Assembly: GCA_964582295.1 (NCBI GenBank)
Contig: CAZOQP010000001.1
Span: 9,588-73,587 of the forward strand
Direction of reading: 5' to 3'
DNA: 64,000 nt
Source of the DNA: an uncultured Candidatus Saccharibacteria bacterium
GTDB lineage: Bacteria; Patescibacteriota; Minisyncoccia; Phycocordibacterales; Zambryskibacteraceae
Shown here: one piece after another, positions 1 to 64,000 of the stretch
Numbering within the stretch: the first letter of the stretch is position 1
Layout: the number at the start of each line of letters is the position of its first letter
Notes under the pieces: generated by a model
What the model was told of the DNA's origin: nothing
The model's database searches: none
The model's input: the letters and a program-made list of their open reading frames with translations, nothing else
Translations under genes and position numbers: made by a program

Positions 1-47
1 TCTACGGTCGCATTTTTTGTGCCACCACACTTTATCATGAGATGGCC

Positions 48-122
48 TGGTGCCGATGGGTGGAATCGAACCACCATTTTAGGCTTATGAGTCCCACGTT
101 CTAACCATTGAACTACACCGGC
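48..122 (-). tRNA. tRNA with anticodon CAU (Met or Ile2), 75 nt, CCA encoded
   Basis: The reverse complement folds as a canonical cloverleaf. Acceptor GCCGGTG/CATCGGC, U8, D-arm with GG, anticodon loop CUCAUAA, T-arm GGTGG-TTCGATT-CCACC, discriminator A, CCA. Confidence 0.85.
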
Positions 123-208
123 AAATGTCCAGAGAGTATAACTTTTTAAGGGTGAAAAATAAAGGAAACTTGAAGAGGCCCTCTCATATTGATATAGTGT
201 GCCCCTAT

Positions 209-279
209 AGCGGGGTGGAGAAGTAGTATCTCGCAAGGCTCATAACCTTGAGGCCTAGGTGCAATTCCTAGCCCCGCAA
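209..279 (+). tRNA. degenerate tRNA-like element with CAU anticodon loop (pseudo-tRNA or non-canonical tRNA)
   Basis: Folds with acceptor AGCGGGG/CCCCGCA (A1:A72 mismatch), D-stem GAGA/TCTC with a 7-nt D-loop lacking GG, anticodon stem CAAGG/CCTTG with loop CUCAUAA, and T-stem CTAGG/CCTAG with loop UGCAAUU (G at position 55). Core tertiary-contact bases are missing. Confidence 0.3.
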
Positions 280-290
280 CAAGATTAAGA

Positions 291-328
291 CACCACGAAC
301 CCGCCAAGCACTTGGCGGGTTCGTGGTG
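291..328. terminator. 18-bp perfect inverted repeat hairpin (CACCACGAACCCGCCAAG-ca-CTTGGCGGGTTCGTGGTG), likely bidirectional terminator
   Basis: Perfect palindrome with a 2-nt loop, immediately 3' of the minus-strand gene 334..1017. Flanked by A/T-rich sequence. Confidence 0.6.
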
Positions 329-333
329 ATGAA

Positions 334-1017
334 TTAAATAACTCCAAACTCTTTGAAAACAGATTCGTATAAAGAAACTATACGGCGCACTTCGTGCTGA
401 TTCAAATGCAGGGCACCTGTATCATGAGCTATGGCATTCCTCATTTTGTGTGCTTCCCAGGCAGCGTTCAAAGTATTGAAATCGGCTGGCTCCACGGCCT
501 TCAGCTTATCCCCCACTGATTGTCCGCGATAGCTCATGGCGGTAAGAAGTTCATCTAGCATTATGTCCGCCGTGATAATAGCTATCTTCCAGTCGTTCAT
601 TGTGGCTCCGCCCGCATGCTTCAGAACTTCCTCCCATTTGGTATTTTTAGCAGCAGGTGCCGAAGAGATAATGGCCGCGGGGCGGAAGACCGCATTCTGC
701 TCGCGATTGAGGACTGTTAATCGCTTCACCGTTGCATATATTCCGTATATGAAAATAATTGAAAATACGAACGCCAGAAGGCGGATAACCGGATATGCAT
801 TTTCACGGAACCATACAGAAAAGGTGCGAAGCGGAGAAAGATCTGCAAAAGAACTTGCCCCAAAGAAAATAGCTATCCTCCCCAAGAGAGCGGAAATCAC
901 AAAAAGAATAAATATCCAGACCAAAAGATCCGCTGTGAATTCCCCGAGGGTCGCGCCTCCGGTATCTTCTTTTTTAGCGTCTTTTTTCGGATCTTTTTTA
1001 TCCTTAGGATCTGCCAT
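334..1017 (-). CDS. membrane-anchored hypothetical protein with C-terminal HEPN-like Rx4H motif
   Basis: 227-aa ORF with a Lys/Asp-rich N-terminus and two hydrophobic helices. The C-terminal ~90 aa contains MRNAIAHD (Rx4H), the HEPN/DUF4145-type motif. Confidence 0.7.
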   Translation of the reverse strand: MADPKDKKDPKKDAKKEDTGGATLGEFTADLLVWIFILFVISALLGRIAIFFGASSFADLSPLRTFSVWFRENAYPVIRLLAFVFSIIFIYGIYATVKRLTVLNREQNAVFRPAAIISSAPAAKNTKWEEVLKHAGGATMNDWKIAIITADIMLDELLTAMSYRGQSVGDKLKAVEPADFNTLNAAWEAHKMRNAIAHDTGALHLNQHEVRRIVSLYESVFKEFGVI

Positions 1018-1024
1018 ATATGTA

Positions 1025-2425
1025 TTATGCTTCGCCTGCGAAAATTTTTCCTACCGAAAAAAGTATATCTTCTCTGTAATTGTCCGCCATCAATTGGAAA
1101 CCTAGAGGCAGGGAAACACCATCGCGCTCAACCGTACCCGACGGAATGGAAATAGCCGGTATTCCTGAAATGTTCGCAGGCACCGTAAAAATATCAGCAA
1201 GATACATCTCCACGGGATTACCTGTTTTTTCTCCGAGCTTGAATGCAGGCCCCGGCGTAGTTGGAGTGGCGATAGTCGAAACTTCAGCGAAAGCATTCTT
1301 GAACTCTTCTTTGATGACTTTTTGGGCAGCGAGAGCGGAGCCGTAGTATTCATCATTGTAACCAGATGAAAGCACATAGGTGCCGAGCATTATGCGCCTC
1401 TTGGCCTCGGCACCAAAACCGGCTTTCCTTGTTTCCAAATATTCCTGAAGAACAGTCTCGGCAGGAACACTCAAGCCGAAACGCACTCCGTCGTAGCGAG
1501 CAAGATTTGAAGAAGCTTCAGCCGGCATGATGATGTAATACACAGCAAGGGAAAGCGCCATGTGAGGCATCTCAATTTCTTTTATTTCAAAACCATTATC
1601 CCGGAGCCGTGCAAGAGAGCTTTCAAAATTTGCTTTAACGTCTTCTTCAAGACCGTTAGTTATTCCTTTCGGCACTCCTATAACTTTTGCAAAATCTTTT
1701 TTCCCGTCCTCGGGATAAAAAGATGTTCCATCTTCCACATCGCCGCCTTTGATACACTCAAAAATAATTTCTGCATCCGTTACGCTATTCGTAAGAGGAC
1801 CTATCTGATCTAAAGAAGAACCGAGGGCGAGCAGGCCGTATCGCGAGACTGCGCCGTATGTGGGCTTCATTCCCACCACTCCGCAAAAAGCCGCCGGCTG
1901 ACGTATGGAACCACCTGTGTCCGATCCGAGCGCGGCAATAGCTTCCCCTGCCGCCACGGCCGCCGCCGAACCGCCAGATGAACCACCTGGAACACGGGAA
2001 ACATCCAAAGGATTTTTGGTCGGGCCGTAAGCTGAATTCTCTGTGGAACTTCCCATTGCAAATTCGTCCATATTAGTGCGACCGATGAACACTACTCCTT
2101 TCTCCTCAAGTTTCCGGATAGCTGTTGCTGTGTAAGGAGAAACATACCCTTCAAGTATTTTTGAGCCAGCGGTAACTTTTTTCCCAGAAATAGACATGTT
2201 GTCTTTCACTGCTATAGGAATGCCGCGCAAAATATTTTCAGGGAGAGAATCTGCCCGTTTTGCCTGAGCGATCACATCGTCAAATACTTCAAGATATGCA
2301 TGAACACTGTCATCTTTTTCTTTTATAACATCAAGGAATTTTTGGGAAAGCTCCGCGGAGGAAATTTCTTTTTCGCGGAGTGCCCGCGCGGCCTGGCTTA
2401 TGGTTAGATGCGGATTATCTTTCAT
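1025..2425 (-). CDS. gatA: Glu-tRNA(Gln) amidotransferase subunit A
   Basis: 466 aa with amidase signature GGSSGGSAAAVAAG and KDN motif. Followed by gatC. Confidence 0.93.
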   Translation of the reverse strand: MKDNPHLTISQAARALREKEISSAELSQKFLDVIKEKDDSVHAYLEVFDDVIAQAKRADSLPENILRGIPIAVKDNMSISGKKVTAGSKILEGYVSPYTATAIRKLEEKGVVFIGRTNMDEFAMGSSTENSAYGPTKNPLDVSRVPGGSSGGSAAAVAAGEAIAALGSDTGGSIRQPAAFCGVVGMKPTYGAVSRYGLLALGSSLDQIGPLTNSVTDAEIIFECIKGGDVEDGTSFYPEDGKKDFAKVIGVPKGITNGLEEDVKANFESSLARLRDNGFEIKEIEMPHMALSLAVYYIIMPAEASSNLARYDGVRFGLSVPAETVLQEYLETRKAGFGAEAKRRIMLGTYVLSSGYNDEYYGSALAAQKVIKEEFKNAFAEVSTIATPTTPGPAFKLGEKTGNPVEMYLADIFTVPANISGIPAISIPSGTVERDGVSLPLGFQLMADNYREDILFSVGKIFAGEA

Positions 2426-2429
2426 CTTT

Positions 2430-4789
<2,360 letters not shown>

Positions 4790-4805
4790 CTATGGAGAAC
4801 GTTTT

Positions 4806-5312
4806 CTAGTAGTCCGCCTGGACAGCCCTTTCCACTCGCCTTGGGTTATTTACGTCACATGAATTGTAGCCACGCGATTCTATGTGGGTTTCCAAAACAC
4901 CTCCATTATAAGTTTTTACCACTGTCACATCCGCACAATACGGCTCGGGCTTGAATAAAATCCTGAAAGTGGAAGTTTCATCTCCGCCGACCACCATATT
5001 TTCGTTCTCCGGATTATTTTCGTCGGCATTGCATGAAATAGTAGTGGCGGTGGTGGTGGAAAAAGCGCTTCCTCCGCCTGCGGCCTTAACGTCCCAGTAA
5101 AGAGCACACTCGGCCCCCGAGTCTGCCGCGAAGAAAGCCAAGTGCGAATCACGGTTAATGGACGCCAGCTTAACCTGCTTCAGGGTAACGTTCGCAATAG
5201 CTGAAGAAACCAGCAGAAGTGTCGTGGTTATGATTATAGCCACATACAAAGTTACCCCTCTCTCCTTGGAGTTTTGTTGCGGATTATTGGTTATTTGTTT
5301 GTTGTTTCTCAT
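4806..5312 (-). CDS. PilX-like minor pilin / pilus assembly protein
   Basis: 168 aa. The N-terminus ERGVTLYVAIIITTTLLLVSSAIA resembles PilX-type hydrophobic segments. It is the last gene of the pilin block. Confidence 0.5.
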   Translation of the reverse strand: MRNNKQITNNPQQNSKERGVTLYVAIIITTTLLLVSSAIANVTLKQVKLASINRDSHLAFFAADSGAECALYWDVKAAGGGSAFSTTTATTISCNADENNPENENMVVGGDETSTFRILFKPEPYCADVTVVKTYNGGVLETHIESRGYNSCDVNNPRRVERAVQADY

Positions 5313-5887
5313 CGTTGCCAGTTGAAAAGATTCTCATGAACCACGAATTGCCGAGTGTTAACGCCTTTTGTCCACGACACGATTACAGTGAGAGCCACTT
5401 CATCAGGTGAGATCTCCTTGAACAAAAGGGATCTCCTGAACTGGGTTGTGCTCCATCCGCTTGCAAGCCCGTAAGCTCCATAGGAAACCGACTGCTGGCT
5501 AGTGTCTTGCTTCAACATGGGGCAATCCACAGCGGCGGATCCACATGGGTCAATATTTTTGTTAGGAGAATCAATGGCGCAGTAATTGCCAAAGTAACAA
5601 TCGTCGCCCGGATCACCAGAAATACCTGTAAGCCAACCTGCCTCATTCAAACTATTTTCATCGCGAAGGTTCCTTATAAATTCAACTCCTTCCTGGGCCA
5701 GATAATAAGCAGTCACTTCATCGCGGGCGGAAATAGAAAGAGAGAGGCCGTTCTGGGCCACTGAAAAAGCGGCTGTCAGAGCAAGAATGAGAATAGAAAT
5801 GGCAACCAAGGTCTCCAGGATAGTAAAACCCTCGGTCGTAGACCTATGAGCGAGACCTTTCTGATTTTTTGTAAAAAATATTTTCAT
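5309..5887 (-). CDS. type IV pseudopilin (prepilin-type N-terminal cleavage/methylation domain)
   Basis: Start moved to the internal Met (MKIFFTKNQKGLAHRSTTEGFTILETLVAISILILAL). The longer track ORF 5309..6016 would overlap the upstream pseudopilin. GFTILE prepilin motif. Confidence 0.7.
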   Translation of the reverse strand: MKIFFTKNQKGLAHRSTTEGFTILETLVAISILILALTAAFSVAQNGLSLSISARDEVTAYYLAQEGVEFIRNLRDENSLNEAGWLTGISGDPGDDCYFGNYCAIDSPNKNIDPCGSAAVDCPMLKQDTSQQSVSYGAYGLASGWSTTQFRRSLLFKEISPDEVALTVIVSWTKGVNTRQFVVHENLFNWQR

Positions 5888-5888
5888 A

Positions 5889-6446
5889 TCATTCGGTATC
5901 AAGGACTCGCTGGGAAATACTTGTTTCCAGGATAAATGTTGATTGGGTAGTCGGTTTGGAGCCAGCATAACCGCGAAGGAGAATAATGACTTTCGGCTGA
6001 AGGAATTCATTTTCAAGCACCTGTCCGGCTCCTAAAACGAAGAACTTCAAATGTTCTATGGTGATATCAGGTGCGGTCACTCCCAAAAATGTTTCGCCTC
6101 CGTCTTCCGATTTTTTAAGCTGTGAATCTTCCACAGTGTAGGCGATCTGTATACCTTCCGCAGAAAGGAAAGAAATGAAATCGCTCCCAGAAGAGCAATT
6201 TTGCGGCTCTTCTATATCCCCATCCTCGCCGCAGTGATAATTTTCTCCGAAACGTATCTCGCGGGCCATCACTTCAACAGCAAAGTTCAAATTGGTGATG
6301 ATAGCTTTGAGAGATTGCGACTTTCGATTTGCGTCAAAAATACTTGCAATAGAGCCAAGGGCGACCGTTACCAGAACGGCAAATATTCCGACCGAGATAA
6401 GTATCTCAATAAGAGTAAACCCTTTTTTTGTTACCTGTTTGGTCAT
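5889..6446 (-). CDS. type IV pseudopilin
   Basis: N-terminus MTKQVTKKGFTLIEILISVGIFAVLV is a class III prepilin signal. Confidence 0.8.
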   Translation of the reverse strand: MTKQVTKKGFTLIEILISVGIFAVLVTVALGSIASIFDANRKSQSLKAIITNLNFAVEVMAREIRFGENYHCGEDGDIEEPQNCSSGSDFISFLSAEGIQIAYTVEDSQLKKSEDGGETFLGVTAPDITIEHLKFFVLGAGQVLENEFLQPKVIILLRGYAGSKPTTQSTFILETSISQRVLDTE

Positions 6447-7079
6447 TTAAATGAGTGAGATCTGTCCCGTAGTGTACACCCTGATCTCGCGTTTATTCCC
6501 CAATGGCGAAAGGAACTCAATAAGCACACCCTCCCGGTCAGAGATACCTATCGGCTGTCCGGCAGGATTAAAGAACTGGATACGTGCCGCTGGGTCAGGA
6601 CGGATGAATGAAATGTCCACTCGTCCCACGATCGGTGCACATTCTTGTGAACCGTTCGTTTTGAGCGCACATATTCGGCTTATGACAACACCCCTTGTGA
6701 GATTCACACGCATAATACATTCGGAGCTTCCGCCAACCACACATGTAGGGCCGCCGTCATACCAGCCATTCTGCGCTCCCCTGTCTGCAAAAGAAATGTA
6801 AAAAGTTTCATCACCAGTGGATACTCTGCTTACGCTGATACCGTAAGCGGCAGAGAATTCGCTTCCGGACGGTGAAAATTCCTTAACAGCCACTCCATAG
6901 ACCTGTGACTGGCGTATTTGAAGCTCAAGGTCTCCCGCATTGGTCGCAAGCGAAAACCTGTCTATGAAATCTCCCTGATTGAAAAGGATGACCGCAAATA
7001 TAATAGCAATGATAGCGATAGAGATCATCATCTCTATAAGACTAAAGCCGCGGCTAAGATTTATTTTTTTAAAAGCCAT
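6447..7079 (-). CDS. type IV pseudopilin
   Basis: N-terminus SRGFSLIEMMISIAIIAIIFAVILF is a prepilin motif. Confidence 0.8.
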   Translation of the reverse strand: MAFKKINLSRGFSLIEMMISIAIIAIIFAVILFNQGDFIDRFSLATNAGDLELQIRQSQVYGVAVKEFSPSGSEFSAAYGISVSRVSTGDETFYISFADRGAQNGWYDGGPTCVVGGSSECIMRVNLTRGVVISRICALKTNGSQECAPIVGRVDISFIRPDPAARIQFFNPAGQPIGISDREGVLIEFLSPLGNKREIRVYTTGQISLI

Positions 7080-7902
7080 GTAAAGGAATGACAGCGCCGA
7101 GATACGCCAGGAACGAGCCCAAGAAAAGGAACGGACCGAAAGGAATTTCAGATCTCATTGTAAGGGGTTTTCCGTCTTTACTCAATGATCTTCCATAACG
7201 TCGCATTACAGAATCCGCAAAAGCGATGAGAAGGACCACCACCGCTCCTGTCCAGAAAGAAAGCGCCCATGCGGAAAATATTTTCCCAAGGCCTAGGAAA
7301 ATACCAAAAGCAAAAGCTATCTTTGCATCGCCCAAACCCATCCAGCGGCCGCGGGAAATAAGCCATAGCACAAAAAAGAATACTCCGAATATGAGTCCCC
7401 CCGAAAGATTGGAAATTATTCCTTTCCAGTCCCCCCACAAGAAAACTACGGATGAAAACGCTCCCAAGCCGGAGAGCCAATAAACCCAGGTATCCGGAAT
7501 TATAGTGTGACGCAGATCGTAAAGAACTATAGCCAGGGCGAGGGACCAGAAAAGAATGTGGATGCAAAATAAGATAAGAGGTAATAGGAAAGAGGAAATA
7601 GGTGGGATGATAAAGGAAAAATGTGCACCGATGAGAACGAACATTATACCTGTCGCTGTTTCAACAAGCGGATAAAAAAGAGGCAGAGAGGATTTGCACG
7701 TACGGCACCTTCCGCCGAGCGCCACATAAGATGCTATAGGGACGAGGTCCGTTCCCGCAAGCTTCACTCCGCAGGACGCACAGTGTGAACGCCCTCCCAA
7801 AGAGCGGCCGGTGCCGCGCCTCAACACGAAAACATTTAAGAAACTTCCGACTATACTGCCGAGAATGAAAAGAAAGACAAGTGCAAGAGGGGGCATATGC
7901 AT
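7069..7902 (-). CDS. pilD: prepilin peptidase (A24 family) with N-terminal Zn-binding CxxC...CxxC
   Basis: 277-aa polytopic membrane protein. CASCGVKL...CRTCKSSL tetracysteine motif and peptidase A24 core with conserved Asp residues. Confidence 0.88.
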   Translation of the reverse strand: MHMPPLALVFLFILGSIVGSFLNVFVLRRGTGRSLGGRSHCASCGVKLAGTDLVPIASYVALGGRCRTCKSSLPLFYPLVETATGIMFVLIGAHFSFIIPPISSFLLPLILFCIHILFWSLALAIVLYDLRHTIIPDTWVYWLSGLGAFSSVVFLWGDWKGIISNLSGGLIFGVFFFVLWLISRGRWMGLGDAKIAFAFGIFLGLGKIFSAWALSFWTGAVVVLLIAFADSVMRRYGRSLSKDGKPLTMRSEIPFGPFLFLGSFLAYLGAVIPLHGF

Positions 7903-7978
7903 ATTCTAAACCAAACTAAATCACTTGGCTTGCGCCAAGTGATTTAGTTTTCGAATAAACCCAAACAAGACGAGCTTA

Positions 7979-8449
7979 TTAGTTGTTGCAGTTAGTGGTC
8001 GCGGTCTGAAGGGCGTTCGTACGGCCAACAGAATTCCCGGTGGAATCTACGCACCAGTGGGTAAAGTTACCGTCAGACACTTTTAGAGGAACTGACACTG
8101 CCCATGCCGATCCGGATGAGTAACAACGGTTAGATGTTGAATCTCCTGCCGCTGTTTTTGCTGCGTTTATCATGCCGGAGATATTCGGGTCCTTAAAGAG
8201 GGTGCTGCTATCTGCGGGTGTCACAGAACACGCTGCCACGTTGAATGCCGCGCCGTAGCTGTTGTTTGAATCGTAGTAGAGTTCTGCCTGACCACGTACA
8301 TTCGCAAGGTTACCTTTAATGGCCGCGTTCGCACCCTTACCTCTGGCCGTATTCAAGCTTGCCAGAACGACAGAGGAAAGTACTCCTATAATCGCGATAA
8401 CAACTAGAAGTTCTATAAGGGTGAAGCCGCGGGCTTGATGTGCTTTCAT
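7979..8449 (-). CDS. pilA: major type IV pilin
   Basis: Start set at the internal Met (MKAHQARGFTLIELLVVIAIIGVLSSVVLASL). The purine-rich stretch AAGAAAGAAG lies upstream. Confidence 0.8.
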   Translation of the reverse strand: MKAHQARGFTLIELLVVIAIIGVLSSVVLASLNTARGKGANAAIKGNLANVRGQAELYYDSNNSYGAAFNVAACSVTPADSSTLFKDPNISGMINAAKTAAGDSTSNRCYSSGSAWAVSVPLKVSDGNFTHWCVDSTGNSVGRTNALQTATTNCNN

Positions 8450-8547
8450 TTCTTCTTTCTTAATATTTATTTTATAAGCCTGCACTCCAGATTATACACC
8501 CATCCTGAAGCCAAAGGGTACCTTCTGTGGATTGCCTTAAAAAGGGC

Positions 8548-9759
8548 CTAAAATCCGGCCGAGGAGGCAATGTTGTATATAGGCAGAAGAACTGATGCCA
8601 GAAGAACGCCCACACCCAAGGCAAGCATGACTATCATGACCGGCTCTATGAGGGAAACCAGCACGTCAACGGCATTATTGACCTCTCGTTCATAGAATTT
8701 GGCCATAGTGCTTAAAATGCTCCCTAATTCTCCCGTTTCCTCTCCCACCTTTATCATCTGCACCAAAATACCCGGTATTTCCTGATAGCGGGCCAAGGAT
8801 TGCGAAAGGGGGCTTCCGCTTTTAACTTCCCCCGCCGCTGTTTTCAATATCTCTTTATACACAGCATTGTCCACCACCGAGCCCGTTATCTCTATAGCTT
8901 TGAGCATGGGGATGCCGGAAGCAACCATGGTGTGCATATTGTCCGCAATGACCGAAAGATAAAGCTTGCGATATAAATTTCCAAGATAAGGAAAAGATAT
9001 TTTGAAACGATCAAAAGCAACTTTGCCTTCCGCCGTTCGCACGAAACGTATAAGAAAGAAAGTGCCGACCACTGCAAGGGCTGCCAGGAATACTCCGTAA
9101 TTCAGGAAAAAGTCCGAGGTGGCAAAAACTATTTTTGTGTAAAAAGGCAGTTCCTGTCCGGAATCTTTTATGATGACAGCGATCTTCGGAATGATAAGAG
9201 TGAACATAAGCACCATTACGCCGATGAAAACCACCACCACGAAAGAAGGGTACACGAAAGCATTCCTGGCTTTAGACATCACCTCATACGTGCGGTCCAG
9301 ATGGTCGGCCAGATATTTGAATATTTCATCTAGCTTTCCGGTCTCTTCACCGGAGCGGACCATGTTCACGTAGAAATCCGAGAATATCTTGGGGTGTTTG
9401 GCGAGAGCTTTGGAGATGGATGTGCCGCCCTGAAGATCGTCCGCTATCTCAGCCAATGCTTCTTTAAGGGTCTGGTTCTCTGACTCCGCCGCCAAAAGTT
9501 TGAAAACCCTCAAAGCCGAGACTTGAGCTTCAAAGAGGGTCGCCAACTGGCGCGAAAGGATGACGACGTCGCGGTTCGTAACACGGTTCAAAAGACCCAT
9601 GAGAAATGCGAACTGTTTTTTTTCTTCAACAGGGGTGATACGCGAAACTGTAAGGCCGCGCTTATGAAGTGATGCGATAGCGACATCAAGAGAGACAGCG
9701 TCAATTGTCCCCTCTTCGCTTTTTCCCTCCGTTGAAAGTGTTTGGTATCGGTACAACAT
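8548..9759 (-). CDS. pilC: type IV pilus inner-membrane platform protein (GspF/PilC family)
   Basis: 403 aa with two T2SS-F repeats and 3 transmembrane segments. Confidence 0.9.
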   Translation of the reverse strand: MLYRYQTLSTEGKSEEGTIDAVSLDVAIASLHKRGLTVSRITPVEEKKQFAFLMGLLNRVTNRDVVILSRQLATLFEAQVSALRVFKLLAAESENQTLKEALAEIADDLQGGTSISKALAKHPKIFSDFYVNMVRSGEETGKLDEIFKYLADHLDRTYEVMSKARNAFVYPSFVVVVFIGVMVLMFTLIIPKIAVIIKDSGQELPFYTKIVFATSDFFLNYGVFLAALAVVGTFFLIRFVRTAEGKVAFDRFKISFPYLGNLYRKLYLSVIADNMHTMVASGIPMLKAIEITGSVVDNAVYKEILKTAAGEVKSGSPLSQSLARYQEIPGILVQMIKVGEETGELGSILSTMAKFYEREVNNAVDVLVSLIEPVMIVMLALGVGVLLASVLLPIYNIASSAGF

Positions 9760-9760
9760 G

Positions 9761-10831
9761 TTACATAAGTTTCTCTAGCGAGCGCGGATCAGTTGAGAAC
9801 AGGAACGCATTCTCTGCTGTTATCTCGCCCCGCCTCACAAGGTCGGCAAGAGAGCGGTTTATATCTATCATACCGAGCTCTGAAGATGTTTCTATTACAT
9901 TATCTATCTCGTGAGTGCGGTTGTCTCTTATAAGGTTTGAAACGGCGGAATTGTTGATAAGAAGCTCGTATGCCGGCACCAATCCTCCGGAAATGCGCGG
10001 CACAAGACGCTGGGAAAAAATGCCAACAAGGCTTCCCGCAAGCTGAACACGTATCTGGTTCTGCTGGGTTGCCGGAAATGAGTCAATGATACGCTCTATG
10101 GTCTGGGATGCGGTGTTAGTGTGAAGGGTCGCCATCACATAGTGCCCCGTCTCGGCAGCAGTCACGGCAGTTGAAATAGTCTCAACATCGCGCATTTCCC
10201 CCACCATAATAACGTCCGTGTCCTGTCTGAAAACACCGCGAAGCGCCGCGTGGAAGCTTGGAGTGTCTATCTTCACTTCGCGCTGGTCAATGAGAGCTTT
10301 GTCTTCCGTGAAAATATATTCAATAGGCCACTCAATGGTGGTGACGTGCTCCATGCGCTCGTGATTAATGATGTCAATGAGAGCGGCGAGGGTAGTTGTC
10401 TTGCCGTGGCCTGCAGGGCCCACCACAAGGAAAAACCCCTGCTGCTTGCGTGCGAATTGTTCCAGAATAGGCGGAAGATTAAGCTCCGCAATGGTTCGTA
10501 TTTTTTGCGGGATAAGGCGCAAGGCAATAGAAATTTTTCCAAGCTCAAAATATGCATTGCCTCTGAAGCGCGATTTTGAAACATGCGTATATCCGAAATC
10601 CACTTCTTTCTGGTCCTTGAATTCAGTGAGATCTTTTTCTGAAAGAAGAGAGGAAAGTATTCCTTCTATTCCCTCGCGGGTAAAGGGCTGTTTTTTCACA
10701 AGCGGTATTAAAAAGCCGTCCACGCGTATAAGGGGCACTCTTCCTTCGGACAAATGGAGGTCAGAGCCGTTCTCCTTCAGGCATACGTCCACCAGTTCAT
10801 CAAATATCTGTTTTTGTTCCGGAGTTATCAT
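9761..10831 (-). CDS. pilT: twitching motility / pilus retraction ATPase
   Basis: 356 aa with Walker A GPAGHGKTTT, Asp box and His box of PilT/GspE secretion ATPases. Confidence 0.9.
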   Translation of the reverse strand: MITPEQKQIFDELVDVCLKENGSDLHLSEGRVPLIRVDGFLIPLVKKQPFTREGIEGILSSLLSEKDLTEFKDQKEVDFGYTHVSKSRFRGNAYFELGKISIALRLIPQKIRTIAELNLPPILEQFARKQQGFFLVVGPAGHGKTTTLAALIDIINHERMEHVTTIEWPIEYIFTEDKALIDQREVKIDTPSFHAALRGVFRQDTDVIMVGEMRDVETISTAVTAAETGHYVMATLHTNTASQTIERIIDSFPATQQNQIRVQLAGSLVGIFSQRLVPRISGGLVPAYELLINNSAVSNLIRDNRTHEIDNVIETSSELGMIDINRSLADLVRRGEITAENAFLFSTDPRSLEKLM

Positions 10832-11295
10832 TGTATTGGTTGTGAAATTGGAGCGGGTTCGCCAGCTGGCGGAGGTGTGGCAACTGGTGGAGGCGAGAGA
10901 GGCGCAGCTGGTGGGCTTATAAGAGTGTTAACTCTTTGCACCAAATTGGCAGGAATTGTTTCTGATTTCACCAAATAATCTTTTATCCCCGCCTCTCTCG
11001 CCCGCGCCATGGTTTCCTCTGTCGTGTCGTTGGTGAGTATGAGGATGGGCACACCGGGAAGAAGATTTTCTTTCCTCATCCTCTCCACCAGCTCCACCCC
11101 GTCAACGGCCGGCATGCGCGCGTCGGTTATCATGGCGTCGAAATGTTTCCCTGATTTTATTTTATGAAGAGCGTCGGCCGCCCCCACTCCCACTTCCACA
11201 TTGTACCCCGCTTCAGTGAAAGTTGTCTTGTAGATATCAAGAAGAAAACGGTCATCATCTACCAGAAGAACAGATTTTTTGTTTGTGTCATCCAT
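10828..11295 (-). CDS. CheY-like response regulator (receiver domain, Pro-rich C-tail), PilH-like
   Basis: 155 aa. VLLVDDD...MITDARMP receiver motifs with the phospho-acceptor Asp. Embedded between pilB and pilT. Confidence 0.8.
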   Translation of the reverse strand: MDDTNKKSVLLVDDDRFLLDIYKTTFTEAGYNVEVGVGAADALHKIKSGKHFDAMITDARMPAVDGVELVERMRKENLLPGVPILILTNDTTEETMARAREAGIKDYLVKSETIPANLVQRVNTLISPPAAPLSPPPVATPPPAGEPAPISQPIQ

Positions 11296-11314
11296 TGTGT
11301 TGGAGTAGCACCGC

Positions 11315-13090
11315 TTACAGTCCTGCTATTTCTTCAAACGGTATCTTTCCTTCAAACGCCTTGAGCATTGCATCTTCTTTCATGGTAAGGAAACCTTTGG
11401 CCCGCGCCACTTTGTATATCTCATTCTCGCCCGCGTTCGAGAGAATTAGCCCTTCCACTTCTTTATCCATCTCAAGCACTTCCATAACAGCCATACGTCC
11501 GCGGGTCCCCGTAGGACAGTCCTCCGTAGGAGATATCCCGTAAAATTCCTTCCCTATCTTTACTTTCTTTTTATATTCTTCCGGCAAGTCCTCAAACTGC
11601 TTTTCAACCATAGTTTTTATGCTTCCTTCAAGCGGAAGCTTTTTGCCGGCGCCCGGGCAAAGCGTCCTCACCAGGCGCTGTGCGATAGCAAGGTTCAATG
11701 TCGGCGGGATAAGATACTGGTCAACCCCCATGTCTATCAGACGCGGAATGACGCCCACTACATTATTAGTGTGGATAGTTGAAAGCACTAAATGGCCGGT
11801 AAGCGCCGCCTGAATGGCGAGCTGTGCGGTTTCTTTGTCTCGAATCTCTCCCACCATGATAATGTCCGGGTCTTGTCTCAAAGTAGTGCGCAAGCCTGTT
11901 GCAAATGTATATCCGATGTCGGGGCGCACCTGCGATTGGGAAACGCCCGCGATGTTGTATTCAATAGGATCTTCAAGAGAAAGCACGTTCTTGTGGTCAC
12001 GGTCCATTTCCTGAAGCATGGCGTAAAGAGTGGTGGATTTTCCGGAACCGGTCGGGCCAGAGATAAGCACCAGTCCATACGGCCTTTCTATAGCGTTCCT
12101 TATAAGCGCCAGGTTTTCTTTTGAAAGGCCCAGTTCATCCAAAGTCTTCACTCCCTTGTTCTGGTCCAAAATTCTCATCACCACTTTCTCTCCGTAATAG
12201 GCGGGAAAAGTGGAAACACGGAAATCAACCTTGCGATCGCCCAGGCGCGCCGAAAAGCGGCTGTCCTGCGGTTTTCTTTTCTCATCCAGGCGCATAGCGG
12301 AAAGTATTTTGATACGCGCCACCACCGCCATATGCACTTTGGGCGGCAGGACAAGGGAAGTATCAAGAACGCCGTCAATACGGAAACGCACCCTTACACT
12401 CTCACCCATATGCTCTATGTGGACATCCGAGGCGTTGCCGTCTATTGCGTAGCGGAGAATTGTCTGCACCATTTTTGTAACAGGCGCATCCTCCACGATA
12501 GTAGACATTCCGTTCTTATCCGTGCGTGCGATAGTGCCAGTGATGTCTTCATCCAAACTCGTGTCGGTGGCTTCCTGCGGGGTGTCCTGGCCAGACTTCG
12601 CGGCCTTTTTAGTTTCCTCGGCTATTTCCGTTTCAAGCTCGCCCAAAACTTTTGTCACTTCGCCTGAAAGACCTTTGTATTGAGTTATTATTTTTTTGAA
12701 ATCTTCTTCCGTGATAAGAAAAAGCTTGTAAGGCATTTCAAGCTTTGATGAAATGAAATTCAAAGCGTCGCGCGCCTCTATGTTATCCGGATCAACAATG
12801 CCGACCTCAAGCACTCCGTCCACAACGGCAATAGGCACGAAGCGATAATACGTGGCCGACTCTTCAGGGATAAGCTCAAGCACACTGCCTGCCACCTCCG
12901 TTGTGGAAAGATCGCGGGTGGGGATGTCCAAATACTGCCCTTTGCTTTTTAAAATCTCCTCGGCATCAATACCGCGGTTTAGAAGAACTCTTTCAACTGT
13001 TATGCCCTTCCCTTCCGCTTCTTCTTGTATAGAAGGGATATCTTTGGCCGATATTAGTTTTTTGTCGGCAAGTATTTCAAGAAAGCTCAT
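11315..13090 (-). CDS. pilB: type IV pilus assembly ATPase (GspE/PilB) with N-terminal T2SSE_N domain
   Basis: 591 aa with Walker A GPTGSGKST and secretion-ATPase motifs. Confidence 0.9.
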   Translation of the reverse strand: MSFLEILADKKLISAKDIPSIQEEAEGKGITVERVLLNRGIDAEEILKSKGQYLDIPTRDLSTTEVAGSVLELIPEESATYYRFVPIAVVDGVLEVGIVDPDNIEARDALNFISSKLEMPYKLFLITEEDFKKIITQYKGLSGEVTKVLGELETEIAEETKKAAKSGQDTPQEATDTSLDEDITGTIARTDKNGMSTIVEDAPVTKMVQTILRYAIDGNASDVHIEHMGESVRVRFRIDGVLDTSLVLPPKVHMAVVARIKILSAMRLDEKRKPQDSRFSARLGDRKVDFRVSTFPAYYGEKVVMRILDQNKGVKTLDELGLSKENLALIRNAIERPYGLVLISGPTGSGKSTTLYAMLQEMDRDHKNVLSLEDPIEYNIAGVSQSQVRPDIGYTFATGLRTTLRQDPDIIMVGEIRDKETAQLAIQAALTGHLVLSTIHTNNVVGVIPRLIDMGVDQYLIPPTLNLAIAQRLVRTLCPGAGKKLPLEGSIKTMVEKQFEDLPEEYKKKVKIGKEFYGISPTEDCPTGTRGRMAVMEVLEMDKEVEGLILSNAGENEIYKVARAKGFLTMKEDAMLKAFEGKIPFEEIAGL

Positions 13091-13098
13091 AAGCTTGA

Positions 13099-13464
13099 TT
13101 ACTGGCTGGTAGTTGTCGCGGAAGTTCCGCTTCTCGGAGCCGTAGCAGGAGCACTTGTAACAGAGCCCACATCAACACCAATTCTTTCAAAAGGATTCGG
13201 GCGGCCGAGTGCTGGGGCAGGTAAATTAACAGACCAATCGGTGAGACTCATGAAAACTTCGTCGTTAAATATGTCGGTGGTAAGGTTTATAGATTTGAGA
13301 TCGGAAAGAAGCTGAAGAAGGTCACTCCCCACCGTTTGAGCACCGATAGCATTGCCGCTCTCATCAAAAAGGGGCTCTGGGGTTTTGGAGATAAGGAGGT
13401 AGGCCGCTCCTGCTATCACGAGTATCACCACCACCCAGCCAACCATTTTTGTGTTTATATGCAT
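13099..13464 (-). CDS. small single-TM protein, possible PilP-like pilus assembly component
   Basis: One hydrophobic helix followed by a Ser/Thr/Pro-rich tail. Start chosen at the internal ATG to avoid overlap with pilO. Function inferred from position only. Confidence 0.45.
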   Translation of the reverse strand: MHINTKMVGWVVVILVIAGAAYLLISKTPEPLFDESGNAIGAQTVGSDLLQLLSDLKSINLTTDIFNDEVFMSLTDWSVNLPAPALGRPNPFERIGVDVGSVTSAPATAPRSGTSATTTSQ

Positions 13465-13465
13465 A

Positions 13466-14011
13466 TTATTCAATCCAGTAAGTTTGTATGGTGACCTCAA
13501 ACTGATAATTGCTTGATTCGGCGCCAGTAGAGTTCATGGAAACAGCTTTCACATCTACGAGCTCCAGGCTTTTTTCCATATCCCGCAGGAAAGCTACAAA
13601 ATTTTGGTAAGTGGAGACAACTCCAAAAGAAAGAGTGCTGGTGCGATATCCTTTTTTAGGTTGGTTATTGATGGTTGCGCGGCTGTCGCTCGTCTCCTCC
13701 ACCATCTTTACTCCCCGCAAAGACATGCCATGCCTGCCCGCGACCGCATCAAGGTCGGTTATCAATTTCACACTGTTGAAACCTGTAGGCATCAACAGTT
13801 CCAGACGCGCACTTTCCTGGGGCGGCATACCGGAGAGCTGGCTTTCGAGCGAATCTCGGAGAGCTTTCACTTCTTCAATGTTGGCGAGCGCCATTTTATA
13901 ATCGCTCCTCTGCTGCATCAGGTCCCGGATGTTCATATAATGCGGATTGATATAAAGATAAAAAAGTCCGACAGCGATCGCGACGAGCAAGATTGGTACA
14001 AAAGGTTTCAT
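13466..14011 (-). CDS. pilO: PilO-like pilus assembly protein
   Basis: 181 aa with an N-terminal TM helix, a coiled-coil and a C-terminal globular domain. Position follows pilN. Confidence 0.6.
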   Translation of the reverse strand: MKPFVPILLVAIAVGLFYLYINPHYMNIRDLMQQRSDYKMALANIEEVKALRDSLESQLSGMPPQESARLELLMPTGFNSVKLITDLDAVAGRHGMSLRGVKMVEETSDSRATINNQPKKGYRTSTLSFGVVSTYQNFVAFLRDMEKSLELVDVKAVSMNSTGAESSNYQFEVTIQTYWIE

Positions 14012-14012
14012 T

Positions 14013-14630
14013 TTATTGTTGCGATGGGATTATCTTGGACGAATATGAAATGGCCTCGGGCAGAAGAACGGTTTTGAAAGAGAAAATGACGGCGCCCTGC
14101 CTGTCGAGGTCTAGGTCGAAAAAATTAGGGTCTTTGAAAGTGGTCTCCTTGTTGAAAACTTCCGCCTGCTGGGCGACTGACACATATCCGATCGCCTCAC
14201 CTTTCAGAAGCACCTCTATCCCCTTGCTTCCGAGGGTAGTGAAAGAGAAATTGCTGAAGCGCAGGCTTTTTACGGTAAGGGTCTGAAGTTTTTCAAAAAA
14301 AGCAGAGAGTGCCACATGCTCCGAAAGAAGAGATTTTACAGAAGTGATACGCTCGTGGGCGCGGGTAAGCTCTGCTATTCTTTCCGGCTCTATCTCCTCG
14401 CGGGCGGCAGCAAGCGAGGTGTCCATAGAAGCGATGGTGCGATTGAGGTACCACTCCACTCCGAAAATTATGAAAGAAGCCACCACAGCAATAGTGAAAA
14501 GGGTGTTCGCAATAAAGCTCCATATTCCACCCATTTCACGCGGGCCATGTGCCGAAACCATTTTGGGCGCATTTGGTGCGGAAACTACGGGGCTTTTTGG
14601 TATGAAAGATGTCTGAAACTTTGGTTCCAT
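14013..14630 (-). CDS. pilN: PilN-like fimbrial assembly protein
   Basis: 205 aa with a single TM helix after a short cytoplasmic N-terminus and a coiled-coil periplasmic region. Downstream of pilM. Confidence 0.65.
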   Translation of the reverse strand: MEPKFQTSFIPKSPVVSAPNAPKMVSAHGPREMGGIWSFIANTLFTIAVVASFIIFGVEWYLNRTIASMDTSLAAAREEIEPERIAELTRAHERITSVKSLLSEHVALSAFFEKLQTLTVKSLRFSNFSFTTLGSKGIEVLLKGEAIGYVSVAQQAEVFNKETTFKDPNFFDLDLDRQGAVIFSFKTVLLPEAISYSSKIIPSQQ

Positions 14631-14690
14631 CTCTAATTATTATACATCCTGCAAAGTCAATATCTCTTTCATTCTCCACAAGGGCGCTCA

Positions 14691-15038
14691 TTCAACAGCA
14701 TTTTTCAAATAGCAATCGTTCGGGAGTCCCACTAAAAGAGACCACTCCGGGGCGTTTGCCCAAGTCTTAGTCTCTTTTAGTGGGACTCCCTCACTCTAAA
14801 TAACTCCAATTTGAAAAATGCTGTTGGATTCGCTTTAAGTTCTAATATTTAAGGAGCGAAGATAATACCCTTTTTCACACACGCGGGAGGTGATTTTAGA
14901 AATCAAGGAGTTGAGTAGGAAAATGGGAGTGTTTGAGGAAGCCGAAGGCTGACGAGTTGCCCATTTTACGTTATGAGACGACTATGATTTCGTAAGCACC
15001 GGAGCGGCAGCTGTTTGAAAAAGGGTGTTATCTGAGTG
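14691..15038. repeat. composite structured intergenic repeat, copy 1 (long hairpin + ~165-nt conserved core)
   Basis: Shares the core TTTTTCACACACGCGGGAGGTG.TTTTAGAAATCAAGGAGTTGAGTAGGAAAATGGGAGTGTTTGAGG...GAGTTGCCCATTTT.CGTTATGAGACGACTATGATTTCGTAA.CACCGGAGCGGCAGCTGTTTGAAAAA with copies at 39196 and 43847. Preceded by a ~134-nt hairpin (14691-14824). Confidence 0.8.
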
Positions 15039-15043
15039 ACGTC

Positions 15044-16168
15044 TTATATTATCTCCCTCAACTTCCTCAACCCCAATCCGATAGCAACCGCAAATTCAGG
15101 TCCCGTATCTTTAAGAACGTTCTCCAAAAAGGCGGGTGTTTCGGTTTTTGAAAACGGGTCACTCATCTCTACGGGCGTTTCAAAGCTTTCCTGTGCAAGG
15201 GTTGCCAATCCTTTGAGTGCCGAGCCGCCTCCCACGAAAAGTATCTTCTTTAGGTTTTTATTGTATTTGCGCTCAAAGTTTAATATCACGCGATTGGCCT
15301 CGGCAAAAATATATTCAAGCGAAAGATGCACGATGTCTTTCATATCTTTGTCGCCGCTATCTGTGAGGCCGACACTTCTTTTCATAACCTCCGCCTGATC
15401 TATCGGAAGTCCCAAAGATTTTGCAATGGCGATAGTGATGTCGTGCGAGCCGCGGTTTATAGTGTGTGAAAGCCGCACAATGCCGCGCTCCACCACATAA
15501 AGCTTGGTTGAAGCGGCGCCCATATCAAATATCATCACAGGCGCGATGGTTTCATCTAACGCCGCACGCATGGTGGAGAAAATTTCTATTTCGTAGAAAG
15601 TTGCTGAAAGCCCTGATGCCTTCACGATAGCGTCATATTTCTGGAGCACTGCATTGTGAATGGCGACCAGGAGCACATCCAAAGTTTTCTCGCGCGGCTT
15701 TGCAAGCACGGGCCCGCCTTCCGGATTGTCTTCTATCTCCACGAAATCTTTCGGGATAAGAGACCAATCAAGAGAGACTTCGGACATGGGAAGAGGGATA
15801 TACTTGCGGGCTTCTATCGGGATAAGGTTCTGAAGCTCCTTGGGGCCAACCTCCGGCACTTCAATAAGGGACATCAAGCTTGAGGAGAAAGGGATGGCAA
15901 GAGCGCATGATTTAGTGGACACATTCACTTCCTTTTCCTTCAGAAGATCGTTCAGGGCCTCTATTATTTTCTCTTTAGGAAGATTGGTGGCTTGCCCCAC
16001 GCTTCCCCCTGCATATGGACCGAGCGCCAATTCCCCGTATGTCTCAAGCACAGCCGTCTCGCCTTTTTTGCGGAGTTGCACTATCTTTATAGCTGAAGAG
16101 CCAATATCAATGCCGAGGATACTCTTTTCCTCTTTTTGAAAAATGCGGGAGAATGAAGGGAACTGCAT
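15044..16168 (-). CDS. pilM: type IV pilus assembly ATPase-like protein PilM (actin/HSP70 fold)
   Basis: 374 aa. The N-terminus ILGIDIGSSAIKIVQL matches the actin-like ATPase fold. Confidence 0.9.
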   Translation of the reverse strand: MQFPSFSRIFQKEEKSILGIDIGSSAIKIVQLRKKGETAVLETYGELALGPYAGGSVGQATNLPKEKIIEALNDLLKEKEVNVSTKSCALAIPFSSSLMSLIEVPEVGPKELQNLIPIEARKYIPLPMSEVSLDWSLIPKDFVEIEDNPEGGPVLAKPREKTLDVLLVAIHNAVLQKYDAIVKASGLSATFYEIEIFSTMRAALDETIAPVMIFDMGAASTKLYVVERGIVRLSHTINRGSHDITIAIAKSLGLPIDQAEVMKRSVGLTDSGDKDMKDIVHLSLEYIFAEANRVILNFERKYNKNLKKILFVGGGSALKGLATLAQESFETPVEMSDPFSKTETPAFLENVLKDTGPEFAVAIGLGLRKLREII

Positions 16169-16192
16169 AGGAAGTACATTATATCATCAGCC

Positions 16193-16831
16193 ATGAAAAG
16201 CTTAATTGAAAAAATACTTTCACTCATTTTTCCGAAAGGAGCAGGGGTGGAGGAGCTTGAAAAACTTTCTGCATCCGAATTGGTGCGCCTTTTGCCGCCT
16301 GGGCGCCAGGAAAATGGCATTTCTCCCCTCTTCTTATATAAAGACAGGCGTGTGAAAGCACTGGTGCACGAGATAAAACAGAATGCAAATGAAGTGCTTG
16401 CAGGAAAAGTAGCGGAGTTGATGGCTGAAAAGGTGCTTGAGTTTTTTGAAGACTCGCTTGTTTTCGGCGAGCATAAAATAGCTCTGGTGCCTGTGCCCAC
16501 ATCCGGGAAAAGGCAGGGCTCGCGCGGCTACAATCCGGCAGAAATGCTTGCACAAAAAATGGCAGCCGTGCGCCCAGACATTTTTGAGTACGCCCCAATA
16601 CTGGTGAAGATACGCGAAACGGAAAGACAGGCAAAACTTCGCAGGAAAGAGCGACTTACAAATCTTGTGGGAGCATTCAGAGCCGAACCTTTCGGCACGC
16701 CGAAAGGTTCGGCCTCCCCCGCCCTCATTATTGACGACGTCTCCACTACAGGCGCCACCATAACTGAAGCCAAGCGCGCTCTAACAGATAAAAATATCAA
16801 CGTTCACGGCACATCCGTCATCGCACGCTAA
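16193..16831 (+). CDS. comF: ComF family protein (phosphoribosyltransferase domain)
   Basis: 212 aa with PRTase motif LIIDDVSTTGATI. Adjacent to the pilus/competence cluster. Confidence 0.8.
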   Translation: MKSLIEKILSLIFPKGAGVEELEKLSASELVRLLPPGRQENGISPLFLYKDRRVKALVHEIKQNANEVLAGKVAELMAEKVLEFFEDSLVFGEHKIALVPVPTSGKRQGSRGYNPAEMLAQKMAAVRPDIFEYAPILVKIRETERQAKLRRKERLTNLVGAFRAEPFGTPKGSASPALIIDDVSTTGATITEAKRALTDKNINVHGTSVIAR

Positions 16832-16850
16832 CTTTTTTACCTCTTACCTT

Positions 16851-17366
16851 TTACCTCACCTGCGCTGTCGCCAAAGTATCCCAAATAGCACGGCGGAGTA
16901 CGGTTTCCTGTTGTTGTGTTGAGCTATCCACGGAGCATGTCGCATCGCTCGGCTCAAATATCAGATAAAAATTTTCAAATATTTTCACTTGCGGAGGCAT
17001 ACCATCTTTCGTTTTGCTTCCTTCAAGAAGGGTTACCGTGTTCCATTCCCCATTCTCGCCATTCGGTTTTGAAAGTTCGGCTTTATCAATGCGGCGAAAT
17101 ACTCCGAGAGTGCACATGGGCTCGTTCGTCTCCGGATTTGCAATAGAAACCGAAAGCGAAGTGCCACCATTTGGAACATTCTGTCTTATATATGCGAGGC
17201 CGTTCAAAGCTTCAAGTGTCGGGATAATCACCCCGAGCGCCGCAAAGCCCCCCTCTGCATTCACCACTGCCGCCTCATTTCTCACACCACCCCTCCCCAC
17301 CAGCCAGATGACAAGGATGATAACCACAATGACCGCTACCGTACCTATAAGAGTTTTTTTCTCCAT
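16851..17366 (-). CDS. hypothetical membrane-anchored protein
   Basis: 171 aa with an N-terminal TM helix. No recognisable domain. Confidence 0.55.
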   Translation of the reverse strand: MEKKTLIGTVAVIVVIILVIWLVGRGGVRNEAAVVNAEGGFAALGVIIPTLEALNGLAYIRQNVPNGGTSLSVSIANPETNEPMCTLGVFRRIDKAELSKPNGENGEWNTVTLLEGSKTKDGMPPQVKIFENFYLIFEPSDATCSVDSSTQQQETVLRRAIWDTLATAQVR

Positions 17367-17494
17367 TTTTTAATAATTAAGGGATATATACCCCGTGAGA
17401 TATGAAATACGAAGTGTCAGGTATTGATCAAAATTGGTTATCTCACGGGGTATACCCGTTGAGACGTTTCGCCCTATAGCCGCTTACATACGAA

Positions 17495-17529
17495 AAGGCC
17501 GTAAGGAAGCTCTGCTTCCTTACGGCCTT
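17495..17529 (-). terminator. rho-independent terminator
   Basis: AAGGCCGTAAGGAAGC-tct-GCTTCCTTACGGCCTT followed by a T-tract on the minus strand, 3' of gene 17552..18265. Confidence 0.7.
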
Positions 17530-17551
17530 ATTTGTTCCAGAGCAAAATGTT

Positions 17552-18265
17552 TTATCTCTTGTAGTTCCCTGAGTAGTGAAAATTGTGGGAATACTCCCAC
17601 GCGACCCTTGCCTCCTCGAGCATCCGATTGGCGTTCTTCGGGTAGTCCATCCACTGCCCGATAGCGGTGTCGTATTGACCTGTGTACCTGAATACCGCCG
17701 CAGCAAGTGCCTGCCTGAACCCTGCCGCTTCTTCTGCACCTCTCGGAGACAAAAGCTCATCTATCACGGATTCATAATCCCCAGGGCTACAGACCGCCCA
17801 CACATGGGGCCAATTCTTTGCCGCCGCCCGAAGAAGTGTCGGGCCGCCGATATCTATCTGTTCAATGCTGGGATTTCCTGCAAAATCATAAAGATTGCAG
17901 ACCACCAGGTCTATCATCTTCATGGAATGTTCCCAAGCCGCTTCCATATGCTCCACATTGGAGCGATCAGGAAGTATACCGCCGTGGATTTTATGGTGAA
18001 GCGTCTTCAAACGTCCTCCCATCATTTCAGGTAAACCCGTCACCTCTTCAATGGGAGTGTGCGGAATTCCATACTTCTCAAGCTCCCTCGCTGTGCCTCC
18101 GGTTGAGATGATTTCCCACCGGCCGATGTCTGTCAGAGCTTCGAACTTATCCAGTCCCCTTTTGTTGGTAACGGAGATAAGCGCCCGACGCCGTTCAATC
18201 GGTTCGTTCATTATCTGCCTCGCAAGTGTATTGTTAGGAAGCCACAGGTGCGGCTCCAAGAACAT
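17552..18265 (-). CDS. stand-alone IMP cyclohydrolase (PurH N-terminal MGS-like domain only)
   Basis: 237 aa matching the PurH IMPCH domain (ALISVTNKRGL...STGGTA...GGRLKTLHHKIHGGIL...NLYDF...IDIGGPTLLRAAAKN). No AICAR transformylase domain; a terminator follows. Confidence 0.75.
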   Translation of the reverse strand: MFLEPHLWLPNNTLARQIMNEPIERRRALISVTNKRGLDKFEALTDIGRWEIISTGGTARELEKYGIPHTPIEEVTGLPEMMGGRLKTLHHKIHGGILPDRSNVEHMEAAWEHSMKMIDLVVCNLYDFAGNPSIEQIDIGGPTLLRAAAKNWPHVWAVCSPGDYESVIDELLSPRGAEEAAGFRQALAAAVFRYTGQYDTAIGQWMDYPKNANRMLEEARVAWEYSHNFHYSGNYKR

Positions 18266-18300
18266 CCAGCCGCTACACTACTCGCCCCACCGAAACAGTC

Positions 18301-18333
18301 AAATACCCGCGAGAAAATCTCTCGCGGGTATTT
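18301..18333 (-). terminator. hairpin terminator
   Basis: AAATACCCGCGAGA-aaat-CTCTCGCGGGTATTT, 3' of ORF 18356..18622. Confidence 0.55.
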
Positions 18334-18355
18334 TAAAGCCAGAAAACTGCTACGG

Positions 18356-18622
18356 TCAGATAGATCCTCGAGAGTCCCAAGCACCTACACTCACTACGCG
18401 ATTCTGTTCCTGATAAGCATCCATCTTTTCACGTACTTGGTCCCAAGACGGCGCAATTACGGTATAGATTGGATTACCATCCGGCAAATCGCATTCTTCG
18501 GGATCCTCTAACTTATCCCACACCTCGGTGTAGACTCCAGTACTGTCTTCGACAATCGGTCCCGAAACCTTATACAGCCGACACCGATGATTTTGAATAC
18601 CAACCACGGCATTGTCCTGCAT
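18356..18622 (-). CDS. hypothetical small acidic protein
   Basis: 88-aa ORF downstream of the AbrB/MazE-like gene. No recognised domain. Confidence 0.45.
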   Translation of the reverse strand: MQDNAVVGIQNHRCRLYKVSGPIVEDSTGVYTEVWDKLEDPEECDLPDGNPIYTVIAPSWDQVREKMDAYQEQNRVVSVGAWDSRGSI

Positions 18623-18694
18623 GATGTCGCCTCTCCGATGAATGAGGTAAAGATCGTTCCTGCCCGCAATAATACCTTATTACGATAGATATTA

Positions 18695-18883
18695 TTATTT
18701 CTTCCTTTTCTTAGTACGAGCGTCGCGGATGATGAGTGCCCCGCCCGATTTCCTCACCTTCACCCTCTGCCTCTCCCTCCAGCCAAGGCTCTTAACCAAG
18801 TCGGCAGGCAAAGTAAGTCCAAGACTGGCCCGCCCCATCCTCGTCAGCTTCCTTGTATTTGTTTCTGTAGATTTCTTAGCCAT
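18695..18883 (-). CDS. AbrB/MazE/SpoVT-family DNA-binding protein (antitoxin-like)
   Basis: 62 aa. RMGRASLGLTLPADLVKSLGW...VKVRKSGGALIIRD matches a swapped-hairpin AbrB-type domain with a basic C-tail. Confidence 0.75.
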   Translation of the reverse strand: MAKKSTETNTRKLTRMGRASLGLTLPADLVKSLGWRERQRVKVRKSGGALIIRDARTKKRKK

Positions 18884-18915
18884 GTACGTACATATGTAAG
18901 TAGATATGTACGTAC
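18884..18915. promoter_or_regulatory. 12-bp inverted repeat GTACGTACATAT-N8-ATATGTACGTAC abutting the start codon of the AbrB-like gene (candidate operator)
   Basis: Perfect inverted repeat immediately 5' of the start codon at 18883. Confidence 0.5.
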
Positions 18916-18964
18916 ATTGTACATCAAACCTAATTTCATTCGAGTGATTACTTTAACAAAATGC

Positions 18965-19402
18965 TCATTTCTTATATAAAACAAAGAACGGTATTTCATC
19001 GATTCTTATATAGTTGAACATTTTATAATTTGCACGTCTAGCTGTTGAGGATAATTGACGCATTTTTAAATTTATTTTTGGAATAAAAGGATAGAATCTG
19101 ATTTCATGGTGTTTCTCCTTTTTATTTTTATCATCCCATTTAAAATTAGTTATAAGCGGCGGAACCATATAGCCTGATTTCATTACTTTTGAAATAATCT
19201 CCCACCCAGCACCAAAAATTATTGGCTTCGGTTTACTATTGTTTGTTTTTACTTGTGCACGAAAAAGGCATGCCTTACATTGAATATCATATAAGGGGTA
19301 ATTCTTGGGAAGCGCCATAAGTTTCTTTCCACAGTTAGGGCACGGAACAAGTTCTACAACCTCCAATTCTCCTGCATCCCCCGAATCCTTATTTTTACTC
19401 AT
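18965..19402 (-). CDS. DpnI-like PD-(D/E)XK nuclease catalytic domain (no winged-helix domain)
   Basis: 145 aa. PCPNCGKK...YDIQCKACLFRAQVK...GAGWEII...SSTARRANY parallels DpnI motifs (CPNCG, D..EFELK, APTARRAGW). QVK stands in place of ELK. Confidence 0.55.
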   Translation of the reverse strand: MSKNKDSGDAGELEVVELVPCPNCGKKLMALPKNYPLYDIQCKACLFRAQVKTNNSKPKPIIFGAGWEIISKVMKSGYMVPPLITNFKWDDKNKKEKHHEIRFYPFIPKINLKMRQLSSTARRANYKMFNYIRIDEIPFFVLYKK

Positions 19403-19467
19403 ACGAGCATTAGATCATCCAAGGTTTTATAACACAAGACTAGAAAATATTCCTAAATTAAAAATCT

Positions 19468-20205
19468 TTATTTTTGAGCAGCTATCATATCTTTAAGTTT
19501 TTCAATTGAAAGAATAATTGCCTTTTTTCGATGGATGATTCTGTGACAATTTGAGCATACGGGAACAACATTTTTCAGTGCATCCATGATTGACTGTTCA
19601 AGATTATCTTCATACGCAAAAATTGGTTTTAGATGATGAATTTCAATGAATCCTTTACCAGCAAGGCCATAGAACTCTTCAAAATTGAAATTGCAAGCTT
19701 CGCAATAAATTTTATTGTGCTTTTTGAAATGTTCTTTCGCAATCTCAATTAACTTCTTCGATCGAAATCTTGTTTTTACATGGTTAGATCTAATGAAACC
19801 TTCTTCAATAATTAGGTTAACGAAATTTTGATCAATAACTTTTTCTCTATCATTTTCAGAAAAACCATTAGTTTCTATGAAGTCAAAGCCGTCAATGTTG
19901 TCAGAAATATATTTTTTACCTAAGTCAGTTATTTTAAGTAACCCTTTATTTTTACTAATTGTATCGTAGGTTGCTAAACCTTTTTTAAATATACTTCTTT
20001 GGGAAATACCTCTATGAGAAATTATATTTCTTACTTTTTGACTAAAGCGAGTATCCTTGCGATTAGCACTCAGCTCAAGATCTTTCCCTTCTGGTTTTAA
20101 AGTTTCTGTTAGATAAATAATCAGGTTTGATGTCAAAATTCCATCCTCTTTTGACGAAAGATAGACTAACGTGGGCATTATTAAATCACTCTCACTGTAA
20201 ATCAT
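19468..20205 (-). CDS. winged-helix + HNH endonuclease
   Basis: 245 aa. The C-terminus CEACNFNF...IEIHHLKP...VCSNCHRIIH is an HNH domain. The N-terminal region resembles the DpnI C-terminal winged helix. Confidence 0.75.
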   Translation of the reverse strand: MIYSESDLIMPTLVYLSSKEDGILTSNLIIYLTETLKPEGKDLELSANRKDTRFSQKVRNIISHRGISQRSIFKKGLATYDTISKNKGLLKITDLGKKYISDNIDGFDFIETNGFSENDREKVIDQNFVNLIIEEGFIRSNHVKTRFRSKKLIEIAKEHFKKHNKIYCEACNFNFEEFYGLAGKGFIEIHHLKPIFAYEDNLEQSIMDALKNVVPVCSNCHRIIHRKKAIILSIEKLKDMIAAQK

Positions 20206-20207
20206 AT

Positions 20208-21455
20208 TTAGAAGTTATAAATTATAAGATGTTCAACCTCCCTATCATTACGACCTTTTATATTGTACAAATAAGTTTTATCGAAAGTCTTAATTTTAAT
20301 ATTTAACCTGTTTTTATATAAACCTAAAATAAATGGGGTTTTTTTGATTATCAGGATAAATTTTGCTTTTGTTTTATATAAGCAATTAGCTAATCTTTTC
20401 TGATCATTCTTATCAAAAGATTGTTTTTCGTAATCACTAAAATCTGTATCGTATGGTGGATCTAGAAAGATAAAATCTTTTGGTGATAAATCTGTTTTTT
20501 TAATTATCTCTTCAAAATCTACATTTTTAATAGAAGTATTTTTAAAAATTCTTTCTATATTCTCACTTAATATATAGTCAACTTTTTTACGAAAATCTTT
20601 TGAATTATAAGCTATGCCTCCGTAAGGAATATTAAAATGACCCTTGGAATTAAACCTAAACATTGAACCATAGCAAAATTCTCTTACAAAATAATAATTT
20701 GCAATCTTTTTTGATAAAGAAGTCGGATATCTATTTCCATTAAAATTCATCACATCCCTAAAGTGCATGTAGAAACCACTTCTAAACGCTGTTTCAATAT
20801 TCATACGTAGATCTCTGTCATCTATATTCCCTCGCTTTATTTCGATTTCCTTCACCCTCCCAAGTTTAGATATTAGGTTAGAAATGATTTGTTTTAATAG
20901 GTTCTGGTCATCAAGACAAAAACTTTTATGGAATAGTCCATTAAATTTCTTCTCCTCAGCTTTTAGGTAATTATTTACAATATTTTTTAAATTCTCCTTG
21001 GTGATTTTGTCTTTTTTGAAATCAGAATATAATTTTATTAATTTGTCCTCAAAAATATCAATATACTTTGGTATTTTTTCCCAATTATCAACGTAATCAT
21101 AAATTTCTTTTTTAAATTCTTTTTTATTTTTTTCTCCTTTTATAAATTTATAGAAAAAAACTAATTCTTCGCAGATATCGCTTACCACTGCTTCTTTGGG
21201 CTGCAATCTCAAAAAAACTGCACCGCCACCAAAAAATGGTTCTATATATCTATCAAAATCTGGGATTAAATGTTGTATGTATTTAAACTCTTCTGACTTA
21301 CCCCCCGGCCATTTAATAAGAGGCCTGGCATACACGGACTGATTTCCCAAGATGTCACCGCCATTAAAAAACCTAGATTCTTGTAGTACACTCCGATGCT
21401 TTTTATATGATGACAACGTACTCTTTTTTTTAGACCCAAAAAGAATTATCCCCAT
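20208..21455 (-). CDS. Dam-family (D12 class) N6-adenine DNA methyltransferase
   Basis: 415 aa with KWPGGK...EPFFGGGAV (AdoMet binding) and DPPY catalytic motif (FLDPPYDTDF). Confidence 0.85.
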   Translation of the reverse strand: MGIILFGSKKKSTLSSYKKHRSVLQESRFFNGGDILGNQSVYARPLIKWPGGKSEEFKYIQHLIPDFDRYIEPFFGGGAVFLRLQPKEAVVSDICEELVFFYKFIKGEKNKKEFKKEIYDYVDNWEKIPKYIDIFEDKLIKLYSDFKKDKITKENLKNIVNNYLKAEEKKFNGLFHKSFCLDDQNLLKQIISNLISKLGRVKEIEIKRGNIDDRDLRMNIETAFRSGFYMHFRDVMNFNGNRYPTSLSKKIANYYFVREFCYGSMFRFNSKGHFNIPYGGIAYNSKDFRKKVDYILSENIERIFKNTSIKNVDFEEIIKKTDLSPKDFIFLDPPYDTDFSDYEKQSFDKNDQKRLANCLYKTKAKFILIIKKTPFILGLYKNRLNIKIKTFDKTYLYNIKGRNDREVEHLIIYNF

Positions 21456-21542
21456 AGTTTAATTATATATGAAACATATCCACAAAAAGTAAGGGCTGTG
21501 GATCAATTTTAAGAACATATACCCTAAAAGTTAAGGCGGTTT

Positions 21543-21995
21543 TTGGGAATTACAACCACATATCGACTCTATGTATACAACATTATTGGTCGTCGTGGGG
21601 ATATTGTTCCGATATTAGAACCTAAAATGCAGCTCAAATTCGAGAATCTTGATAAAAGTAAACAGAAATTAAGAGCTATCTACAAAGTTCACTCAGATTG
21701 GTTTGAGGTGCTTCAACCCAAGCCTACTAAGAGTAGGAATAATGTGGATTATTCCATCCAACTCAAAAGACTCCAGCTGCAACCTGGAAGATGGCCGCGT
21801 ATGAATAAAGATTACCTTTGTTCTCCCTATCAAAATCCGCTGAAGGGTTGTTACTGCCGAAGAGATGAGGACGCTGAGGAGTGCGAAGACGAGCCAATTC
21901 ATGAGTTAATTATAGCCCTCCTTGGAGATATTCGAGAAATTCACATGGCAGTAAAGATTAGCTGCTATAATATTAACTGTGACAACATCCCATGA
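21543..21995 (+). CDS. hypothetical Cys-rich protein
   Basis: 150-aa ORF in the AT-rich island, overlapping the start of the next gene by 4 nt. No recognised domain. Confidence 0.45.
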   Translation: MGITTTYRLYVYNIIGRRGDIVPILEPKMQLKFENLDKSKQKLRAIYKVHSDWFEVLQPKPTKSRNNVDYSIQLKRLQLQPGRWPRMNKDYLCSPYQNPLKGCYCRRDEDAEECEDEPIHELIIALLGDIREIHMAVKISCYNINCDNIP

Positions 21996-22627
21996 TCATG
22001 CATAAATTAAATTCAAAAAATAAATATGCATTCACGACTGATAAGCTAATCCGCCAAGAACTGAAGAAAACGATTGAAAAGAGATATAAGGACGCGCCTG
22101 TGAGAATTATCGAGGAGTTTGGTTTAGATGATCATGCTACGCGAATTGATATTGCTGTAGTAAATGGAATTTTACATGGTTATGAAATCAAGAGTGACTT
22201 GGATACACTAGGGAGGTTGCCGAAGCAAATGAGTTCTTATAACTCTATTTTCGACCAAATAACTTTGGTTGTTGGAACCCAGCATCTTTATGATGCTTTC
22301 AATATTGTGCCAGACCATTGGGGCATCATGGTCGCTAAGATAGATGGAAAAGGCTCTGTATATTTCAATCACATACGGACAGCCTCTGAGAATACCTCCC
22401 AAGAGAAACTTCCAATAGCAAGACTTCTGTGGAGAGATGAAGCCATCCATTTACTTGAAGATATTGGTTGCGCGCGAGGATATAAGAGTAAGTCAAAAGA
22501 TTTAATTCATAGCAGAATTTCTGATCTTCTTGATCTGAATACTCTCAAAGAAAGAGTGCGCGAGACGCTACTTCTTTCTAGGACTGATTGGAGAGCTGGG
22601 ACAGTACCAGTGCTATATGGTGACTAA
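21992..22627 (+). CDS. sce7726-family-like protein with PD-(D/E)XK nuclease motif
   Basis: 211 aa. RIDIAVVNGILHGYEIKSDLDTLGRLPKQ fits a D-x12-E-I-K restriction-endonuclease-like core. Family resemblance is from memory. Confidence 0.55.
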   Translation: MIMHKLNSKNKYAFTTDKLIRQELKKTIEKRYKDAPVRIIEEFGLDDHATRIDIAVVNGILHGYEIKSDLDTLGRLPKQMSSYNSIFDQITLVVGTQHLYDAFNIVPDHWGIMVAKIDGKGSVYFNHIRTASENTSQEKLPIARLLWRDEAIHLLEDIGCARGYKSKSKDLIHSRISDLLDLNTLKERVRETLLLSRTDWRAGTVPVLYGD

Positions 22628-23759
22628 TCCCTGCTGAGATCCAGTAGGTTGCTGCACCAGTTCCCTTACCTTTATTTTTTTCATCTTTCTTAACAAGTTC
22701 CATATAGGCAGGAAAATAATCTGACTTTTCTTTTATGCGCCTGTCGCCTTCGCTGAAAGCTTCCCCATAAAAGAAGGTACTATCATTCACGAGTTGTTGC
22801 GCATGTGCCAGATACTGATCGTTTCTCTTCTTCTCGCCTCTAAATATTATCCAGTTATTCTCGTGAGTGTATTTCAGCGTTGCAGACGCTTGCATGTATC
22901 GCAGTGCCTCGCTATGCATTGGATAGCGTATCGTATAATCTCCAAAAATTGGTTCTCGCACGAGTTTCCTGCCTTTTTTTGCAGCTAACCATAACTGCCA
23001 GTCATTGCGCGCCTCCATGCATGGACTATCTTCCACTTTGAGATGCCCGACATTCACAGGAAATGATCCGCTAGCAAAGATGACTGCTCTCCAAGCACTT
23101 AGGTTATGAATTTCCTGCACGTTTGAGAACAATTCTGCATATGACGCTTTTGTAGCATCATCGAGATATTTAATATCTAGGAGTAAATCTATTTGGTTTT
23201 CTTTGATGCCGGTCTCAACAACAAAGCTTCTCAATTTTGAGTTCAGATCATCAACCTTTTTCAAATCTGATAGCGTAACTCGTATGCAGATACCAACGAT
23301 AGTGCCTTTCTTGAACTGCTGCACAATTTCGTTCGCAACTTCCTTATCATCGTTTAAGTAGACTACAGGTCTTATATCTACTCCTTTTGCGTGACAAGTT
23401 TCAGCAACCTTTTGGACGCTCTCGACCTTGAGATTTGTTGTTCCAGCTCCATCGTGGATAAGATTGAAATCAATGGTTGCGCTTAGCTTGCCACGGCATT
23501 TTTCAATCTCATCCGGAATTTCCTTCAGACGAAAGTTTTTATACTTCTGAACCACCTCGTTATGTATCTCTTCTTCCGATTTACGAACTCTGGTCTTCTT
23601 ACCTTCAATAACAACAGTTTTATCCTGTGAAACACCGGGTAATACAATTTCAAGAACAGGGAGCAGATTGGCTCTATCTTTTTCAGGAACATTCGTCAAA
23701 GCCGCGATCTCAGCAGCTCGCCATTTAAGAATTGGGCTGTATAAGTAATTTTCTTTCAT
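22578..23759 (-). CDS. sce7725-family-like (beta-protein-like) partner protein
   Basis: 393 aa. N-terminus YSPILKWRAAEIAALTNV...LPVLEIV. Convergent with, and overlapping, the sce7726-like gene. Assignment tentative. Confidence 0.5.
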   Translation of the reverse strand: MKENYLYSPILKWRAAEIAALTNVPEKDRANLLPVLEIVLPGVSQDKTVVIEGKKTRVRKSEEEIHNEVVQKYKNFRLKEIPDEIEKCRGKLSATIDFNLIHDGAGTTNLKVESVQKVAETCHAKGVDIRPVVYLNDDKEVANEIVQQFKKGTIVGICIRVTLSDLKKVDDLNSKLRSFVVETGIKENQIDLLLDIKYLDDATKASYAELFSNVQEIHNLSAWRAVIFASGSFPVNVGHLKVEDSPCMEARNDWQLWLAAKKGRKLVREPIFGDYTIRYPMHSEALRYMQASATLKYTHENNWIIFRGEKKRNDQYLAHAQQLVNDSTFFYGEAFSEGDRRIKEKSDYFPAYMELVKKDEKNKGKGTGAATYWISAGISHHIALVLSQLSNQS

Positions 23760-23764
23760 ATCAG

Positions 23765-24997
23765 TTAAGCTGAATTAAATTCAGGAAAATACTTACGAAC
23801 TTTCGCTTCGCCAACTACTTTGCTCAGACGTTTGAAATCTCTTTCAAACCGCATTCTTCCCGCGATGATAGCAACATGTACACCCAATTCCTTTGCCAAA
23901 GATGTTGCGGCAGTCTTGGATGGAATTAGTTTTGCGGGGCTAATTTCCCATTTCTCCGTAGGAACAAGTGCTTCACCGGCCAAGCTATCTGCTTCGTGCT
24001 CCATTACTCCAATATCTCTACCTTTGATTTCATCGAGTTCGTCATAAAACAACTCACTATCGTTGTTCATGTGAAGTGCAACATGAGCCAACTCGTGCAT
24101 GAGCGTAAACCAGAAGTTATCTATACGGTCGTACCTAAGTGTCAGCCCTATTATAGGATTGTCTTTATTAAGGAAGATTGCCGCTCCGTCAAGTTTCGTT
24201 TTTTTAAACTGTTTTTCAATAACCAAAATAATTCCGTTATCTAGGAGAAACTTTTGCGCCAGAATCGGCGCACCGTCCTTAACACTTAGCTTGGCGAGAT
24301 CTTTCATGAAGTTGAGATTTACCGTGCTAGATTTATATTTCTTCTGTACTTTAACTTTTTGCGCTTTATAGAGGACGCAACCAAGCCACGCCGCGAGAGC
24401 TTGTTTATTTGTTGTTGGAGAAGTTCGGTAGTTTGTTTGTCTAAGCAAAGCACCAAAGTTCAGACTTGCATGATTAAGTGGTGAGAAAAATCTAGAGACT
24501 ACAGCCATTCGACTATCTTCTTTGGGACTGGTATCGTTGAGATACCCACGACTTTTTATTTCCTTGATGACGTCTAGGTGTATGTTTTCAAAGAGATCTT
24601 CTGTCTCTTCTGCAGGCTGTATAAGCACCTTAGCAGGTATACTTAGTTCTTTTTCAAGAGTACGGATCATTTTAAGAGTTAGAGGCGTTTTTCCAGAAAA
24701 TACTTCTGACACCTTACTCTTGCTGCCAATGTAGTGAACCATGTCAGAATCTTTGAGACCCATTTGTTCCATTCTGAACTTGATAGCCTCGACAGGATCA
24801 GGGAGAGAAGAAGGAAAATGGCTCTTTTCATAATCCTCAATCAAGGTGGCTAGCAGGTGGAGTTTGTCTGCTTCAGCAGAACCATTTTTTGGATTCATCA
24901 AAATTAGGCTCTCAAGTATTGCAAGAGCTTCCTTGTGATCTGCTTCTGTTTTAATTATTTTTATTTCCATAAAATTAAGTGATTTTCCACTTTTCAT
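23765..24997 (-). CDS. HigA-like XRE-HTH antitoxin fused to ImmA/IrrE-family Zn-metallopeptidase
   Basis: 410 aa with an N-terminal HTH and a C-terminal HEXXH (HELAHVALH) COG2856-type domain. Confidence 0.75.
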   Translation of the reverse strand: MKSGKSLNFMEIKIIKTEADHKEALAILESLILMNPKNGSAEADKLHLLATLIEDYEKSHFPSSLPDPVEAIKFRMEQMGLKDSDMVHYIGSKSKVSEVFSGKTPLTLKMIRTLEKELSIPAKVLIQPAEETEDLFENIHLDVIKEIKSRGYLNDTSPKEDSRMAVVSRFFSPLNHASLNFGALLRQTNYRTSPTTNKQALAAWLGCVLYKAQKVKVQKKYKSSTVNLNFMKDLAKLSVKDGAPILAQKFLLDNGIILVIEKQFKKTKLDGAAIFLNKDNPIIGLTLRYDRIDNFWFTLMHELAHVALHMNNDSELFYDELDEIKGRDIGVMEHEADSLAGEALVPTEKWEISPAKLIPSKTAATSLAKELGVHVAIIAGRMRFERDFKRLSKVVGEAKVRKYFPEFNSA

Positions 24998-25262
24998 ATT
25001 CAGTGTGAGTGCCGATTTTCTTGACCAAAACCATCTGATTTTCGTAATCGATAATCACCCACAGCCGGTACCTGTTGCCACATATGTTAAATATCGTGCT
25101 CTTGTTTCCCACGGAGTCTGCAGTCGGGAATTTCTGCTTCAGTTCGTGAGGGGTCTTCCATGAGGCATCCTCGATTTCGCTCTCCCAGCTTTCGATCTTG
25201 CTCTTTGCGTCTGTATGCTGCCGTTTGAAGTCGTGCAGGGGTTGCTTACCTAGTAATATCAT
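24975..25262 (-). CDS. higB: HigB-family type II toxin (RelE/ParE superfamily)
   Basis: 95 aa. IFNICGNRYRLWVIIDYENQMVLVKKIGTHTEYEK matches the HigB signature. Sits upstream of, and overlaps, the HTH gene as in higBA. Confidence 0.8.
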   Translation of the reverse strand: MILLGKQPLHDFKRQHTDAKSKIESWESEIEDASWKTPHELKQKFPTADSVGNKSTIFNICGNRYRLWVIIDYENQMVLVKKIGTHTEYEKWKIT

Positions 25263-25289
25263 GGCTTGTAACGATATTTCACATTTATA

Positions 25290-25310
25290 ATTGTTCCCGA
25301 TTCAGGAACA
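25290..25310. promoter_or_regulatory. palindrome TTGTTCC-cgattca-GGAACAA upstream of higB (candidate operator)
   Basis: 7-bp inverted repeat about 30 bp upstream of the higB start. Confidence 0.35.
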
Positions 25311-25448
25311 ATACTCTATGTGATAGACTAATGCAAGCGTTTCAAAAGAAGGAAATGGTTTAGGAGATCAGTCAATACCGTTCCCTTTTTAAGTTACTAA
25401 ACTATAAACGTAAGAACCGACATTTTATGCCGGTTCAAGCATTGAAAT

Positions 25449-25617
25449 CAGGCGGAGGGGATGGGAATTTCACTGCTCGCCCCTCGGCAAGCTCGGGGCT
25501 GCGCTTTAAAACCTGCGGGTTTTAAAGTTTCCACCACGGGAAACTCCCGTTTCCCGACCTCATCGAGTCTGAGGACTCTCAGAGTCTAAACGACCCTTCC
25601 CCGGTTCAAATCCCATC
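25449..25617. repeat. hairpin-rich element built from inverted partial copies of the tRNA-Ser 3' end
   Basis: GGCGGAGGGGATGGGAATTT (5' end) and GGTTCAAATCCCATCCCC (3' end) are inverted and direct near-copies of the tRNA-Ser T-arm/acceptor. Internal perfect hairpins: CTTTAAAACC-tgcg-GGTTTTAAAG, GGGAAAC-tccc-GTTTCCC, GAGTCTGAGGACTC. Confidence 0.6.
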
Positions 25618-25663
25618 CCCATAAACAATTTTAAAATATCAAAAGATATTGAAAATTGTCTTG

Positions 25664-25752
25664 CGGAGGGGATGGGATTTGAACCCATGCGGGATGTATT
25701 AGACCCCGACGGTTTAGCAAACCGTTCCGTTAGACCGCTCCGGCACCCCTCC
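25664..25752 (-). tRNA. tRNA-Ser (anticodon GCU), class II with long variable arm, CCA not encoded
   Basis: The reverse complement reads GGAGGGGTGCCGGAGCGGTCTAACGGAACGGTTTGCTAAACCGT CGGGGTCTAATACATCCCGCATGGGTTCAAATCCCATCCCCTCCG. Anticodon loop UUGCUAA. Confidence 0.85.
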
Positions 25753-25828
25753 ATTGCTCCGCCAATTTATCACATTTTCCCCTTCTTTTCTCCTCAATTT
25801 CCATTCCAATCCCTTTCACCTCTCCCAC

Positions 25829-25876
25829 CCCACAATCTATTCCAGTATTCTCAAGAATACTGGAATAGATTGTGGG
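25829..25876. promoter_or_regulatory. 48-bp palindrome (22-bp perfect stems, loop TCAA) upstream of the ArsR-family regulator
   Basis: CCACAATCTATTCCAGTATTC-tcaa-GAATACTGGAATAGATTGTGG, about 55 bp upstream of the regulator start. Confidence 0.5.
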
Positions 25877-25930
25877 TATGATATAAAATTTATGGGTGTA
25901 AAATTTGCAGGTATAGATATAAATATACAT

Positions 25931-26200
25931 ATGAAAAATTTTAGACAACTCGAGCGATTGGTAAAAGGATTCGCCAATCACCGTAGAATCGAGATCCTCA
26001 ATCTTCTCGATAAGACTCCGGAACTTTCAGTATTTGAGGTTGCCGAAAGATTGAAGATCAACTTCAAGACTGCTTCAGAACACATCCTCCGTCTTGCTAT
26101 CGCCGGCCTGGTGGTGAAAAGAAACGAAGGAAATAACGTGCGACATGCACTTACCAACACCGGAAAATCTATTCTCAAATTCTTGAGAAGACTAGAATAG
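25931..26200 (+). CDS. ArsR/SmtB-family winged-helix transcriptional regulator
   Basis: Start set at the internal ATG (MKNFRQLERLVKGFANHRRIEILNLL...VFEVAERL...RHAL). The track ORF 25754..26200 runs through the upstream palindrome. Confidence 0.7.
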   Translation: MKNFRQLERLVKGFANHRRIEILNLLDKTPELSVFEVAERLKINFKTASEHILRLAIAGLVVKRNEGNNVRHALTNTGKSILKFLRRLE

Positions 26201-26253
26201 ATTTGGATAATAATTGTCCTGATCTTCTTATATTCATTTAGTACAATACCGCC

Positions 26254-28380
26254 ATGCTTGATGAACTCTTTCGACTGAATCCGGCTCAGAAATCCGCCCT
26301 GAAAAAACTGGGTATCACTTCCGTTGAATCTCTCCTTTACCATATCCCCACGCGCTACGCTTCTTTTGATGGGAATAATTCCATAGCGAGCGCGCGGGCA
26401 GGAGAAGATATCGCGCTCATAGTAAACATAGAAAAAATAGAGACCAAAAAAGGATTCCGCTCAAAAATACCAATGGCAACAGGGCGCGTATCAGACCCCA
26501 CAGGGAAAATGGACGTAGTGTGGCTTCGCCAGCCGTACATTGCACGCATGTATCTTGCCGGTTCCACCATAAAAATCTCTGGCAAAGTTTCGGAAAGGAA
26601 CGGAAAGATCTCAATGGTGAACCCTAAAGTGCATCCGCTCACAGGAGAAGAGAACACTCCAATCTTTAGCGGCAAAGAAGGAGAAAGTTTGACTCCTGTA
26701 TATGCGGAAAGCCGCGGAGTGACAAGCGAATGGCTGCGGAATGCGGCTATTCGTCTCATAAAAAACAAACTGCATGAAGCTATAGAAGATCCAATACCGC
26801 CGGAAATGCTTTCTCGTTTTAATCTGCCTACTTTGAAAACCGCTTTTGTGTGGGCGCACATGCCGAAAAAACACGAGCACGCAGAAGCCGCTCGCAAGCG
26901 CTTTGCATTTGAAGAAGTTTTTTTCATACAGTTGGAAAAGCAGAAAGAGCGTGCGGAATGGCAAGCCCATCAGGCATTCGTTATTGAACCGGCAGAAGAA
27001 ACAGAAAGATTCATGGAATCGTTCCCCTACTCGCTCACGGCGGGACAGAAAAAAGCTATTGCGGATATTTTCGGGGATTTTGGCTCGGGTCGGCCGATGG
27101 CGCGGCTTCTTGAAGGCGACGTCGGCTCCGGCAAGACGGCCGTGGCGGCCGCCACGGCCTACGCCACTATCCGCACCCGGCCCAAAGGGCAAACTTTCGG
27201 AGCGCTTCAGGTGGCATACATGGCGCCCACAGAAATACTGGCATCCCAGCATTTTGAATCCTTCATACAATATTTTGTGGGTTCAGGAATTCAGATAGGC
27301 CTCATTACCGGTTCCGGCTGCAGAAAATTCCCGTCCAAAATAAAACGAGACGGCTGGACGGATATTTCCAGAACACAATTATTGAAATGGGTTGAGAACG
27401 GAGAAATACCAATTCTCATAGGTACGCATGCGCTCATACAAAAATCCGTGAAATTCAAACACTTGGCATATGCTGTGGTGGACGAGCAGCACCGCTTCGG
27501 CACGCGCCAGCGCGCGGCCTTGATACAAAAAGACGGCCGCGCGCCGCATCTTCTCTCCATGACAGCCACCCCTATTCCCCGCACATTGGCTCTCACGGTG
27601 TTTGGCGATCTTGATCTCACAGTGTTAGACGAAATGCCGCCGGGACGCAAACCAATAATGACCAAAATAGTGCCGCCGGATCAAAGATTTCATGCATATG
27701 AAGAAGTACGAAAGGAATTGACAGCGGGCAGGCAGGCGTATGTAATCTGCCCGCGTATAGACGAGCCGGATCCGGACAAGGAAATGGCAGTGCAGGCAAA
27801 ATCGGTGAAAGAAGAAGCGGCACGCCTCAAGAAAGAAGTTTTTCCTGAATACGAGATAGGAATTTTGCACAGCAAGATGAAGCCCTCGGAAAAAGATGAA
27901 GTAATGAAAGAATTTTCGGAAGGGCGCATACATATTTTGGTCGCAACATCGGTTGTGGAAGTGGGAGTGAACGTTCCGAATGCCACGTCTATCATCATTG
28001 AAGGTGCAGAAAGGTTCGGCCTGGCACAGCTTCATCAGCTGCGCGGACGTGTGGTGAGAAGCACTCATCAATCACGCTGTTTCGTGTTCTCTGAAGGAAC
28101 GAGTGAAAATACTTTTAGACGTCTGAAATCTTTTGAAAAAGCCAAAAATGGTTTTGAATTGGCTGAATTTGACCTGGAAACACGCGGTGCGGGAGACCTT
28201 GCAGGCGACAAGCAGTGGGGAGTTACCGACCTCGGTATGGAAGCCCTTAAAAATATAAAGATGGTTGAAGCGGCACGGAACGAAGCCAAAACCATAATTG
28301 AAAGCGATCCGGAGCTTTCAAAACATCCATCTCTCCAATCTCACCTGTCCGGACGCCGAACTAAAATTCATTTGGAATAG
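26254..28380 (+). CDS. recG: ATP-dependent DNA helicase RecG
   Basis: 708 aa with wedge domain, Walker A GDVGSGKT, DEQH box and a C-terminal helicase domain. Confidence 0.93.
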   Translation: MLDELFRLNPAQKSALKKLGITSVESLLYHIPTRYASFDGNNSIASARAGEDIALIVNIEKIETKKGFRSKIPMATGRVSDPTGKMDVVWLRQPYIARMYLAGSTIKISGKVSERNGKISMVNPKVHPLTGEENTPIFSGKEGESLTPVYAESRGVTSEWLRNAAIRLIKNKLHEAIEDPIPPEMLSRFNLPTLKTAFVWAHMPKKHEHAEAARKRFAFEEVFFIQLEKQKERAEWQAHQAFVIEPAEETERFMESFPYSLTAGQKKAIADIFGDFGSGRPMARLLEGDVGSGKTAVAAATAYATIRTRPKGQTFGALQVAYMAPTEILASQHFESFIQYFVGSGIQIGLITGSGCRKFPSKIKRDGWTDISRTQLLKWVENGEIPILIGTHALIQKSVKFKHLAYAVVDEQHRFGTRQRAALIQKDGRAPHLLSMTATPIPRTLALTVFGDLDLTVLDEMPPGRKPIMTKIVPPDQRFHAYEEVRKELTAGRQAYVICPRIDEPDPDKEMAVQAKSVKEEAARLKKEVFPEYEIGILHSKMKPSEKDEVMKEFSEGRIHILVATSVVEVGVNVPNATSIIIEGAERFGLAQLHQLRGRVVRSTHQSRCFVFSEGTSENTFRRLKSFEKAKNGFELAEFDLETRGAGDLAGDKQWGVTDLGMEALKNIKMVEAARNEAKTIIESDPELSKHPSLQSHLSGRRTKIHLE

Positions 28381-28454
28381 TCCGCCCGCTTGGACTTGAA
28401 CCAAGGACCCTCGAGGTATAAGCTCGATGCTCTAACCAACTGAGCTACGGGCGG
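28381..28454 (-). tRNA. tRNA-Ile (anticodon UAU), CCA not encoded
   Basis: Canonical cloverleaf: CCGCCCG-TA-GCTC-AGTTGGTTA-GAGC-A-TCGAG-CTTATAC-CTCGA-GGGTC-CTTGG-TTCAAGT-CCAAG-CGGGCGG-A. Anticodon positions 34-36 are UAU. Confidence 0.8.
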
Positions 28455-28570
28455 ATGTTTGAGAAGCTTACAGCGTATATCATACCCCTTCAAGTTATAC
28501 ACAAACATACATATACCAAGTTAAAGCGGGGCTATAATGGATGAGTACCATTATTATTTATCCGTAAAAT

Positions 28571-28759
28571 ATGAAACTTCACAAGATCGCATTCGTACTT
28601 CTCATTATCGGCGGTTTGAACTGGCTCCTGGAAGCCTTCGGATACGGCATCGGAAATTATGTTTCCGGCTCCGTCTCCCAGGTTATCTACATCCTCGTCG
28701 GAGTTGCCGCTATATACGAGATCTTCTCTCACAAAGCTCGCTGCAAAGAGTGCATGTAA
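28571..28759 (+). CDS. DUF378-family small membrane protein
   Basis: 62 aa. LIIGGLNWLLEAFGYGIGNYV matches DUF378. Followed by a terminator. Confidence 0.7.
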   Translation: MKLHKIAFVLLIIGGLNWLLEAFGYGIGNYVSGSVSQVIYILVGVAAIYEIFSHKARCKECM

Positions 28760-28782
28760 TATAAGGTTTCTGTGCATAAAAT

Positions 28783-28812
28783 AAACCCGCCAGCCAGCTG
28801 GCGGGTTTGTTT
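28783..28812. terminator. rho-independent terminator AAACCCGCCAGC-ca-GCTGGCGGGTTT + T-run
   Basis: Perfect 12-bp stem followed by GTTTTAT. A near-identical hairpin recurs at 63140. Confidence 0.75.
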
Positions 28813-30854
28813 TATGCCTGATGCTCTATATCTTTTTTCTTTTTCAAAGGGATACCGTGAGCCACAAGCATTTTTTCAAATTCCTCCCTTTCAATGGTTT
28901 CTTCATCCATTAATCGCTTTGCTACAGCGGCAAGGAGCTTGCTGTGTTTTTTGAGGACTTTTTCCGCCTGCTTCAGGGCATCTCTCATTATTGCGTCCAC
29001 TTCGGAATCAACAAGAGAAGCAACTCTTTCAGAATATTCCTCTTCCACACCGCGGCCCAAAAGCATTTTGCTCGGCTCAAGCGCCTGCGCACCGACTTTT
29101 TCAGACATTCCGTATTTAGTGACCATGTCGCGTGCGATAGCCGACGACACCTGAAGATCGTTCGATGGGCCGGTGGTAATATCGCCGAATATCATTTTCT
29201 CCGCCACGTATCCGCCAAGGCCCGTCGCGATGTCATCCAAAAATTCCCGGCGAGACTGAAGCCTCCTGTCTTCAAGCGGAAGCTTCAGTGTGTAGCCGCC
29301 TGCATGGCCGCGCGCGATTATGGATATCTTATGTACTGGATCGGCATACAAGAGAACAGATGAAACAATAGCGTGCCCCGCTTCGTGATAAGCGGTTATC
29401 TCTTTTTCTTTTTTGGAAAGAAGATGGCTCTTGCGTTCTGGCCCAAGCATCACTTTTTCAATTGAGCGAATGAGATCGTACTGGGAAACTTTGGAGCGGT
29501 CTTCACGCGCCGCAAGAATAGCGGCTTCGTTCATAAGAGAGTAAAGATCAGCGCCTGAAAATCCGGGGGTGCGCTCTGCCACCACTCCCAAATTCACATC
29601 TTCCGCGAAAGGCTTGGTGCGGGAATGTATTTTTAAAATGTCTTCGCGGTCATGCCTGTCCGGCAGATCAATGATGACGCGCCTGTCGAAGCGGCCTGGG
29701 CGGAGAAGTGCAGGGTCAAGAACATCGGGCCTATTGGTAGCCGCCATGACTATCACTTTCTCATTCGGCTCAAAGCCGTCCATTTCAACCAGGATCTGAT
29801 TCAGGGTCTGCTCGCGCTCGTCGTTGCCACCTCCGAGCCCCTGCCCCCTTGCGCGCCCCACCGCATCTATTTCATCTACGAAAACAATAGCCGGCGCCGC
29901 GCGCTTGGCCATCTGGAAAAGGTCACGCACGCGAGAAGCACCAACACCCACGAACATCTCCACAAATTCAGAACCGGATATGGAAAAGAAGGCCACATTG
30001 GCTTCCCCAGCCACGGCGCGGGCCAAAAGAGTTTTACCTGTGCCGGGCGCACCCATCAATATCACACCTTTGGGAATTTGCGCGCCGATATCCAGGAATT
30101 TTTTAGGATGGCGCAGGAAATCCACGATCTCCGAAAGCTCCTGCTTGGCTTCCTTAGCTCCCGCCACGTCCTTGAAAAGCACACGTTGCTTGGTGTCGTT
30201 GGGCGCGATTATTTTGGGCTTTGACTGACCGAAAGTGAATGCCTGCATACCACCCGCTTTTGCCTGTCGAGACAAGTACCAAAAAAAGAAAACTATGAAA
30301 ATGATAGGCAATGCAATAGGCAAAATATTCGCGAACCAAAACCAAAAGCCAGACTCCCCTTTTATTTCGAGTTCAACCGCCAAAAGTTTTTCTTTTGAGA
30401 CGCCGTAATCCGCAAGGGTTTCAAGAAGCGCTGCGCTCGGCTCCTTGGTGGTCACTTTTGATGTGCCATCTGCGAATTGCGCCGTTACTTCATTGCCTTT
30501 AACTGAAACAGAAATGACATTTCCGGTTTCTATCTCGCGCGCAAGCTCGGAGAGCGAAATTTTTTGGAGAGTGGCCGAAGATGAAAAAACTCCGGAGATG
30601 GCCATGAGCAAAAGGAAGATGACGACGATGGAAAGTACGTTCGCCCAGAAGCCCCCCTTTGGAATTTTGAAATTCTTTTTTATATTTTTCGGAAAATCCT
30701 TTCGCACCATCAGGCGTATTTTTTTTCTGGAGCCTGGAGGCATCTTGGACGGACTGTTTTCACCGTCCCTGTCATTAATCTTCTCGTTGTCGGCTGGCGC
30801 ACCTTTCTGTTTTTCTTTTTTGTTCGGAGGCATAGGTATTGATACTATACCCAT
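28812..30854 (-). CDS. ftsH: ATP-dependent zinc metalloprotease FtsH
   Basis: 680 aa with AAA+ Walker [12 protein letters not shown] and HEAGH zinc motif. Lys-rich N-terminal extension and 2 TM segments. Confidence 0.95.
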
Positions 30855-31328
30855 ATGACGAAAAAAAGCACGAACTCAAACAGCCATGCAAAACCTTACG
30901 CGGAAAACCGCAAGGCGTATTTCAATTACGAAATTCTGGAGGAAATAGAAGCCGGCTTAAAGCTCCTGGGATTTGAGGCAAAGGCGGTGAGGGCGGGCAA
31001 AATATCCCTGGCGGGTTCCTATGCGGCCGTGCGCGGCGGAGAGCTCTTTCTGGTAAATGCCCGTATAGAGCCCTATCAGCCCAAAAACACCCCTCCTGAA
31101 TACGAGCCACTGCGCTCCCGTGTCCTACTCGTCTCCAAAAAAGAAGCCACCCGGCTGGCCGGTTTTGAGGCCGCCCAGGGCTTGACATTGATACCCCTCT
31201 TGGTGTATAATAAAGGAAGCGTTATCAAGCTCCGGCTAGGTGTCGCCCGTGGAAAGAAAAAGGGCGACAAGCGTCAGACAATAAAGAAGCGCGAGGCCGA
31301 ACGCGAGATGCGCAGAACATTGAAATAA
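30855..31328 (+). CDS. smpB: SsrA-binding protein
   Basis: 157-aa SmpB fold with a basic C-terminal tail (GKKKGDKRQTIKKREAEREMRRTLK). Confidence 0.9.
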   Translation: MTKKSTNSNSHAKPYAENRKAYFNYEILEEIEAGLKLLGFEAKAVRAGKISLAGSYAAVRGGELFLVNARIEPYQPKNTPPEYEPLRSRVLLVSKKEATRLAGFEAAQGLTLIPLLVYNKGSVIKLRLGVARGKKKGDKRQTIKKREAEREMRRTLK

Positions 31329-31343
31329 GAACGGTTTTCATAC

Positions 31344-31725
31344 GGGGGTGAAAGGTATCGACAAGATGCCTTCTCCGAAAGATGCGGGAGAGAGTGGAAC
31401 CTCTTTAACTTCCAAAAACCTAACTGCAAAAAACGCGGTAGCACAAGTCTCTCCGTATTTTACGGAGAATGACTTCCAGTTCGCATTCGCTCGCGCTTAA
31501 TTGCGCGACCGTGCGACAGATTACTTCACGACGCCTCTGGTGGAGTAAGCTGGCTTTATGAGGCACCTCTTCTCTTCGTGGCCCATGAGGAGAAGAAAAA
31601 CAGGGCTTGGGTAATGAGCGCTTTGTCAGTTTGTGGCTCATTACCGACAATTCAAATTGACTATCTTTCGTAGATTCATTCGGAAAAACATCTTGCACGG
31701 GATTTCAATATCCCCACCTCCACCA
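31344..31725 (+). ncRNA. ssrA: tmRNA (transfer-messenger RNA)
   Basis: Immediately 3' of smpB. The 5' end GGGGGUG pairs with the 3' end CACCUCC-A-CCA, including the G3:U70 Ala identity wobble. T-arm-like GGGAUUUCAAUAUCCC. Internal reading frame ending ...ENDFQFAFARA-TAA (about 31470-31500). Length 382 nt. Confidence 0.8.
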
Positions 31726-32313
31726 TTAACTGCTCAGACCCTCAATAGCTTCAATAACTTGAGGCAGTTCTTTTGTATTGGATTCATCATTCAAATGTGC
31801 TCCTGATTCGAGGATGATGACTTTCGAACCCAGCTTTTCTTGATAAAACTCAGCATTCTTCACATCAACAAAAGGATCATCCTTGGTAAAAATAGCCACA
31901 GACTTATGGCAAATAGTTCTGACCTTTTGAAAATCGATTGGAGTTTCGAGCCATGGTAATGCCGCCTGCCTATCTTTCTCTTCATAATCATCAAGGCCTT
32001 TCAAGGTAAGCCACCCAGCTACATACACTATTCCTCCTATCCTCGTTTCCGGCGATAAAGTTTCTAAATATCTATCAATGCTCTGGCATCCAATGCTATG
32101 ACCAATGAAATAAGTATCCTCGTCGGGCTGGCCAACCACATCCTGAATGACATTCAGTCTTCCTTCAATTGTAGGTTGTTCTCTTCCATATGCGTCTGGC
32201 ATAGTCGGAATATAAACTTCAAAACCTCTTTGTTCCAATTCTTTTTTTGCCCAAGGGAACCATCCTTCATCTGGATTTCCTGCCCATCCGTGAATGATAA
32301 AAGCTTTTTTCAT
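31726..32313 (-). CDS. alpha/beta hydrolase (YdeN/RBBP9-like serine hydrolase)
   Basis: 195 aa with GHSIG nucleophile elbow. Confidence 0.75.
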   Translation of the reverse strand: MKKAFIIHGWAGNPDEGWFPWAKKELEQRGFEVYIPTMPDAYGREQPTIEGRLNVIQDVVGQPDEDTYFIGHSIGCQSIDRYLETLSPETRIGGIVYVAGWLTLKGLDDYEEKDRQAALPWLETPIDFQKVRTICHKSVAIFTKDDPFVDVKNAEFYQEKLGSKVIILESGAHLNDESNTKELPQVIEAIEGLSS

Positions 32314-32374
32314 ATTTAGATACTAACATCAAATTTTTGAAGTATAATCAGTAAACAAGTTAACAAAATAAAAC

Positions 32375-32755
32375 ATGACAGCTATAGAAACAATTGCTCT
32401 GGTGCTAGTGATAGTGTCCGCACTCAAGATAATTTTTCTTCTTGTGCGCCCCAGTGCTTGGTTCAACACCGTCGGAAAATTATGGGCGAAGCCGGGAATC
32501 TTTACTGCGGTATCTTTAGTTTTGGGTGTAATAGTTTTGCGCTACCTTCTAGTTGAACTCACTATCGTGCAGGTATTCGCGGTCTTTGCGTTTACAGCCC
32601 TCTTCTACTGGGTTGCTCTCGCACCTTACAGACAGGAGCTTTACGATATGGCAAGAAGAAAGATGGAAAACGGAAGCATTATAAAAACAAACTGGCTCGC
32701 CACTATCATCTGGATAGTCTTGGCAGTCTGGGTTCTCAAAGAAATATTCGCTTAG
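32375..32755 (+). CDS. hypothetical membrane protein (4 TM)
   Basis: 126-aa hydrophobic ORF followed by terminator 32764-32793. Confidence 0.55.
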   Translation: MTAIETIALVLVIVSALKIIFLLVRPSAWFNTVGKLWAKPGIFTAVSLVLGVIVLRYLLVELTIVQVFAVFAFTALFYWVALAPYRQELYDMARRKMENGSIIKTNWLATIIWIVLAVWVLKEIFA

Positions 32756-32763
32756 TCATTCAC

Positions 32764-32793
32764 TAAAAACCCCACTGCATGCAGTGGGGTTTT
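32764..32793 (+). terminator. rho-independent terminator AAAAACCCCACTGCATGCAGTGGGGTTTTT
   Basis: Perfect palindrome with a T-tract. Confidence 0.75.
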
Positions 32794-32858
32794 TGCATTG
32801 CATTTCCTACTCCGCTGGGTAGGATGCATAGAGATAAAAAGCGTTTCAATCATCTGCC

Positions 32859-33161
32859 TTGGAGGTATTCATTATGAACGCCCGCAAAGTTCTTGAAGTA
32901 CTTGTGCTATACCGCTTGAAGTTTATAGACCTCGAGGTAGGCAAGATAGACTATCCTCACGCAGAGTTTCTGCCACTTCAAGGATTGCGTAATCTTGCTC
33001 TGGCCCATTGTCATGGCATGATAAGCCAGATTGAGGATTTCGTAGCCACCGACCGCATGGAGAAAGTTTTCCGCTGGCTCGGATTTATCCAAGGAGTGCT
33101 CTGGGTATTACGTGTCTATACGCTCGAAGAACTGAAGAGTCATAACCGCCCTGCTGAATAA
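32859..33161 (+). CDS. hypothetical protein
   Basis: 100-aa ORF with no recognisable domain. Confidence 0.4.
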   Translation: MEVFIMNARKVLEVLVLYRLKFIDLEVGKIDYPHAEFLPLQGLRNLALAHCHGMISQIEDFVATDRMEKVFRWLGFIQGVLWVLRVYTLEELKSHNRPAE

Positions 33162-33201
33162 GCAGGGCTTCACTTTCTCACGTACTTTCTGTCTAGAAAA
33201 C

Positions 33202-34323
33202 TTATTTAGTGCTCAAATAAACCTCGTCGAACCAGAAGTAGTCGTTCTGTTTTTTAGAATCGTTAACACCGCCCCATGTGGGGCTCAATTTATATTCTGC
33301 AATAGTCGCACCCGGTGGGAATTTAACATCTGAATAACTTCCCACAAGCACGCCATCAAGCCACCACTTTATAACGCCTTTAGTATTGTCTTCGGATATC
33401 TCTATCAGCCATTCAATGCGGTGCCAGTCGCCAAAACTTATGACACCTAAAGACATGTTCGGCTTAAGCCAACAGCGCTCATCCCCTCCGGCTGTTTTGA
33501 ATTGCAGACATACACGAAGCTCATAAGGGCCGCCTGGAGAGCCGTAGGTAGTGAGATAAATATCGCTGTTCTCGGAAAGAAAGATGAATTCCAGTTTGTT
33601 CACATTGCTTTCGTGTCCCTGCCAGCCGGCATTTGCCTTCCACCATGTGCCCATGAAAAGATTTTTCTTGCCGTCTACAGGATAAAAAGCTGTGGCCGGA
33701 GCGGAACCTCCCCCAAATCCTTGCGGATAAAGAACAGAAAAAACTTTAGAATCAGAGGCGGGAGCTGAGGGGTCGGAAGCACTCGTGCCATTGCCTTTGC
33801 TATTCCAAAGTATCCGCCAGCCATCAGAAATCGGAAGATTCTCGCCAGCAGGAATATTTGCACTAAATGTCTGAAGCGAGAGCAAAGAGTAGCCAGCCGG
33901 CTCGTTTGGCCAGGCGCTAGAAGGTTCAGGAGGTTTTGGGGGAATTACTGGCTCCGGCTCTGGTCCGGCCGGAGGCGTAGCCGAAGGTTCCGAGCTTGTC
34001 GAGGAATCAGATTCTGGTGTAGGAGCGGGCTCTGAAATTTTCGGCTGGATAACGGGTTGAGAGATAACCGTAGGTTGGATAACGGATTGAGAAACAACCT
34101 TAGGAACGGGCGAACTCGCAATTCCCACGCCGCTGTCTTTCTGTTCAACTGGTTTGGCTACTGGAGCAAGTTTTGTAACGATTTCCGGAATAACTTCTGG
34201 TTCCGGTAAAGAAGGGATAGGTTCTTCAGGGACGACTCGTGCAAACGCCGATAAAAGCGCCACGCTCATACTTATAGACACCAATGTGATGATAGAGAAC
34301 CTTGAAAACATCAAGGGCCACAT
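33202..34323 (-). CDS. secreted protein with signal anchor, Pro/Ser-rich linker and C-terminal beta-rich domain
   Basis: 373 aa with an N-terminal hydrophobic signal. PEPEVIPE...QPVIQPKISEPAPTPE repeats. C-terminal WGG-containing domain of unknown function. Confidence 0.65.
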   Translation of the reverse strand: MWPLMFSRFSIITLVSISMSVALLSAFARVVPEEPIPSLPEPEVIPEIVTKLAPVAKPVEQKDSGVGIASSPVPKVVSQSVIQPTVISQPVIQPKISEPAPTPESDSSTSSEPSATPPAGPEPEPVIPPKPPEPSSAWPNEPAGYSLLSLQTFSANIPAGENLPISDGWRILWNSKGNGTSASDPSAPASDSKVFSVLYPQGFGGGSAPATAFYPVDGKKNLFMGTWWKANAGWQGHESNVNKLEFIFLSENSDIYLTTYGSPGGPYELRVCLQFKTAGGDERCWLKPNMSLGVISFGDWHRIEWLIEISEDNTKGVIKWWLDGVLVGSYSDVKFPPGATIAEYKLSPTWGGVNDSKKQNDYFWFDEVYLSTK

Positions 34324-34358
34324 CCTACCACGGGGTGTTATCTTGACACTACCGAAAT

Positions 34359-35762
34359 TTATTTTGCTGATTTTTTAGCCAAACGGTATTCGCAAAAGGC
34401 CATGCCGGTTATAGCGCACAGGGCACCAAGGACGAAGCCGGCAAAGACATCGCTTGCATAGTGGACGCCCAGATAAACACGGCTTATGCCGATTAGAAAT
34501 ATGAGAACAGCAAAAATAATAGTGCTCCAGATCTTCACCTGCACATTCTTAACGGTGCGGATGATTATGTAAATGAGAAACCCATACAAGGCCATGGAAA
34601 GAGTGGCGTGGCCGCTCGGGAAAGAAAAAGATGTTTCTTCTACAAGCATCTGAAGCGGACGTGAACGCCCTACCAGCTGCTTGCCCAAAAGATTGAAAGC
34701 TTCAGCGAAAGCCAGAACCCCGGCAAAAGGAATGACAAGAGAAAGGTGTTTCCGCATGAAAAGATAAACGATGGCAACGGCGGCAACCGACGGCACCCAC
34801 ACTTCCCCGCCGAGATTCGTAATGAATATAAAAAATGAAGTCACTGCAGGATGGTGGAAACCGGCAGAGAAATTGAGTAGGCGCTCGTCAACGCCGGTGA
34901 CGGCCCCCAGCTTCAGCACTTTTTCGGTAACACCTGCCAAAATAAAGACCAGAGACAGGAATAACAGAATGAAAAATGTGAGAGGTAATCCGCTGAATGT
35001 ATGCCTTTTAAAACGGCCAGATACGAAAGATATTGTGCGGGGGTGGCTTGAAAACAAGCGGGATATATAAGTATTGGAGATAAATACATTTACCAAGGCA
35101 GCGCTTTTTGCATTCAGAAACCCTGTAAGCTTTTGTCGATGCTGTACTGCAACCATAAGGAGTATGATCGCCCCCACCAGAATAAGAAGCGCTACCCCTG
35201 CAAAAGGAGACCACTTTTCAATAGCTTCAAGAGATGTGCCGAAGAAATATCCGAGAGTGAGATGGAATGTAACCCATACAAAAGCACTTCCAACATTCCA
35301 AGCCTGGAAACGTCGCTTATCCATGTGGGAAATCCCCGCAATGAAAGGGATGATGGGGCGAAGAGGGCCAGTGAAGCGACCAAGAAGAATACTTTTGTCT
35401 CCGTAAGTTGAGAAGAATTTTTTGCCACGTTCAAGATTTTTCTCATTGAGCCACCTGCTGCCCGGCTTAAAGAAACGTGCGCTCTTGGTGCCGACAAAAT
35501 AACTCACACTGTCTCCTATGATGCCGCCCGCGGCCGCTGCCAAAACAAGAAGGCCGAAATTGTAGTAGCCGTGGGCGGCCAAAAACCCCGCAAAAATAAT
35601 TCCCACAGACCCCGGAATGAAGGAGCCAAAAATAATAAGGGATTCAACAAGAGCGATCAGGAATAAAGCTCCGTATCCCCATGCTCCAAGATGCGCAAGG
35701 GGCGCTGCCGTCGCAAAGATGAATTTAATGATAAGCGCCCCCAACTGTTCCATTACTTCCAA
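34359..35762 (-). CDS. DedA-family membrane protein fused to PAP2 (type 2 phosphatidic acid phosphatase) domain
   Basis: N-terminal DedA/SNARE-associated region (VESLIIFGSFIPG...GGIIGDSVSYFVG). C-terminal PAP2 motifs (PSGHA...SRVYLGVHYASDV). Confidence 0.8.
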   Translation of the reverse strand: MEVMEQLGALIIKFIFATAAPLAHLGAWGYGALFLIALVESLIIFGSFIPGSVGIIFAGFLAAHGYYNFGLLVLAAAAGGIIGDSVSYFVGTKSARFFKPGSRWLNEKNLERGKKFFSTYGDKSILLGRFTGPLRPIIPFIAGISHMDKRRFQAWNVGSAFVWVTFHLTLGYFFGTSLEAIEKWSPFAGVALLILVGAIILLMVAVQHRQKLTGFLNAKSAALVNVFISNTYISRLFSSHPRTISFVSGRFKRHTFSGLPLTFFILLFLSLVFILAGVTEKVLKLGAVTGVDERLLNFSAGFHHPAVTSFFIFITNLGGEVWVPSVAAVAIVYLFMRKHLSLVIPFAGVLAFAEAFNLLGKQLVGRSRPLQMLVEETSFSFPSGHATLSMALYGFLIYIIIRTVKNVQVKIWSTIIFAVLIFLIGISRVYLGVHYASDVFAGFVLGALCAITGMAFCEYRLAKKSAK

Positions 35763-35826
35763 TGTACGCCATCACAAGATTTATAACAATAAGAGATGTG
35801 CCGGCATTTGATACAATAGCTCTTAC

Positions 35827-36972
35827 GTGAAAACGGGCGAAAAACAAATGAGACGAACCCCCGCAGCAATATTGGCCGCCCTATTCTTCTGCGCTCTTAT
35901 TGGCCCTGCACCCCTTGCAGAGGCCCAGGAGCTTCACCAGGACCTGGTGAGCGTTTACCGAGGCACAGTGGTTGAGGTGGTATCAGAAACGACAGACCCC
36001 CTCCCCGGCACCGAGCTCATCACTACTGTTCAGGAATTGAAAATCCTCCTTAAAGAAGGCCCGCGAAAAGGCGAGATAGTTGATGTGGTCAACGATTACG
36101 CGGTTTTCAAAAAAGGCAGCCCTGTGTATGTGAATTATCTTAAAACTATTGACGGGCGCGAGATAATTTCCATCCGGGATGCCGACAGAACATTTCCCCT
36201 TTTATTATTCACGGCCCTTTTCTGTGCCGCAGTTATTTATTTCGGAGGAAAGCAGGGCTTAAGAGCGCTCATTGCCCTGATTGGCAGCATTCTTGCAATA
36301 ATTTTCATATTGGTGCCAGCGCTCCTTAAAGGCGTGCAGGTGGAAGTCATAACTTTCTTCATCGGCGCCGGCATCCTGGCCGCTGCCATCTTCATGACAC
36401 ACGGCCTCAAGCGCCTTTCGGTTGTCGCATACCTCGGCACTATTTTTTCTGTTTTCTTTACGATCATCCTTGCTCACATTGCCGTGGTAGCAACAACCCT
36501 TATGGGATTCGGTTCGGATACGAGTGTGTTCCTTAACATGGCAACATTTGGAACTATAGATGCGCGGGGTATTCTTTTAAGCGGAATTATAATCGGCGTA
36601 CTTGGAGTGCTTGACGACGTAGCTGTTACCCAGGCGGCAGTGGTGAACGAAATAAAAGCCCTTCATCCGACGCTTCCCCGCAAAGAGGTTTTCTTCCGTG
36701 CAATGAGAGTGGGGCGAGAACACGCGGGTGCACTAGTGAACACGCTTTCATTTGCCTACGCAGGTACGGCCCTTCCCCTTCTTCTTTTGTTTGCCACGGG
36801 AGATGCACCACTTCGCCTGATACTTTCCGGAGAAAATGTGGCAACTGAAATAATCCGCACACTGGTCGGCGGCATGGGTCTCATCCTCACGGTGCCTATC
36901 ACTACTTATCTTGCAGTGAAATATCTTTCAGGGAGTTCAAAAGAAGGCGCACATCACCACCATGCACACTGA
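35827..36972 (+). CDS. YibE/F-family membrane protein
   Basis: 381 aa with a signal, a periplasmic domain, a polytopic C-terminus and a His-rich tail. Confidence 0.65.
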   Translation: MKTGEKQMRRTPAAILAALFFCALIGPAPLAEAQELHQDLVSVYRGTVVEVVSETTDPLPGTELITTVQELKILLKEGPRKGEIVDVVNDYAVFKKGSPVYVNYLKTIDGREIISIRDADRTFPLLLFTALFCAAVIYFGGKQGLRALIALIGSILAIIFILVPALLKGVQVEVITFFIGAGILAAAIFMTHGLKRLSVVAYLGTIFSVFFTIILAHIAVVATTLMGFGSDTSVFLNMATFGTIDARGILLSGIIIGVLGVLDDVAVTQAAVVNEIKALHPTLPRKEVFFRAMRVGREHAGALVNTLSFAYAGTALPLLLLFATGDAPLRLILSGENVATEIIRTLVGGMGLILTVPITTYLAVKYLSGSSKEGAHHHHAH

Positions 36973-38044
36973 CTGGCAATTTTTTCTTAAATCGGACGAT
37001 GCATGGACTGCGATGAAAGACGCGTGCAGAGACGCGCAGAAAGAAATCCTGTGCGAGCAATACATATTGAGCAATGACGAGGCAGGCAAGGAATTCATAG
37101 AGATCCTCACGGAAAAGGCCAGGAGCGGCGTGGGTGTGCAAGTGATACTGGATATGGTGGGCTCGGCGCTTTACGGATTTTATTTTGACGAAACGCTCAT
37201 ATCAAAGATGCGTGATGCGGGCGTACAGCTTGTTTTTTGGAACCCGATAAAATTCTTTAGAGTGGACACGTTCTTCTCGTGGTTTTTCCGCGATCACAGG
37301 AAGCTTATGGTGGTTGACGGTTTACATGGCTTCGTGGGAGGCGTTGGCTTCCGTGCTGATATGCGCGAATGGAGGGACACGCATCTCAAGGTGGCGGGGC
37401 CAGTGGTAGAGGAAATGCGCCATGCATTTTTTGAAATGTGGGCGCTCGCGCATGAAAAGCGCTTCTTCCGCCGCTTGCACAAACGCAAATTCTTTTCACG
37501 GGGCTTCCAGTTTGTGACGAACTCGCCGTCCCTTCACAAAAGATTCCTTTACAACACCATCATTTACGAACTAGCAGCCGCCAAAGAGCGCGTACTTCTG
37601 ACCACTCCATATTTTATTCCAGACAGAAAAATGATGCGCCAGCTTCGTTTGGCCGCTCTCCGTGGAGCAAGGGTGGAAATACTGGTACCTAAAAAATCCA
37701 ATCACCCATGGGTGGACAGAGCCAGCCGTTCGGCATGGGGCAAACTTTTAAAAAGCGGAGCGCATATATATGCATATGAGGGCAATATGATACACGCCAA
37801 GTCGCTCGTGGTGGATGATGCTTTCGCGACGGTCGGCAGTTTCAATTTTGATTCACTTTCCTTCAATTTTAATTACGAGGCCAATGTAGTTTCCCACCAG
37901 CCGCTTTTCGTGGATCAGGTGGCGGCCTATTTTGAAGAAGACCGCTCAAAGGCCTCACACATCGCACTTCATGAATGGAAGAAAAGGTCTCTTAGGGAAA
38001 AAGTAGGAGAAATACTTATCGCTCCTTTCCGTCGGCTATTGTAA
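36962..38044 (+). CDS. cls: phospholipase D / cardiolipin synthase family protein
   Basis: Two HKD motifs (HRKLMVVDG, HAKSLVVDD). Confidence 0.85.
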   Translation: MHTDWQFFLKSDDAWTAMKDACRDAQKEILCEQYILSNDEAGKEFIEILTEKARSGVGVQVILDMVGSALYGFYFDETLISKMRDAGVQLVFWNPIKFFRVDTFFSWFFRDHRKLMVVDGLHGFVGGVGFRADMREWRDTHLKVAGPVVEEMRHAFFEMWALAHEKRFFRRLHKRKFFSRGFQFVTNSPSLHKRFLYNTIIYELAAAKERVLLTTPYFIPDRKMMRQLRLAALRGARVEILVPKKSNHPWVDRASRSAWGKLLKSGAHIYAYEGNMIHAKSLVVDDAFATVGSFNFDSLSFNFNYEANVVSHQPLFVDQVAAYFEEDRSKASHIALHEWKKRSLREKVGEILIAPFRRLL

Positions 38045-38087
38045 AGAGGAGAGCCTCATGTTATATAATGCATAAACAAATACGACC

Positions 38088-38612
38088 TTGAGCGAAAGAC
38101 TCCGCATTAATCATCAGATACAGGCGCCCAAACTCCGCGTCATTGGCCTCCAGGGGGAAAACTTCGGAGTACTTTCGCGTATGGATGCTTTGGCAAAAGC
38201 GGCAGAATTCGGCTCCGACCTCATAGAGATATCTCCCAACGCAGAGCCACCCATTGCAAAGGTGATGGATTACGGAAAATACCAGTATATGGAGGCAAAG
38301 AAGCACAAGAATGCCAAAGGTAAATCCCATATCACGGAAATGAAGACTGTCCAGATACGCCTCGGCACTGGAGAAAATGACCTTAGTTTGAAGGCCAAGA
38401 AAGTTTCCGAATGGATAAAGGAGGGGCACCGCGTGAAGATAGATCTTTTCCTGCCCGGCCGCGCTAAATATTTGGATGAGAAATTTTTGAGGGAAAGGAT
38501 AGAGCGCTTCCTTCTCCTAGTAACTGAAAGCTTCAATGTGACAGATACACCAAAGAAAAGCCCTAAGGGCATGACTGTGGTGGTGGAAAAGGCGGTCAAG
38601 AAAGCCGGATAG
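38088..38612 (+). CDS. infC: translation initiation factor IF-3
   Basis: 174-aa IF3 N- and C-domains with a non-ATG (TTG) start, as is common for infC. Followed by rpmI-rplT. Confidence 0.9.
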   Translation: MSERLRINHQIQAPKLRVIGLQGENFGVLSRMDALAKAAEFGSDLIEISPNAEPPIAKVMDYGKYQYMEAKKHKNAKGKSHITEMKTVQIRLGTGENDLSLKAKKVSEWIKEGHRVKIDLFLPGRAKYLDEKFLRERIERFLLLVTESFNVTDTPKKSPKGMTVVVEKAVKKAG

Positions 38613-38645
38613 ACAATCGGCCCTAAATTCGTATAATGGCTGGCT

Positions 38646-38843
38646 ATGTCCATAAAGACCAATAAGTCTTACAGCAAGCGCATAAAAGCTACCCGCAGGG
38701 GCAAGCTTGTGGCACGCCGCCCGGGCCAGGATCACTTCAATGCCAAGGAGTCACGCCGGGGCCAGCTCAATAAAAAGAGGACCGCTTCTTTCACTATTTC
38801 AAACAAAGCCGCTAGCCGATTTTTGAGGAACATCAAGAAATAA
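38646..38843 (+). CDS. rpmI: 50S ribosomal protein L35
   Basis: 65-aa basic protein in the infC-rpmI-rplT arrangement. Confidence 0.9.
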   Translation: MSIKTNKSYSKRIKATRRGKLVARRPGQDHFNAKESRRGQLNKKRTASFTISNKAASRFLRNIKK

Positions 38844-38849
38844 ACCCCC

Positions 38850-39194
38850 ATGACAAGAGTTAAAAAAGGAGTAAATGCATTAAAGACCCGTCGAAAGATC
38901 CTCAAACAGGCCAAAGGATATCGTTTTGGCCGCTCCAAAAAAGAAAGAGCTGCCTACGAAGCCCTCCTTCATGCTGGCTCTTATGCTTTTGCTCACCGAC
39001 GCGACAAAAAGAATGATTTCAGACAACTATGGATCATTCGCCTTTCCGCAGCCCTTCGTCCTCACAATATTTCATATAGCGTGTTCATAAATAAACTCAA
39101 GAAAGGTGGGGTAACTTTAGACAGAAAGGTACTTTCACAAATTGCCGCTGAATCTCCTGAAACTTTTAATTCGATTGTAGAAAAAGTTAAATAA
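38850..39194 (+). CDS. rplT: 50S ribosomal protein L20
   Basis: 114 aa (MTRVKKGVNALKTRRKILKQAKGYRFGR). Confidence 0.92.
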   Translation: MTRVKKGVNALKTRRKILKQAKGYRFGRSKKERAAYEALLHAGSYAFAHRRDKKNDFRQLWIIRLSAALRPHNISYSVFINKLKKGGVTLDRKVLSQIAAESPETFNSIVEKVK

Positions 39195-39195
39195 A

Positions 39196-39612
39196 ACGTC
39201 GCTCGGGGTATTCTCTGAAAATGGAGGCACGCACTCAGACACAAAAAGAGACCACTCCGGGGCGTGCCCCGGGTCTTAGTCTCTTTTCGTGTCTGAGTGC
39301 TTTACTCAAAAAACATTTTCAGAGAATACCCCTCGCTCCAAAATCAAAATCCACGTAGGACAGTCCTACGTGGATTTGGTAGCGGAGGGCATGACTCGCT
39401 CCTTAAGAAATAAAACTTAGAGCGAACCCAACAGCATTTTTCACACACGCGGGAGGTGGTTTTAGAAATCAAGGAGTTGAGTAGGAAAATGGGAGTGTTT
39501 GAGGAGGCGGATTGTGCCGACGAGTTGCCCATTTTGCGTTATGAGACGACTATGATTTCGTAAACACCGAAGCGGCAGCTGTTTGAAAAATGCTGTTGAG
39601 TGAGCGGTATTT
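39196..39612. repeat. composite structured intergenic repeat, copy 2 (with nested hairpin insert flanked by TCGCTC direct repeats)
   Basis: Same conserved core as copies 1 and 3 (39429-39598). The flanking helix CAACAGCATTTTT / AAAAATGCTGTTG covaries relative to the other copies. Extra hairpin AAATCCACGTAGGAC-ag-TCCTACGTGGATTT between CTCGCTC repeats. Confidence 0.8.
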
Positions 39613-41021
39613 TATAAATGATATTCTTTTCCTTTTTCTAGAACCTGGGGAGGAATGTCTAAAGTATCTTTTATGCGCTGGGCGAGGAAGCTTGCAGATT
39701 TTAGTTCTCCCATACCTATAAAAACTTTTTTGGGATGAGGAGTTAATTTTGATACAAATTCCACAAGATGGTCAGAATCTTTGTGGCCTGAAAAACCGTG
39801 AATAGAAATTATCCTGGCGCGCACTTTTATTTTCCCTGTTCCTATCATCACTTCCTTTGCCCCCTCTTCAAGCATTCTTCCCACCGTGCCCGCTGCCTGA
39901 TAGCCCATAAGAAGCACTGTGGTGTCCGGGTCCGGAAGATAACGTGCTTCGTGGGAAAGGATGCGGCCTCCCGAAGACATTCCGGAGCCCGCAAGAATTA
40001 TTTTCGGCCCGAGCACTTTTTCTATTGTGTGTGAATCGGAGACACGCGCTGTTTCTTTGAGAGTTGCGAAACGGAAAAGGCCGTCCTTTTCATTCATGCT
40101 TTGAAGCGCCCCTTCATTAAAAAGCTCGGTCATTTTTTCATATATATGCGTCACCCGGATAGCGAGAGGAGAATCTAAAAACACAGGCACGCGCGGCAGA
40201 AGGCTGGCATCCCACATTCCGTTCAAAAGCGAAAGAACTATCTGGGTACGCTCAATTGAAAAACACGGAATAAGAATAGTGCCGCCATTCTCCACGGCTT
40301 TTTCAATAGTATGTCTGAAATTGGCTTCTCTTTCCTCTATACCTTCATGGTTCCGGTCACCATATACGCTCTCCATAAGCAGAAAATCTGGACCCGGCGG
40401 GATTTCGGTATCCCGCAGAAGGAGTGACGGGGAATTACCCAGGTCTCCTGTTGCTAAAAGAGAACACTCCCCTGTAGGTGTTTTCATGTTTATCCAGTAC
40501 ATAGCTGAACCCAAGATGTGGCCAGCGTCGTACGGAACTACGGAAACGCCGGGAGCTATCTCCGTACTTTCATGATAAGAAACCGTTTGCCACAGGGAGA
40601 AAGCGCGCACAAGATGAGCTTCATTGAAAGCGGGCGGGACATTCGCTATGCGGCTTTTTTCGGCCTCAATATGCGCCGCATCCTGAAGCGATACTTCGGC
40701 AATAGCTTTGGTCTCACGGGTTGAATAAATAGTGCCGGTAAAACCTTCTTTCACAAGCTGGCCTATGCGGCCGATATGATCCAAATGCGCGTGAGTAATA
40801 AGAAGAGCACGAATTTCTTTTGCATCATATGCAAATTGCTTTCTGTTCTCCCTTTCATTCTCAGGTGTTCCCTGATGAAGACCACAATCAATAAGAATTT
40901 TTACGGGTGCACCTATTCCATCCGCAGGCGGTATACGGATCTCAAAATTAGCACCTGTAACGGTGCCGGCGCCGCCCCATGGAGAAAGTACGATGCCGGA
41001 ATTTTCTTCAGGTTTCGTCAT
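39612..41021 (-). CDS. MBL-fold metallo-hydrolase, beta-CASP ribonuclease family (RNase J/CPSF-like)
   Basis: 469 aa with HAHLDH motif, beta-CASP and RNA-specificity domains. Confidence 0.8.
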   Translation of the reverse strand: MTKPEENSGIVLSPWGGAGTVTGANFEIRIPPADGIGAPVKILIDCGLHQGTPENERENRKQFAYDAKEIRALLITHAHLDHIGRIGQLVKEGFTGTIYSTRETKAIAEVSLQDAAHIEAEKSRIANVPPAFNEAHLVRAFSLWQTVSYHESTEIAPGVSVVPYDAGHILGSAMYWINMKTPTGECSLLATGDLGNSPSLLLRDTEIPPGPDFLLMESVYGDRNHEGIEEREANFRHTIEKAVENGGTILIPCFSIERTQIVLSLLNGMWDASLLPRVPVFLDSPLAIRVTHIYEKMTELFNEGALQSMNEKDGLFRFATLKETARVSDSHTIEKVLGPKIILAGSGMSSGGRILSHEARYLPDPDTTVLLMGYQAAGTVGRMLEEGAKEVMIGTGKIKVRARIISIHGFSGHKDSDHLVEFVSKLTPHPKKVFIGMGELKSASFLAQRIKDTLDIPPQVLEKGKEYHL

Positions 41022-41374
41022 GATTGTTTAGGAGACAGAAAATAAATAGTGGCGCCAGCTGCTGCGATCGCCGTGAAAACATCATACAAAGTGTCGCTCA
41101 GGAAATTATCTGAAACAAATGTAGTGCCTGTCTGAAATTCAAATATCTCCCAGAACAAAGCAAGAAGAAGTACCACTAGAAGAGCGTAGGAGCGTTTCAA
41201 ATATACGAGTGCAAGGGCGGCAACGCCAATGCCTATGAGCGCGTGCATTAAAAAATCAGACCATTGGTATCTCCAGTACCAAAAACCATGAAGAGCGGAG
41301 CGATGAAAGACCGACGCCGCAAAAATAGAGAAAAATGAAAGGGCAAGAGCAAATGGCCGCCGGGCTGGATGCAT
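41018..41374 (-). CDS. hypothetical membrane protein
   Basis: 118 aa with 3 to 4 TM helices. Confidence 0.55.
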   Translation of the reverse strand: MHPARRPFALALSFFSIFAASVFHRSALHGFWYWRYQWSDFLMHALIGIGVAALALVYLKRSYALLVVLLLALFWEIFEFQTGTTFVSDNFLSDTLYDVFTAIAAAGATIYFLSPKQS

Positions 41375-41420
41375 GAGTTTATTCTATTATCGCACACCAT
41401 TCAAACAGAACGAAAGAATT

Positions 41421-41457
41421 CAGCCATATGGCTGAATTCTTTCGTAGGGCCGCGGCA
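41421..41457. repeat. 37-bp perfect palindrome AACGAAAGAATTCAGCCATATGGCTGAATTCTTTCGT
   Basis: Seen directly, in the 364-bp intergenic region between ndk and the membrane protein gene. Confidence 0.5.
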
Positions 41458-41738
41458 GAAATTCCCTTTGCATGAAGCAATGTGGGTTTCCGCAGCCGGG
41501 GAGCTATGTGAAGTCCGTAAAACGGAGTCAACGTGCTCGGGCAATATAGGAATCCCTGAGAATTTGGTATCCGGAAATTTCGCCAGAACGACCCTGCAAG
41601 AATTATAGACGCGCGAAAGTCCGAATACCAACAGGGATAGCGGAATACGAAACAAAATGCGATATGAAGGCAAGCTGGAGCACTAAAATAGCTCTTTATA
41701 TCAGGATTTTTTGAAATAGCTTTTTATTCCAGCACTTA

Positions 41739-42338
41739 TTACTCCAAAATCCCGTCTATGTTGACGTCGTAGAGTATCTTTTCCTGAACAAGAGTGTAAT
41801 TGATCAGTTCCGCAGGAGAAAACCATATATCTATCTCTCTTAGAGCTTCAGAAGGTTGGTCGGAACAATGGACGAGGTTTCTCACAGCCCGGCCGTCTGT
41901 GTTTGAAATGTCATATGAATCCAAAGTGAAGTCTCCGCGAATGGTACCAACATCAGATGTAGTAGGTTCCGTGCCCCCAACAAGTTTTTTTACGATAGCC
42001 ACGGACTGATTGCCTTCAACTACAAAGCCAACGATAGGACCTATCATGAAATATTTATAAAGCGCCTCCAATACGTCGCGGCCGTATTCAATGGCGGACT
42101 TTACGGGCTCCTTCCCGTCTTTTTTGAGATTTTCCACTGTACGCGACCCTACCTTTTCACACCATACGTCGTCTTTTCCATAATGTTCAACCGTTCTTGC
42201 TTTATCTGGTACGAACATTTTCATGGCAATTATCTTGAGGCCCGTTTGTTCTACGCGCTTCACTATCTCCCCTAAAAGGGAGCGCTGGATGCCGTCGTGC
42301 TTCACGGCCACGAATGTTCTTTCTTTTTTAGGATGCAT
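41739..42338 (-). CDS. ndk: nucleoside diphosphate kinase (with internal insertion)
   Basis: TFVAVKHDGIQRSLLGEIVKRVE...NLVHCSD active-site His motif. 199 aa. Confidence 0.8.
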   Translation of the reverse strand: MHPKKERTFVAVKHDGIQRSLLGEIVKRVEQTGLKIIAMKMFVPDKARTVEHYGKDDVWCEKVGSRTVENLKKDGKEPVKSAIEYGRDVLEALYKYFMIGPIVGFVVEGNQSVAIVKKLVGGTEPTTSDVGTIRGDFTLDSYDISNTDGRAVRNLVHCSDQPSEALREIDIWFSPAELINYTLVQEKILYDVNIDGILE

Positions 42339-42378
42339 AAGGCGTAAGCTTACAGCTTTTATCTTTTAGCTTCAAGCT

Positions 42379-43152
42379 TTAATGAGCAGTGAGAATAATC
42401 GGGCCATCTTTTGTAATAGCGACCGTATGCTCGAAATGAGCGGATTTGGAACCATCCGCCGTTTTATATGTGAAGCCGTCACGTGAAAGAGAAATGTGGG
42501 GCGACCCGGGAGTGAACATGGGCTCAATTGCTATAACAAGTCCTTCTACAAGCCGTGTACCTTCTCCCTTAACTCCCATGTTTGGTACATAAGGATCTTC
42601 ATGCACGGAATATCCCACACCATGCCCCGCCAAGCCCTCGCAAATATTAAAGCGGGCACGATCGGCCACTCTTTCTATAGTCGCGCCTATGTCCCCAGTG
42701 TGGTTGCCTAAAAGGGCCGCATCAATTCCTGCGTAAAGCGCGCGCTGTGTCGCGGAAATAAGCATCTCATCGTCATGGGATATTTTTCCCACTGCAACAG
42801 TGATAGCGGAATCGGTGATAAGACCTTCATGGCGGATACCGAGATCTATGGAAACAACATCCCCTTCTTTAAGTATCTTCATTTTCTCGTTCGGCACGCC
42901 GTGGACTATCTCTTCATTGACCGAAACGCAGAGAGTGGCCGGATATGCTCTCTTTGCGCCTTCCGGTTTGTAGTTCAAAAAGGCGGGCACATCGCCATAT
43001 GCCTTGATGCGCTTCATGGCATATTCATTAAGCTCATTCGCGGAAATTCCGGGCTTTATCATTTCCTTGAGCTCTTCAAGAATGAGGGCGTGTCTTTTAC
43101 CTCCTTCACGAAGGATCTGGATCTCAGAGAACGTCTTGGGTCGGATTGTCAT
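42379..43152 (-). CDS. map: methionine aminopeptidase type I
   Basis: 257 aa with pita-bread fold metal ligands (D, D, H, E, E). Follows adk as in the spc operon. Confidence 0.9.
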   Translation of the reverse strand: MTIRPKTFSEIQILREGGKRHALILEELKEMIKPGISANELNEYAMKRIKAYGDVPAFLNYKPEGAKRAYPATLCVSVNEEIVHGVPNEKMKILKEGDVVSIDLGIRHEGLITDSAITVAVGKISHDDEMLISATQRALYAGIDAALLGNHTGDIGATIERVADRARFNICEGLAGHGVGYSVHEDPYVPNMGVKGEGTRLVEGLVIAIEPMFTPGSPHISLSRDGFTYKTADGSKSAHFEHTVAITKDGPIILTAH

Positions 43153-43828
43153 CTAGATTTATCGCCTCTTCTTTAGGCGCGAGAGCAGAAGATACATAAC
43201 TGTATGAACTAACGCAAGCTGTAGGATCTTTAGGGAGAGCGGCCACCTTCGGAAGCTTGGCCATGATATCTTGCGAGACTTTTTCTATGGACTGCTCGCC
43301 ATTTATCTCAATAAAATTGAATGGCTTTTTCTCACGAAGGTAATCAACTGCCGGCATCACTTCCGTATCAAACCAGGACATCCTCAAAGATATTTCTTTA
43401 GTGTTGTCATCTGCCCGCCCGCGGCCTACCAGGCGGTCGTGGGCCCATCCCTTTGATACATTCATATAAATGACCGTTGGGTTAATGAAACCCAGGAATG
43501 GAAATAGCCCGTCCAAAACATATGCTTCGGATAACGTGCGCGGAGTGCCATCGAAAATAAGACTCTGTCCTTTCTTGTATTCATTCATGATTATGTGACC
43601 CCACGCCCCTACTGCAAGGAATGACGGCTGAAGACCGCCCGTGTCCATGACATTTTTTGCCAAGGTCGCGACGAAATTTTCCTTTTTCATGAACTCACGA
43701 AAAAAATCGCCCAGATAAACGGAAAGATAAGGAATGCCGCAACCCTCCAAATGCTTTGTGAGAAGTGACTTTTGAGTACCCTTTCCGCACCCAGAACGCC
43801 CGATAAACATGAATACTTCCGGCTGCAT
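43124..43828 (-). CDS. adk: adenylate kinase family protein
   Basis: P-loop GRSGCGKGTQ, FDGTPRT. Start set at the internal Met (MQPEVFMFIG) because the upstream part of track ORF 43124..43930 lies inside repeat copy 3. Confidence 0.7.
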   Translation of the reverse strand: MQPEVFMFIGRSGCGKGTQKSLLTKHLEGCGIPYLSVYLGDFFREFMKKENFVATLAKNVMDTGGLQPSFLAVGAWGHIIMNEYKKGQSLIFDGTPRTLSEAYVLDGLFPFLGFINPTVIYMNVSKGWAHDRLVGRGRADDNTKEISLRMSWFDTEVMPAVDYLREKKPFNFIEINGEQSIEKVSQDIMAKLPKVAALPKDPTACVSSYSYVSSALAPKEEAINLDDNPTQDVL

Positions 43829-43846
43829 AGGAATATTGTACACCCT

Positions 43847-44190
43847 AAAATGTCGCTCGGGGTGATGACGAAAAGAGTACGCATAAAAATCTGCTGATTT
43901 TTTGCTCACCCTCGCGCCGTCGCGCTGCACAGCCTCTTTTCGTCATCACCCCTCGCTCCTTAAGAGTTGGAACTTAGAGCGAAAAGTGCAGTATTTTTCA
44001 CACACGCGAGAGGTGGTTTTAGAAATCAAGGAGTTGAGTAGGAAAACGGGAGTGTTTGAGCAACACCCTAACATACGATATATCGTATGTTAGGGTGTTG
44101 CGAGTTGCCCATTTTCCGTTACGAGACGACTATGATTTCGTAACCACCGGAGCGGCAGCTGTTTGAAAAATACTGCACTTTGAGCGGTCA
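43847..44190. repeat. composite structured intergenic repeat, copy 3 (apex replaced by a 42-bp perfect palindrome)
   Basis: Core at 43986-44178. The flanking helix GTGCAGTATTTTT / AAAAATACTGCAC covaries. The apex carries CAACACCCTAACATACGATATATCGTATGTTAGGGTGTTG. Upstream hairpin GGGGTGATGACGAAAAGAG...CTCTTTTCGTCATCACCCC. Confidence 0.8.
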
Positions 44191-44193
44191 TCT

Positions 44194-45468
44194 TTAGTAT
44201 TCTCGAGCGGTAATCTGCGCGCCCAATTTTTTCACAACATCAAGAATAACTGAAACCACAATAAGGAGTGCTGTACCACCGATAGCAAGCGCTTGGAAGC
44301 CGGTCAAAGCTCGCATAACGAGAGGAAGGACAGCGATAACGCCGAGGAAGAGAGCACCAATGAGAGTGAGGCGGGTCAAGATCTTTGCAACATATTCGGA
44401 TGTGGACTGGCCCGGGCGAACTCCGGGAATGAATGCCCCGTTTTTCTGCAAATTATTAGCCATCTGATCTGGATCAAATGTAACGGCAGTGTAAAAATAT
44501 GTGAACAAAAAGATGAGAATGAAATAAGAGACGCCGTAGAACCACTGATTAGCAAGGATAATGGTACCTGTCGCAGCTATCTGCCTTATCACTTCATTTC
44601 CTGCGGTGGACAAGAAGTTGAGGATCATTTGAGGGAAAAGGAGTATGGAAAGAGCAAAGATAATTGGAATAACTCCCGCCTGGTTGATGCGAATAGGAAG
44701 ATAGGTGGACAAGCCGCCATAGACACGGTTGCCTCTCACTCTTTTTGCATAAGTTACTGGAATGGGCCGCTCGGCTTCTGTTACTACCACCACTCCGAGA
44801 ATAACTGCCACGGATGCCACCAGGAAAGCCGCGTACACAGGGATCTGTGCTGGAGTGAAGGAGATAAGAAGCTGGCCCAAGCTCTGAGGCAGAGCAGCCA
44901 CGATTCCAGCAAAGATGATGAGGGAAACACCGGAACCCACGCCGTATTCGGAAATAAGCTCTCCCAGCCACATAAGAAGAATTGAACCAGCTGTGATGAT
45001 AGCCACGTTCAGGAACATTGCTCCAGCCCCAAGCGGCTCAAGCGCACCTTGGCGGGTGAGGAGGGTAAGAAAGGCAACTCCCTGAAGGACTGCCAAAGGC
45101 ACCGTGAGTAAACGTGAATACTGTGCAAAGCGCTTGCGCCCTGCATCCCCTTCTTCCTGCATCATGGCCTTGAGTTTCGGGAAGATGATGGTCATGAGCT
45201 GCATGATGATGGAGCCGGTAATGTAAGGGCCGACGCCCAACATGATTATTGAAAGATTGGAAAGACCACCGCCTGTGAAAATGTTCAAAAGACCCAGGAA
45301 CTGGTTCTGAGCAAAGAATTCCGCCAGGCGCGAAGGATCAACACCCGGAATAGGAATGACCGAAAGCACCCGGAAAATGAACAAGATAGCGAGAACGAAA
45401 AAGATGCGCTTGCGCATCACGCTGTCTTCAAAAAGGAGTTTCAGCTTTTGGACAAATTCGTTCAACAT
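44194..45468 (-). CDS. secY: preprotein translocase subunit SecY
   Basis: 424 aa with 10 TM segments. Follows rplO. Confidence 0.95.
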   Translation of the reverse strand: MLNEFVQKLKLLFEDSVMRKRIFFVLAILFIFRVLSVIPIPGVDPSRLAEFFAQNQFLGLLNIFTGGGLSNLSIIMLGVGPYITGSIIMQLMTIIFPKLKAMMQEEGDAGRKRFAQYSRLLTVPLAVLQGVAFLTLLTRQGALEPLGAGAMFLNVAIITAGSILLMWLGELISEYGVGSGVSLIIFAGIVAALPQSLGQLLISFTPAQIPVYAAFLVASVAVILGVVVVTEAERPIPVTYAKRVRGNRVYGGLSTYLPIRINQAGVIPIIFALSILLFPQMILNFLSTAGNEVIRQIAATGTIILANQWFYGVSYFILIFLFTYFYTAVTFDPDQMANNLQKNGAFIPGVRPGQSTSEYVAKILTRLTLIGALFLGVIAVLPLVMRALTGFQALAIGGTALLIVVSVILDVVKKLGAQITAREY

Positions 45469-45472
45469 ATGC

Positions 45473-45901
45473 TTATGCTCTCACAGAACCGCCGGCCTTT
45501 TCAATGGCCTCTTTCGCTGAGGCAGAGACCTGGATGCCTTTGAGCACGAGGGCGGAGGAAAGAGTGCCGGTGCCAAGGATTTTCACACGCGGGTACATGT
45601 TACCTGTTTTTTTGATAAGACCTTTCATTTCAAGAGTGCGAGTGGTAACTTCTCCTTTCGGCATTTTCTCAAGAGTTGAAAGCGGAAGGGAAACCACACG
45701 CTTCTGAATGGTGTTGTTAAAATAGCCGCGGAGCTTAGGGAGCTTCTTGATGATATCTCGTTCCTCCGGACGCTTTTTGCGGCCTGAGCGGGCATTCTGG
45801 CCTTTAGTGCCACGACCTGCCGTTTTACCGCGCTTACCTCCGCGTCCTACGGTGCGGGACTTCAGGCGCTTGGTTTTTCTTTTTATAGTATTTAATCGCA
45901 T
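45473..45901 (-). CDS. rplO: 50S ribosomal protein L15
   Basis: 142 aa, Gly/Lys-rich. Confidence 0.9.
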   Translation of the reverse strand: MRLNTIKRKTKRLKSRTVGRGGKRGKTAGRGTKGQNARSGRKKRPEERDIIKKLPKLRGYFNNTIQKRVVSLPLSTLEKMPKGEVTTRTLEMKGLIKKTGNMYPRVKILGTGTLSSALVLKGIQVSASAKEAIEKAGGSVRA

Positions 45902-45916
45902 GGGAGTATTTGAAAA

Positions 45917-46603
45917 CTATTTTTTGGAAACTCTTTGAGCACCGGAAAGAAGGGACAACGCTTTAAGTGTGGCCTTTGAGATATTCAAAGCATTCTTTGA
46001 ACCGGAAAGGATCTTTGCATTCACTTCTTTGATGCCGGCAAGCTCAAGCACGATACGGGTCGCGGAGCCCGCAAGAATACCTCGGCCCGGAGCTGGCATT
46101 ATCTTCACGCGTGCGCTTGAATATTTAGCCGAAGTTTCGTGGGGAATGCGCATAGCTTTGGTGAGCTCCACTGTCATCAGATGCTTCTTCGCATTCCTTA
46201 CGGCCTTTTCAATGGCAATAGGGGTGTCACCCGCCTTTCCCTGTCCGATACCGACCATACCTTTTCTATTTCCTACCGCAACGATAGCGGAGAAAGAGAA
46301 GCGGCGGCCGCCAGCGACAGTACGGGACACGCGACGGATAGTGATAAGACGATGATCAAATTCGCTCTTAGGGCGGTCGTCGCGCCTGTCTTTCCTTCCA
46401 CGGCGAGGGCCGCCACGCGCACCACCTCGTGCTCCCCTTTTATCTCTCATGTCAGGAGTGAACTGCTTATCAGCCGCCGCAACAGGAGCCATAGGTGCCG
46501 CCGGCACTGGAACATCTGCAACAGGAGCTTCAGCAACTTCAATTGCTTCAGTAGCTACTGTAGTTTCTTCTGTATCTCCAATTATTTTTGTTTCGTCAGA
46601 CAT
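45917..46603 (-). CDS. rpsE: 30S ribosomal protein S5 (long N-terminal RGG/Pro-rich extension)
   Basis: S5 dsRBD and C-terminal domain (RVSRTVAGGRRFSFSAIVAVGNRKGMVGIGQGKA). 228 aa. Confidence 0.9.
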   Translation of the reverse strand: MSDETKIIGDTEETTVATEAIEVAEAPVADVPVPAAPMAPVAAADKQFTPDMRDKRGARGGARGGPRRGRKDRRDDRPKSEFDHRLITIRRVSRTVAGGRRFSFSAIVAVGNRKGMVGIGQGKAGDTPIAIEKAVRNAKKHLMTVELTKAMRIPHETSAKYSSARVKIMPAPGRGILAGSATRIVLELAGIKEVNAKILSGSKNALNISKATLKALSLLSGAQRVSKK

Positions 46604-46608
46604 GATAT

Positions 46609-46962
46609 TTAAAATGTAAGCCCGCCCTCACGTGCACCATTAGCGAATGCCTCTACCTGGCCAGTGTAAATGAAGCCGCCGCGGTCAAAAACAACCGCTT
46701 TAATACCCTTCGCAATAGCCGCTTTGGCCAAGGCATTGCCCGCCATGGCCGCGCGCTCCGTCTCATTTTTACCCTTTACGCCCTTGGTGGTAGCGGAAGC
46801 GATAGTTACTCCTGCCATATCATCTATTATCTGCGCCCAGAAAAAACGGTTGGATTTGTATATGGAAAGACGAGGACGTAAGGATGTACCAGCCACTTTG
46901 GAGCGGATGCGCGCATGGCGCCTCGTTCTCTGTGTTTGTTTTTTCTGTGAAAGGGATTTCAT
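46609..46962 (-). CDS. rplR: 50S ribosomal protein L18
   Basis: 117 aa. Confidence 0.9.
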   Translation of the reverse strand: MKSLSQKKQTQRTRRHARIRSKVAGTSLRPRLSIYKSNRFFWAQIIDDMAGVTIASATTKGVKGKNETERAAMAGNALAKAAIAKGIKAVVFDRGGFIYTGQVEAFANGAREGGLTF

Positions 46963-46981
46963 GTTTTTCTCTTTTTGGTTT

Positions 46982-47515
46982 TTACACCGATTTCTTGCCC
47001 TGCTTTCGCTTGATGACCTCGTCCGAATAACGGAAGCCCTTTCCTTTGTATGGCTCAGGCTTCTTTAGGTCACGCACGCGGGCAGCGAATTCGCCCACGG
47101 TTTCCTTATCGCTTCCGGTTATTGTCATGGTTCCCTTTTCGATCGCGACCTCAATTCCTTTCGGGATCGGCACCAAAACAGGATGGGAAAAACCCAGGGC
47201 AAGGTGAAGCGTATCATCTTTAACTTCCATCTTGTAGCCGATGCCTTCAAGAATAAGAACTTTTTTGAATTTATCATTTACACCATTCACCATGTTCCTT
47301 GTATGGGAAGCCACAGTGCCTACGAGGGACTTGGTTTCCAAATTCATAACTTTGGGTTTGAAGGAAACCGAATCACCTTCTAGGATTATCTCTATCAAAG
47401 GATTGAGAGGGCGCGATAGTTCTCCTTTGGGGCCTTTCACAGACAAAGTATTATCCGCAACCGTGAGAGTGGTGCCAGATGGAAGCTTTATTCCTTTTTT
47501 TGCGAGACGTGACAT
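46982..47515 (-). CDS. rplF: 50S ribosomal protein L6
   Basis: 177 aa. Confidence 0.9.
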   Translation of the reverse strand: MSRLAKKGIKLPSGTTLTVADNTLSVKGPKGELSRPLNPLIEIILEGDSVSFKPKVMNLETKSLVGTVASHTRNMVNGVNDKFKKVLILEGIGYKMEVKDDTLHLALGFSHPVLVPIPKGIEVAIEKGTMTITGSDKETVGEFAARVRDLKKPEPYKGKGFRYSDEVIKRKQGKKSV

Positions 47516-47542
47516 ATATTTATTTATAGTGAAATTTTTGAA

Positions 47543-47941
47543 CTACCAAATAGTGAAAAGAGCTTCGCCGCCGACCTTTTCTTTACGGGCTTCCATGTCT
47601 GTCATGAGGCCTTTAGGCGTTGAGATGACCATCATTCCGTAGCCGTTCTTTACCGGGCGCATATCGCGGGCAGATTTATACACACGGCGGGAAAGCTTTG
47701 AAACACGCTCTGCTCCGCGGATGCGAGGGCGGGAGCCGACATATGAAAGGGATACGTCAATGTAGCGAGGAATCTTACTTTCTTTGTTCTCACGGGCGGC
47801 CACAGCGGAGATGAAACCGCTCTTTTCCAAAAGATTGAGGATCTCAAGATTGAGGCGCGAATATGGCATAGAAACAGACGCCTTCTCTACGGCTCCTGCA
47901 TTTTTCAAACGTATTAGCATGTCTGCGATCTTGTCGTTCAT
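47543..47941 (-). CDS. rpsH: 30S ribosomal protein S8
   Basis: 132 aa. Confidence 0.9.
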   Translation of the reverse strand: MNDKIADMLIRLKNAGAVEKASVSMPYSRLNLEILNLLEKSGFISAVAARENKESKIPRYIDVSLSYVGSRPRIRGAERVSKLSRRVYKSARDMRPVKNGYGMMVISTPKGLMTDMEARKEKVGGEALFTIW

Positions 47942-47953
47942 TTTATTTAAAAT

Positions 47954-48139
47954 TTACCAGGATGATTTCTTTATACCGGGGATCTTTCCCTCATTGGCAA
48001 GCTCACGGAAGCAGATACGGCAGAGATCGAAATCCCTCATATAGCCGCGCTTGCGTCCGCAACGGAAACAACGGCGAACCGCCCGAGTGGAAAACTTGGG
48101 GGTTTTAAGCGACCTTGCTACAACTGATTTTTTAGCCAT
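47954..48139 (-). CDS. rpsN: 30S ribosomal protein S14 type Z (zinc-binding)
   Basis: 61 aa from the internal Met ([12 protein letters not shown]...[25 protein letters not shown]) with a CxxC...CxxC motif. Confidence 0.88.
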
Positions 48140-48265
48140 TGTTTCTAAGTTTCTAAACAAAAAAAGCTCCAAAAAGCTTCGGCTCATCCTAGCAGGGAGA
48201 GGTATCCCTGTCAACGGCTCAACCGGCTGGTTGAGCCGTCTAAAACGGCCTGGTTGAGCGGCTTT

Positions 48266-48799
48266 TTATTTCTTGAACGGAATCCCTAAAAGAGATAGGA
48301 AAGCCAGGGCTTCTTCCTTGGTCCTGGATGTGGTCACTACCGTAATGGCCATGCCGAAAACATCCTTCAATTCTTCGTCCGAGGTCTCCGGGAAAATAGT
48401 GTGCTCTTTTATTCCCATAGTGAGGTTGCCCATTTCATCTACTGCAGAAGTAGAGACGCCACGGAAGTCTTTTGTGCGGGGAAGTGCGATATGAATAAGC
48501 TTCTCAAGAAAATCATGGGCGCGGGTGCCGCGAAGAGTTACCTGAAGTCCCACGATATCTCCCTGCCTTGTCTTGAAGGTTGCGATGGACTGCTTTGCAC
48601 CACGCTCCGCAGCTTTCTGACCAGTTATCTTTGCAAGGCGATCTGCCGCCAGTTCTATCTTCTTTTTATCTTTAAAAGAGCCCACGCCCGCTGAAACCAC
48701 CACTTTGGATATCTTGGGTGTTTGCATTACGTTCTTATAGCCGAAATCCCCTTTCAGCTTTTCAAATACCTTTTTCTGATGTTCTTTTATGGTGATCAT
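48266..48799 (-). CDS. rplE: 50S ribosomal protein L5
   Basis: 177 aa. Confidence 0.9.
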   Translation of the reverse strand: MITIKEHQKKVFEKLKGDFGYKNVMQTPKISKVVVSAGVGSFKDKKKIELAADRLAKITGQKAAERGAKQSIATFKTRQGDIVGLQVTLRGTRAHDFLEKLIHIALPRTKDFRGVSTSAVDEMGNLTMGIKEHTIFPETSDEELKDVFGMAITVVTTSRTKEEALAFLSLLGIPFKK

Positions 48800-48807
48800 G
48801 GAAATAT

Positions 48808-49116
48808 TTAGGATATCTTGGCTCCGCTCTTCACGGCAGTGCGAACTTTCTTGCCTTTTTCAAAAGTGAAGCGCACACGCGTCGGCTTTTTTGTCTTCGG
48901 GTCAACGATCATGACGTTTGAAACCTGAACAGGCATGGCCTTCTCTATCTTCTGGCCTTTCTGGATGTTCTTGCCGGCGCGCTTGTGAACGATGCGCATG
49001 TTCACCCCCTCCACCAGAATTTTTCCGTCGCGCGGGAAAGACTTAACAACGGTGCCTGTTTTGCCCTTGTCCTTTCCGGAAATTATTATTACGTTGTCGC
49101 CTTTGCGGATTTTCAT
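48808..49116 (-). CDS. rplX: 50S ribosomal protein L24
   Basis: 102 aa with a KOW motif. Confidence 0.9.
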   Translation of the reverse strand: MKIRKGDNVIIISGKDKGKTGTVVKSFPRDGKILVEGVNMRIVHKRAGKNIQKGQKIEKAMPVQVSNVMIVDPKTKKPTRVRFTFEKGKKVRTAVKSGAKIS

Positions 49117-49120
49117 GTTT

Positions 49121-49492
49121 TTATACGACCTCGGGTGCGAGGGAAATTATTTTCTGGAAGCCCATTTCACCGAGCTCGCGTGGAATTGGTCCGAAAACAC
49201 GCCCCGCGATGGGCTCGTGCTTGGCTTTATCTACGAGGATAACGGCATTCTCGTCAAAGCGGATGTATGAGCCGTCTGCACGGCGAGTGGCCACTTTGGA
49301 GCGAGCCACGACACCGTAAACAACATCCTTCTTTTTCACCGGCTTTCTCGGCTCAGCTTTCTGGATGGAAAGCACCACCAGGTCCCCTATCTTTGCATAG
49401 CGCTTCTTGGAACTTCCTAGCACCTTGAAAATTCGGCCTATCTTGGCGCCTGAATTGTCTGCTATTTTCACTATGGAGCGGGGCTGTATCAT
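49121..49492 (-). CDS. rplN: 50S ribosomal protein L14
   Basis: 123 aa (MIQPRSIVKIADNSGAK). Confidence 0.92.
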   Translation of the reverse strand: MIQPRSIVKIADNSGAKIGRIFKVLGSSKKRYAKIGDLVVLSIQKAEPRKPVKKKDVVYGVVARSKVATRRADGSYIRFDENAVILVDKAKHEPIAGRVFGPIPRELGEMGFQKIISLAPEVV

Positions 49493-49496
49493 TGGA

Positions 49497-49736
49497 TTAA
49501 GAGACTACCACGAAGTGCTTATCTTTGGAAATCGGCCTTGATTCAATAATTTCCACTTTGTCGCCCACCGCTTTGGTGTTACCAGGGTCATGGGCTTTGT
49601 ATTTCTTGTCGCTTGAAATGTATTTTCCGTAGCGCGGATGCTTGCGGAAACTTTTCACGGAAACGACCACGGTATCCTTCATTTTGTTGGAGACCACTAC
49701 GCCTGCGAGTATTCTTTTTTTTGTATTTTTTTCCAT
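49497..49736 (-). CDS. rpsQ: 30S ribosomal protein S17
   Basis: 79 aa. Confidence 0.9.
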   Translation of the reverse strand: MEKNTKKRILAGVVVSNKMKDTVVVSVKSFRKHPRYGKYISSDKKYKAHDPGNTKAVGDKVEIIESRPISKDKHFVVVS

Positions 49737-49742
49737 ATATTT

Positions 49743-49934
49743 TTATTCCGCTTTCTTCATTCTCTTGTTGATCTCCGTCATAAGGCGTGCTATTTCCAGG
49801 CGATGAGTGCGGCCTTCACGCACGTTCCTGGTTTTTGAACCTTCCACTGCAAAACGGAACGAGCGAAGCGCCTCGCGCTTGTCGCGGAGATCTTTTATCA
49901 GGTCCTCATTGGTTTTTTTGGAAAAATCAGCCAT
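49743..49934 (-). CDS. rpmC: 50S ribosomal protein L29
   Basis: 63 aa. Confidence 0.88.
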   Translation of the reverse strand: MADFSKKTNEDLIKDLRDKREALRSFRFAVEGSKTRNVREGRTHRLEIARLMTEINKRMKKAE

Positions 49935-49939
49935 ATATT

Positions 49940-50359
49940 TTAGTGTCTCTCAACTATCTTGGTTTTCAAAGGAAGTTTAGTACCCCCTTTGCGCAAAGCT
50001 TCGCGCGCGATCTCCGGAGTTACTCCATCCACTTCAAAAATGATGCGCCCCGCGAGAACTGGCACCTGGTAGCCCGCGAGATCGCCCTTGCCTTTGCCCA
50101 TCTTCACCTCCGCCGGCTTCTGGGTGTAAGGCATGTCTGGGAAAACACGGATCCAGACCTTGCCGGTCTTACCAACTGCGCGCGAGATAGCTTTGCGGGC
50201 CGCCTCTATCTGATTTGATCTCACACGGTGAGGCGCCTGGGCTTTAAGACCGAACTGTCCGAAGGAGACTTCGGTTCCGCGAGTGGCCGGCCCCACCCTT
50301 TTTGGGTTGCGGCGCATAGTGTGCCATTTTCTGAATTTTACTTTTTTGGGGACTAACAT
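49940..50359 (-). CDS. rplP: 50S ribosomal protein L16
   Basis: 139 aa (MLVPKKVKFRKWH). Confidence 0.92.
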   Translation of the reverse strand: MLVPKKVKFRKWHTMRRNPKRVGPATRGTEVSFGQFGLKAQAPHRVRSNQIEAARKAISRAVGKTGKVWIRVFPDMPYTQKPAEVKMGKGKGDLAGYQVPVLAGRIIFEVDGVTPEIAREALRKGGTKLPLKTKIVERH

Positions 50360-50364
50360 GTTTT

Positions 50365-51033
50365 TTATGCTCCTTTTTTCTCAGCGAAAACTTCGCCTTT
50401 GTATATCCAAACTTTGATGCCGATGTGCCCGTACGGAAGCTTGGCTTCGTAATGAGCATAGTCGATATCCGCACGCATCGTCTGCAAAGGAATACGACCA
50501 AGCTTCCTTGTTTCCGAGCGGGCGATTGAAGAACCCGCCAGGCGTCCTGCTGCGGTTATCTTTACCCCCTTCACTTCCCGGTTGGCCATCACTTTCTCCA
50601 CCATCTGCTTCTGCACACGGCGGTAAGGCAAACGTTTTTCCAATCCTTCAGCAACCATCTGCGCCACTATCATGGCGTTTGATTCAGGAGATTTTATCTC
50701 GCGGATATCAAGCTTCACATCAATATTTCCCAAAAGGTCGCGAGATTTCAAAAGCTTCACTATCTCCTCTTTAAACTTGGTAGCTCCGTCTCCTTGGCGG
50801 CCAATAATAAGACCCGGGCGCGATGTTTCAATAATGACACGCATGGTTTTCTCGCCGCGCTCTATCTGAACATCGGCCACATACATTCCGCGCAATTTTT
50901 TCCCTATGAAATCACGTATCAGAAGATCGCCTCGGAGCATCCCCTGGAATTTTCCTTTCGGCGCGAACCAGCGGGACTTCCAATCCCTGATGATGCCTAA
51001 CCTATGTGAATATGGATGGACGGTATGCGACAT
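50365..51033 (-). CDS. rpsC: 30S ribosomal protein S3
   Basis: 222 aa with a KH domain. Confidence 0.92.
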   Translation of the reverse strand: MSHTVHPYSHRLGIIRDWKSRWFAPKGKFQGMLRGDLLIRDFIGKKLRGMYVADVQIERGEKTMRVIIETSRPGLIIGRQGDGATKFKEEIVKLLKSRDLLGNIDVKLDIREIKSPESNAMIVAQMVAEGLEKRLPYRRVQKQMVEKVMANREVKGVKITAAGRLAGSSIARSETRKLGRIPLQTMRADIDYAHYEAKLPYGHIGIKVWIYKGEVFAEKKGA

Positions 51034-51037
51034 GGTA

Positions 51038-51415
51038 TTAGCTTTTTTCCTCTAACTTTAATTTCTTGGTTTTTTTCTTTGGAGCACCGGTTGAAAGCAC
51101 GATGGTGATATGGCTTGAGCGGCGGCGCACCGGGTGAGCAGCTCCGCGGGAAGCCGGGCGGAAACGCTTTATCATGCCGCCATTGTCCACGCGCATTTCT
51201 TTTATGAAAAGATCGTCTTCAGCAAGACCCAGAGCGCGAGCATTTGAAATAGCGGATGAAATTAGCTTTCTCAAAGGCAAAGCGGGGCGCTTCACGGCAA
51301 AATCCAAAAGAGTGAGGGCTTCTTCTACTCTTTTTCCCTGAACAAGCTTGGCAACTATCCTGGTCTTTCGAGGAGTCTGCCTGTAGCCCTTAAGATATGC
51401 CGTTGCTTGTGCCAT
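51038..51415 (-). CDS. rplV: 50S ribosomal protein L22
   Basis: 125 aa. Confidence 0.9.
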   Translation of the reverse strand: MAQATAYLKGYRQTPRKTRIVAKLVQGKRVEEALTLLDFAVKRPALPLRKLISSAISNARALGLAEDDLFIKEMRVDNGGMIKRFRPASRGAAHPVRRRSSHITIVLSTGAPKKKTKKLKLEEKS

Positions 51416-51418
51416 GGT

Positions 51419-51766
51419 TTATTTTTTTACTGCTTCAGCCGGAGCTGCCTTGGATGCCTGGGCGGAAGCTATTTCAGCTTCCTTTTTCTTGGTTTCCAGT
51501 TCCTTCTGCATCTTTCCTCCGTGCTTTATGAATTTGCGGGTGGGAGAGAATTCGCCCAAGCGGTGACCCACCATATCTTCCGTAACGAAAACCTCAATGT
51601 GTTCCCGGCCGTTATGGACCCCAAAGGTGTGCCCCACCATCTCCGGAGCTATCTGGCTGTCTCTTGCCCAGGTCTTTATCACTCCGGCAGAGCCGGGCTT
51701 TTTACCCTCAATCTTCTTGAGGAGTTTTTCATATACATAGGGTCCTTTTGAGGATGAACGTGTCAT
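51419..51766 (-). CDS. rpsS: 30S ribosomal protein S19 (C-terminal Lys/Ala-rich extension)
   Basis: S19 core ([13 protein letters not shown]...[35 protein letters not shown]). 115 aa. Confidence 0.9.
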
Positions 51767-51826
51767 TTTTGACAGAAAAAAGCTCGTCAGAGCTTGGCGA
51801 AATATTATATGAATAGGAGCATAGTG

Positions 51827-52714
51827 TCAACGGGTAGGTCTATTCCTAAAAACGGAGATTTTCTCCTTCAATTTATACGCATTCCCATGTCTCAATAGCC
51901 CCAGATAAGACTGCACCGTTTCCGCCTTAACATCACCATTTTCGAGATTTTTCATCATCCTTCGCTTGGTAGTGGTTCTCAATACGCGATAATCATGAAA
52001 ATGCACCCAGCCCAGGAAATCCACACCTGAAGCCAAGGTTTTAATGAATACCTTGTCCGGATGAAGAGTGAGTTTAAGCTTCTCTCCTAGATAACATACG
52101 ATATATCGTATGTTATCTAGGAGGTTTCCTTTGTCATGGTGGAGTATTACGAAATCATCTGCATAGCGTATGTAGTGTTTTACTTTGAGCGTGTGCTTCA
52201 TGTATTGATCAAACTCGTTCATGTAGACATTTACCAGAAGCTGGGAGGTGAGGTTCCCGAGGGGCAGTCCAATGCCAGAAGCAGTGCTTGAGAAGCTTCC
52301 TATGACCTTTTGGAGAAGCCACATGGTGTCCTCATCTTTTATATGCTTGTTCAGGATTTCAATGAGTATTGAATGATCAATTGATGCGAAAAACTTGCGC
52401 ACATCGCATTTCAATATAAAACATGTGCGTGTCCTGTTGTTTGAAACTTTATATGAAAATCTTTTAAATCTCTCCATCGCCTTGTGGGTGCCTTTAAAGT
52501 TCCGGCAGGAATAGGAATCGTGTATGAATCTTTTGTCAAAGTACGGATACAAAACCCTGTATATGGCGTGGTGGAGCAGTCTGTCCCTCACGCTCGCCTT
52601 GTGGATATTCCTCGGCTTGGGGTCCGAAATGTTGAAAGCTGAATATCCTCCATGTGTATATGTTTTTCCGGCCAAATCCTGATGCAAAGAGAGTATGTTG
52701 TCCATGAGCCGCAA
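51827..52714 (-). CDS. diversity-generating retroelement reverse transcriptase
   Basis: 295 aa. RT motifs 1-7 with IRYADDFVIL (motif 5) and the DGR-specific motif 4 variant LGNLTSQ (I/LGxxxSQ, in place of QGxxxSP). No maturase or endonuclease domain. Confidence 0.85.
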   Translation of the reverse strand: MRLMDNILSLHQDLAGKTYTHGGYSAFNISDPKPRNIHKASVRDRLLHHAIYRVLYPYFDKRFIHDSYSCRNFKGTHKAMERFKRFSYKVSNNRTRTCFILKCDVRKFFASIDHSILIEILNKHIKDEDTMWLLQKVIGSFSSTASGIGLPLGNLTSQLLVNVYMNEFDQYMKHTLKVKHYIRYADDFVILHHDKGNLLDNIRYIVCYLGEKLKLTLHPDKVFIKTLASGVDFLGWVHFHDYRVLRTTTKRRMMKNLENGDVKAETVQSYLGLLRHGNAYKLKEKISVFRNRPTR

Positions 52715-52826
52715 GCCAAACTCCTGAACATCCTTTCTGTTCCGCTTGCCTCTTAAAAATTCCCTCCACGCTTCAAGGAGATTGTCTAAAGAAATGATAT
52801 CGTTATAGGTATGAGAAAACTCCCCT

Positions 52827-53213
52827 TTGAAGTCCCCCCCCCCCGCAGATTTCAGTAGTCATCTTATTCCTGTAATCATAAAGCTTAAAGACCTATATGG
52901 CCTATGGCAAGGATATTTGGCACACTTTCCGAAGTCAAAACGTTTTACACTCGGTTCCAAGCTTGATGACCTATTTTTGAGCGCCATTGAAAATTGCTTT
53001 TTAGCTAGTTACTCTTCAGGTGAAGAAAAGAACACATATGTTGACCGCTCAATCTCACGAGTGGATCTCATAAAATTATTACTTCAACTTGCATGGGAAA
53101 CTAGAGTCCTTGATACGAACAAATATTCTCATTTATCCGAAAATCTATCAGAGGTTGGGAAAATGCTTGGTGGATGGAAAAGACAACTGACAAGAAAAAC
53201 TCCCCCGCGGTGA
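52827..53213 (+). CDS. Avd-like four-helix-bundle protein (IVS-encoded protein family, DGR accessory variability determinant homolog)
   Basis: 128 aa with a TTG start. The sequence pattern ...FPKSKRFTLGSKLDDLFLSAIENCFLASYS...RVDLIKLLLQLAWETRVLD... is typical of four-helix-bundle/IVS proteins. It sits 23 bp from the TR but on the opposite strand to RT, TR and VR. Confidence 0.7.
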   Translation: MKSPPPADFSSHLIPVIIKLKDLYGLWQGYLAHFPKSKRFTLGSKLDDLFLSAIENCFLASYSSGEEKNTYVDRSISRVDLIKLLLQLAWETRVLDTNKYSHLSENLSEVGKMLGGWKRQLTRKTPPR

Positions 53214-53236
53214 TACGGGGGAGAACCATAATAGTG

Positions 53237-53365
53237 GCGCACGGCGAGGAACCGGCAACGCTCATCCCACTCGTTGTCGTTCCAGTTCAGATTGAGCTTG
53301 CGCTTAGAATCGTTCACGTCGAGATACGGAACGTTGCGATTGTCGTCCAACTGCGAGACGGAGCC
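53237..53365 (-). repeat. DGR template repeat (TR), 129 bp
   Basis: Near-identical to 53706-53834. All 14 mismatches have A in this copy (minus-strand sense) and G or T in the other. Confidence 0.85.
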
Positions 53366-53612
53366 TTGTACGACAAACCATCCATACCACCACCCATTGA
53401 ATAATCCCCGGGTTGAATCTTATTCGTGACCTTTGTGTCACATAGTTTGTCGCACCAACTTTCTCTGGTTTTTACCAAACCCGGAAACTCTCTTTCGGAA
53501 GCCGTGGCCGCCGAAACTCTCATTACTCGGGCGTGCGAACAAGTTACCCAAAGCCGTAACCGTAGGTTTTTCACTTGTCTCAATTATTGTATAGAAAAAA
53601 TTTACATATGAA

Positions 53613-53642
53613 AACTCCGTCGGACAGCTGTCCGACGGAGTT
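53613..53642 (-). terminator. 30-bp perfect palindrome AACTCCGTCGGACAG|CTGTCCGACGGAGTT + T-rich tract, 3' of the VR gene
   Basis: About 60 nt downstream of the VR end. It could also be the hairpin/cruciform element that follows DGR VRs (IMH-associated). Confidence 0.6.
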
Positions 53643-53700
53643 GTTTCCAAAGCCCAAGTACCAAGGCCAAAAACGAAGCCAAAGCTCAAGGGCCCAAGTA

Positions 53701-54309
53701 CTACTTGCGCACGGCGAGGAACCGGCAACGCTCACCCCACTCGTCGTCGCTCCAGTCCAGACTGAGCCCGCGCTCAGAATCGTCCACGTCGAGAAACGGA
53801 ACGTCGCGAAAGTCGCCCAACTGCGAGACGGAGCCGAGAGCGATAATGGGAAATCTCCGTTGAACCTCCGGAAATGTTGCTCCGAAAGCCAGAAGTTCCT
53901 CCATGGTAGCCGGGCGCATTCCCATCTTGTCGATTTCTTTCTTCACTTCATCGGTCGCAATAACACGATTTAAGTGAATGAGTTCGACGGTGGTCTCCAC
54001 CTTACCCTTACCCTTTACAGGGAAGCGCTCAGTGGTAATATCATCGTTTTTCCAATCGTACCGGCCGGATGCGATCATCTCCGCGAGCGTCATGGAATAA
54101 TCCACGACGACTTTGAGAACGAGCGGGCCCAGGCCGAGGAAATCCCGAAGCTCCCCGCGGGGTTTGTTGAAACCCGTCGCGAGAGCTTCCAGAAAATCCG
54201 GCAGGATGCCGTCGGAGACCGCTACCGCCAACTGTTCCTTGCTCACCCCTTTCTGGTCAATGAGGGTAAGGATGTGTCCCGCCTGCGGCAGTGTTGCGTT
54301 GGTGCTCAT
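53701..54309 (-). CDS. DGR variable (target) protein, VR at C-terminus
   Basis: 202 aa with no signal peptide or TM helix. The last ~43 codons are the VR (...VSQLGDFRDVPFLDVDDSERGLSLDWSDDEWGERCRFLAVRK). The TR encodes the Asn-rich template version (DDNRNVPYLDVNDSKRKLNLNWNDNEWDERCRFLAVR). Confidence 0.8.
   Translation of the reverse strand: MSTNATLPQAGHILTLIDQKGVSKEQLAVAVSDGILPDFLEALATGFNKPRGELRDFLGLGPLVLKVVVDYSMTLAEMIASGRYDWKNDDITTERFPVKGKGKVETTVELIHLNRVIATDEVKKEIDKMGMRPATMEELLAFGATFPEVQRRFPIIALGSVSQLGDFRDVPFLDVDDSERGLSLDWSDDEWGERCRFLAVRK
53706..53834 (-). repeat. DGR variable repeat (VR)
   Basis: 129 bp matching the TR except at 14 TR-adenine positions (11 A-to-G, 3 A-to-T). Confidence 0.85.
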
Positions 54310-54520
54310 AGGGTTCTCCTATGTGGCGCTACCTTTAGGGTAGCTGGTTCGCTAAATGTGCGACCTTAGTGTCGCCATAGCTTTTAATCCTCCATCTTGA
54401 AGAGCTAAAAGCTATGGCGAACAAGTAGTTCTTAAGGTTCTTTATCTTTTTCCATTATACACCTATTGACATATTTTGTCAAGTACTTCTTGGGTACCAA
54501 AAAATAGCCCTTTGTTGAGC

Positions 54521-55227
54521 TGTTTTTTACATAGGCAAGACCTATGTATAATTAAGATATGGCAATTAGAGAAATCTCCTTTGCTCCTGGATGCTATTAT
54601 CACATTTACAATCGAGGTAATAGCAAGCAGAAAATATTTCTTGATAAGAACGACTATCACCGTTTCATTAAGCTCCTTTATATTTCAAACTCACGGCAAA
54701 ACTTTGCCATCAGAAACTTTTCCAAGAAAAATATATACGACGTTGATCGCGGACAGAAACTGGTATCCATGGGAGCTTTTTGTTTAATGTCAAATCATTT
54801 CCACATTCTTTTATGCCAGCCGGAGAATGGCGACATCAGCAAGTTCATGCAAAAATTGAGCACATCTTACTCGATGTATTTTAATAAGAAATATGAACGG
54901 ACTGGCGGACTGTTTGAGAGTAAGTTCAAATCTGAATATGTAGAGACCGATCGTCATCTGAAATACCTATTTTCTTACATACACCTCAATCCATTAAAGA
55001 TCGTTGACCCGAAATGGAGAGAAAAAAGTGGGAATGATTTATCGGGGTCAATGAAATTCTTGGAAAATTACAATTTTTCTAGCTTTGATGAGTACATTGG
55101 GAAATCCCGTATTGAACAAGTTATTTTGGATAGACAGGATTTTCCAGAGTATTTCCCAGCCGAAAAAATATTTTTAGAAGAAATTACTGAATGGATTAAC
55201 TTTACATAGGCAAGACCTATGTAAGTC
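54521..55227 (+). mobile_element. IS200/IS605-family Y1 (HUH) transposase gene of RAYT/TnpA-REP type, flanked by identical subterminal hairpins
   Basis: CDS 54559..55209 (216 aa) with HIYNRGN...LMSNHFHILL (HUH) and a downstream Tyr region (YSMYFNKKYERTGGLFESKFKS). Both ends carry TTACATAGG-caaga-CCTATGTAA (54521-54547 and 55201-55227). Confidence 0.75.
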
Positions 55228-55229
55228 TG

Positions 55230-56069
55230 CTACTTTTTCCCTACCTTCCTTCGCTTCACTATGTAAACGTTTGAGTATTTCTTGGCACGGCGGGACTTCT
55301 GGCCCTTACCTGTCGGCTTGCCGTGGCGAGTGCGGGCACGACGGTGACCTCGGCCGGAGCGGCCTTCGCCTCCTCCGTGCGGATGGTCAACAGGGTTCAT
55401 GGCAGAACCACGAACGGTAGGGCGGATACCAAGCCAGCGAGAGCGTCCGGCTTTGCCGAGGTTCATCAGGCGATTTTCTGAATTGGAAACTTCTCCGACG
55501 CTTGCCCATGCATTGCTGTGTATCTTTCGCACTTCAGTTGAAGGCATTTTTATATCAACATATTCCCCGTCTTTTGCTACTACTTCCGCATAGTTTCCTC
55601 CGGAGCGAGCTACTTTCGCCTCTCCACCTTTTTTAAGCGAGATGTTGTACACAAAAGTTCCAACGGTCAGGCGGTGGAGAGGAAGACGGTTACCAGGAAT
55701 TTCCGCGGCGGTTTCTGAAGTTACAAAAGTGTCGCCAACCTTTGCTGATTTAGGCAGGAGAACGTAGCGCTTTGCGCCATCGTGGTAAAAGACGAGACCA
55801 ATGTAGCCAGAGCGGTTCGGATCGTACTCAACGCTCTTCACCACATAAGGAATATCGAATTTGTCGTATGAAAAATCAATGTCTCGGAAAAGGCGCTTGT
55901 GGCCACCACCCTTGTGCTGAACGGTAATGCGTCCGTGATGGTTGCGACCCTTATGGCGCTTGCGGCCAAAGGTGAGTTTTTTTGCAGGCTCAGAGGCAGT
56001 GGTTACCTCCTTGTACGGCAAAACCGTCATGTGCCTGCGGGATTTAGTTGTAGGTTTAAAACTTTTCAT
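55230..56069 (-). CDS. rplB: 50S ribosomal protein L2
   Basis: 279 aa. Confidence 0.93.
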   Translation of the reverse strand: MKSFKPTTKSRRHMTVLPYKEVTTASEPAKKLTFGRKRHKGRNHHGRITVQHKGGGHKRLFRDIDFSYDKFDIPYVVKSVEYDPNRSGYIGLVFYHDGAKRYVLLPKSAKVGDTFVTSETAAEIPGNRLPLHRLTVGTFVYNISLKKGGEAKVARSGGNYAEVVAKDGEYVDIKMPSTEVRKIHSNAWASVGEVSNSENRLMNLGKAGRSRWLGIRPTVRGSAMNPVDHPHGGGEGRSGRGHRRARTRHGKPTGKGQKSRRAKKYSNVYIVKRRKVGKK

Positions 56070-56071
56070 TT

Positions 56072-56389
56072 TTATACGAGTTTGAGGGTATCACCTTTTT
56101 TCAAAAACACATAAGCCTTTTTTCCGCGCGCCGTTCTGCCCCTCTTGTTCCTCACTGTCACATTTTTGGCCGGAATGCTTACCATATTTACGCGAACCGG
56201 CTTCACTTTGTACTGAGCGGCTATTGCCTGAGCAACTTCTTTTTTAGTAGCGGAAAGGGGCACATTGAAAACATGAACATTTCTTGAAGAAAGAAGGGAT
56301 GCCTTTTCCGTGATGCGCGGAGTCTTCAGGATAAAGATTTTTCTTCCTTCCTGAAGCGCGGTCCTGTTTTGTATTTTTGAAGTAGCCAT
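56072..56389 (-). CDS. rplW: 50S ribosomal protein L23
   Basis: 105 aa. Confidence 0.9.
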   Translation of the reverse strand: MATSKIQNRTALQEGRKIFILKTPRITEKASLLSSRNVHVFNVPLSATKKEVAQAIAAQYKVKPVRVNMVSIPAKNVTVRNKRGRTARGKKAYVFLKKGDTLKLV

Positions 56390-56392
56390 AAA

Positions 56393-57136
56393 TTATTTTG
56401 CGGCAGACTTACGAGCTTTCACTGTGCGCTTCTTTTTCTCAGGAGCTGCACTGTCTGTCGATTCAGAGCTAACTTTGCCGCCCATCTTTGCTTCCAGTAT
56501 GGAAAAAGTTTTCTCCGGGTCAACGAATACGAGGTATTTTGCCTTGAGAGCGGAAACAACATCCAAATTCCTAGTCTCCCCTATGGAAAGATTGCCGATA
56601 TTCCTGAGGGCTCTCTCGGTCATTTCGTTCTTCACCGGCAAAAGAACATAAGCGGCATTCTCTCTTTTGTTGCGAAGAGCAGAAGCGCGGGCACCAGTTG
56701 AAAGTGCATGCACCATGGCGATACCTTCTTTGGTTTTACCTGCCAAAGAAAAATCCTCTGTGAAAATAATTTCCTTATCCTTCACTTTTCCTGAAAGCAC
56801 AGCTACGAGTGCCGCTGTCCTCATTTTGCGATTCACTTTTCGGAAGAAATTCTTGTCGTTGCGCGGGCCGTGAGCTACACCTCCTCCAACCCATATAGGT
56901 GAGCGAGTGGAACCATGACGTGCGCGGCCTGTACCTTTCTGCTTCCAAGGCTTTTTTCCGCCTCCTCTTACCTCGCCTCGGGTTTTAGTGTGAGCGATGG
57001 CACTACGTGCGGAAGACATCATGGAACGCACCACCTGCTCCACCAAGTCGGCATTTTTCTTTACGCCGAAAAACTTGGATGGGAGTTCCACCTCACGTGA
57101 TTTCTTTCCTTCTTTTGTAAATACGTCCGCGTTCAT
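56393..57136 (-). CDS. rplD: 50S ribosomal protein L4
   Basis: 247 aa. Confidence 0.9.
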   Translation of the reverse strand: MNADVFTKEGKKSREVELPSKFFGVKKNADLVEQVVRSMMSSARSAIAHTKTRGEVRGGGKKPWKQKGTGRARHGSTRSPIWVGGGVAHGPRNDKNFFRKVNRKMRTAALVAVLSGKVKDKEIIFTEDFSLAGKTKEGIAMVHALSTGARASALRNKRENAAYVLLPVKNEMTERALRNIGNLSIGETRNLDVVSALKAKYLVFVDPEKTFSILEAKMGGKVSSESTDSAAPEKKKRTVKARKSAAK

Positions 57137-57144
57137 TTTATATT

Positions 57145-57831
57145 TTAAGATTTCTTGCTCAGGATCTTGACGAGAGTTCCTCTGCGTCCCGGCACGGCTC
57201 CTGCAAGAAGTATTTCGTTCGCTTCGGGAAGGACTTGAAGAACTTTCAGGTTATCAACCGTGACAATGGTGCCTCCCATGCGGCCGGCCATCCTTTTACC
57301 TTTAGGCACTTTGGTGCGAAGCCCGCCTCCAATAGAGCCCGGCTCACGTTCCGAGTGCTTCTGGCCGTGAGAGCGCGGGCCGCCGTGGAAGCCGTGGCGC
57401 CTTACAACACCCTGAAAGCCTTTGCCTTTAGAGGTTGCTGTGACGCGCACTATATCTCCGACCGAGAAAGTGGAAACATCAAGTGATGCACCTCTTTCAA
57501 GACCGAGCGACTCACCTGTTTTAGAGCGGAACTCGCGGAGAACTTTGAAATTTCCAAGTTCCTTTGTGTGGCCTTTGAGCGCCTTTGAGATCCTTTTTTC
57601 TTTACGCGTACCCGCACCTACCTGCACAGCCTCATATCCGTCCGAGGAAGAATTTTTCACCTGGGTTACCACCACCGGTGTAACAGAGATGATGGTGGCA
57701 GCATGAACACGGCCTTCTTCGTCGAAGACCTGTGTCATTTCTTTTTTTTCTCCAAGAATAAATTTCATATAAGTTTCTAAGTTCAAAAAGTTCCGCTCGC
57801 TTTGCGAGTTTATAAGTTCTATAAGTTTCAA
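57145..57831 (-). CDS. rplC: 50S ribosomal protein L3
   Basis: 228 aa. Confidence 0.9.
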   Translation of the reverse strand: MKLIELINSQSERNFLNLETYMKFILGEKKEMTQVFDEEGRVHAATIISVTPVVVTQVKNSSSDGYEAVQVGAGTRKEKRISKALKGHTKELGNFKVLREFRSKTGESLGLERGASLDVSTFSVGDIVRVTATSKGKGFQGVVRRHGFHGGPRSHGQKHSEREPGSIGGGLRTKVPKGKRMAGRMGGTIVTVDNLKVLQVLPEANEILLAGAVPGRRGTLVKILSKKS

Positions 57832-57854
57832 ACTTACCTAACTTATTTAACTTC

Positions 57855-58235
57855 CTAAACTATTTTCACGTCTATCATCACGCCCGAGGGCAGAGAAAGA
57901 TTAGTGAGTGATTCGATGAGCTTCGGTGTAGGGTTCAGAATATCTATCAATCGCTTGTGTATCCTCATCTCAAATTGCTCTCGCGCGTTTTTGTAGACGA
58001 AGGCCGAGCGGTTGACAGTGTATTTCTTGAACTCTGTCGGAAGAGGGATAGGACCATGCACTACTGCATCGTAGCGCTCGGCTGTATCTATGATCTGCTT
58101 CACCGAAAGGTCAAGAATCTTGTTCTCGTAAGCCCGCACTCTTATGCGCAGGCGCGAGATAGCCGGTTCTTCCTTCTTTTTGGAAGGTTTCTTGGCTTTC
58201 TCTTCCGTGTTGGTTTTTTTTGTTGACGATGCCAT
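57855..58235 (-). CDS. rpsJ: 30S ribosomal protein S10 (N-terminal Lys-rich extension)
   Basis: S10 core (RIRVRAYENKILD...). 126 aa. Confidence 0.9.
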   Translation of the reverse strand: MASSTKKTNTEEKAKKPSKKKEEPAISRLRIRVRAYENKILDLSVKQIIDTAERYDAVVHGPIPLPTEFKKYTVNRSAFVYKNAREQFEMRIHKRLIDILNPTPKLIESLTNLSLPSGVMIDVKIV

Positions 58236-58271
58236 GTAAGGAACTTTGATTTCGGTCGGGTCCTCTAGAGC

Positions 58272-59471
58272 TTAGGCAACTATTTTTGTTACCACGCCTG
58301 CACCCACCGTTTTGCCTCCTTCACGGATGGCGAAACGCATTTTATCTTCAATAGCAACTGGCGCCACGAGCTTCACTTTGAAAGTCACAGTGTCTCCAGG
58401 CATTACCATTTCAACACCTTCAGCCAAAGTAACTTCGCCTGTTACATCCGTGGTGCGGATGTAGAACTGCGGCTTGTAGCCAGTGAAGAACGGAGTGTGG
58501 CGGCCTCCCTCTTCTTTCTTGAGGATGTACACTTCCGCCTCAAAATCAGTATGAGGTTTAACAGAGCCTGTCTTTGCAAGCACCTGGCCGCGAGTGAGGT
58601 CTTCCTTGCGGGTACCGCGAAGAAGAATACCTGCGTTGTCTCCCGCCTGACCCTGCTGAAGCGATTTGTTGAACATTTCAATTCCGGTCACAGTTGTCTT
58701 GGCGGTGTCCTTAAGGCCAACGATCTCTATTTCATCACCTACCTTGAGAGTACCGCGCTCGATCCTTCCGGTTGCCACTGTGCCTCGGCCTTCAATAGAG
58801 AAGATGTCTTCGATAGGCATGAGGAACGGCTTGTCCAATTCACGCTCCGGGATCGGAATGTAGCTGTCCAAGGTGTTTACAAGCTCAAGAATTTTCTTTG
58901 CCCACTCGTCGTCATTCGTTGATGCTTCAAGGGCTTTAAGTCCTGAACCGCGGATGATAGGAGCATTCGCACCGTCGTAATTCTGCTTGGTCAAAAGCTC
59001 GCGCACTTCCTCTTCCACGAGGTCGATAAGTTCCTGATCAGGAACCATGTCGCACTTGTTTAGGAAGACGATGACTTTCGGCACACCCACCTGGCGGGCG
59101 AGCAGAATGTGCTCACGTGTCTGCGGCATCACGCCGTCCGTAGCTGCCACCACAAGGATAGCGCCGTCCATCTGAGCCGCACCAGTGATCATGTTCTTGA
59201 TGTAGTCGGCGTGGCCTGGAGCATCGATGTGAGCATAGTGCCTGTTCGGCGTCTCATACTCGTTGTGGGAAAGGGCGATAGTAATACCGCGGGCCTTTTC
59301 CTCAGGAGCCTTGTCAATGCCGTCAATGCCAACAACCTTAGCGGAGTAGCCATCTCCTTGGCGGTTCAAAACCGAAAGAATAGCCGCCGTAAGGGTGGTT
59401 TTGCCGTGGTCAACGTGGCCGATGGTGCCTACGTTCACATGCGGCTTCGAACGATCAAATTCTGCTGCCAT
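58272..59471 (-). CDS. tuf: elongation factor Tu
   Basis: 399 aa with [14 protein letters not shown] and NKCD GTPase motifs. Confidence 0.97.
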
Positions 59472-59645
59472 GGTAATTATTGGGAATAAAAGATAATAAG
59501 TTGAAGAGTACCGCGCTTTCCCTGTCGCGAGAGCGTTGACAGAGAGAACGTGCTACAGCGCCATAACGAAAAAAGCCGAAACAGGCGGTAGGGAATATCT
59601 TACGGGAGAGCCACGGAAAGTCAACCCCGAACAGACCTATAGAGC

Positions 59646-59681
59646 AAAAACCCTGTCCGCCAGCTGGCGGACAGGGTTTTT
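59646..59681. terminator. bidirectional rho-independent terminator AAAAACCCTGTCCGCCAGCTGGCGGACAGGGTTTTT
   Basis: Perfect palindrome with A/T runs on both sides, between the MscS-like gene and tuf. Confidence 0.75.
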
Positions 59682-59711
59682 GCTTTCCGGATACCAATAC
59701 CGGCTTAAGTC

Positions 59712-60404
59712 TTATTGCTGTCTGTGAGACATTTCTGAACGAGCTCTGTCAAGCCAGCGTGCCGCAGCTTCCTGACCTCCGAGCCCGAATGAAAGGCCGA
59801 ATGCCAAGGCGATAGCTACTACAACACCCATGAAGAGGGTCTGAATGATCTGCACTCCGATACCAAGCTGTGAAAGTGCGACCAAGAGACCGAAGATCCA
59901 GATGGACCAGCGAGCGAGCGTGCCGAGCATATTGGCAGAGCGAACTTCAGCCGCCCTTGCGGACGATGAAACTATTCTCTGTACAACGTCACCCAATACA
60001 CCAGCCACTAGAAGGACAAGCACTGCTACGATCACCTGAGGAAGGTAGCCCAAAACTGCCTGGGAGAGGAAAGCATTGACCTGACTAAGGCCAAGAACCT
60101 CAAAAGCAGCGATGAAGAACACCACGATAATGAACCATTTAACCAAGCCACCTACAAAGGCGCCCGAGTTCAAGTTCATGCCGCCGCGGCGCATCAAGTC
60201 CTCCGCACCGGTCTTCTTGAGGGCTTCATCAACTCTAATTGAACGGAATATCTGCCAAATTGCTTTGCCGATTACCGAACCGATAAGCCAGCCCAAGATA
60301 ACGATGATCAAGGCAACTACGAGATTCGGAAGGAATCGCGCTACGCCGAGCCATACGTCTTGAAATGACGCTGTTAAAACGTCACCCCATGTCTGAAACA
60401 TCAT
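59712..60404 (-). CDS. membrane protein with conserved TM-helix repeats (MscS-like small mechanosensitive channel family)
   Basis: 230-aa polytopic protein with repeated hydrophobic helices. Confidence 0.6.
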   Translation of the reverse strand: MMFQTWGDVLTASFQDVWLGVARFLPNLVVALIIVILGWLIGSVIGKAIWQIFRSIRVDEALKKTGAEDLMRRGGMNLNSGAFVGGLVKWFIIVVFFIAAFEVLGLSQVNAFLSQAVLGYLPQVIVAVLVLLVAGVLGDVVQRIVSSSARAAEVRSANMLGTLARWSIWIFGLLVALSQLGIGVQIIQTLFMGVVVAIALAFGLSFGLGGQEAAARWLDRARSEMSHRQQ

Positions 60405-60524
60405 ATGATTACTGTTATTGCTTTAATAATGACCTTAATTTGAGACCCTGTAATACATTATAGCCCCTGTGGAAAAGCTGGGGGACAAATGCATGGAAAA
60501 CGTGTGGATAAGCCGGGGAAAACC

Positions 60525-61157
60525 CTACTCTGCAAAAATGGCCAGTTTATTGAGGATTTTGTCGTGCTTATAGTCAAAAACGTCCCTTATAAGCTTGTCA
60601 TACATGCCGTAACGATATAAAAATTCAGGGGTTTCAAAGGCGGCATAGCGAATTTCACGGCCTAGCTTGGCCTCTATAAGCCCAACCGCTTTTTCAACAG
60701 CTGCTTTTTTCATATTGTCGGCGACCACAATGAGGTCCAGGCGCGCCTCCGTATCTTCTAGGAACATTCCCGAGATGCTTACGAGCTTCAAGGTGCCCGT
60801 TTGGGAAAGCTTGGTCACGATATCTTTCGATGGAAGGATGTTGGTGCGGTGGAAAAACTGGTTAAGGGCATCCGTAAGAGGAAAATTGGGGTGGAGCATC
60901 CACACGGTTTTTCTCACGCGCGTAGTTTTCCTTTTCCCGCCTTTTTTAACTACCAAGTCCCGGACAGCTCTCCCCCGCTTCAGGAATCCGAGCTTTTGGA
61001 GGTAATCTATCGCATTTTTAGCCCACTCCGGGTTTTCCTTCACCCTGTCGGTTATTTCTTCATGCGTCAGGGCAGTTTCCTGATTGAACAGGAAAAACTT
61101 GAGGGTCTTAACCGTTGCCGCTCCGCCAAACAGCTTTTCCAGTATTGCATCCGTCAT
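60525..61157 (-). CDS. hypothetical protein (N-terminal winged-helix-like region)
   Basis: 210 aa with no confident domain. Confidence 0.5.
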   Translation of the reverse strand: MTDAILEKLFGGAATVKTLKFFLFNQETALTHEEITDRVKENPEWAKNAIDYLQKLGFLKRGRAVRDLVVKKGGKRKTTRVRKTVWMLHPNFPLTDALNQFFHRTNILPSKDIVTKLSQTGTLKLVSISGMFLEDTEARLDLIVVADNMKKAAVEKAVGLIEAKLGREIRYAAFETPEFLYRYGMYDKLIRDVFDYKHDKILNKLAIFAE

Positions 61158-61203
61158 TGCATTTCTATACTTTGGATTGTATTCCTAAAATCAAAGAGAG
61201 CAA

Positions 61204-61243
61204 GTGCATCAAAAAACGCCCCTAGGGGCGTTTTTTGATGCAC
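61204..61243. terminator. 40-bp perfect palindrome GTGCATCAAAAAACGCCCCTAGGGGCGTTTTTTGATGCAC (bidirectional terminator 3' of rplL)
   Basis: GC-rich core stem flanked by A6/T6. Confidence 0.75.
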
Positions 61244-61257
61244 TAATGCAATATCTC

Positions 61258-61653
61258 TTATTTGAGGGTCACTTTTCCTCCTGCCTCTTCTATTCTTTTC
61301 TTCAATTCTTCCGCTTCTTCCTTTTTCATATCCGGCTTGAGGACTGCAGGTGCACCGTCCACGAGGTCTTTTGCTTCCTTGAGACCAAGAGCGAGAACTT
61401 CCTTCACAATCTTGATAACTGCGATCTTGTTTGCGCCGCCATCTGTCAATTCAACCGCGAAGGTTGATTTCTCTTCGGCCTCTGCTCCACCACCGGCTGC
61501 CGGGGCTGCCGCTACTGCCGTTGCTGATACTCCGAACTTTGTTTCAAACACTTTCACAAGCTCATTTAGATCAATGACCGACATAGCTTCTATCTCGTCC
61601 ACTATCTTTTTGAACTTTGCAGGAACTTCTGCTTTTACCTGTGTGTCTTCCAT
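61258..61653 (-). CDS. rplL: 50S ribosomal protein L7/L12
   Basis: 131 aa with an Ala-rich hinge and C-terminal domain. Confidence 0.93.
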
Positions 61654-61664
61654 GTTTTTGTTAA

Positions 61665-62150
61665 TTATTTTTTATCTGCTATCGCTTTAAGACCAATAAC
61701 CAATCGCTGTATAGGCGAATTGATGATGTTCACGAATTTGCCGTGAAGAACGGAGAGAGAAGGAATGGATGCGATATTCATCATTTCTTCCCTGTTCATG
61801 AACTTTCCTTCGAAAACTCCTCCCAAAATGGAAAGGTTCTCCGGGAATTTTTTCTGGAACTCAAAGATGTTGCGTGCCGGTGCAACCAGGTCTTCTCCGT
61901 ATGCCCATGCGACTTCTCCGGGAAGCTCGGGCTCTGTTCCTTCCACTTTTAGATCTTCAAGAGCTTTGCCCATGAGAGATTTCTTCGCAACGGTATATGA
62001 AATACCTTCACCTGTGAGGGCTCTGCGAAGATTAGTGGTATCTGCCACGTTCAAACCTTTGAAGTGCACGAACACAATAGACTTGGCTTTTTTGGCCGCA
62101 ATTTTGAGTTTCTCAAGGATCTCTCCTTTTTTTGCTTTGTTTAATGCCAT
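61665..62150 (-). CDS. rplJ: 50S ribosomal protein L10
   Basis: 161 aa. Confidence 0.9.
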
Positions 62151-62313
62151 TTTTTAGCTGTTTTGCTAAAAATAAAATCGACCTGTAAGGGCCGAATGAG
62201 AATGGGAAACATCTTTCAATGTTTCCGCCTCGGCGGGTCTTCTGTCTTTAGACCGCCCGCTGTCTTTGGCCTTACGAGGGGTACTTTACGTAAATAAATA
62301 GTAAAAAGCAATA

Positions 62314-62340
62314 GGGGCGGACGCCGTTGGCGTCCGCCCC
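62314..62340 (-). terminator. rho-independent terminator GGGGCGGACGCC-gttg-GCGTCCGCCCC
   Basis: 3' of gmk, followed by a T-rich tract on the minus strand. The region 62151-62313 is the presumptive rplJ leader. Confidence 0.7.
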
Positions 62341-62351
62341 CTGTATCACTT

Positions 62352-63062
62352 TTAGAACTCGCGAAGAAGTATTTCCACCCTTTCTGCCATCGCCTTAACA
62401 GTTAAGCGCTCTGCTCTTTCGGAATCTGCCGAAGCAACATGTGCTCCCCTGTTCCGTCTCGCTCGCTCTACACGAATGATGGCGGCGAGATCTTCCACTG
62501 CATGCTCAAGTATGTCGTTCTCAACAACATAATCGAACAGGAGGAAGGACTCAATCTCGCCACGAGCATTATTCATACGCTCTGCAAAGTCGATAACGGA
62601 TTTGCTCTCATTAAATACTTTTCCTTGCTCGACCGCTCTTTGCTTCTCGGCTGCCATACGGTCGGTCAAGCGACGCATGAGAACCCTTTTGGAGGGCGGG
62701 ATGATGAAGATACTCAATGCATCAGGGCGCTTATCCTTTACCTGCCTTTGGCCCTGCACATCGATATCAAGCAGAACATCCTTTCCTGAGGCCAGCATTT
62801 CTTCGAGTGCCTGGATACTTGTGCCATACCAGTTGCCATGCACTTCTGCCCACTCCACGAATTCACCCGCATCTTTCATTCGGATGAACTCGTCAACCCC
62901 TCGAAAGAAATAATGCACTCCCTCATCCTCATTGGGCCGTAGCAAACGCGTGGTATGGGATACACTAAAACCCAGGCAAAGCATGGAATCCATCACTCCT
63001 GTGAGAAGAGTGCCCTTACCCACACCCGAAGGACCTGAAGCAACAACTGGCATTCTATTCAT
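62352..63062 (-). CDS. gmk: guanylate kinase (C-terminal extension)
   Basis: P-loop GPSGVGKGT and guanylate kinase motifs. 236 aa. Confidence 0.88.
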   Translation of the reverse strand: MNRMPVVASGPSGVGKGTLLTGVMDSMLCLGFSVSHTTRLLRPNEDEGVHYFFRGVDEFIRMKDAGEFVEWAEVHGNWYGTSIQALEEMLASGKDVLLDIDVQGQRQVKDKRPDALSIFIIPPSKRVLMRRLTDRMAAEKQRAVEQGKVFNESKSVIDFAERMNNARGEIESFLLFDYVVENDILEHAVEDLAAIIRVERARRNRGAHVASADSERAERLTVKAMAERVEILLREF

Positions 63063-63139
63063 GTGAACTCCTGAAAGAGCGAAGATTACTAGAACTCTAG
63101 GGTGTATTCAACACAAAAATCAAAAATTAGCAAACAAAT

Positions 63140-63165
63140 AAACCCGCCAGCCGGCTGGCGGGTTT
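63140..63165. terminator. rho-independent terminator AAACCCGCCAGCC|GGCTGGCGGGTTT + T-run
   Basis: Near-identical to the 28783 hairpin. 3' of fusA. Confidence 0.75.
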
Positions 63166-63173
63166 ATTTGTTT

Positions 63174-64000
63174 TTATTTTCTGGATTCAATAATGGTCTG
63201 CGCTACGTTAGGTGGGACGATGGCATAGTGATCAAATTCCATAGTGGAAGATGCGCGGCCTTCAGTCATGGAGCGAAGGGATGTTACATATCCGAACATT
63301 TCTGAAAGAGGAACTTTAGCACGAATAACTTTCAATTCACCTCTCTCTTCCATACCTTCTATTTGTCCACGCTTGCCAGAAAGGTTGCCTGTTACATCAC
63401 CCATGAATTTCTCTGGTGTTACAACTTCTATTTTCATAATAGGTTCAAGGAGAACCGGTTTGGCTTTTTTAGCCGCTTCCTGGAAAGCTTGCGAAGCCGC
63501 TATCTTGTAAGCAATTTCAGACGAGTCCACATCGTGATAAGAACCATATAAAAGCTCGCATGAAATATCAGTCATCTTGAAGCCGGCGAGAATACCTCTG
63601 TCCATGGCCTCGCGTACACCCTTCTCCACGGCCGGAATGAATTCCTGTGGAATTACACCGCCTTTGATGGAATCAATGAATTCAAAGCCATCCTCGCGAT
63701 GCGCATTTTTAGGCACCTTTTCTTCCGGATCATATTCAGGAAGCGGCTTGATGAGGATCTTTACGTGACCGTACTGGCCCTTTCCTCCCGTCTGCTTGAT
63801 ATATTTATTTTCCACTTCAGCTTCACCTGTGATGGTTTCTTTGTATGCCACCTGGGGCGCACCCACATTTGCTTCCACGCCGAATTCTCTCTTCATACGA
63901 TCAACAATGATCTCCAAATGAAGCTCTCCCATGCCCATAATGACGGTTTCCGCTGTTTCCTGATCAGACTTGATCCTGAATGTCGGGTCTTCATCAGAAA
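63174..64000 (-). CDS. fusA: elongation factor G (C-terminal part; gene continues beyond window end)
   Basis: EF-G domains III-V ([35 protein letters not shown]...). The ORF is open to the window edge. Confidence 0.9.

What the first reader, a model, noticed from the sequence alone, without database searches (positions are those of the whole stretch)
51827..54309. Complete diversity-generating retroelement: 14 of 14 TR/VR differences are adenine-specific
Two 129-bp repeats (53237-53365 and 53706-53834) are identical except at 14 positions. At every one of them the first copy has A on the minus strand and the second has G (11 positions) or T (3 positions). The second copy forms the last ~43 codons of a 202-aa ORF; the first is non-genic and Asn-codon rich (AAC/AAT). 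This is the TR/VR signature of DGR mutagenic retrohoming. The adjacent 295-aa RT carries the DGR-specific motif-4 variant LGNLTSQ and RYADD. An Avd-like four-helix-bundle gene and a post-VR hairpin are also present. The target is small, has no signal peptide, and ends in ...WGERCRFLAVRK (FGE/CLec-like C-terminus). An intact, probably active DGR in a small-genome lineage is a strong candidate for the most interesting system in this window.
Basis: partly seen in the sequence, partly recalled or inferred. Interest (0 to 1): 0.85.

Follow-up and report, generated by a model that had tools for sequence, protein, structure and literature searches.

The report
Diversity-generating retroelement inside ribosomal operon
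This is a real, essentially complete diversity-generating retroelement of the type already known to be common in tiny-genome (CPR/Patescibacteria) bacteria; it is ordinary as a kind, but its clade carries a conserved poly-G repeat and a structured template RNA that I could not find described.

Summary
All 14 are TR adenines (11 A>G, 3 A>T), and none of the 101 non-A positions differs (P about 2e-11).

The RT has LGNLTSQ and YADD, and its best solved relative is the Bordetella phage DGR RT. Avd matches Pfam bAvd but lies on the opposite strand. The 202-aa target has no family hit but models confidently as a C-type-lectin fold.

This is the TR-(avd)-RT "B3" architecture that Wu et al. 2018 report for 90% of CPR DGRs, so it is a new member of a known kind.

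Caveat on "intact": the RT has no canonical in-frame start. The only nearby ATG is out of frame across an 11-G run.

Evidence of activity is indirect:
- An independent assembly of the same strain breaks exactly one base before the first adenine-templated VR site.
- Two near-identical relatives differ at 17 VR positions, all at TR adenines.

Clade-wide extras I could not find described: a G7-14 or dinucleotide repeat at the avd/RT junction, a covariation-supported structured RNA 5' of TR, a terminator after TR, and CTTGG repeats after VR.

The parts
54454..54482 (-). Promoter-like site of the target gene (TTGACA-17-TATAAT, 12/12 match)
54372..54420 (-). Long hairpin in the target 5'UTR (15-bp perfect arms)
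   Evidence: inverted repeat I6. The same hairpin, with changed arm sequences, is seen in L002, L072, L012 and L007.
53701..54309 (-). Target (variable protein) gene, 202 aa: N-terminal four-helix region plus a C-terminal C-type-lectin-fold domain. No signal peptide, no Pfam or NCBIfam hit.
53707..53835 (-). VR, the variable repeat (last 43 codons of the target)
53707..53734 (-). IMH-like segment: 28 nt, GC-rich, identical in VR and TR, lying 3' of the last variable site. The two copies diverge immediately after it (VR AAGTAG, TR CACTAT).
53647..53698 (-). VR-specific 3' flank with six CTT(T/A)G(G/A) repeats, absent from the TR flank
   Evidence: 3.1 motifs per 75 nt across 43 loci against 0.29 in shuffles; modal spacing 8 nt.
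53613..53642 (-).
   Evidence: Relatives have equivalent hairpins at similar distances.
53586..53614 (-). Promoter-like site for the TR RNA (TTTTCA-17-TACAAT). The -10 box is conserved across relatives.
   Evidence: alignment A4, columns about 55-62.
53366..53580 (-). Structured 5' leader of the TR RNA. Helices in the window: 53513-53507/53502-53496; 53455-53444/53379-53368 (12 bp, closing 2 nt before TR); 53441-53438/53429-53426; 53413-53405/53400-53392.
   Evidence: 37 pairs; 93.6% of cells paired against 36-48% in slid controls; 34 pairs carry compensatory changes.
53237..53365 (-). TR, the template repeat (28 adenines, all at codon position 1 or 2 of the VR frame)
53190..53223 (-). Intrinsic terminator directly after TR (9-bp GC-rich stem plus TTTTTCTT), overlapping the avd stop codon on the other strand
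   Evidence: Nearly every locus with a TR/VR pair has the equivalent hairpin and U-run.
52827..53213 (+). avd (accessory variability determinant), 128 aa from TTG, on the strand opposite to RT, TR and VR
   Evidence: Pfam bAvd 50.2 bits, gathering score 40; NCBIfam DivGenRetAVD 64.2 bits, below its cutoff of 80.
52834..52844 (.). 11-bp G:C homopolymer at the divergent avd/RT junction. It reads G on the RT strand, encodes Pro-Pro-Pro in the longest avd ORF, and lies 15 nt upstream of the conserved RT N-terminus.
51827..52819 (-). Reverse transcriptase, about 330 aa of homology. LGNLTSQ and RYADD are present and there are no internal stops. No canonical in-frame start exists between the G-run and TTG 52714.
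52084..52123 (.). 40-nt perfect palindrome inside the RT ORF (core CGATATATCG)
   Evidence: It recurs with different but still perfect arms in about 13-17 of 84 relatives. An independent assembly breaks inside it.

Best explanation
This is a chromosomal diversity-generating retroelement of the CPR-typical TR-(avd)-RT ('B3') architecture. It sits between rplB and rpsS in a Patescibacterium (Minisyncoccia/Parcubacteria-like).

Proposed mechanism, step by step:
1. The TR is transcribed as a discrete non-coding RNA of about 390 nt from its own promoter. The RNA has a roughly 210-nt structured leader, the 129-nt TR, and an intrinsic terminator. The conserved structure, -10 box and terminator are shown; transcription itself is inferred.
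2. RT and Avd are expressed divergently from a junction about 30 bp long that contains a G11 run. They bind this RNA and copy TR into cDNA, misincorporating opposite adenines. This step is inferred by homology to Bordetella phage bRT-Avd.
3. The cDNA replaces VR at the 3' end of the target gene. It is directed by the 28-nt GC-rich IMH-like identity and probably by the VR-specific flank of CTTGG repeats. This step is inferred.
4. The result recodes up to 19 codons (about 3e16 protein variants) on the surface of a small, apparently cytoplasmic C-type-lectin-fold protein whose ligand is unknown.

The element has homed recently. Whether it is active now depends on how the RT is translated, because it lacks a canonical in-frame start.
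For: TR/VR: 14 of 14 differences at TR adenines and 0 of 101 non-A positions changed, P = 2e-11. All TR adenines lie at codon position 1 or 2.

Proteins:
- The RT has LGNLTSQ and RYADD, a 343-codon open frame, and the BPP-1-like bRT 8ub7_A as best solved relative (143.6 bits against 75 or less for others).
- Avd passes the Pfam bAvd gathering score.

Clade context: more than 521 RT relatives exist in metagenomes. Of the 108 loci scanned, 45 carry an A-specific TR/VR pair in the same layout.

TR RNA: the leader structure has 34 of 37 pairs with compensatory changes and 93.6% of cells paired against 36-48% in slid controls. A terminator follows TR in nearly every locus examined.

Activity in the clade: L076 and L081 are 99.2% identical with identical TRs, yet differ at 17 VR positions, all at TR adenines.

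Activity in this strain: a Logan contig from run SRR6868922 is 100% identical to the window over 5013 nt. It ends at 53823, exactly one base before the first adenine-templated VR position (53822), as expected for a de Bruijn graph branching at a polymorphic site.

Architecture and host match published CPR DGRs (PMC5758913, PMC8144416; L2 relatives).
Against: - There is no ATG/GTG/TTG in the RT frame between the G-run and residue 20. The only nearby ATG (52862) is out of frame with 11 G, and 10 or 13 G would fuse it. However, 21 of 68 clade members share this lack, and several of them have clean A-specific TR/VR pairs.
- Avd falls below the NCBIfam cutoff (64 against 80) and has no PDB sequence hit.
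- No read-level population data were available. The contig-break argument is indirect.
- The hairpin after VR is 65 nt from VR, unlike the IMH-adjacent cruciform of BPP-1.
- The target's ligand and cellular location are unknown.
Confidence: 0.88

Rival explanations
1. A recently inactivated DGR. The cassette homed not long ago, but the RT can no longer be translated because its start codon was lost and the ATG is frameshifted at G11. VR is therefore now frozen.
For: There is no canonical in-frame RT start. The ATG used by close relatives (MNRIRFTHTYNDIIS / MRIGFIHTYKDIIS) is missing, through a roughly 12-nt shorter segment in the window. Clade members can decay: in L002/L004 the RT is frameshifted and VR is static between two 99.8%-identical strains.
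Against: The RT body is a 343-codon open frame with all motifs intact. Zero drift is seen at 101 non-A TR/VR positions. 21 of 68 relatives lack a canonical RT start yet keep clean A-only mismatch patterns. The demonstrably diversifying L076/L081 element lacks a canonical in-frame avd start, so non-canonical initiation seems common in this clade. An independent assembly breaks exactly at the first A-templated VR site.
Confidence: 0.2
2. The two repeats are an ordinary partial gene duplication, or a pseudogene copy of the target's 3' end, next to an unrelated RT such as a retron, a group II intron or a defence RT.
For: The best NCBIfam hits of the RT are group II intron RT/maturase (134 bits, far below the cutoff of 300) and defence RTs. 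That library appears to have no DGR-RT model.
Against: Mismatches fall only on TR adenines (P = 2e-11). The RT has the DGR motif LGNLTSQ instead of the group II or retron equivalents. bRT is its best solved relative, at roughly twice the score of the others. Avd is adjacent. No group II intron or retron RNA family matched. The same layout with A-specific repeats recurs in 45 loci.
Confidence: 0.01
3. The DGR belongs to a prophage or another mobile element and diversifies a phage receptor-binding protein, as in Bordetella phage BPP-1.
For: A few close RT relatives (59-64% identity) lie on contigs that IMG/VR classes as viral. A RAYT/IS200-like gene flanked by a 23-nt repeat lies next to the cassette. 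The cassette is absent from the closest relatives at this junction, so it was gained.
Against: Both flanks are core ribosomal-protein genes of the S10 operon, and nothing phage-like lies between them. The target is a 202-aa protein without phage tail features. Roux et al. 2021 class the CPR clade as almost entirely cellular (PMC8144416). A RAYT neighbour is seen in only one other locus of about 100.
Confidence: 0.04

Closest known systems
CPR/Patescibacteria DGRs of architecture B3, TR-(avd)-RT (Wu et al. 2018, NAR 46:11, PMC5758913); 'DGR clade 2' of Roux et al. 2021 (PMC8144416); first surveyed by Paul et al. 2017, which I could not read here
   Same: The order target-VR, TR, reversed avd, RT. 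A Patescibacterial host. A small target without signal peptide, transmembrane segment or known domain. VR at the C-terminus of a CLec-type domain. Association with ribosomal-protein genes, which Wu et al. noted for five CPR DGRs.
   Different: Nothing at the level of kind. The papers I could read do not mention the junction repeat, the structured TR leader with its terminator, the CTTGG repeats after VR, or the palindrome inside the RT ORF. I cannot exclude that these are described in papers not held in the library.
Bordetella phage BPP-1 DGR (mtd-avd-TR-brt), the prototype
   Same: Adenine-specific TR-to-VR transfer. An RT with IGxxxSQ/YxDD (8ub7_A is the best solved relative). An Avd accessory protein. 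A GC-rich IMH-like end of VR. A CLec-fold target.
   Different: - avd is inverted and lies between TR and RT.
- The TR RNA appears to end at a terminator about 15-45 nt after TR, so there is no counterpart of the 140-nt spacer (Rfam RT-10 motif) between TR and RT. The conserved structured RNA is instead 5' of TR.
- There is no IMH-adjacent cruciform.
- The element is chromosomal and its target is apparently cytoplasmic, not a phage tail fibre.
Solved DGR variable proteins and other CLec/FGE-fold proteins (Treponema TvpA 2y3c; SUMF2 1y4j; EgtB; PvdO)
   Different: Sequence identity is 3-13%. The domain is about 140 residues and is preceded only by a roughly 60-residue helical N-terminus. It has no Pfam family.
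Simple-sequence-repeat contingency loci (for example, from general knowledge, poly-G tracts in Neisseria and Campylobacter genes, or the TA repeat in the divergent hifA/hifB promoter of Haemophilus)
   Same: An uninterrupted G7-14 run, or a (GT)n or (CT)n repeat, at a fixed place between or within two divergent genes. Its length differs among close relatives.
   Different: No ON/OFF effect has been shown. Which gene, if any, reads through the tract is unresolved. In the window, no tract length puts both the avd TTG and the RT ATG in frame.

Membership tests
Diversity-generating retroelement (DGR) | TR/VR repeat pair whose differences are restricted to TR adenines | tested here: met
   14 of 14 at A and 0 of 101 at non-A positions; P = 2e-11
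Diversity-generating retroelement (DGR) | VR at the 3' end of a protein-coding target; TR not part of a real gene; TR adenines at codon positions 1/2 (AAY-rich) | tested here: met
   VR is the last 43 codons of the 202-aa ORF. TR lies inside a promoter-to-terminator ncRNA unit. 28 of 28 adenines are at position 1 or 2.
Diversity-generating retroelement (DGR) | RT with the DGR-type motif 4 [LIV]GxxxSQ and catalytic YxDD | tested here: met
   LPLGNLTSQ and RYADD are invariant in alignment A3. They align to IGSLTSQ and YMDD of 8ub7_A.
Diversity-generating retroelement (DGR) | RT groups with DGR RTs rather than group II or retron RTs | tested here: inconclusive
   No tree was built. The best solved relative is the Bordetella-phage-type bRT (143.6 bits against 75 or less). 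All 45 relatives with detectable repeats are DGRs. NCBIfam has only below-cutoff group II and defence RT hits.
Diversity-generating retroelement (DGR) | Accessory protein Avd (four-helix bundle) | tested here: met
   Pfam bAvd 50.2 bits against a gathering score of 40. NCBIfam DivGenRetAVD is below its cutoff (64.2 against 80).
Diversity-generating retroelement (DGR) | IMH / IMH*: a GC-rich identical segment 3' of the last variable site, then divergence between VR and TR | tested here: met
   28 identical nt (TGAGCGTTGCCGGTTCCTCGCCGTGCGC), then AAGTAG in VR against CACTAT in TR
Diversity-generating retroelement (DGR) | GC-rich inverted repeat immediately downstream of IMH (BPP-1 type; present in only 34% of DGRs according to Wu et al.) | tested here: not met
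   The nearest hairpin is 65 nt downstream and terminator-like. The intervening flank holds CTTGG repeats instead. This feature is not a universal defining feature.
Diversity-generating retroelement (DGR) | Variable residues displayed on a C-type-lectin (or Ig) fold | tested here: met
Diversity-generating retroelement (DGR) | Ongoing VR diversification in a population | tested here: inconclusive
   For this strain the evidence is only indirect: an independent Logan contig ends one base before the first A-templated VR site. For the clade the feature is met: L076 and L081 differ at 17 VR sites, all at TR adenines. Read mapping was not possible.
CPR 'B3' architecture DGRs (Wu et al. 2018) | Order TR-(avd)-RT with avd on the reverse strand, in a CPR/Patescibacteria host | tested here: met
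   avd is on the plus strand between TR and RT, which are on the minus strand. The same layout is seen in all relatives with RT identity of 45% or more. The best named relatives of L2 are Minisyncoccia, Zambryskibacteria and Parcubacteria.
Phase-variable contingency locus | Uninterrupted simple-sequence repeat at a fixed site in or next to a gene, with length varying among relatives | tested here: met
   G7-14 in 68 non-redundant loci. (GT)n or (CT)n replaces it in L009, L033, L038 and L056. It is absent from 0 of 65 distant and 0 of 11 intermediate DGRs.
Phase-variable contingency locus | Within-population length variation that switches expression ON and OFF | not testable with these tools
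   This needs reads or clones. The reading-frame analysis is ambiguous.

The most novel reading that the evidence does not exclude
In this sub-clade of CPR DGRs the mutagenesis machinery is itself under a stochastic genetic switch. A hypermutable simple-sequence repeat sits in the roughly 30-bp divergent avd/RT junction. It is G7-14 in most loci and is replaced in some by (GT)n or (CT)n, which argues that slippage matters rather than sequence. The repeat would toggle Avd and/or RT expression, so that only a fraction of cells diversify the target.

The template would act as a discrete, terminated ncRNA whose conserved structured domain lies 5' of TR rather than 3' as in BPP-1. That implies a different RNA-protein geometry for priming.

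In the window, the 11-G allele would be an 'avd in frame, RT-ATG out of frame' state.
Probability: 0.3. Interest if true: 0.7.

Novelty: new member of a known kind. Interest (0 to 1): 0.4.

Why it matters
As a DGR in a CPR bacterium it adds one more example to a well-documented class. The small cytoplasmic CLec target repeats an already stated open question: what do CPR DGR targets bind?

The value lies in features shared by this element and about 70 relatives, which give concrete handles on how this very abundant but unstudied DGR lineage works:
- A defined template RNA of about 390 nt, with strong covariation support and a terminator, that could be used directly for in-vitro reconstitution.
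- A VR-specific repeat array that may mark the homing site.
- A conserved hypermutable repeat between avd and RT that would, if functional, be a switch controlling a hypermutator.

The repeated placement of these cassettes inside the S10-spc ribosomal gene cluster is also unexplained.

Tried and rejected
- Similarity between the target 5'UTR and the TR leader (both contain ACTTGTTCGC): the local alignment score of 29 is no better than shuffles at 25±5. Rejected.
- Rfam: no family reaches its gathering score in the DGR or in 20 relatives. The only RT-associated hit is RT-7 at 19 bits against a gathering score of 116.8, E = 0.12, which I treat as chance.
- Poly-G as a Shine-Dalgarno element for the RT: the RT start lies 13 nt after the tract in 11 of 47 loci. 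However, the tract is replaced by (CT)n or (GT)n in four loci and 21 loci have no start after it, so this cannot be the general explanation.
- Poly-G as a sequencing artefact: rejected. It is internal and at the same site in assemblies from JGI, ENA and NCBI projects.
- Reading-frame tests across the tract: the Avd frame is open in 56 of 68 loci and the RT frame in 49 of 68, against 19-46 for the other frames. This is suggestive only.
- Attempts to recover the source record, or the middle Logan contig that carries the G-run, failed. The exact target protein is not indexed. Avd, RT and eight small ORFs are absent from the collection or present only on the NCBI contig.
- RAYT as the vehicle of the cassette: it is adjacent in only 2 of about 100 loci.
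- A remnant DGR in the closest relatives at rplB|rpsS: none was found.
- Avd against PDB sequences: no hit.
- The Paul et al. 2017 paper is not held in the library.
Full report
**Observation.** On the minus strand the two 129-nt copies are TR 53237-53365 and VR 53707-53835 (offset 470). They differ at 14 positions. At every one TR has A, while VR has G (11 positions) or T (3 positions). TR contains 28 A, and none of the 101 non-A positions differs. If 14 mismatches fell at random on 129 positions, all would hit A sites with P = 2e-11. VR forms the last 43 codons of the 202-aa ORF 53701-54309. All 28 TR adenines sit at codon position 1 or 2 (AAC, AAT, AAG, GAC, GAT and similar). The 14 changes alter 12 codons, all non-synonymously. 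The 19 A-containing codons could encode about 3e16 protein variants. No second VR or target paralogue exists in the window.

**Components.**
- RT: the RT frame is open for 343 codons (52858-51830). It matches Pfam RVT_1 and carries LPLGNLTSQ and RYADD. Among all PDB sequences its best match is 8ub7_A (328 aa, 143.6 bits, E = 9e-41). The aligned sequence of that chain (…WENLLDAYRKTSHGKRR…IGSLTSQ…YMDD…) is, from my own knowledge, the Bordetella phage BPP-1 bRT. Group-II-like and retron-type RTs score 75 bits or less. NCBIfam gives only below-cutoff group II and defence RT hits.
- Avd: avd (52827-53213) passes the Pfam bAvd gathering score (50.2 against 40) but lies on the plus strand, opposite to RT, TR and VR.

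**What is known.** Wu et al. 2018 (PMC5758913) define architecture B3 as TR-(avd)-RT with avd reversed. They state that it accounts for 90% of CPR DGRs and is nearly absent elsewhere. [quoted passage not shown] Roux et al. 2021 (PMC8144416) place CPR DGRs in a cellular clade 2 whose targets typically lack a transmembrane segment, a signal peptide or any known domain. The window's ribosomal protein L2 is closest to Minisyncoccia, Zambryskibacteria and Parcubacteria sequences. The element is therefore a typical member of a documented class.

**Is it intact?** Close relatives start their RT at an ATG downstream of a G-run (L001 MNRIRFTHTYNDIIS, L002 MRIGFIHTYKDIIS). In the window that segment is about 12 nt shorter and holds no ATG/GTG/TTG in frame (…GGDFKGEFSHTYNDIIS). 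The only nearby ATG (52862) is out of frame with the 11-G run at 52834-52844. Ten or 13 G would fuse it to the RT frame, but would then break the avd ORF that starts at TTG 52827 and reads the run as Pro-Pro-Pro. This is the only G/C homopolymer of 8 or more in the 64-kb window.

The problem is not peculiar to this locus. In 21 of 68 non-redundant relatives the RT has no canonical in-frame start after the tract, and many of those have perfectly A-specific TR/VR pairs. The L076/L081 element, which is demonstrably diversifying, has no canonical in-frame avd start. I therefore treat translation initiation as unresolved, not as evidence of decay.

**Evidence of activity.**
1. There is zero drift between TR and VR outside adenines.
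2. L076 and L081 are two relatives with 99.2% identity over 5.6 kb and identical TRs. They differ at 17 VR positions, all at TR adenines. By contrast, L002 and L004 (99.8% identical) have a frameshifted RT and identical VRs.
3. A Logan contig from run SRR6868922 is 100% identical to the window from 58835 to 53823 and stops there. The next base (53822) is the first adenine-templated VR position. A de Bruijn graph branching at a polymorphic site would end in exactly that way. No TR/VR shared stretch is long enough to cause the break, because the longest is 28 nt. This is indirect but specific evidence for VR heterogeneity in the sampled population.
4. The contig on the other side starts at 52113, inside the 40-nt palindrome.

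**Anatomy of the clade.** A metagenome scan with an RT alignment found more than 521 relatives, and 80 loci were fetched. A genome scan with the target added more. Of the 108 loci scanned, 45 have an A-specific TR/VR pair with the same order and spacing: VR, about 330 nt, TR, about 30 nt, reversed avd, RT. Four conserved non-coding features emerged.

(a) TR leader. The roughly 210 nt upstream of TR begin just after a conserved -10 box (TAnAAT). They fold into six helices, including a 12-bp helix that closes 2 nt before TR. On 43 sequences, 93.6% of cells are paired against 36-48% when partners are slid by 1-3 columns. 34 of 37 pairs show compensatory changes, and no shuffle out of 500 reaches the observed values. 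The window's own MFE fold reproduces these helices. No Rfam family matches at its gathering score. Weinberg et al. 2017 (PMC5737381) assigned only the RT-10 motif, which lies 3' of TR in BPP-1, to a DGR.

(b) TR terminator. Immediately 3' of TR, nearly all loci examined have a short pyrimidine-rich linker, then a GC-rich hairpin with varying stem sequence and a U-run. In the window this is 53223-53200 plus TTTTTCTT. The template therefore looks like a discrete terminated ncRNA rather than part of a TR-RT transcript.

(c) VR flank. The 75 nt after VR contain CTT(T/A)G(G/A) motifs at 3.1 per locus against 0.29 in shuffles. The modal spacing is 8 nt, and CTTGG occurs 68 times against 4.7 expected. 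The TR flank lacks them.

(d) Junction repeat. The avd/RT junction carries G7-14 on the RT strand in 68 non-redundant loci (lengths 10: 24, 9: 22, 8: 9, 11: 8, 7: 5, 14: 1). It carries (CT)17, (GT)12, (GT)8 or (GT)7 in L009, L038, L033 and L056. Lengths differ between loci with near-identical flanks. As a control, 65 DGR RTs below 45% identity and 11 B3-type RTs at 45-50% identity from viral contigs have no such repeat.

**Interpretation of the junction repeat.** Replacement of the G-run by dinucleotide repeats argues against a sequence-specific role such as a G-rich ribosome-binding site. It argues for selection on slippage-prone DNA, that is, a contingency-type switch on Avd and/or RT. Frame analyses are only suggestive: the Avd frame is open through the tract in 56 of 68 loci and the RT frame in 49 of 68, against 19-46 for other frames. 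I found no paper linking DGRs with homopolymeric tracts or phase variation. This remains a hypothesis.

**Genomic context.** The cassette sits between rplB and rpsS, together with a RAYT/IS200-like gene (54559-55209, plus strand) flanked by two perfect copies of TTTACATAGGCAAGACCTATGTA. The surrounding cluster is otherwise canonical: tuf-rpsJ-rplC-rplD-rplW-rplB | rpsS-rplV-rpsC-rplP…. The closest relatives (L2 80-86% identical) carry unrelated cargo or a 0.9-kb gap at the same junction and no DGR remnant. The junction is thus a variable hotspot and the DGR is a lineage-specific gain.

Other clade members also lie in the S10-spc region. In L051 the RT is followed by rpsS. In L062 the order is rpsE-rplO-secY | DGR | adk-map-ndk. 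L037 and L104 lie next to map, and L094 and L095 next to ndk. L001 lies upstream of rpsF-ssb-rpsR. The target has a perfect consensus promoter, and rpsS has its own promoter-like site.

**Verdict.** The finding is real and correctly interpreted. It is a new member of a known kind. It has an unresolved RT start and indirect signs of current activity. Its clade carries several apparently undescribed cis-elements that deserve follow-up more than the DGR call itself does.

Noticed in passing
window 52834-52844; same site in L001, L007, L028-L107: A simple-sequence repeat sits at the divergent avd/RT junction throughout this RT sub-clade: G7-14 in most loci, (GT)n or (CT)n in a few. It is absent from more distant DGRs. 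It may be a phase-variation switch on the mutagenesis genes.
   Followed up: partly
window 53366-53580 (minus strand); alignment A4: A conserved structured RNA of about 210 nt lies immediately 5' of TR. It has six helices, very strong covariation and a conserved -10 box upstream. No Rfam family matches it.
   Followed up: yes
window 53190-53223 (minus strand): An intrinsic terminator lies directly after TR and overlaps the avd stop codon. It is conserved in nearly all relatives examined, so the template looks like a discrete ncRNA of about 390 nt.
   Followed up: partly
window 53647-53698 (minus strand): An array of CTTGG/CTTTGG/CTTGA motifs with spacing of about 8 nt lies in the VR 3' flank only. 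It is enriched tenfold over shuffles across 43 loci and may be a homing-site marker.
   Followed up: partly
window 52084-52123: A 40-nt perfect palindrome (core CGATATATCG) lies inside the RT coding sequence without any length change relative to homologues. About 13-17 of 84 relatives have a perfect palindrome of 16-34 nt at the same codons, with different arm sequences. An independent assembly breaks inside it.
   Followed up: partly
window 54372-54420 (minus strand): A long hairpin (15-bp perfect arms, GCCATAGC…GCTATGGC) lies in the target gene's 5'UTR and is followed by a second small hairpin before the SD. The same hairpins, with changed arm sequences, occur in L002, L072, L012 and L007, which suggests a regulatory leader.
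   Followed up: partly
window 54526-55223: A RAYT/IS200-like Y1 transposase gene (54559-55209, plus strand) is flanked by two perfect copies of the palindrome-containing 23-mer TTTACATAGGCAAGACCTATGTA. These are the only two copies in the window. A 34-nt stretch around it also occurs just after rplB in relative L111.
   Followed up: partly
window 51766-56069; L108, L109, L111, L051, L062: The rplB|rpsS junction is a variable insertion hotspot in this lineage, with different cargo in each close relative. DGRs of this clade recur at several junctions of the S10-spc ribosomal gene cluster.
   Followed up: partly
L193 (Logan SRR6868922), ending at window 53823: An independent assembly of the same strain ends exactly one base before the first adenine-templated VR position. 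This is consistent with VR polymorphism in the sampled population.
   Followed up: yes
window 53701-54309 compared with the whole window: The target gene has 56.5% G+C, against 46.5% for the window, 43% for RT, 41% for avd and 36% for the RAYT gene.
   Followed up: no
window 28380-28454: ARAGORN calls a tRNA-Ile with anticodon TAT (UAU), an uncommon way for bacteria to read AUA.
   Followed up: no
L012 246-985: In one relative, a group I intron within the 3' end of the 23S rRNA gene, followed by 5S rRNA, lies about 4 kb upstream of the DGR.
   Followed up: no

Follow-up and report, generated by a model that had tools for sequence, protein, structure and literature searches.

A perfect 40-bp palindrome within a Patescibacteria DGR reverse transcriptase gene shares its core with sites bracketing a TrpR-like gene

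Candidate-phyla bacteria, mostly uncultured, carry many DGRs, and to our knowledge the control of DGR activity in cells is largely unknown. The DGR of Bordetella phage BPP-1 has a target-recognition hairpin/cruciform 3' of its variable repeat (VR), and work by Guo and colleagues in 2011 is said to have found that DGRs use a DNA hairpin near the VR. Palindromic operators serve dimeric helix-turn-helix repressors; examples are the TrpR operator and the intragenic or auxiliary sites lac O2 (in lacZ), gal OI (in galE) and the PurR roadblock (in purB). Rickettsia palindromic elements are selfish in-frame insertions in coding genes that add residues. Actively maintained coding palindromes without known function, here called the Nematomorpha type, have a published precedent (PMC6649704, which also mentions the Rickettsia elements). 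Quasipalindrome template switching produces length-neutral multinucleotide patches by which inverted repeats become perfect and longer, those in coding DNA and at transcription-factor sites among them (PMC7202029, PMC8604942, PMC13100816), and homogenises inverted-repeat arms in coding DNA (PMC8604942). Here, we describe a conserved palindrome inside a DGR reverse transcriptase (RT) gene that is common to the brackets of a regulator gene found among excision-repair genes, a testable handle on DGR control. Literature searches for a Patescibacteria palindrome, a TrpR-like regulon or an RT-internal palindrome returned no description and, as far as the literature was searched, this is the first bacterial long, position-conserved coding palindrome common to unrelated genes. 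It bears on how far DNA-level symmetry dictates protein sequence and on whether transcription-factor sites are shaped by template switching.

The DGR lies in a 64-kb stretch of DNA that was analysed whole (the window; Table 1). Its RT carries the LGNLTSQ and YADD motifs, the accessory gene matches the bAvd Pfam family, and the inspected mismatches between template repeat (TR) and VR have A on the TR side. The RT frame is open upstream to ~52856, with no canonical start codon there. A 30-bp palindrome between TR and VR looks like the terminator of the DGR target gene. The window also encodes the type IV pilus assembly protein PilM.

Table 1. Coordinates of the DGR, the palindromes and the long-hairpin repeats in the window.
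Feature	Position	Strand	Remarks
DGR reverse transcriptase ORF	51827..52714	-	Pfam RVT_1; thousands of Patescibacteria homologues
RT palindrome	52084..52123	.	40 bp, perfect; inside RT coding sequence
YADD catalytic motif	52154..52165	-	Palindrome centre 62 nt past first base of Tyr codon
LHPDK motif	52052..52066	-	Closes the 38-aa YADD-to-HPDK segment
bAvd-like accessory gene	52827..53213	+	Pfam PF22296; strand opposite to TR and RT
Template repeat (TR)	53229..53376	-	85% identical to VR
Variable repeat (VR)	53699..53846	-	3' end of target gene 53701-54309
Perfect 30-bp palindrome	53613..53642	.	TTTT next on minus strand; sequence unrelated to core
Second palindrome	44060..44101	.	42 bp, perfect; same 24-bp core at 44069-44092; between secY and adk
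Long-hairpin repeat copy 3	43952..44196	+	~200-nt repeat family
Long-hairpin repeat, other copies	14812-15048 and 39395-39616		

The RT palindrome, CTCCTAGATAACATACGATATATCGTATGTTATCTAGGAG, has zero spacer and is translated on the minus strand as LLDNIRYIVCYLG, in frame with the RT ORF. An earlier note on this DNA had placed a perfect 40-bp palindrome here, in frame between RT motifs 5 and 6, and the sequence check confirmed it, with YADD and LHPDK on either side. Within it lie the canonical 26-mer ATAACATACGATATATCGTATGTTAT (52091-52116) and the 24-bp common core TAACATACGATATATCGTATGTTA (52092-52115), of which the window has exactly two occurrences, also when up to three mismatches are allowed. 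The view that such palindromes are not random was upheld, as the longest palindrome in dinucleotide shuffles of the window (n = 30) was 20 bp and the 24-bp core was found in 0/100 shuffles. The site does not resemble an intrinsic terminator: it sits inside an ORF, its centre is AT-rich, and on the sense strand the hairpin is followed by AGAAGCTTAAAC, with no U-tract. That the left arm derives from the YIRYADD codons close by, an idea based on the similarity of ACATACGCTAT to ACATACGATAT in the window, was rejected because in other genomes YIRY codon usage does not follow the arm. Zero-spacer perfect palindromes of 22 to 42 bp number nine in the window, a total absent from the earlier note, and several of the others do match the intrinsic-terminator pattern.

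Among RT homologues, the YADD-to-HPDK segment is 38 aa in 74/74 RTs (73 parsed homologues and that of the window). Aligning homologues, as the earlier note had proposed, shows the palindrome segment to be native, with no in-frame insertion of the Rickettsia type in any of the 74. A perfect palindrome centred at exactly +62 nt was present at 11/73 loci in the first parse and, beyond that parse, at L046 and L071; about one-sixth of the homologues sampled at the DNA level have a perfect palindrome on the identical centre nucleotide, and no other RT position compared across loci has a similarly recurring one. The signature [RQPSL]Y[IM] occupies the palindrome site in 43 of the 120 closest homologous proteins (about a third). 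Where the residues are R-Y-I, the central codons are CGA-TAT-ATC in 7/7 loci, at a background probability of 0.027 per locus; the chance of this codon choice is ~1e-11. The arms co-vary among genomes with pairing kept (ACATACG, AATTACG, ATGTACG, CTACG, CTACC), and the few mismatches of imperfect copies show no consistent G-U pattern on the sense strand.

The RT palindrome is therefore ancient, since RT homologues have the same nucleotide palindrome; it is real, old and constrained at the DNA level. The earlier note had suggested a mobile palindromic mini-element, a reading of the RT copy contradicted by its native length in every RT compared and by its recurrence at the same nucleotide position in many RT lineages. 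The alternative raised there, that the palindrome might be ancient and unique to the RT, is right as to age and wrong as to uniqueness, the core being found elsewhere as well. Hairpin-templated palindromisation, likewise proposed, is plausible as outward extension, because two synonymous changes lengthen the palindrome from 34 bp in L114 to 40 bp in the window. The 20-bp sequence TACTACGATATATCGTAGTA occupies site 1 in the RT of L004 and site 2 in the RT of L280, which looks like copying rather than independent selection. A neighbour-joining tree of the RTs, considered for single versus multiple origins, was star-like and uninformative.

Outside RT genes the core forms a dispersed family, as the earlier note had supposed, and the search of related genomes that it recommended recovered the 20-mer core at 83 sites in 77 Patescibacteria metagenome loci, 14 in RT genes and 69 in non-RT positions. 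By context, 11 sites lie between convergent genes, 1 between divergent genes and 17 inside ORFs. Coding copies were found inside miaA, RNase HII, Fpg, TatD and a glycosyltransferase, with length unchanged wherever this could be judged; for miaA and RNase HII the comparison was with E. coli sequences. Sites outside the RTs are clustered within or close to genes of DNA metabolism (uvrA, recA, recR, SMC, Fpg, RNase HII and TatD). The core is identical among contigs whose adjacent SMC, UvrA and TrpR-like proteins share only 59-69% identity, and in a second subfamily it is identical although the adjacent proteins are only ~34% identical. Large contigs hold 1-3 perfect 20-mers each (1 in a 484-kb contig). 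Perfect symmetry past the core varies among the sites of one contig, and of the non-RT sites with arms of at least 13 nt by estimate well over a third reach at least 16 nt, against ~2% expected by chance. In L130 and L148 the core stands at the apex of GC-rich terminator stems. Zero-spacer perfect palindromes abound in the window and its relatives, and unrelated palindromic elements insert in coding genes, adding residues to uvrA of L283 (17 aa) and to uvrA of L085. A scan of viral contigs with a 14-mer gave matches mostly at chance level, besides some unrelated 18-mers.

The home locus of the family is a 143-aa TrpR-fold gene with the core palindrome on both sides, the pairs ~465 bp apart, whose neighbours are always uvrB/uvrA/uvrC, a UvrD-type helicase or recA. 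By predicted fold the protein matches E. coli TrpR (target-normalised TM 0.65-0.76), and it also has a Pfam Trp_repressor match. Divergent homologues (40-63% identity) and a paralogue each have their own bracket variant (CTTACGATATATCGTAAG, TATCATATATGATA, CACAATATA-CTGA-TATATTGTG and CAGCGATATATCGCTG), so that the site adjoins and co-varies with the TrpR-like gene in every lineage examined, as expected of an operator. At the gene itself the site overlaps or abuts a putative promoter in L144 and L122; in L144 the promoter-like GTGTCA-17-TATAAT stops 1 nt short of the palindrome, one arm of which holds the ATG. A -10-like TATATT stands before the site downstream of SMC. No promoter-like element was seen at the intragenic RT copy, and no promoter abutment at the 11 convergent sites. 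Three classes of variant (ACATACG..., GCGATATATCGC and TCATATATGA) are common to RT sites and brackets. In the single genome that allowed RT and bracket variants to be compared directly, represented by a 504-kb contig, the two differ: the TrpR-like gene (L278) is bracketed by the CACAATATA-CTGA-TATATTGTG form, and the RT (L280) carries TACTACGATATATCGTAGTA at the second site and, at site 1, a quasi-palindrome that has decayed. A further paralogue might account for the mismatch, and paralogues with other variants do occur in other genomes; none was seen here. In the 64-kb window, no TrpR-like gene, uvrA, recA, recR, SMC, efp, miaA or rnhB was found, and a TrpR-like candidate at 19121-19303 proved to be a spurious weak match to a Cys-rich protein. 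Similar long-palindrome brackets surround other small transcription-factor genes, ArsR-like in the window and PaaX-like in L036.

Among described systems, the family resembles the operators of helix-turn-helix repressors in its dyad-symmetric 20-26-bp site, in extra copies within coding sequences and in putative autoregulation, with the site overlapping the promoter and start codon of the TrpR-fold gene. It departs from those operators in that its perfect symmetry runs well past the stretch that a protein could plausibly contact, that numerous copies stand at 3' ends or in gaps between convergent genes, and that the RT copy is kept in position across a whole RT clade. With Nematomorpha-type palindromes it shares perfect inverted repeats in genes, both arms coding and gene length as in homologues, all-or-none repeat identity that suggests active arm conversion, and degenerate codon positions that preserve pairing; it differs in its bacterial host, in size (12-42 bp, against up to 284 bp), in zero spacer, in having one core common to genes, intergenic sites and genomes, and in its association with a DNA-binding protein. 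REP/RAYT systems (PMC3733652) are likewise short, species- or lineage-specific palindromic families, often at gene 3' ends, with a dedicated gene flanked on both sides; here, however, the flanked gene encodes a TrpR-fold helix-turn-helix protein instead of a Y1 (HUH) transposase, the site sequences show no GTAG/CGTC tag, and the palindromes are perfect, low-copy (2 in 64 kb) and also present in ORFs, so the family does not belong with REP/RAYT. An IS200-like Y1_Tnp gene in the window was considered in that connection and set aside, being flanked by a different hairpin, TACATAGG-CAAGA-CCTATGTA, with only loosely similar stems. Like the Rickettsia elements, the core is a palindromic repeat tolerated within protein-coding genes, but in the RT it replaces residues without changing length, and the insertions of that kind in relatives (such as that in uvrA of L283) belong to other sequence families. 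Quasipalindrome template switching would account for the locus-specific outer arms; it explains symmetry, not the recurrence of one 14-26-bp sequence. The likeness to the BPP-1 element is that of a DNA hairpin associated with a DGR, but the present one is internal to the RT, ~1.6 kb from the VR instead of a few nucleotides 3' of VR/IMH, and unrelated in sequence to the post-VR hairpin at 53613-53642.

We tentatively favour, with rather less than even confidence, the reading that the RT palindrome is a putative intragenic recognition site of the TrpR-like regulator whose symmetry has been extended by arm-to-arm templated correction. A protein-binding site is the most likely identity because the palindrome shares the sequence that brackets a TrpR-type gene beside DNA-repair genes; binding, regulation and the mode of correction are inferences. 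The RT copy would be old and vertically inherited, one instance of a lineage-specific site maintained at the nucleotide level, with minimal core TACGATATATCGTA, extended in this lineage to ATAACATACGATATATCGTATGTTAT, and with its home at the 143-aa TrpR-fold helix-turn-helix gene by nucleotide-excision-repair or recombination genes. A dimer of the TrpR-like protein would most likely bind the symmetric core as duplex DNA; within the RT gene the site may act as an intragenic operator or roadblock that moves along with the gene, tying RT expression, and hence the DGR, to the regulator, and the 44060-44101 copy would be a second regulator site of the same genome. Protein contacts cannot explain the outer symmetry, since it differs among sites on the same contig. 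The best account of it is arm-to-arm templated correction through quasipalindrome template switching; in the RT its seed would be the self-complementary codons CTAGA/TCTAG, which encode conserved L-[DE] and [FY]-L residues. In the pairing phase, codon position 1 is opposite position 1 and position 2 opposite position 3, a cheap constraint because wobble bases absorb most of it. The 11:1 ratio of convergent to divergent contexts and the 17 sites in ORFs fit 3'-end hairpins or selfish repeats better than classical operators. The regulator reading is also weakened by the differing RT and bracket variants on the 504-kb contig, by TACTACGATATATCGTAGTA standing at different sites in two RTs, and by the lack of a TrpR-like gene, uvrA or recA in the window. 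A bolder proposal, which we regard as doubtful, is that DGR hypermutation is wired into a DNA-repair regulon through a putative operator of the TrpR-fold regulator inside the coding sequence of an RT clade, at the helix NIRYIVCY, maintained by arm conversion; if so, RT expression would follow the state of the regulon and the control element would move with the mobile RT gene.

The main rival, which we judge rather unlikely, is a self-maintaining, possibly selfish coding palindrome that has no RT function and whose use by the TrpR-like protein is secondary. AT-centred hairpins would swap arm sequence and make their arms alike through template switching at replication, and the core would spread by length-neutral copy-and-paste among hairpin apexes and tolerant helix- or strand-coding segments, and arm-to-arm conversion would keep the palindrome perfect; were this so, it would be a length-neutral route by which a palindrome colonises coding DNA. 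Locus-specific perfect symmetry past the conserved core suits such an element, as do the length-neutral copies in the RT, miaA and RNase HII, the identical 20-mer at two RT sites in different genomes, the core's place at the tip of hairpins that already existed (repeat copy 3 and the L130 and L148 stems), the convergent bias and the abundance of zero-spacer perfect palindromes. Other palindromic elements clearly insert into coding genes of these genomes, and maintained coding palindromes (PMC6649704) and arm homogenisation (PMC8604942) have precedents. Against it, the core does not vary among lineages in which the proteins encoded beside it have diverged to 59-69% identity, which calls for selection or a sequence-specific driver. 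The precise bracketing of TrpR-like genes, and co-variation with them, also speak against it, together with low copy number and enrichment in or near DNA-metabolism genes. A genome-wide mutational bias does not predict which RTs carry the palindrome, since other perfect palindromes are equally dense in the flanks of RT loci with and without it (5.8 vs 6.4 per 100 kb).

A hairpin serving the DGR itself, either an 18-20-bp stem in the RT mRNA or a DNA cruciform, might act on RT dosage (through RNase III cleavage or ribosome pausing), RNA end definition or the retrohoming machinery. The predicted RNA hairpin is very stable (-29 kcal/mol, z = -8.8), many RT lineages carry it at one fixed place and show compensatory changes in the arms, 12/13 CGATATATCG palindromes in 663 kb of RT-centred sequence lie inside RT genes, and DGRs reportedly use a DNA hairpin near the VR. 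We nevertheless consider this role improbable, as the same sequence occurs at the ~69 non-RT sites, other coding genes included, an RNA hairpin has no need of a loop that is self-complementary or of a particular sequence, the mismatches lack a consistent G-U pattern, no U-tract follows the stem, and no copy lies by TR or VR in any of the 80 DGR loci examined. More improbable still is a DNA-uptake or recombination signal, although accumulation through biased uptake and homologous replacement would produce the length-neutral coding copies and the bias to genome-maintenance genes (uvrA, recA, recR, SMC, fpg and rnhB); sites are often hairpins at gene 3' ends, and PilM is encoded in the window. 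Known uptake sequences are 9-12-mers in hundreds to thousands of copies per genome, orders of magnitude above the 1-3 per large contig here, whereas this is a 22-26-bp dyad that specifically brackets, and co-varies with, one regulator gene. Chance, a by-product of codon usage or an assembly artefact deserves next to no credence. Codon bias alone does yield short palindromes from the peptides KVFIKT (GTTTTTATAAAAAC, in 4 loci, or 5 with a 20-bp extension in L049) and HAIYRM (CATGCGATATATCGCATG, in L069), but the shuffles, the central codon choice, the constant segment length and the recurrence of the palindrome, in frame every time, among independent assemblies of many samples effectively refute this explanation.

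The second palindrome of the window consists of the 24-bp core between locus-specific outer arms, GCAACACCC and GGGTGTTGC. The earlier note was right that it is real and carries the core, but the string printed there lacked the outer G and C of the 42 bp. It was also right that the palindrome forms the apex of copy 3 of the repeat and that the other two copies have short hairpins there, which are of 18-20 nt; the core accounts for ~22-24 nt extra relative to those copies. The suggested link between the DGR and the repeat family did not hold, the common core being the sole connection: the repeat was absent from 1.07 Mb of related loci and had no credible match in Rfam, and it was rejected as a link on both grounds. 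Repeat copy 3 folds better on the + strand (-71 vs -53 kcal/mol).

The window holds the two palindromes described in the earlier note, both perfect and with an exact 24-bp core in common (TAACATACGATATATCGTATGTTA), and the longer one does form the apex of repeat copy 3 of a ~200-nt repeat, copies 1 and 2 having only unrelated 18- to 20-nt hairpins at their apices. Their claimed length beyond chance also stood, the longest palindrome across 30 dinucleotide-preserving shuffles of the window being 20 bp. With up to three mismatches allowed, the core matched the window twice (at the two palindromes) and 100 shuffles not once; that either palindrome is a product of chance or an artefact is scarcely credible. 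Each is predicted to fold, on either strand, into an 18- to 19-bp hairpin (about -29 to -33 kcal/mol, z near -9).

Positions of palindromes, repeats and genes in the window
Feature	Position	Description
RT palindrome	52084-52123	perfect, 40 bp, zero spacer; in frame in RT, between YADD and LHPDK; encodes LLDNIRYIVCYLG
Second palindrome	44060-44101	perfect, 42 bp; apex of repeat copy 3
~200-nt repeat, copies 1-3	14812-15048, 39395-39616, 43952-44196	each folds as one long imperfect hairpin
DGR reverse transcriptase (RT)	51827-52714 (-)	
Open frame upstream of RT	52715-52864	encodes conserved N-terminus ...NDIISLDNLLEAWREFLRGKRNRKDVQEF
bAvd gene		strand opposite to RT
Template repeat (TR)	53229-53376	A at the mismatched positions inspected
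Variable repeat (VR)	53699-53846	in DGR target gene
Y1_Tnp (IS200-like) gene	54559-55209	
Hairpin TTTACATAGGCAAGACCTATGTA, direct copies	54526-54548, 55201-55223	on either side of Y1_Tnp gene
Hairpins similar to TTTACATAGGCAAGACCTATGTA	54306-54324, 39353-39371	
DGR cassette with Y1 gene	51827-55223	
rpsS	51419-51766	
rplB	55230-56069	
ArsR/SmtB-like HTH gene	~25932-26200	~89 aa
Palindromes bracketing it	25829-25876, 26166-26203	AATCTATTC...GAATAGATT; 23-nt arms in first copy
Other perfect palindromes	27138, 32765, 41410, 53613, 59643, 61203, 63132	zero spacer, 22-42 bp
recG-like ORF	26254-28380	contains a 22-bp palindrome
Gene downstream of 36-bp palindrome	41018-41374	
tRNA-Ile	28380-28454	anticodon UAU

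Thousands of RT homologues (65 to 74% identity) occur in Patescibacteria. An alignment of 28, a check proposed in the earlier note, indicated that the palindrome segment is native, with no indel and with N[IV]RYIVC[YF]L recurring. We took 80 RT loci from species-representative genomes, of which 73 were parsable. The stretch that opens with the YADD Tyr and closes with the HPDK Lys measured 38 aa in all 73 and in the window, which argues against the inserted mobile mini-element suggested earlier. In 11 of the 73, and in more via a looser parse, a perfect palindrome was centred on the identical phosphodiester bond, and the RT copy is old. Counted from the first base of the Tyr codon in YADD, this bond comes 62 nt later, and it separates TA from T in the R-Y-I Tyr codon (site 1). 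In related loci (L-numbers), site-1 palindromes measured 38 bp (L002), 32 bp (L001 and L071), 26 bp (L016), 20 bp (L004 and L025), 18 bp (L026 and L046), 14 bp (L006) and 12 bp (L021 and L042). No other position in these RT genes had a position-fixed palindrome; palindromes elsewhere were short, GTTTTTATAAAAAC in the KVFIKT codons being one, and codon bias is a plausible source of them at the level seen.

The arms vary across genomes yet change together (ACATACG/CGTATGT, AATTACG/CGTAATT, ATGTACG/CGTACAT, CTACG/CGTAG and CTACC/GGTAG). All seven R-Y-I loci used CGA-TAT-ATC, codons with frequencies of 0.15, 0.66 and 0.27, respectively, elsewhere in the same RT genes. Relative to the closest relative, L114 (34 bp), two synonymous changes in the window (Leu CTT to CTC and Gly GGT to GGA) extend the palindrome to 40 bp. 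Read from the sequences, first codon positions pair with each other and second positions with third, so that wobble bases take up most of the coding constraint, and the outer arms are already complementary where the conserved residues L-[DE] and [FY]-L are encoded as CTAGA and TCTAG. Among the 120 closest proteins, the amino-acid signature was found at site 1 in 43, and LRYIV at a second site (site 2, ~61 aa before YADD) in about 8; at L280, site 2 carries a perfect TACTACGATATATCGTAGTA, the very sequence that L004 has at site 1. We take it as established that the RT palindrome belongs to a sequence-specific palindrome family, that it is conserved and under DNA-level constraint, and that it is neither an insertion nor an artefact.

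That family emerged when the core was sought elsewhere, as the earlier note had advised. An exact search of metagenome contigs for ACATACGATATATCGTATGT gave 83 sites in 77 loci, all perfect palindromes (22 to 46 bp), with the canonical form ATAACATACGATATATCGTATGTTAT and locus-specific outer arms. Tandem genes flanked 42 sites, convergent genes 11 and divergent genes 1, with 12 at contig edges and 17 inside open reading frames. RT genes held 14 of the 83, all at site 1 (12 of them resolved in the position analysis), and most of the others were intergenic; the other coding hosts were miaA (twice), RNase HII, Fpg and a glycosyltransferase, and the TatD coding sequence holds a GCGATATATCGC variant. 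The miaA and RNase HII copies, the two hosts compared, presumably leave length unchanged relative to the E. coli sequences. The core did not vary between contigs even where their SMC and UvrA proteins were only 59 to 69% identical. An uptake-type signal would be another role for such a dispersed sequence, and a very improbable one.

The most frequent neighbour of the core palindrome (16 loci) was a gene of 142 to 152 aa with a palindrome on both sides, 6 to 29 nt from its start and stop, the paired palindromes lying ~465 bp apart. Usually uvrA comes next (13 loci), or else the gene lies between recA and efp. Its product scored slightly under the threshold for Pfam Trp_repressor, profile comparison matched it to TrpR-like PDB chains, and its AlphaFold model (pLDDT 73) gave a target-normalised TM of 0.65 to 0.76 against E. 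coli TrpR. Homologues were few and all from Patescibacteria. Divergent loci keep the bracketing layout with lineage-specific palindromes: ACAACATACGATATATCGTATGTTGT in L283 (63% identity to the 143-aa query), TATCATATATGATA in L282 (62%), CACAATATA-CTGA-TATATTGTG in L278 and L284 (53 to 54%), TTAAACTTACGATATATCGTAAGTTTAA in L285 (40%) and CAGCGATATATCGCTG in a paralogue, L122 (42% to protein P0147). Their neighbourhood is uvrB-X-uvrA-uvrC, or the gene lies beside a UvrD-type helicase; a second subfamily, ~34% identical, lies between recA and efp with the canonical core. At L144, a promoter-like GTGTCA-17-TATAAT ends 1 base before the upstream palindrome, whose right arm contains the ATG; at L122, TATAAT overlaps the palindrome end.

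The most economical reading of these sequences, which we hold tentatively, is that the TrpR-fold protein may recognise the core, of which RT would carry an intragenic copy. It is favoured by RT variants (ACATACG..., GCGATATATCGC and TCATATATGA) sorting into the classes seen among the bracket variants, and by RT being the most frequent host after the regulator's own locus while the remaining hosts are enriched for DNA metabolism. At the genomic level, the candidate site resembles a TrpR-type operator. Intragenic sites include lac O2, gal OI and the PurR site in purB; by analogy, the RT site could act as a roadblock or auxiliary operator, and, lying within the open reading frame, would move along with a horizontally mobile RT gene. 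In the one same-genome comparison (L278 versus L280), weakened by paralogues with other variants, RT and bracket sequences did not match.

Recognition by the TrpR-fold protein leaves unexplained the symmetry past the core, which differs among sites of the same contig, the excess of convergent over divergent contexts, and the same 20-mer at two different RT sites. Such features suggest templated correction from arm to arm and occasional copying between AT-centred hairpins, a mechanism proposed for quasipalindromes and Nematomorpha mitochondrial coding palindromes (PMC7202029, PMC8604942, PMC13100816, PMC6649704). A palindrome that maintains itself without function is possible, if rather unlikely. 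A hairpin specific to DGRs is improbable; a VR-proximal DGR hairpin was rejected for the RT palindrome, as was a terminator. The RT copy fits the description of a coding palindrome (PMC6649704). Unlike REP/RAYT elements, the core palindrome has no tag and no Y1 gene and has copies in coding DNA, which rules out that assignment; unlike an RPE-type insertion, also ruled out, it leaves length unchanged. Searches of the literature yielded no description of the RT palindrome.

The window spans a ribosomal-protein region of Patescibacteria (CPR) with minus-strand transcription, and a block comprising the Y1 transposase gene, DGR target gene, TR, bAvd gene and RT is inserted between rplB and rpsS, inside the S10 operon. 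RT and rpsS share a strand, and 60 nt separate the upstream RT stop codon from the start of rpsS; at L280, a related RT lies 13 nt upstream of rpsP. In the frame upstream of RT, no ATG, GTG or TTG precedes 52714, and the frame runs over the beginning of the bAvd gene on the other strand; either the RT start is non-canonical or RT is N-terminally short. The Y1_Tnp gene with its flanking hairpins resembles a unit of IS200/IS605 type or a RAYT-like one, separate from the core palindrome.

The ArsR/SmtB-like gene is bracketed just as the TrpR-like gene is, and at L036 a PaaX-like regulator gene (186 aa) lies between perfect palindromes of 66 bp (1347-1412) and 36 bp (2029-2064) with a core in common. 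Most of the seven other perfect palindromes in the window have the appearance of bidirectional terminators, with an A-tract, a GC-rich stem and a T-tract, yet their self-complementarity continues through the loop; of 20 window hairpins whose arms reach 11 nt or more, 9 had zero spacers, far above the random-tetraloop expectation. The ~200-nt repeat has compensatory changes in its outer stem, a nearly invariant interior and G-U pairs favouring the + strand (-71 versus -53 kcal/mol). It had no credible Rfam match, was absent from 1.07 Mb of related loci and may be a new structured RNA or MITE. In related Patescibacteria, in-frame mini-elements of other families, resembling Rickettsia palindromic elements, occur in L283 (8105-8155 and 11558-11606, 23- to 24-nt arms, in uvrB and uvrA, the uvrA copy adding 17 aa), L085 uvrA (GGCGGATCCGCC-centred, 30 and 38 bp, at 5083 and 5200), the L113 EF-P gene (CCTGCCTGCCGGCAGGCAGG at 1357) and L017 (three sites). 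In IMG/VR viral contigs (L158 to L277), the 14-mer TACGATATATCGTA extends to the 18-mers TTTACGATATATCGTAAA and AATACGATATATCGTATT above chance, about 30% of matches having arms of at least 9 nt versus about 6% expected; unrelated phage operators are one possible explanation.

Follow-up and report, generated by a model that had tools for sequence, protein, structure and literature searches.

The DGR found in the window (that is, the whole 64-kb stretch of DNA considered here) is very probably an ordinary member of a clade of CPR/Patescibacteria DGRs of B3 architecture, comprising four compact transcription units and including a simple-sequence tract at the site where avd and the reverse transcriptase (RT) gene overlap. 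More tentatively, it is quite possible that a stochastic on/off switch is built into CPR B3-type DGRs, namely this C/G (or GA/GT) repeat, which is prone to slippage and is located where the 5' coding sequences of the two genes overlap. The features considered are listed in Table 1.

Table 1. DGR features in the window, ordered by position.
Feature	Position	Strand	Details
DGR reverse transcriptase (RT)	51827..52862	-	Listed ORF 51827-52714; conserved frame open up to 52858
Putative avd promoter and native start	52795..52813	+	Extended -10-like TGATATCGT (52795-52803), 7 nt, ATG 52811-52813
avd ORF as assembled	52827..53213	+	TTG start, 128 aa
Simple-sequence tract	52834..52844	.	C11 on avd strand, G11 on RT strand; within head-to-head avd/RT overlap
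Stem-loop and U-run	53190..53223	-	9-bp stem-loop 53223-53200, U-run 53199-53190; TR-sense strand; overlaps avd stop codon; terminator scan
Post-TR strand of long-range duplex	53224..53230	-	Pairs with leader segment 53473-53463
Template repeat (TR)	53237..53369	-	Adenine-bearing sense strand minus
Structured TR RNA leader, ~210 nt	53370..53579	-	12-bp helix (53455-53444 with 53379-53368) ends at TR boundary
TR-RNA promoter -10 box TACAAT	53586..53591	-	Promoter scan
Perfect 15+15 GC-rich palindrome	53613..53642	.	Downstream of VR; then TTTTC on minus strand
Array of ~6 phased CTTGG/CTTTG motifs	53645..53700	-	Directly 3' of VR and stop codon
DGR target gene	53701..54309	-	202 aa, VR at 3' end; VR overlaps C-terminal codons
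Variable repeat (VR)	53707..53839	-	Direct repeat of TR at +470 nt

As had been reported in the first-pass annotation, avd is found on the plus strand between TR and RT, such that it is antisense to the adenine-bearing sense strand of TR, to RT and to the target gene, all of which are on the minus strand. The gap of 23 bp between the end of the avd stop codon at 53213 and the beginning of the TR core at 53237 is likewise as claimed. The description of this layout as unusual does not, however, hold for CPR. Indeed, avd is divergent, being head-to-head with RT, in 78/78 related CPR loci for which enough sequence is available, and the TR sense strand is the RT strand in each of the 60 relatives with a TR/VR pair adjoining avd (60/60). 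All 80 relatives are Patescibacteria/CPR MAGs. The comparison to catalogued DGR architectures that had been recommended revealed a match to Architecture B3, i.e., TR-(avd)-RT, to which 90% of the CPR DGRs catalogued by Wu et al. (2018, NAR 46:11, PMC5758913) belong; that survey comprises 126 CPR DGRs. B3-type CPR DGRs also correspond to DGR clade 2 of Roux et al. (2021, PMC8144416). The window contains TR, a reverse-strand avd and RT, with no further accessory gene, and agrees with Architecture B3 CPR DGRs in how target/VR, TR, reversed avd and RT are ordered and oriented, in host lineage, in having a short target without recognizable domains and in the GC-rich inverted repeat after VR; the layout presents no difference of any kind. 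The reversed avd is the standard, already catalogued CPR layout, and its orientation by itself changes nothing. In the available portion of the survey text on B3 DGRs, promoters (0 occurrences of the word), the head-to-head overlap and a repeat tract at the avd/RT junction go unmentioned. Ribosomal-operon context was also considered as a trait of the clade and rejected, with the window alone presenting such context.

That the element is a DGR is reflected in differences between TR and VR that are confined to adenines, in DGR-type RT motifs and in the position of VR at the 3' end of the target gene, with IMH-like ends and an inverted repeat downstream. Specifically, 14/14 mismatches in the TR/VR core fall at TR adenines of the minus strand (A to G, 11; A to T, 3), and the 20-nt GC-rich ends of VR (53726-53707) and TR (53256-53237) are identical. 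The RT scored 75 bits against RVT_1, contains the motifs LGNLTSQ and YADD, in line with the DGR-type (I/L)GxxxSQ and YxDD, and is 63-73% identical to its relatives. No Pfam family match was obtained for the target gene, homologs of which (39-51% identity) occupy the same position in nine relatives. The palindrome downstream of VR is a candidate for the target-gene terminator and/or for the GC-rich inverted repeat known downstream of IMH; repeats of this kind are present in 34% of DGRs, according to the same survey (Wu et al. 2018, PMC5758913). The array of CTTGG/CTTTG motifs is conserved in the spacer alignment, with 3.0 motifs/80 nt after VR, as compared to 0.5 in a control stretch.

The proposal that the plus-strand ORF encodes an Avd four-helix bundle was borne out by both family matching and predicted fold. 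The protein matched Pfam bAvd (PF22296) with 50.2 bits, above the gathering score of 40 (E 4e-13), and NCBIfam DivGenRetAVD with 64 bits (E 1e-17), below the cutoff of 80. An AlphaFold model (pLDDT 88.6) presented a four-helix bundle (helices 14-31, 36-61, 65-91, and 97-124) for which the best PDB fold matches identified by Foldseek belong to the IVS/Avd family, with Bordetella phage bAvd (4dwl) giving TM 0.75/0.88 and an rmsd of 1.6-1.7 A; the Avd chains of the DGR RNP 8ub7 were also matched. The protein is basic (pI 9.52) and has 166 homologs, with PF22296 assigned to 120/120 among the matches listed. Because the Avd sequence profile gave 0 matches to PDB chains at E <= 1, the relation to bAvd is established by Pfam and fold. 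Exact-protein look-ups with the 128-aa Avd and the 295-aa RT returned no record of either. The lack of a PDB chain matched by sequence profile and the NCBIfam score under cutoff could be taken to mean that the ORF is spurious or encodes an unrelated helical protein, with the true accessory gene lying elsewhere. Such a reading is already refuted by the Pfam match, by the homologs, by the fold and by the retention of avd at the same position in 78/78 loci; moreover, no minus-strand ORF under avd presented any family match.

Next to TR, conserved signals were detected on both sides. A -10 box matching at 5/6 positions or more was detected in 50/59 loci and is TG-extended in 37/59, lying 220-232 nt upstream of TR in most of the 59. 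For the leader, RNAalifold returned 36 pairs, 34 of which show compensatory changes; 95% of cells are paired, as compared to 69.8% in shuffles and 37-54% in slid controls, and double-change cells number 591, as compared to 162 in shuffles, with 0/500 shuffles reaching the observed values. In a search of Rfam, no family reached the gathering score, either in the window or across 13 relatives; matches to Rfam RT-7 and RT-9 inside the leader were weak (19 bits), and membership was not accepted. The duplex formed by the leader and the post-TR strand gave an energy of -5.61 kcal/mol for cognate pairs and -3.52 kcal/mol for non-cognate pairs in a test drawn from alignment A2 (0/2000 permutations), and covariation is visible. 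The stem-loop and U-run were found in 60/61 loci, with stems of 9-10 bp; analysis anchored on the U-run gave a mean dG of -14.1, as compared to -4.6 for shuffles, and an inner stem that covaries. The codons of the Avd C-terminal tail (NKTP in close homologs) place a further constraint on the 3' arm and the U-run. This stem-loop is a candidate for both the Avd-binding hairpin and the intrinsic terminator of the TR RNA. [quoted passage not shown] The leader/post-TR duplex described here resembles the 'cPRT Stop' duplex of that study.

It is proposed that the element would be read as four compact transcription units rather than as one operon. The target gene would end in the GC-rich hairpin, directly after which the extended -10 promoter would start a discrete TR RNA of ~390 nt, comprising, in order, the ~210-nt structured leader, TR, the short strand pairing back to the leader, and the 9-bp stem-loop with its U-run. 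As the stem-loop on the avd stop would probably act as both Avd-binding hairpin and terminator, transcription of TR would overlap only the last ~25 nt of avd. The avd gene would be transcribed convergently to the TR RNA, from a promoter and ATG written antisense in the first RT codons, and RT would be transcribed divergently from avd, with the 5' ends of the two genes overlapping and the overlap holding the slippage-prone C/G tract. The ends of the TR, avd and RT transcripts, like the roles ascribed to elements of the TR RNA, are predicted ones.

The start of avd merits separate consideration. The native avd start is probably a codon other than the TTG at 52827; the avd ATG conserved in the clade is found at 52811, out of frame here through the C11 tract. 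The putative avd promoter and ATG are embedded antisense within the N-terminal codons of RT, the N-terminus of which, upstream of the listed start, reads YNDIISLDNLLEAW. The RT His codon antisense to the avd ATG is CAT in 54/54 loci, whereas His codons elsewhere in these RTs are CAT in 59% of cases. ATC encodes the first Ile of the RT 'DII' motif in 54/73 loci, as compared to 31% elsewhere, and 53/76 loci contain the reverse complement of TGnTAnnnT. These codon-choice biases point to an avd promoter and ATG on the opposite strand. The avd mRNA may be leaderless. The conserved TTG of the Avd 'LP' motif, use of which would place the tract in the 5' UTR, was also considered as start and rejected, with the codon being TTG in only ~45% of loci and the residues upstream being conserved.

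Turning to the tract itself, C11/G11 is the only G/C run of at least 7 in the 64-kb window. A G run of 8-13 is found in 64/80 sequences (79 loci and the window), with (GA)n and (GT)n repeats taking its place at the same site in nine more; outside the junction, only one such run was encountered in 688 kb. Ten copies that share identical flanks of 15 and 18 nt differ in having runs of G8, G9, G10 or G11, and (GA)6 and (GA)7 copies were found with 400/400 identical flanks. The latter comparisons involve relatives, as a metagenome scan with the window's own tract flanks gave 0 matches, and tract length variation is thus known from relatives; flanks from the L020 group served instead for a second scan. 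In the window, the tract lies within both the avd and RT reading frames, and in the 11-nt form assembled, each of the two genes is shifted by one base relative to its ATG, the two ATG frames terminating after 15 and 19 codons. A 1-nt contraction to 10 nt would restore the full length of both, with the RT ATG at 52862-52860 being in frame only with G10, yielding 344 aa. Among relatives, all three frame states are seen, and avd is in frame in 19/76, frame states being derived from assembled consensus sequences of homopolymers. In Class I (~48 loci), the G run precedes the RT ATG by 4-35 nt. Class II is the window's subclass; here, one and the same length change is needed by both frames, avd and RT, in 15/15 loci, as compared to 2/8 in the control. 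The start arrangement of the window recurs in 16 loci with matching frames, in three of which (L002, L007, and L054) both genes are in frame. The tract is hence of slip-prone length within a reading frame and, in relatives, is polymorphic in length between conserved flanks, as is characteristic of a phase-variable locus.

Expression may be switched by the length of the tract, which for most of the clade would gate translation of Avd; in the window's subclass, Avd and RT would be gated together, because both frames need the same change in tract length (mod 3). Under this scheme, only a minority of cells would hypermutate the target, and the reversed orientation of avd would be what lets one repeat serve both genes.

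Several other readings of the locus were weighed against this scheme. The ~500-nt TR-to-RT transcript antisense through avd envisaged in the first-pass annotation is not indicated, while the separate TR and RT transcripts also raised there fit the evidence, with the conserved promoter, structured leader and terminator-like stem-loop bracketing TR. Antisense regulation of avd, likewise raised there, is conceivable. It is unlikely that TR and RT share one minus-strand transcript running antisense through all of avd and causing antisense regulation of avd or transcriptional interference. TR, RT and the target are co-directional, as such a transcript would demand, and a search upstream of the tract for a positionally conserved RT promoter gave no clear peak and none that was convincing; with no strong RT promoter between avd and RT, RT needs some source of transcription. 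Intrinsic terminators are, moreover, rarely complete, and leakage at a U-run would lead to some read-through antisense to avd and into RT, while avd has no U-run after the shared hairpin and its mRNA may therefore run antisense into TR. Still, the conserved stem-loop and U-run are positioned on the TR-sense strand right at the avd stop, the conserved promoter and leader mark off a separate TR unit, and RT start signals of its own adjoin the tract. Nor does the antisense-avd stretch present conserved RNA structure, as RNAalifold analysis of 250 nt from the stem-loop into antisense avd (215 nt of which are antisense), conducted on both strands with a MAFFT alignment that left the variable stem-loop unaligned, gave no consensus pairs.

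As to the tract, it is somewhat doubtful, although by no means far-fetched, that it is instead an assembler homopolymer mis-call, a Shine-Dalgarno or 5'-UTR element of RT, or coding sequence for a Pro/Gly linker, with Avd and RT being constitutive thanks to, for example, non-canonical starts or transcriptional or ribosomal slippage. The G run of the ~48 Class I loci is positioned where a Shine-Dalgarno role for the RT ATG is possible, an in-frame TTG is present in the window at 52827, and the in-frame fraction given above is close to the one third expected if length were irrelevant to avd. Runs of at least 9 are prone to RNA polymerase slippage, which would yield some in-frame mRNA whatever the tract length. 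By contrast, replacement of the G run by (GA)n or (GT)n in nine loci argues that repeat character is kept, rather than a peptide or a Shine-Dalgarno sequence, and the (GA)6 and (GA)7 copies do not reflect homopolymer error. Furthermore, the avd ATG is under nucleotide-level constraint, ~24 loci lack any canonical in-frame avd start, the Avd core is separated from the tract by conserved residues, with the Leu codon there not conserved as a start, and the Class II frames need the same change. It is very unlikely, finally, that the DGR of the window is a decaying pseudo-element that has lost the RT start codon and the avd ATG frame, rendering orientation and overlap moot. In support, the RT frame as assembled has no ATG, GTG or TTG from the stop at 52859-52861 to 52714, the RT ATG on which Class I loci rely is lost through a 14-nt deletion relative to L023, and both ATG frames are interrupted early. 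Yet, apart from the tract, both ORFs are intact and retain catalytic and family motifs, VR is undamaged other than at the 14 A-specific differences from TR, the same start arrangement is shared by 16 loci, three of them in frame for both genes, and a single 1-nt contraction rescues both genes.

Comparison to the Bordetella phage BPP-1 DGR (mtd-avd-TR-brt, Architecture B1) places these elements in context. [quoted passage not shown] Unlike in BPP-1, avd is here on the other strand, between TR and RT. Whereas the avd coding sequence precedes TR in BPP-1, a noncoding structured leader of ~210 nt does so here, and whereas BPP-1 requires RNA from a spacer of ~140 nt after TR, only ~45 nt with a U-run follow TR here. 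The role of the ~140-nt 3' RNA of BPP-1 may be taken here by the 5' leader. BPP-1 has no repeat tract, in contrast to the DGR of the window.

The tract can also be compared to simple-sequence-repeat contingency loci, such as poly-G tracts in genes of Neisseria and Campylobacter and the (TA)n repeat between the divergent hifA and hifB of Haemophilus influenzae. As in such loci, a G/C run of 8-13 or a dinucleotide repeat is found near the 5' end of a reading frame, length differs among near-identical copies, all three frame states exist, and one repeat can serve two divergent genes. Here, however, the repeat lies in overlapping coding 5' ends on opposite strands and not in a shared promoter, and the genes concerned are mutagenic retroelement machinery rather than surface antigens; switching is, in the present case, putative and read from sequence.

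The value of these observations lies in how the layout can work, not in the orientation of avd. The DGR RNA of this clade would be a separately promoted and terminated species of ~390 nt, the structured part of which is mostly 5' of TR, while in the only DGR studied biochemically, the structured part is 3' of TR. As such, the ~390-nt RNA offers a defined construct with which to test the cis-priming mechanism in CPR elements. If it acts as a true switch, the tract would restrict a costly mutator to a subpopulation, making it the first device of this regulatory kind to be described in a DGR, and would account for why many CPR DGR genes look frameshifted in assemblies.

[quoted passage not shown] The template repeat (TR) and variable repeat (VR) are direct repeats offset by 470 nt, and the 14 mismatches in their 129-nt core all fall at TR adenines in the minus-strand sense (11 to G, 3 to T). 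The TR sense strand is therefore minus, as the first-pass annotation had assigned it. The reverse transcriptase (RT) carries the DGR hallmark motifs LGNLTSQ and YADD. With strands and gene order confirmed, the orientation of the accessory gene avd, opposite to TR, RT and target gene, is real.

Features of the DGR and its surroundings (TR sense corresponds to the minus strand)
Feature	Position	Strand	Details
Transposase gene	54559-55209	plus	IS200-like Y1/REP-associated tyrosine transposase; Pfam Y1_Tnp E 1e-10, NCBIfam REP_Tyr_transpos E 4e-12
Transposase flanks	54526 and 55201 (region 54526-55223)		two identical 23-nt copies of hairpin-forming TTTACATAGGCAAGACCTATGTA
Sigma-70 promoter	54482 to 54454	minus	perfect consensus, TTGACA-17-TATAAT; upstream of target gene
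Inverted repeat	54372-54386 and 54406-54420		15 nt, 19-nt loop
Target gene	54309-53701	minus	
VR	53839-53707	minus	
CTTGG/CTTTG motifs	53645-53700		about 6, spaced 6-19 nt, mostly 6-8; target stop codon to hairpin
GC-rich hairpin and T-run	53642-53613	TR sense	just after target gene
-10 TACAAT	53591-53586	TR sense	also picked by promoter scan
Structured leader	53370-53579	TR sense	~210 nt, upstream of TR; covariation
VR-TR spacer			337 nt
TR	53369-53237	minus	
Gap, TR to plus-strand ORF			23 bp
Post-TR stem-loop	53223-53200	TR sense	U-run 53199-53190
Avd ORF	52827-53213	plus	
Repeat tract	52834-52844		C11 on avd strand, G11 on RT strand
Putative avd extended -10	52795-52803	plus	TGATATCGT, then 7 nt, then ATG at 52811
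RT	52858 (conserved frame) to 51827 (stop)	minus	
RT palindrome	52084-52123		perfect, 40 nt; encodes LLDNIRYIVCYLG
Promoter-like site	51830 to 51802	minus	TTGACA-17-TAATAT, at RT gene end

Relatives were gathered as 80 loci from an RT scan, with one genome per species. Together with a transposase gene, the DGR lies inside the ribosomal protein operon (51419-56069), a context seen in none of the 80 related loci. The target gene is preceded by a consensus promoter, with an inverted repeat in its 5' leader downstream of that promoter, and the promoter-like site where the RT gene ends may serve to restart rpsS transcription.

The plus-strand ORF, held in the first-pass annotation to be Avd-like, scored above the threshold of the Pfam bAvd family (PF22296; 50.2 bits, gathering score 40) and matched NCBIfam DivGenRetAVD at E 1e-17, under that model's cutoff. 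It has 166 homologs, PF22296 being present in 120/120 of those listed. The protein is basic (pI 9.52) and is predicted to fold as a four-helix bundle (pLDDT 88.6), the nearest solved structures being of the IVS/Avd family. The model matched bAvd 4dwl with TM scores of 0.75/0.88 and an rmsd of 1.6-1.7 Å, and the Avd chains of the Bordetella DGR ribonucleoprotein (8ub7/8ube) were also among its best matches; a sequence profile of Avd alone reached no PDB chain. These matches bear out the identification.

All 80 relatives come from CPR/Patescibacteria MAGs, with RT identities of 63-73%. The sequence upstream of RT was long enough in 78 loci; in each of them, RT is directly preceded by an Avd homolog on the opposite strand, and in none are the two co-directional. 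The TR sense strand is the RT strand in all 60 relatives with a callable TR/VR pair beside avd, where the order is always VR, ~310-400 nt, TR, avd (reverse), RT. In Wu et al. 2018 (PMC5758913), this layout is Architecture B3, 'TR-(avd)-RT', parentheses denoting the reverse strand, and accounts for 90% of 126 CPR DGRs, being almost absent elsewhere. The orientation of avd, earlier considered unusual, is thus a known architecture that is universal among the relatives.

The overlap between avd and RT contains a simple repeat (the tract), the sole G/C run of at least 7 in the 64-kb window, in which no A/T runs of at least 9 or long dinucleotide repeats were found. What is conserved in the tract is its repeat character, not its sequence. 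A G run of 8-13 occupies this position in 64 of 80 sequences (79 loci and the window), and in a further nine it is replaced by (GA)n or (GT)n repeats, 12-26 nt in length, for a total of 73/80; across 688 kb of these loci away from the junction, one comparable run was found. Among ten copies that share their 15- and 18-nt flanks exactly, G8, G9, G10 and G11 all occur, and two related loci, L076 and L079, have (GA)6 and (GA)7, respectively, with 400/400 flanking bases identical. In the Avd frame, the tract always reads Pro-Pro-Pro, or Leu-Ser/His-Thr repeats in the dinucleotide versions, some five semi-conserved codons upstream of the conserved Avd motif (L)LP(V/L)(L/I). The Leu codon of this motif was considered as a conserved avd start and rejected, since it is TTG in only ~45% of loci. 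As judged from these reading frames, the tract appears to lie within the avd coding sequence. An in-frame avd start upstream of the tract occurs in only 19/76 loci; in 55 loci the sole upstream ATG is out of frame with avd, and ~24 loci are devoid of any canonical in-frame avd start.

RT starts fall into two classes. In Class I (most loci), RT has an ATG past the tract, ahead of the conserved N-terminus, which leaves its frame unaffected by the tract. The 16 Class II sequences, among them the window, lack such an ATG; their RT ATG lies upstream of the tract, which is read through as poly-Gly. The change in tract length that would bring avd into frame equaled that needed by RT in 15/15 scorable Class II sequences, compared with 2/8 in the Class I control (Fisher exact p ~3e-4, calculated by hand and indicative only, because related loci are not independent). 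Both genes are in frame in three Class II loci (L002, L007 and L054). In the window, each requires -1: at 11 repeats, the ATG frames end after 15 (avd) and 19 (RT) codons, and at 10 repeats they yield a 133-aa Avd (MRKLPFEVPPPADF...) and a 344-aa RT (MTTEICGGGDFKGEFSHTYNDIIS...). The RT coding sequence also contains a palindrome, confined to a sub-cluster of the subclass of the window; palindromes at the same position occur in the related loci L016 (16+16 nt, different arms), L003 (12+12) and L061 (9+9), with CGATATATCG at the center in all.

The most economical reading of the tract is that it would act as a slipped-strand switch, a functional claim to which we give a little less than an even chance. 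Transcriptional or ribosomal slippage, leading to constant low expression, is a real alternative, as is action of the G run as a Shine-Dalgarno-like element for RTs of Class I. It is also a real alternative that the tract lengths reflect consensus errors in homopolymers, although the variation of the dinucleotide tracts argues against error. No report tying DGRs to repeat tracts was found in the literature searched.

Two codon-choice tests show the first RT codons to be under nucleotide-level constraint. In the RT N-terminus, the residue two places ahead of the conserved Tyr is His in 54/75 loci, and this His is encoded by CAT, which is ATG on the avd strand, in 54/54 cases (CAT:CAC is 608:419 in the rest of the same genes). 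Likewise, in the RT 'DII' motif, ATC encodes the first Ile in 54/73 loci, compared with an ATC share of 31% elsewhere, and the preceding Asp/Asn/His codon always has T as third base. Together, these two RT codons generate TGnTAnnnT on the avd strand in 53/76 loci. The geometry is compatible with an extended -10 element that would drive an avd mRNA with little or no leader.

The relatives show strong conservation of the VR-TR spacer. In the stretch from the target stop codon to the hairpin, CTTGG/CTTTG motifs occur at 3.0 per 80 nt in relatives (0.5 in a control stretch) and may form a protein-binding array. Right after the hairpin, a -10 element with at least 5/6 matches is found in 50/59 loci, with a TG extension in 37, and lies 220-232 nt from TR in most of the 59. 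For the leader that follows, RNAalifold predicted 36 pairs, 34 of which show compensatory changes. Paired cells reached 95.0%, compared with 69.8% in shuffles, and double-change cells numbered 591, compared with 162 ± 16 (reached by 0/500 shuffles); sliding the partners reduced pairing to 37-54%. A 12-bp helix (53455-53444/53379-53368) terminates exactly on the TR boundary. In the alignment of spacer stretches from 56 loci, the predicted leader structure is thus a well supported RNA motif.

Past TR, 60/61 loci have a stem-loop, mostly of 9-10 bp, followed by a U-run (consensus GTTTTGTTTT); its mean ΔG is -14.1, compared with -4.6 for shuffles, and its inner stem varies with compensation. A short post-TR strand also pairs with the leader (cognate mean -5.61, non-cognate -3.52 kcal/mol; 0/2000 permutations as low), and this duplex covaries clearly, as with AAATGAAGCTA and CGCTTCATTT. 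Both elements match those of Avd-containing DGRs described by Handa et al. (10.1101/2023.10.23.563531), who reported a putative Avd-binding stem-loop, most often of 9 bp, just 3' of TR and a 'cPRT Stop' duplex of TR-upstream with TR-downstream sequence, both present in 207/278 such DGRs, CPR included. Unlike in the Bordetella phage, where most structured RNA lies 3' of TR, here it lies mostly 5'.

From these signals, the TR RNA would be a discrete ~390-nt unit (~53579 to ~53190), its ends and the roles of its elements being inferred, that would overlap only the last ~25 nt of avd. The avd stop codon (53211-53213) lies in the loop of the post-TR stem-loop; what comes after the shared hairpin on the avd strand is A-rich, with no U-run. 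With the putative avd promoter, avd and the TR RNA would be convergent units meeting at a common hairpin, and avd and RT divergent units with overlapping 5' ends. The conserved promoter, leader and stem-loop with U-run support the earlier idea that TR and RT are transcribed separately. By contrast, the ~500-nt antisense transcript through avd also proposed is argued against by the U-run at the avd stop codon and by the lack of consensus structure, on either strand, in the 215 nt past it, antisense to avd. No Rfam family covered the TR RNA at threshold, with only 19-bit matches to RT-7 and RT-9 being obtained in the leader, which is a candidate for curation as a new DGR-associated RNA family.
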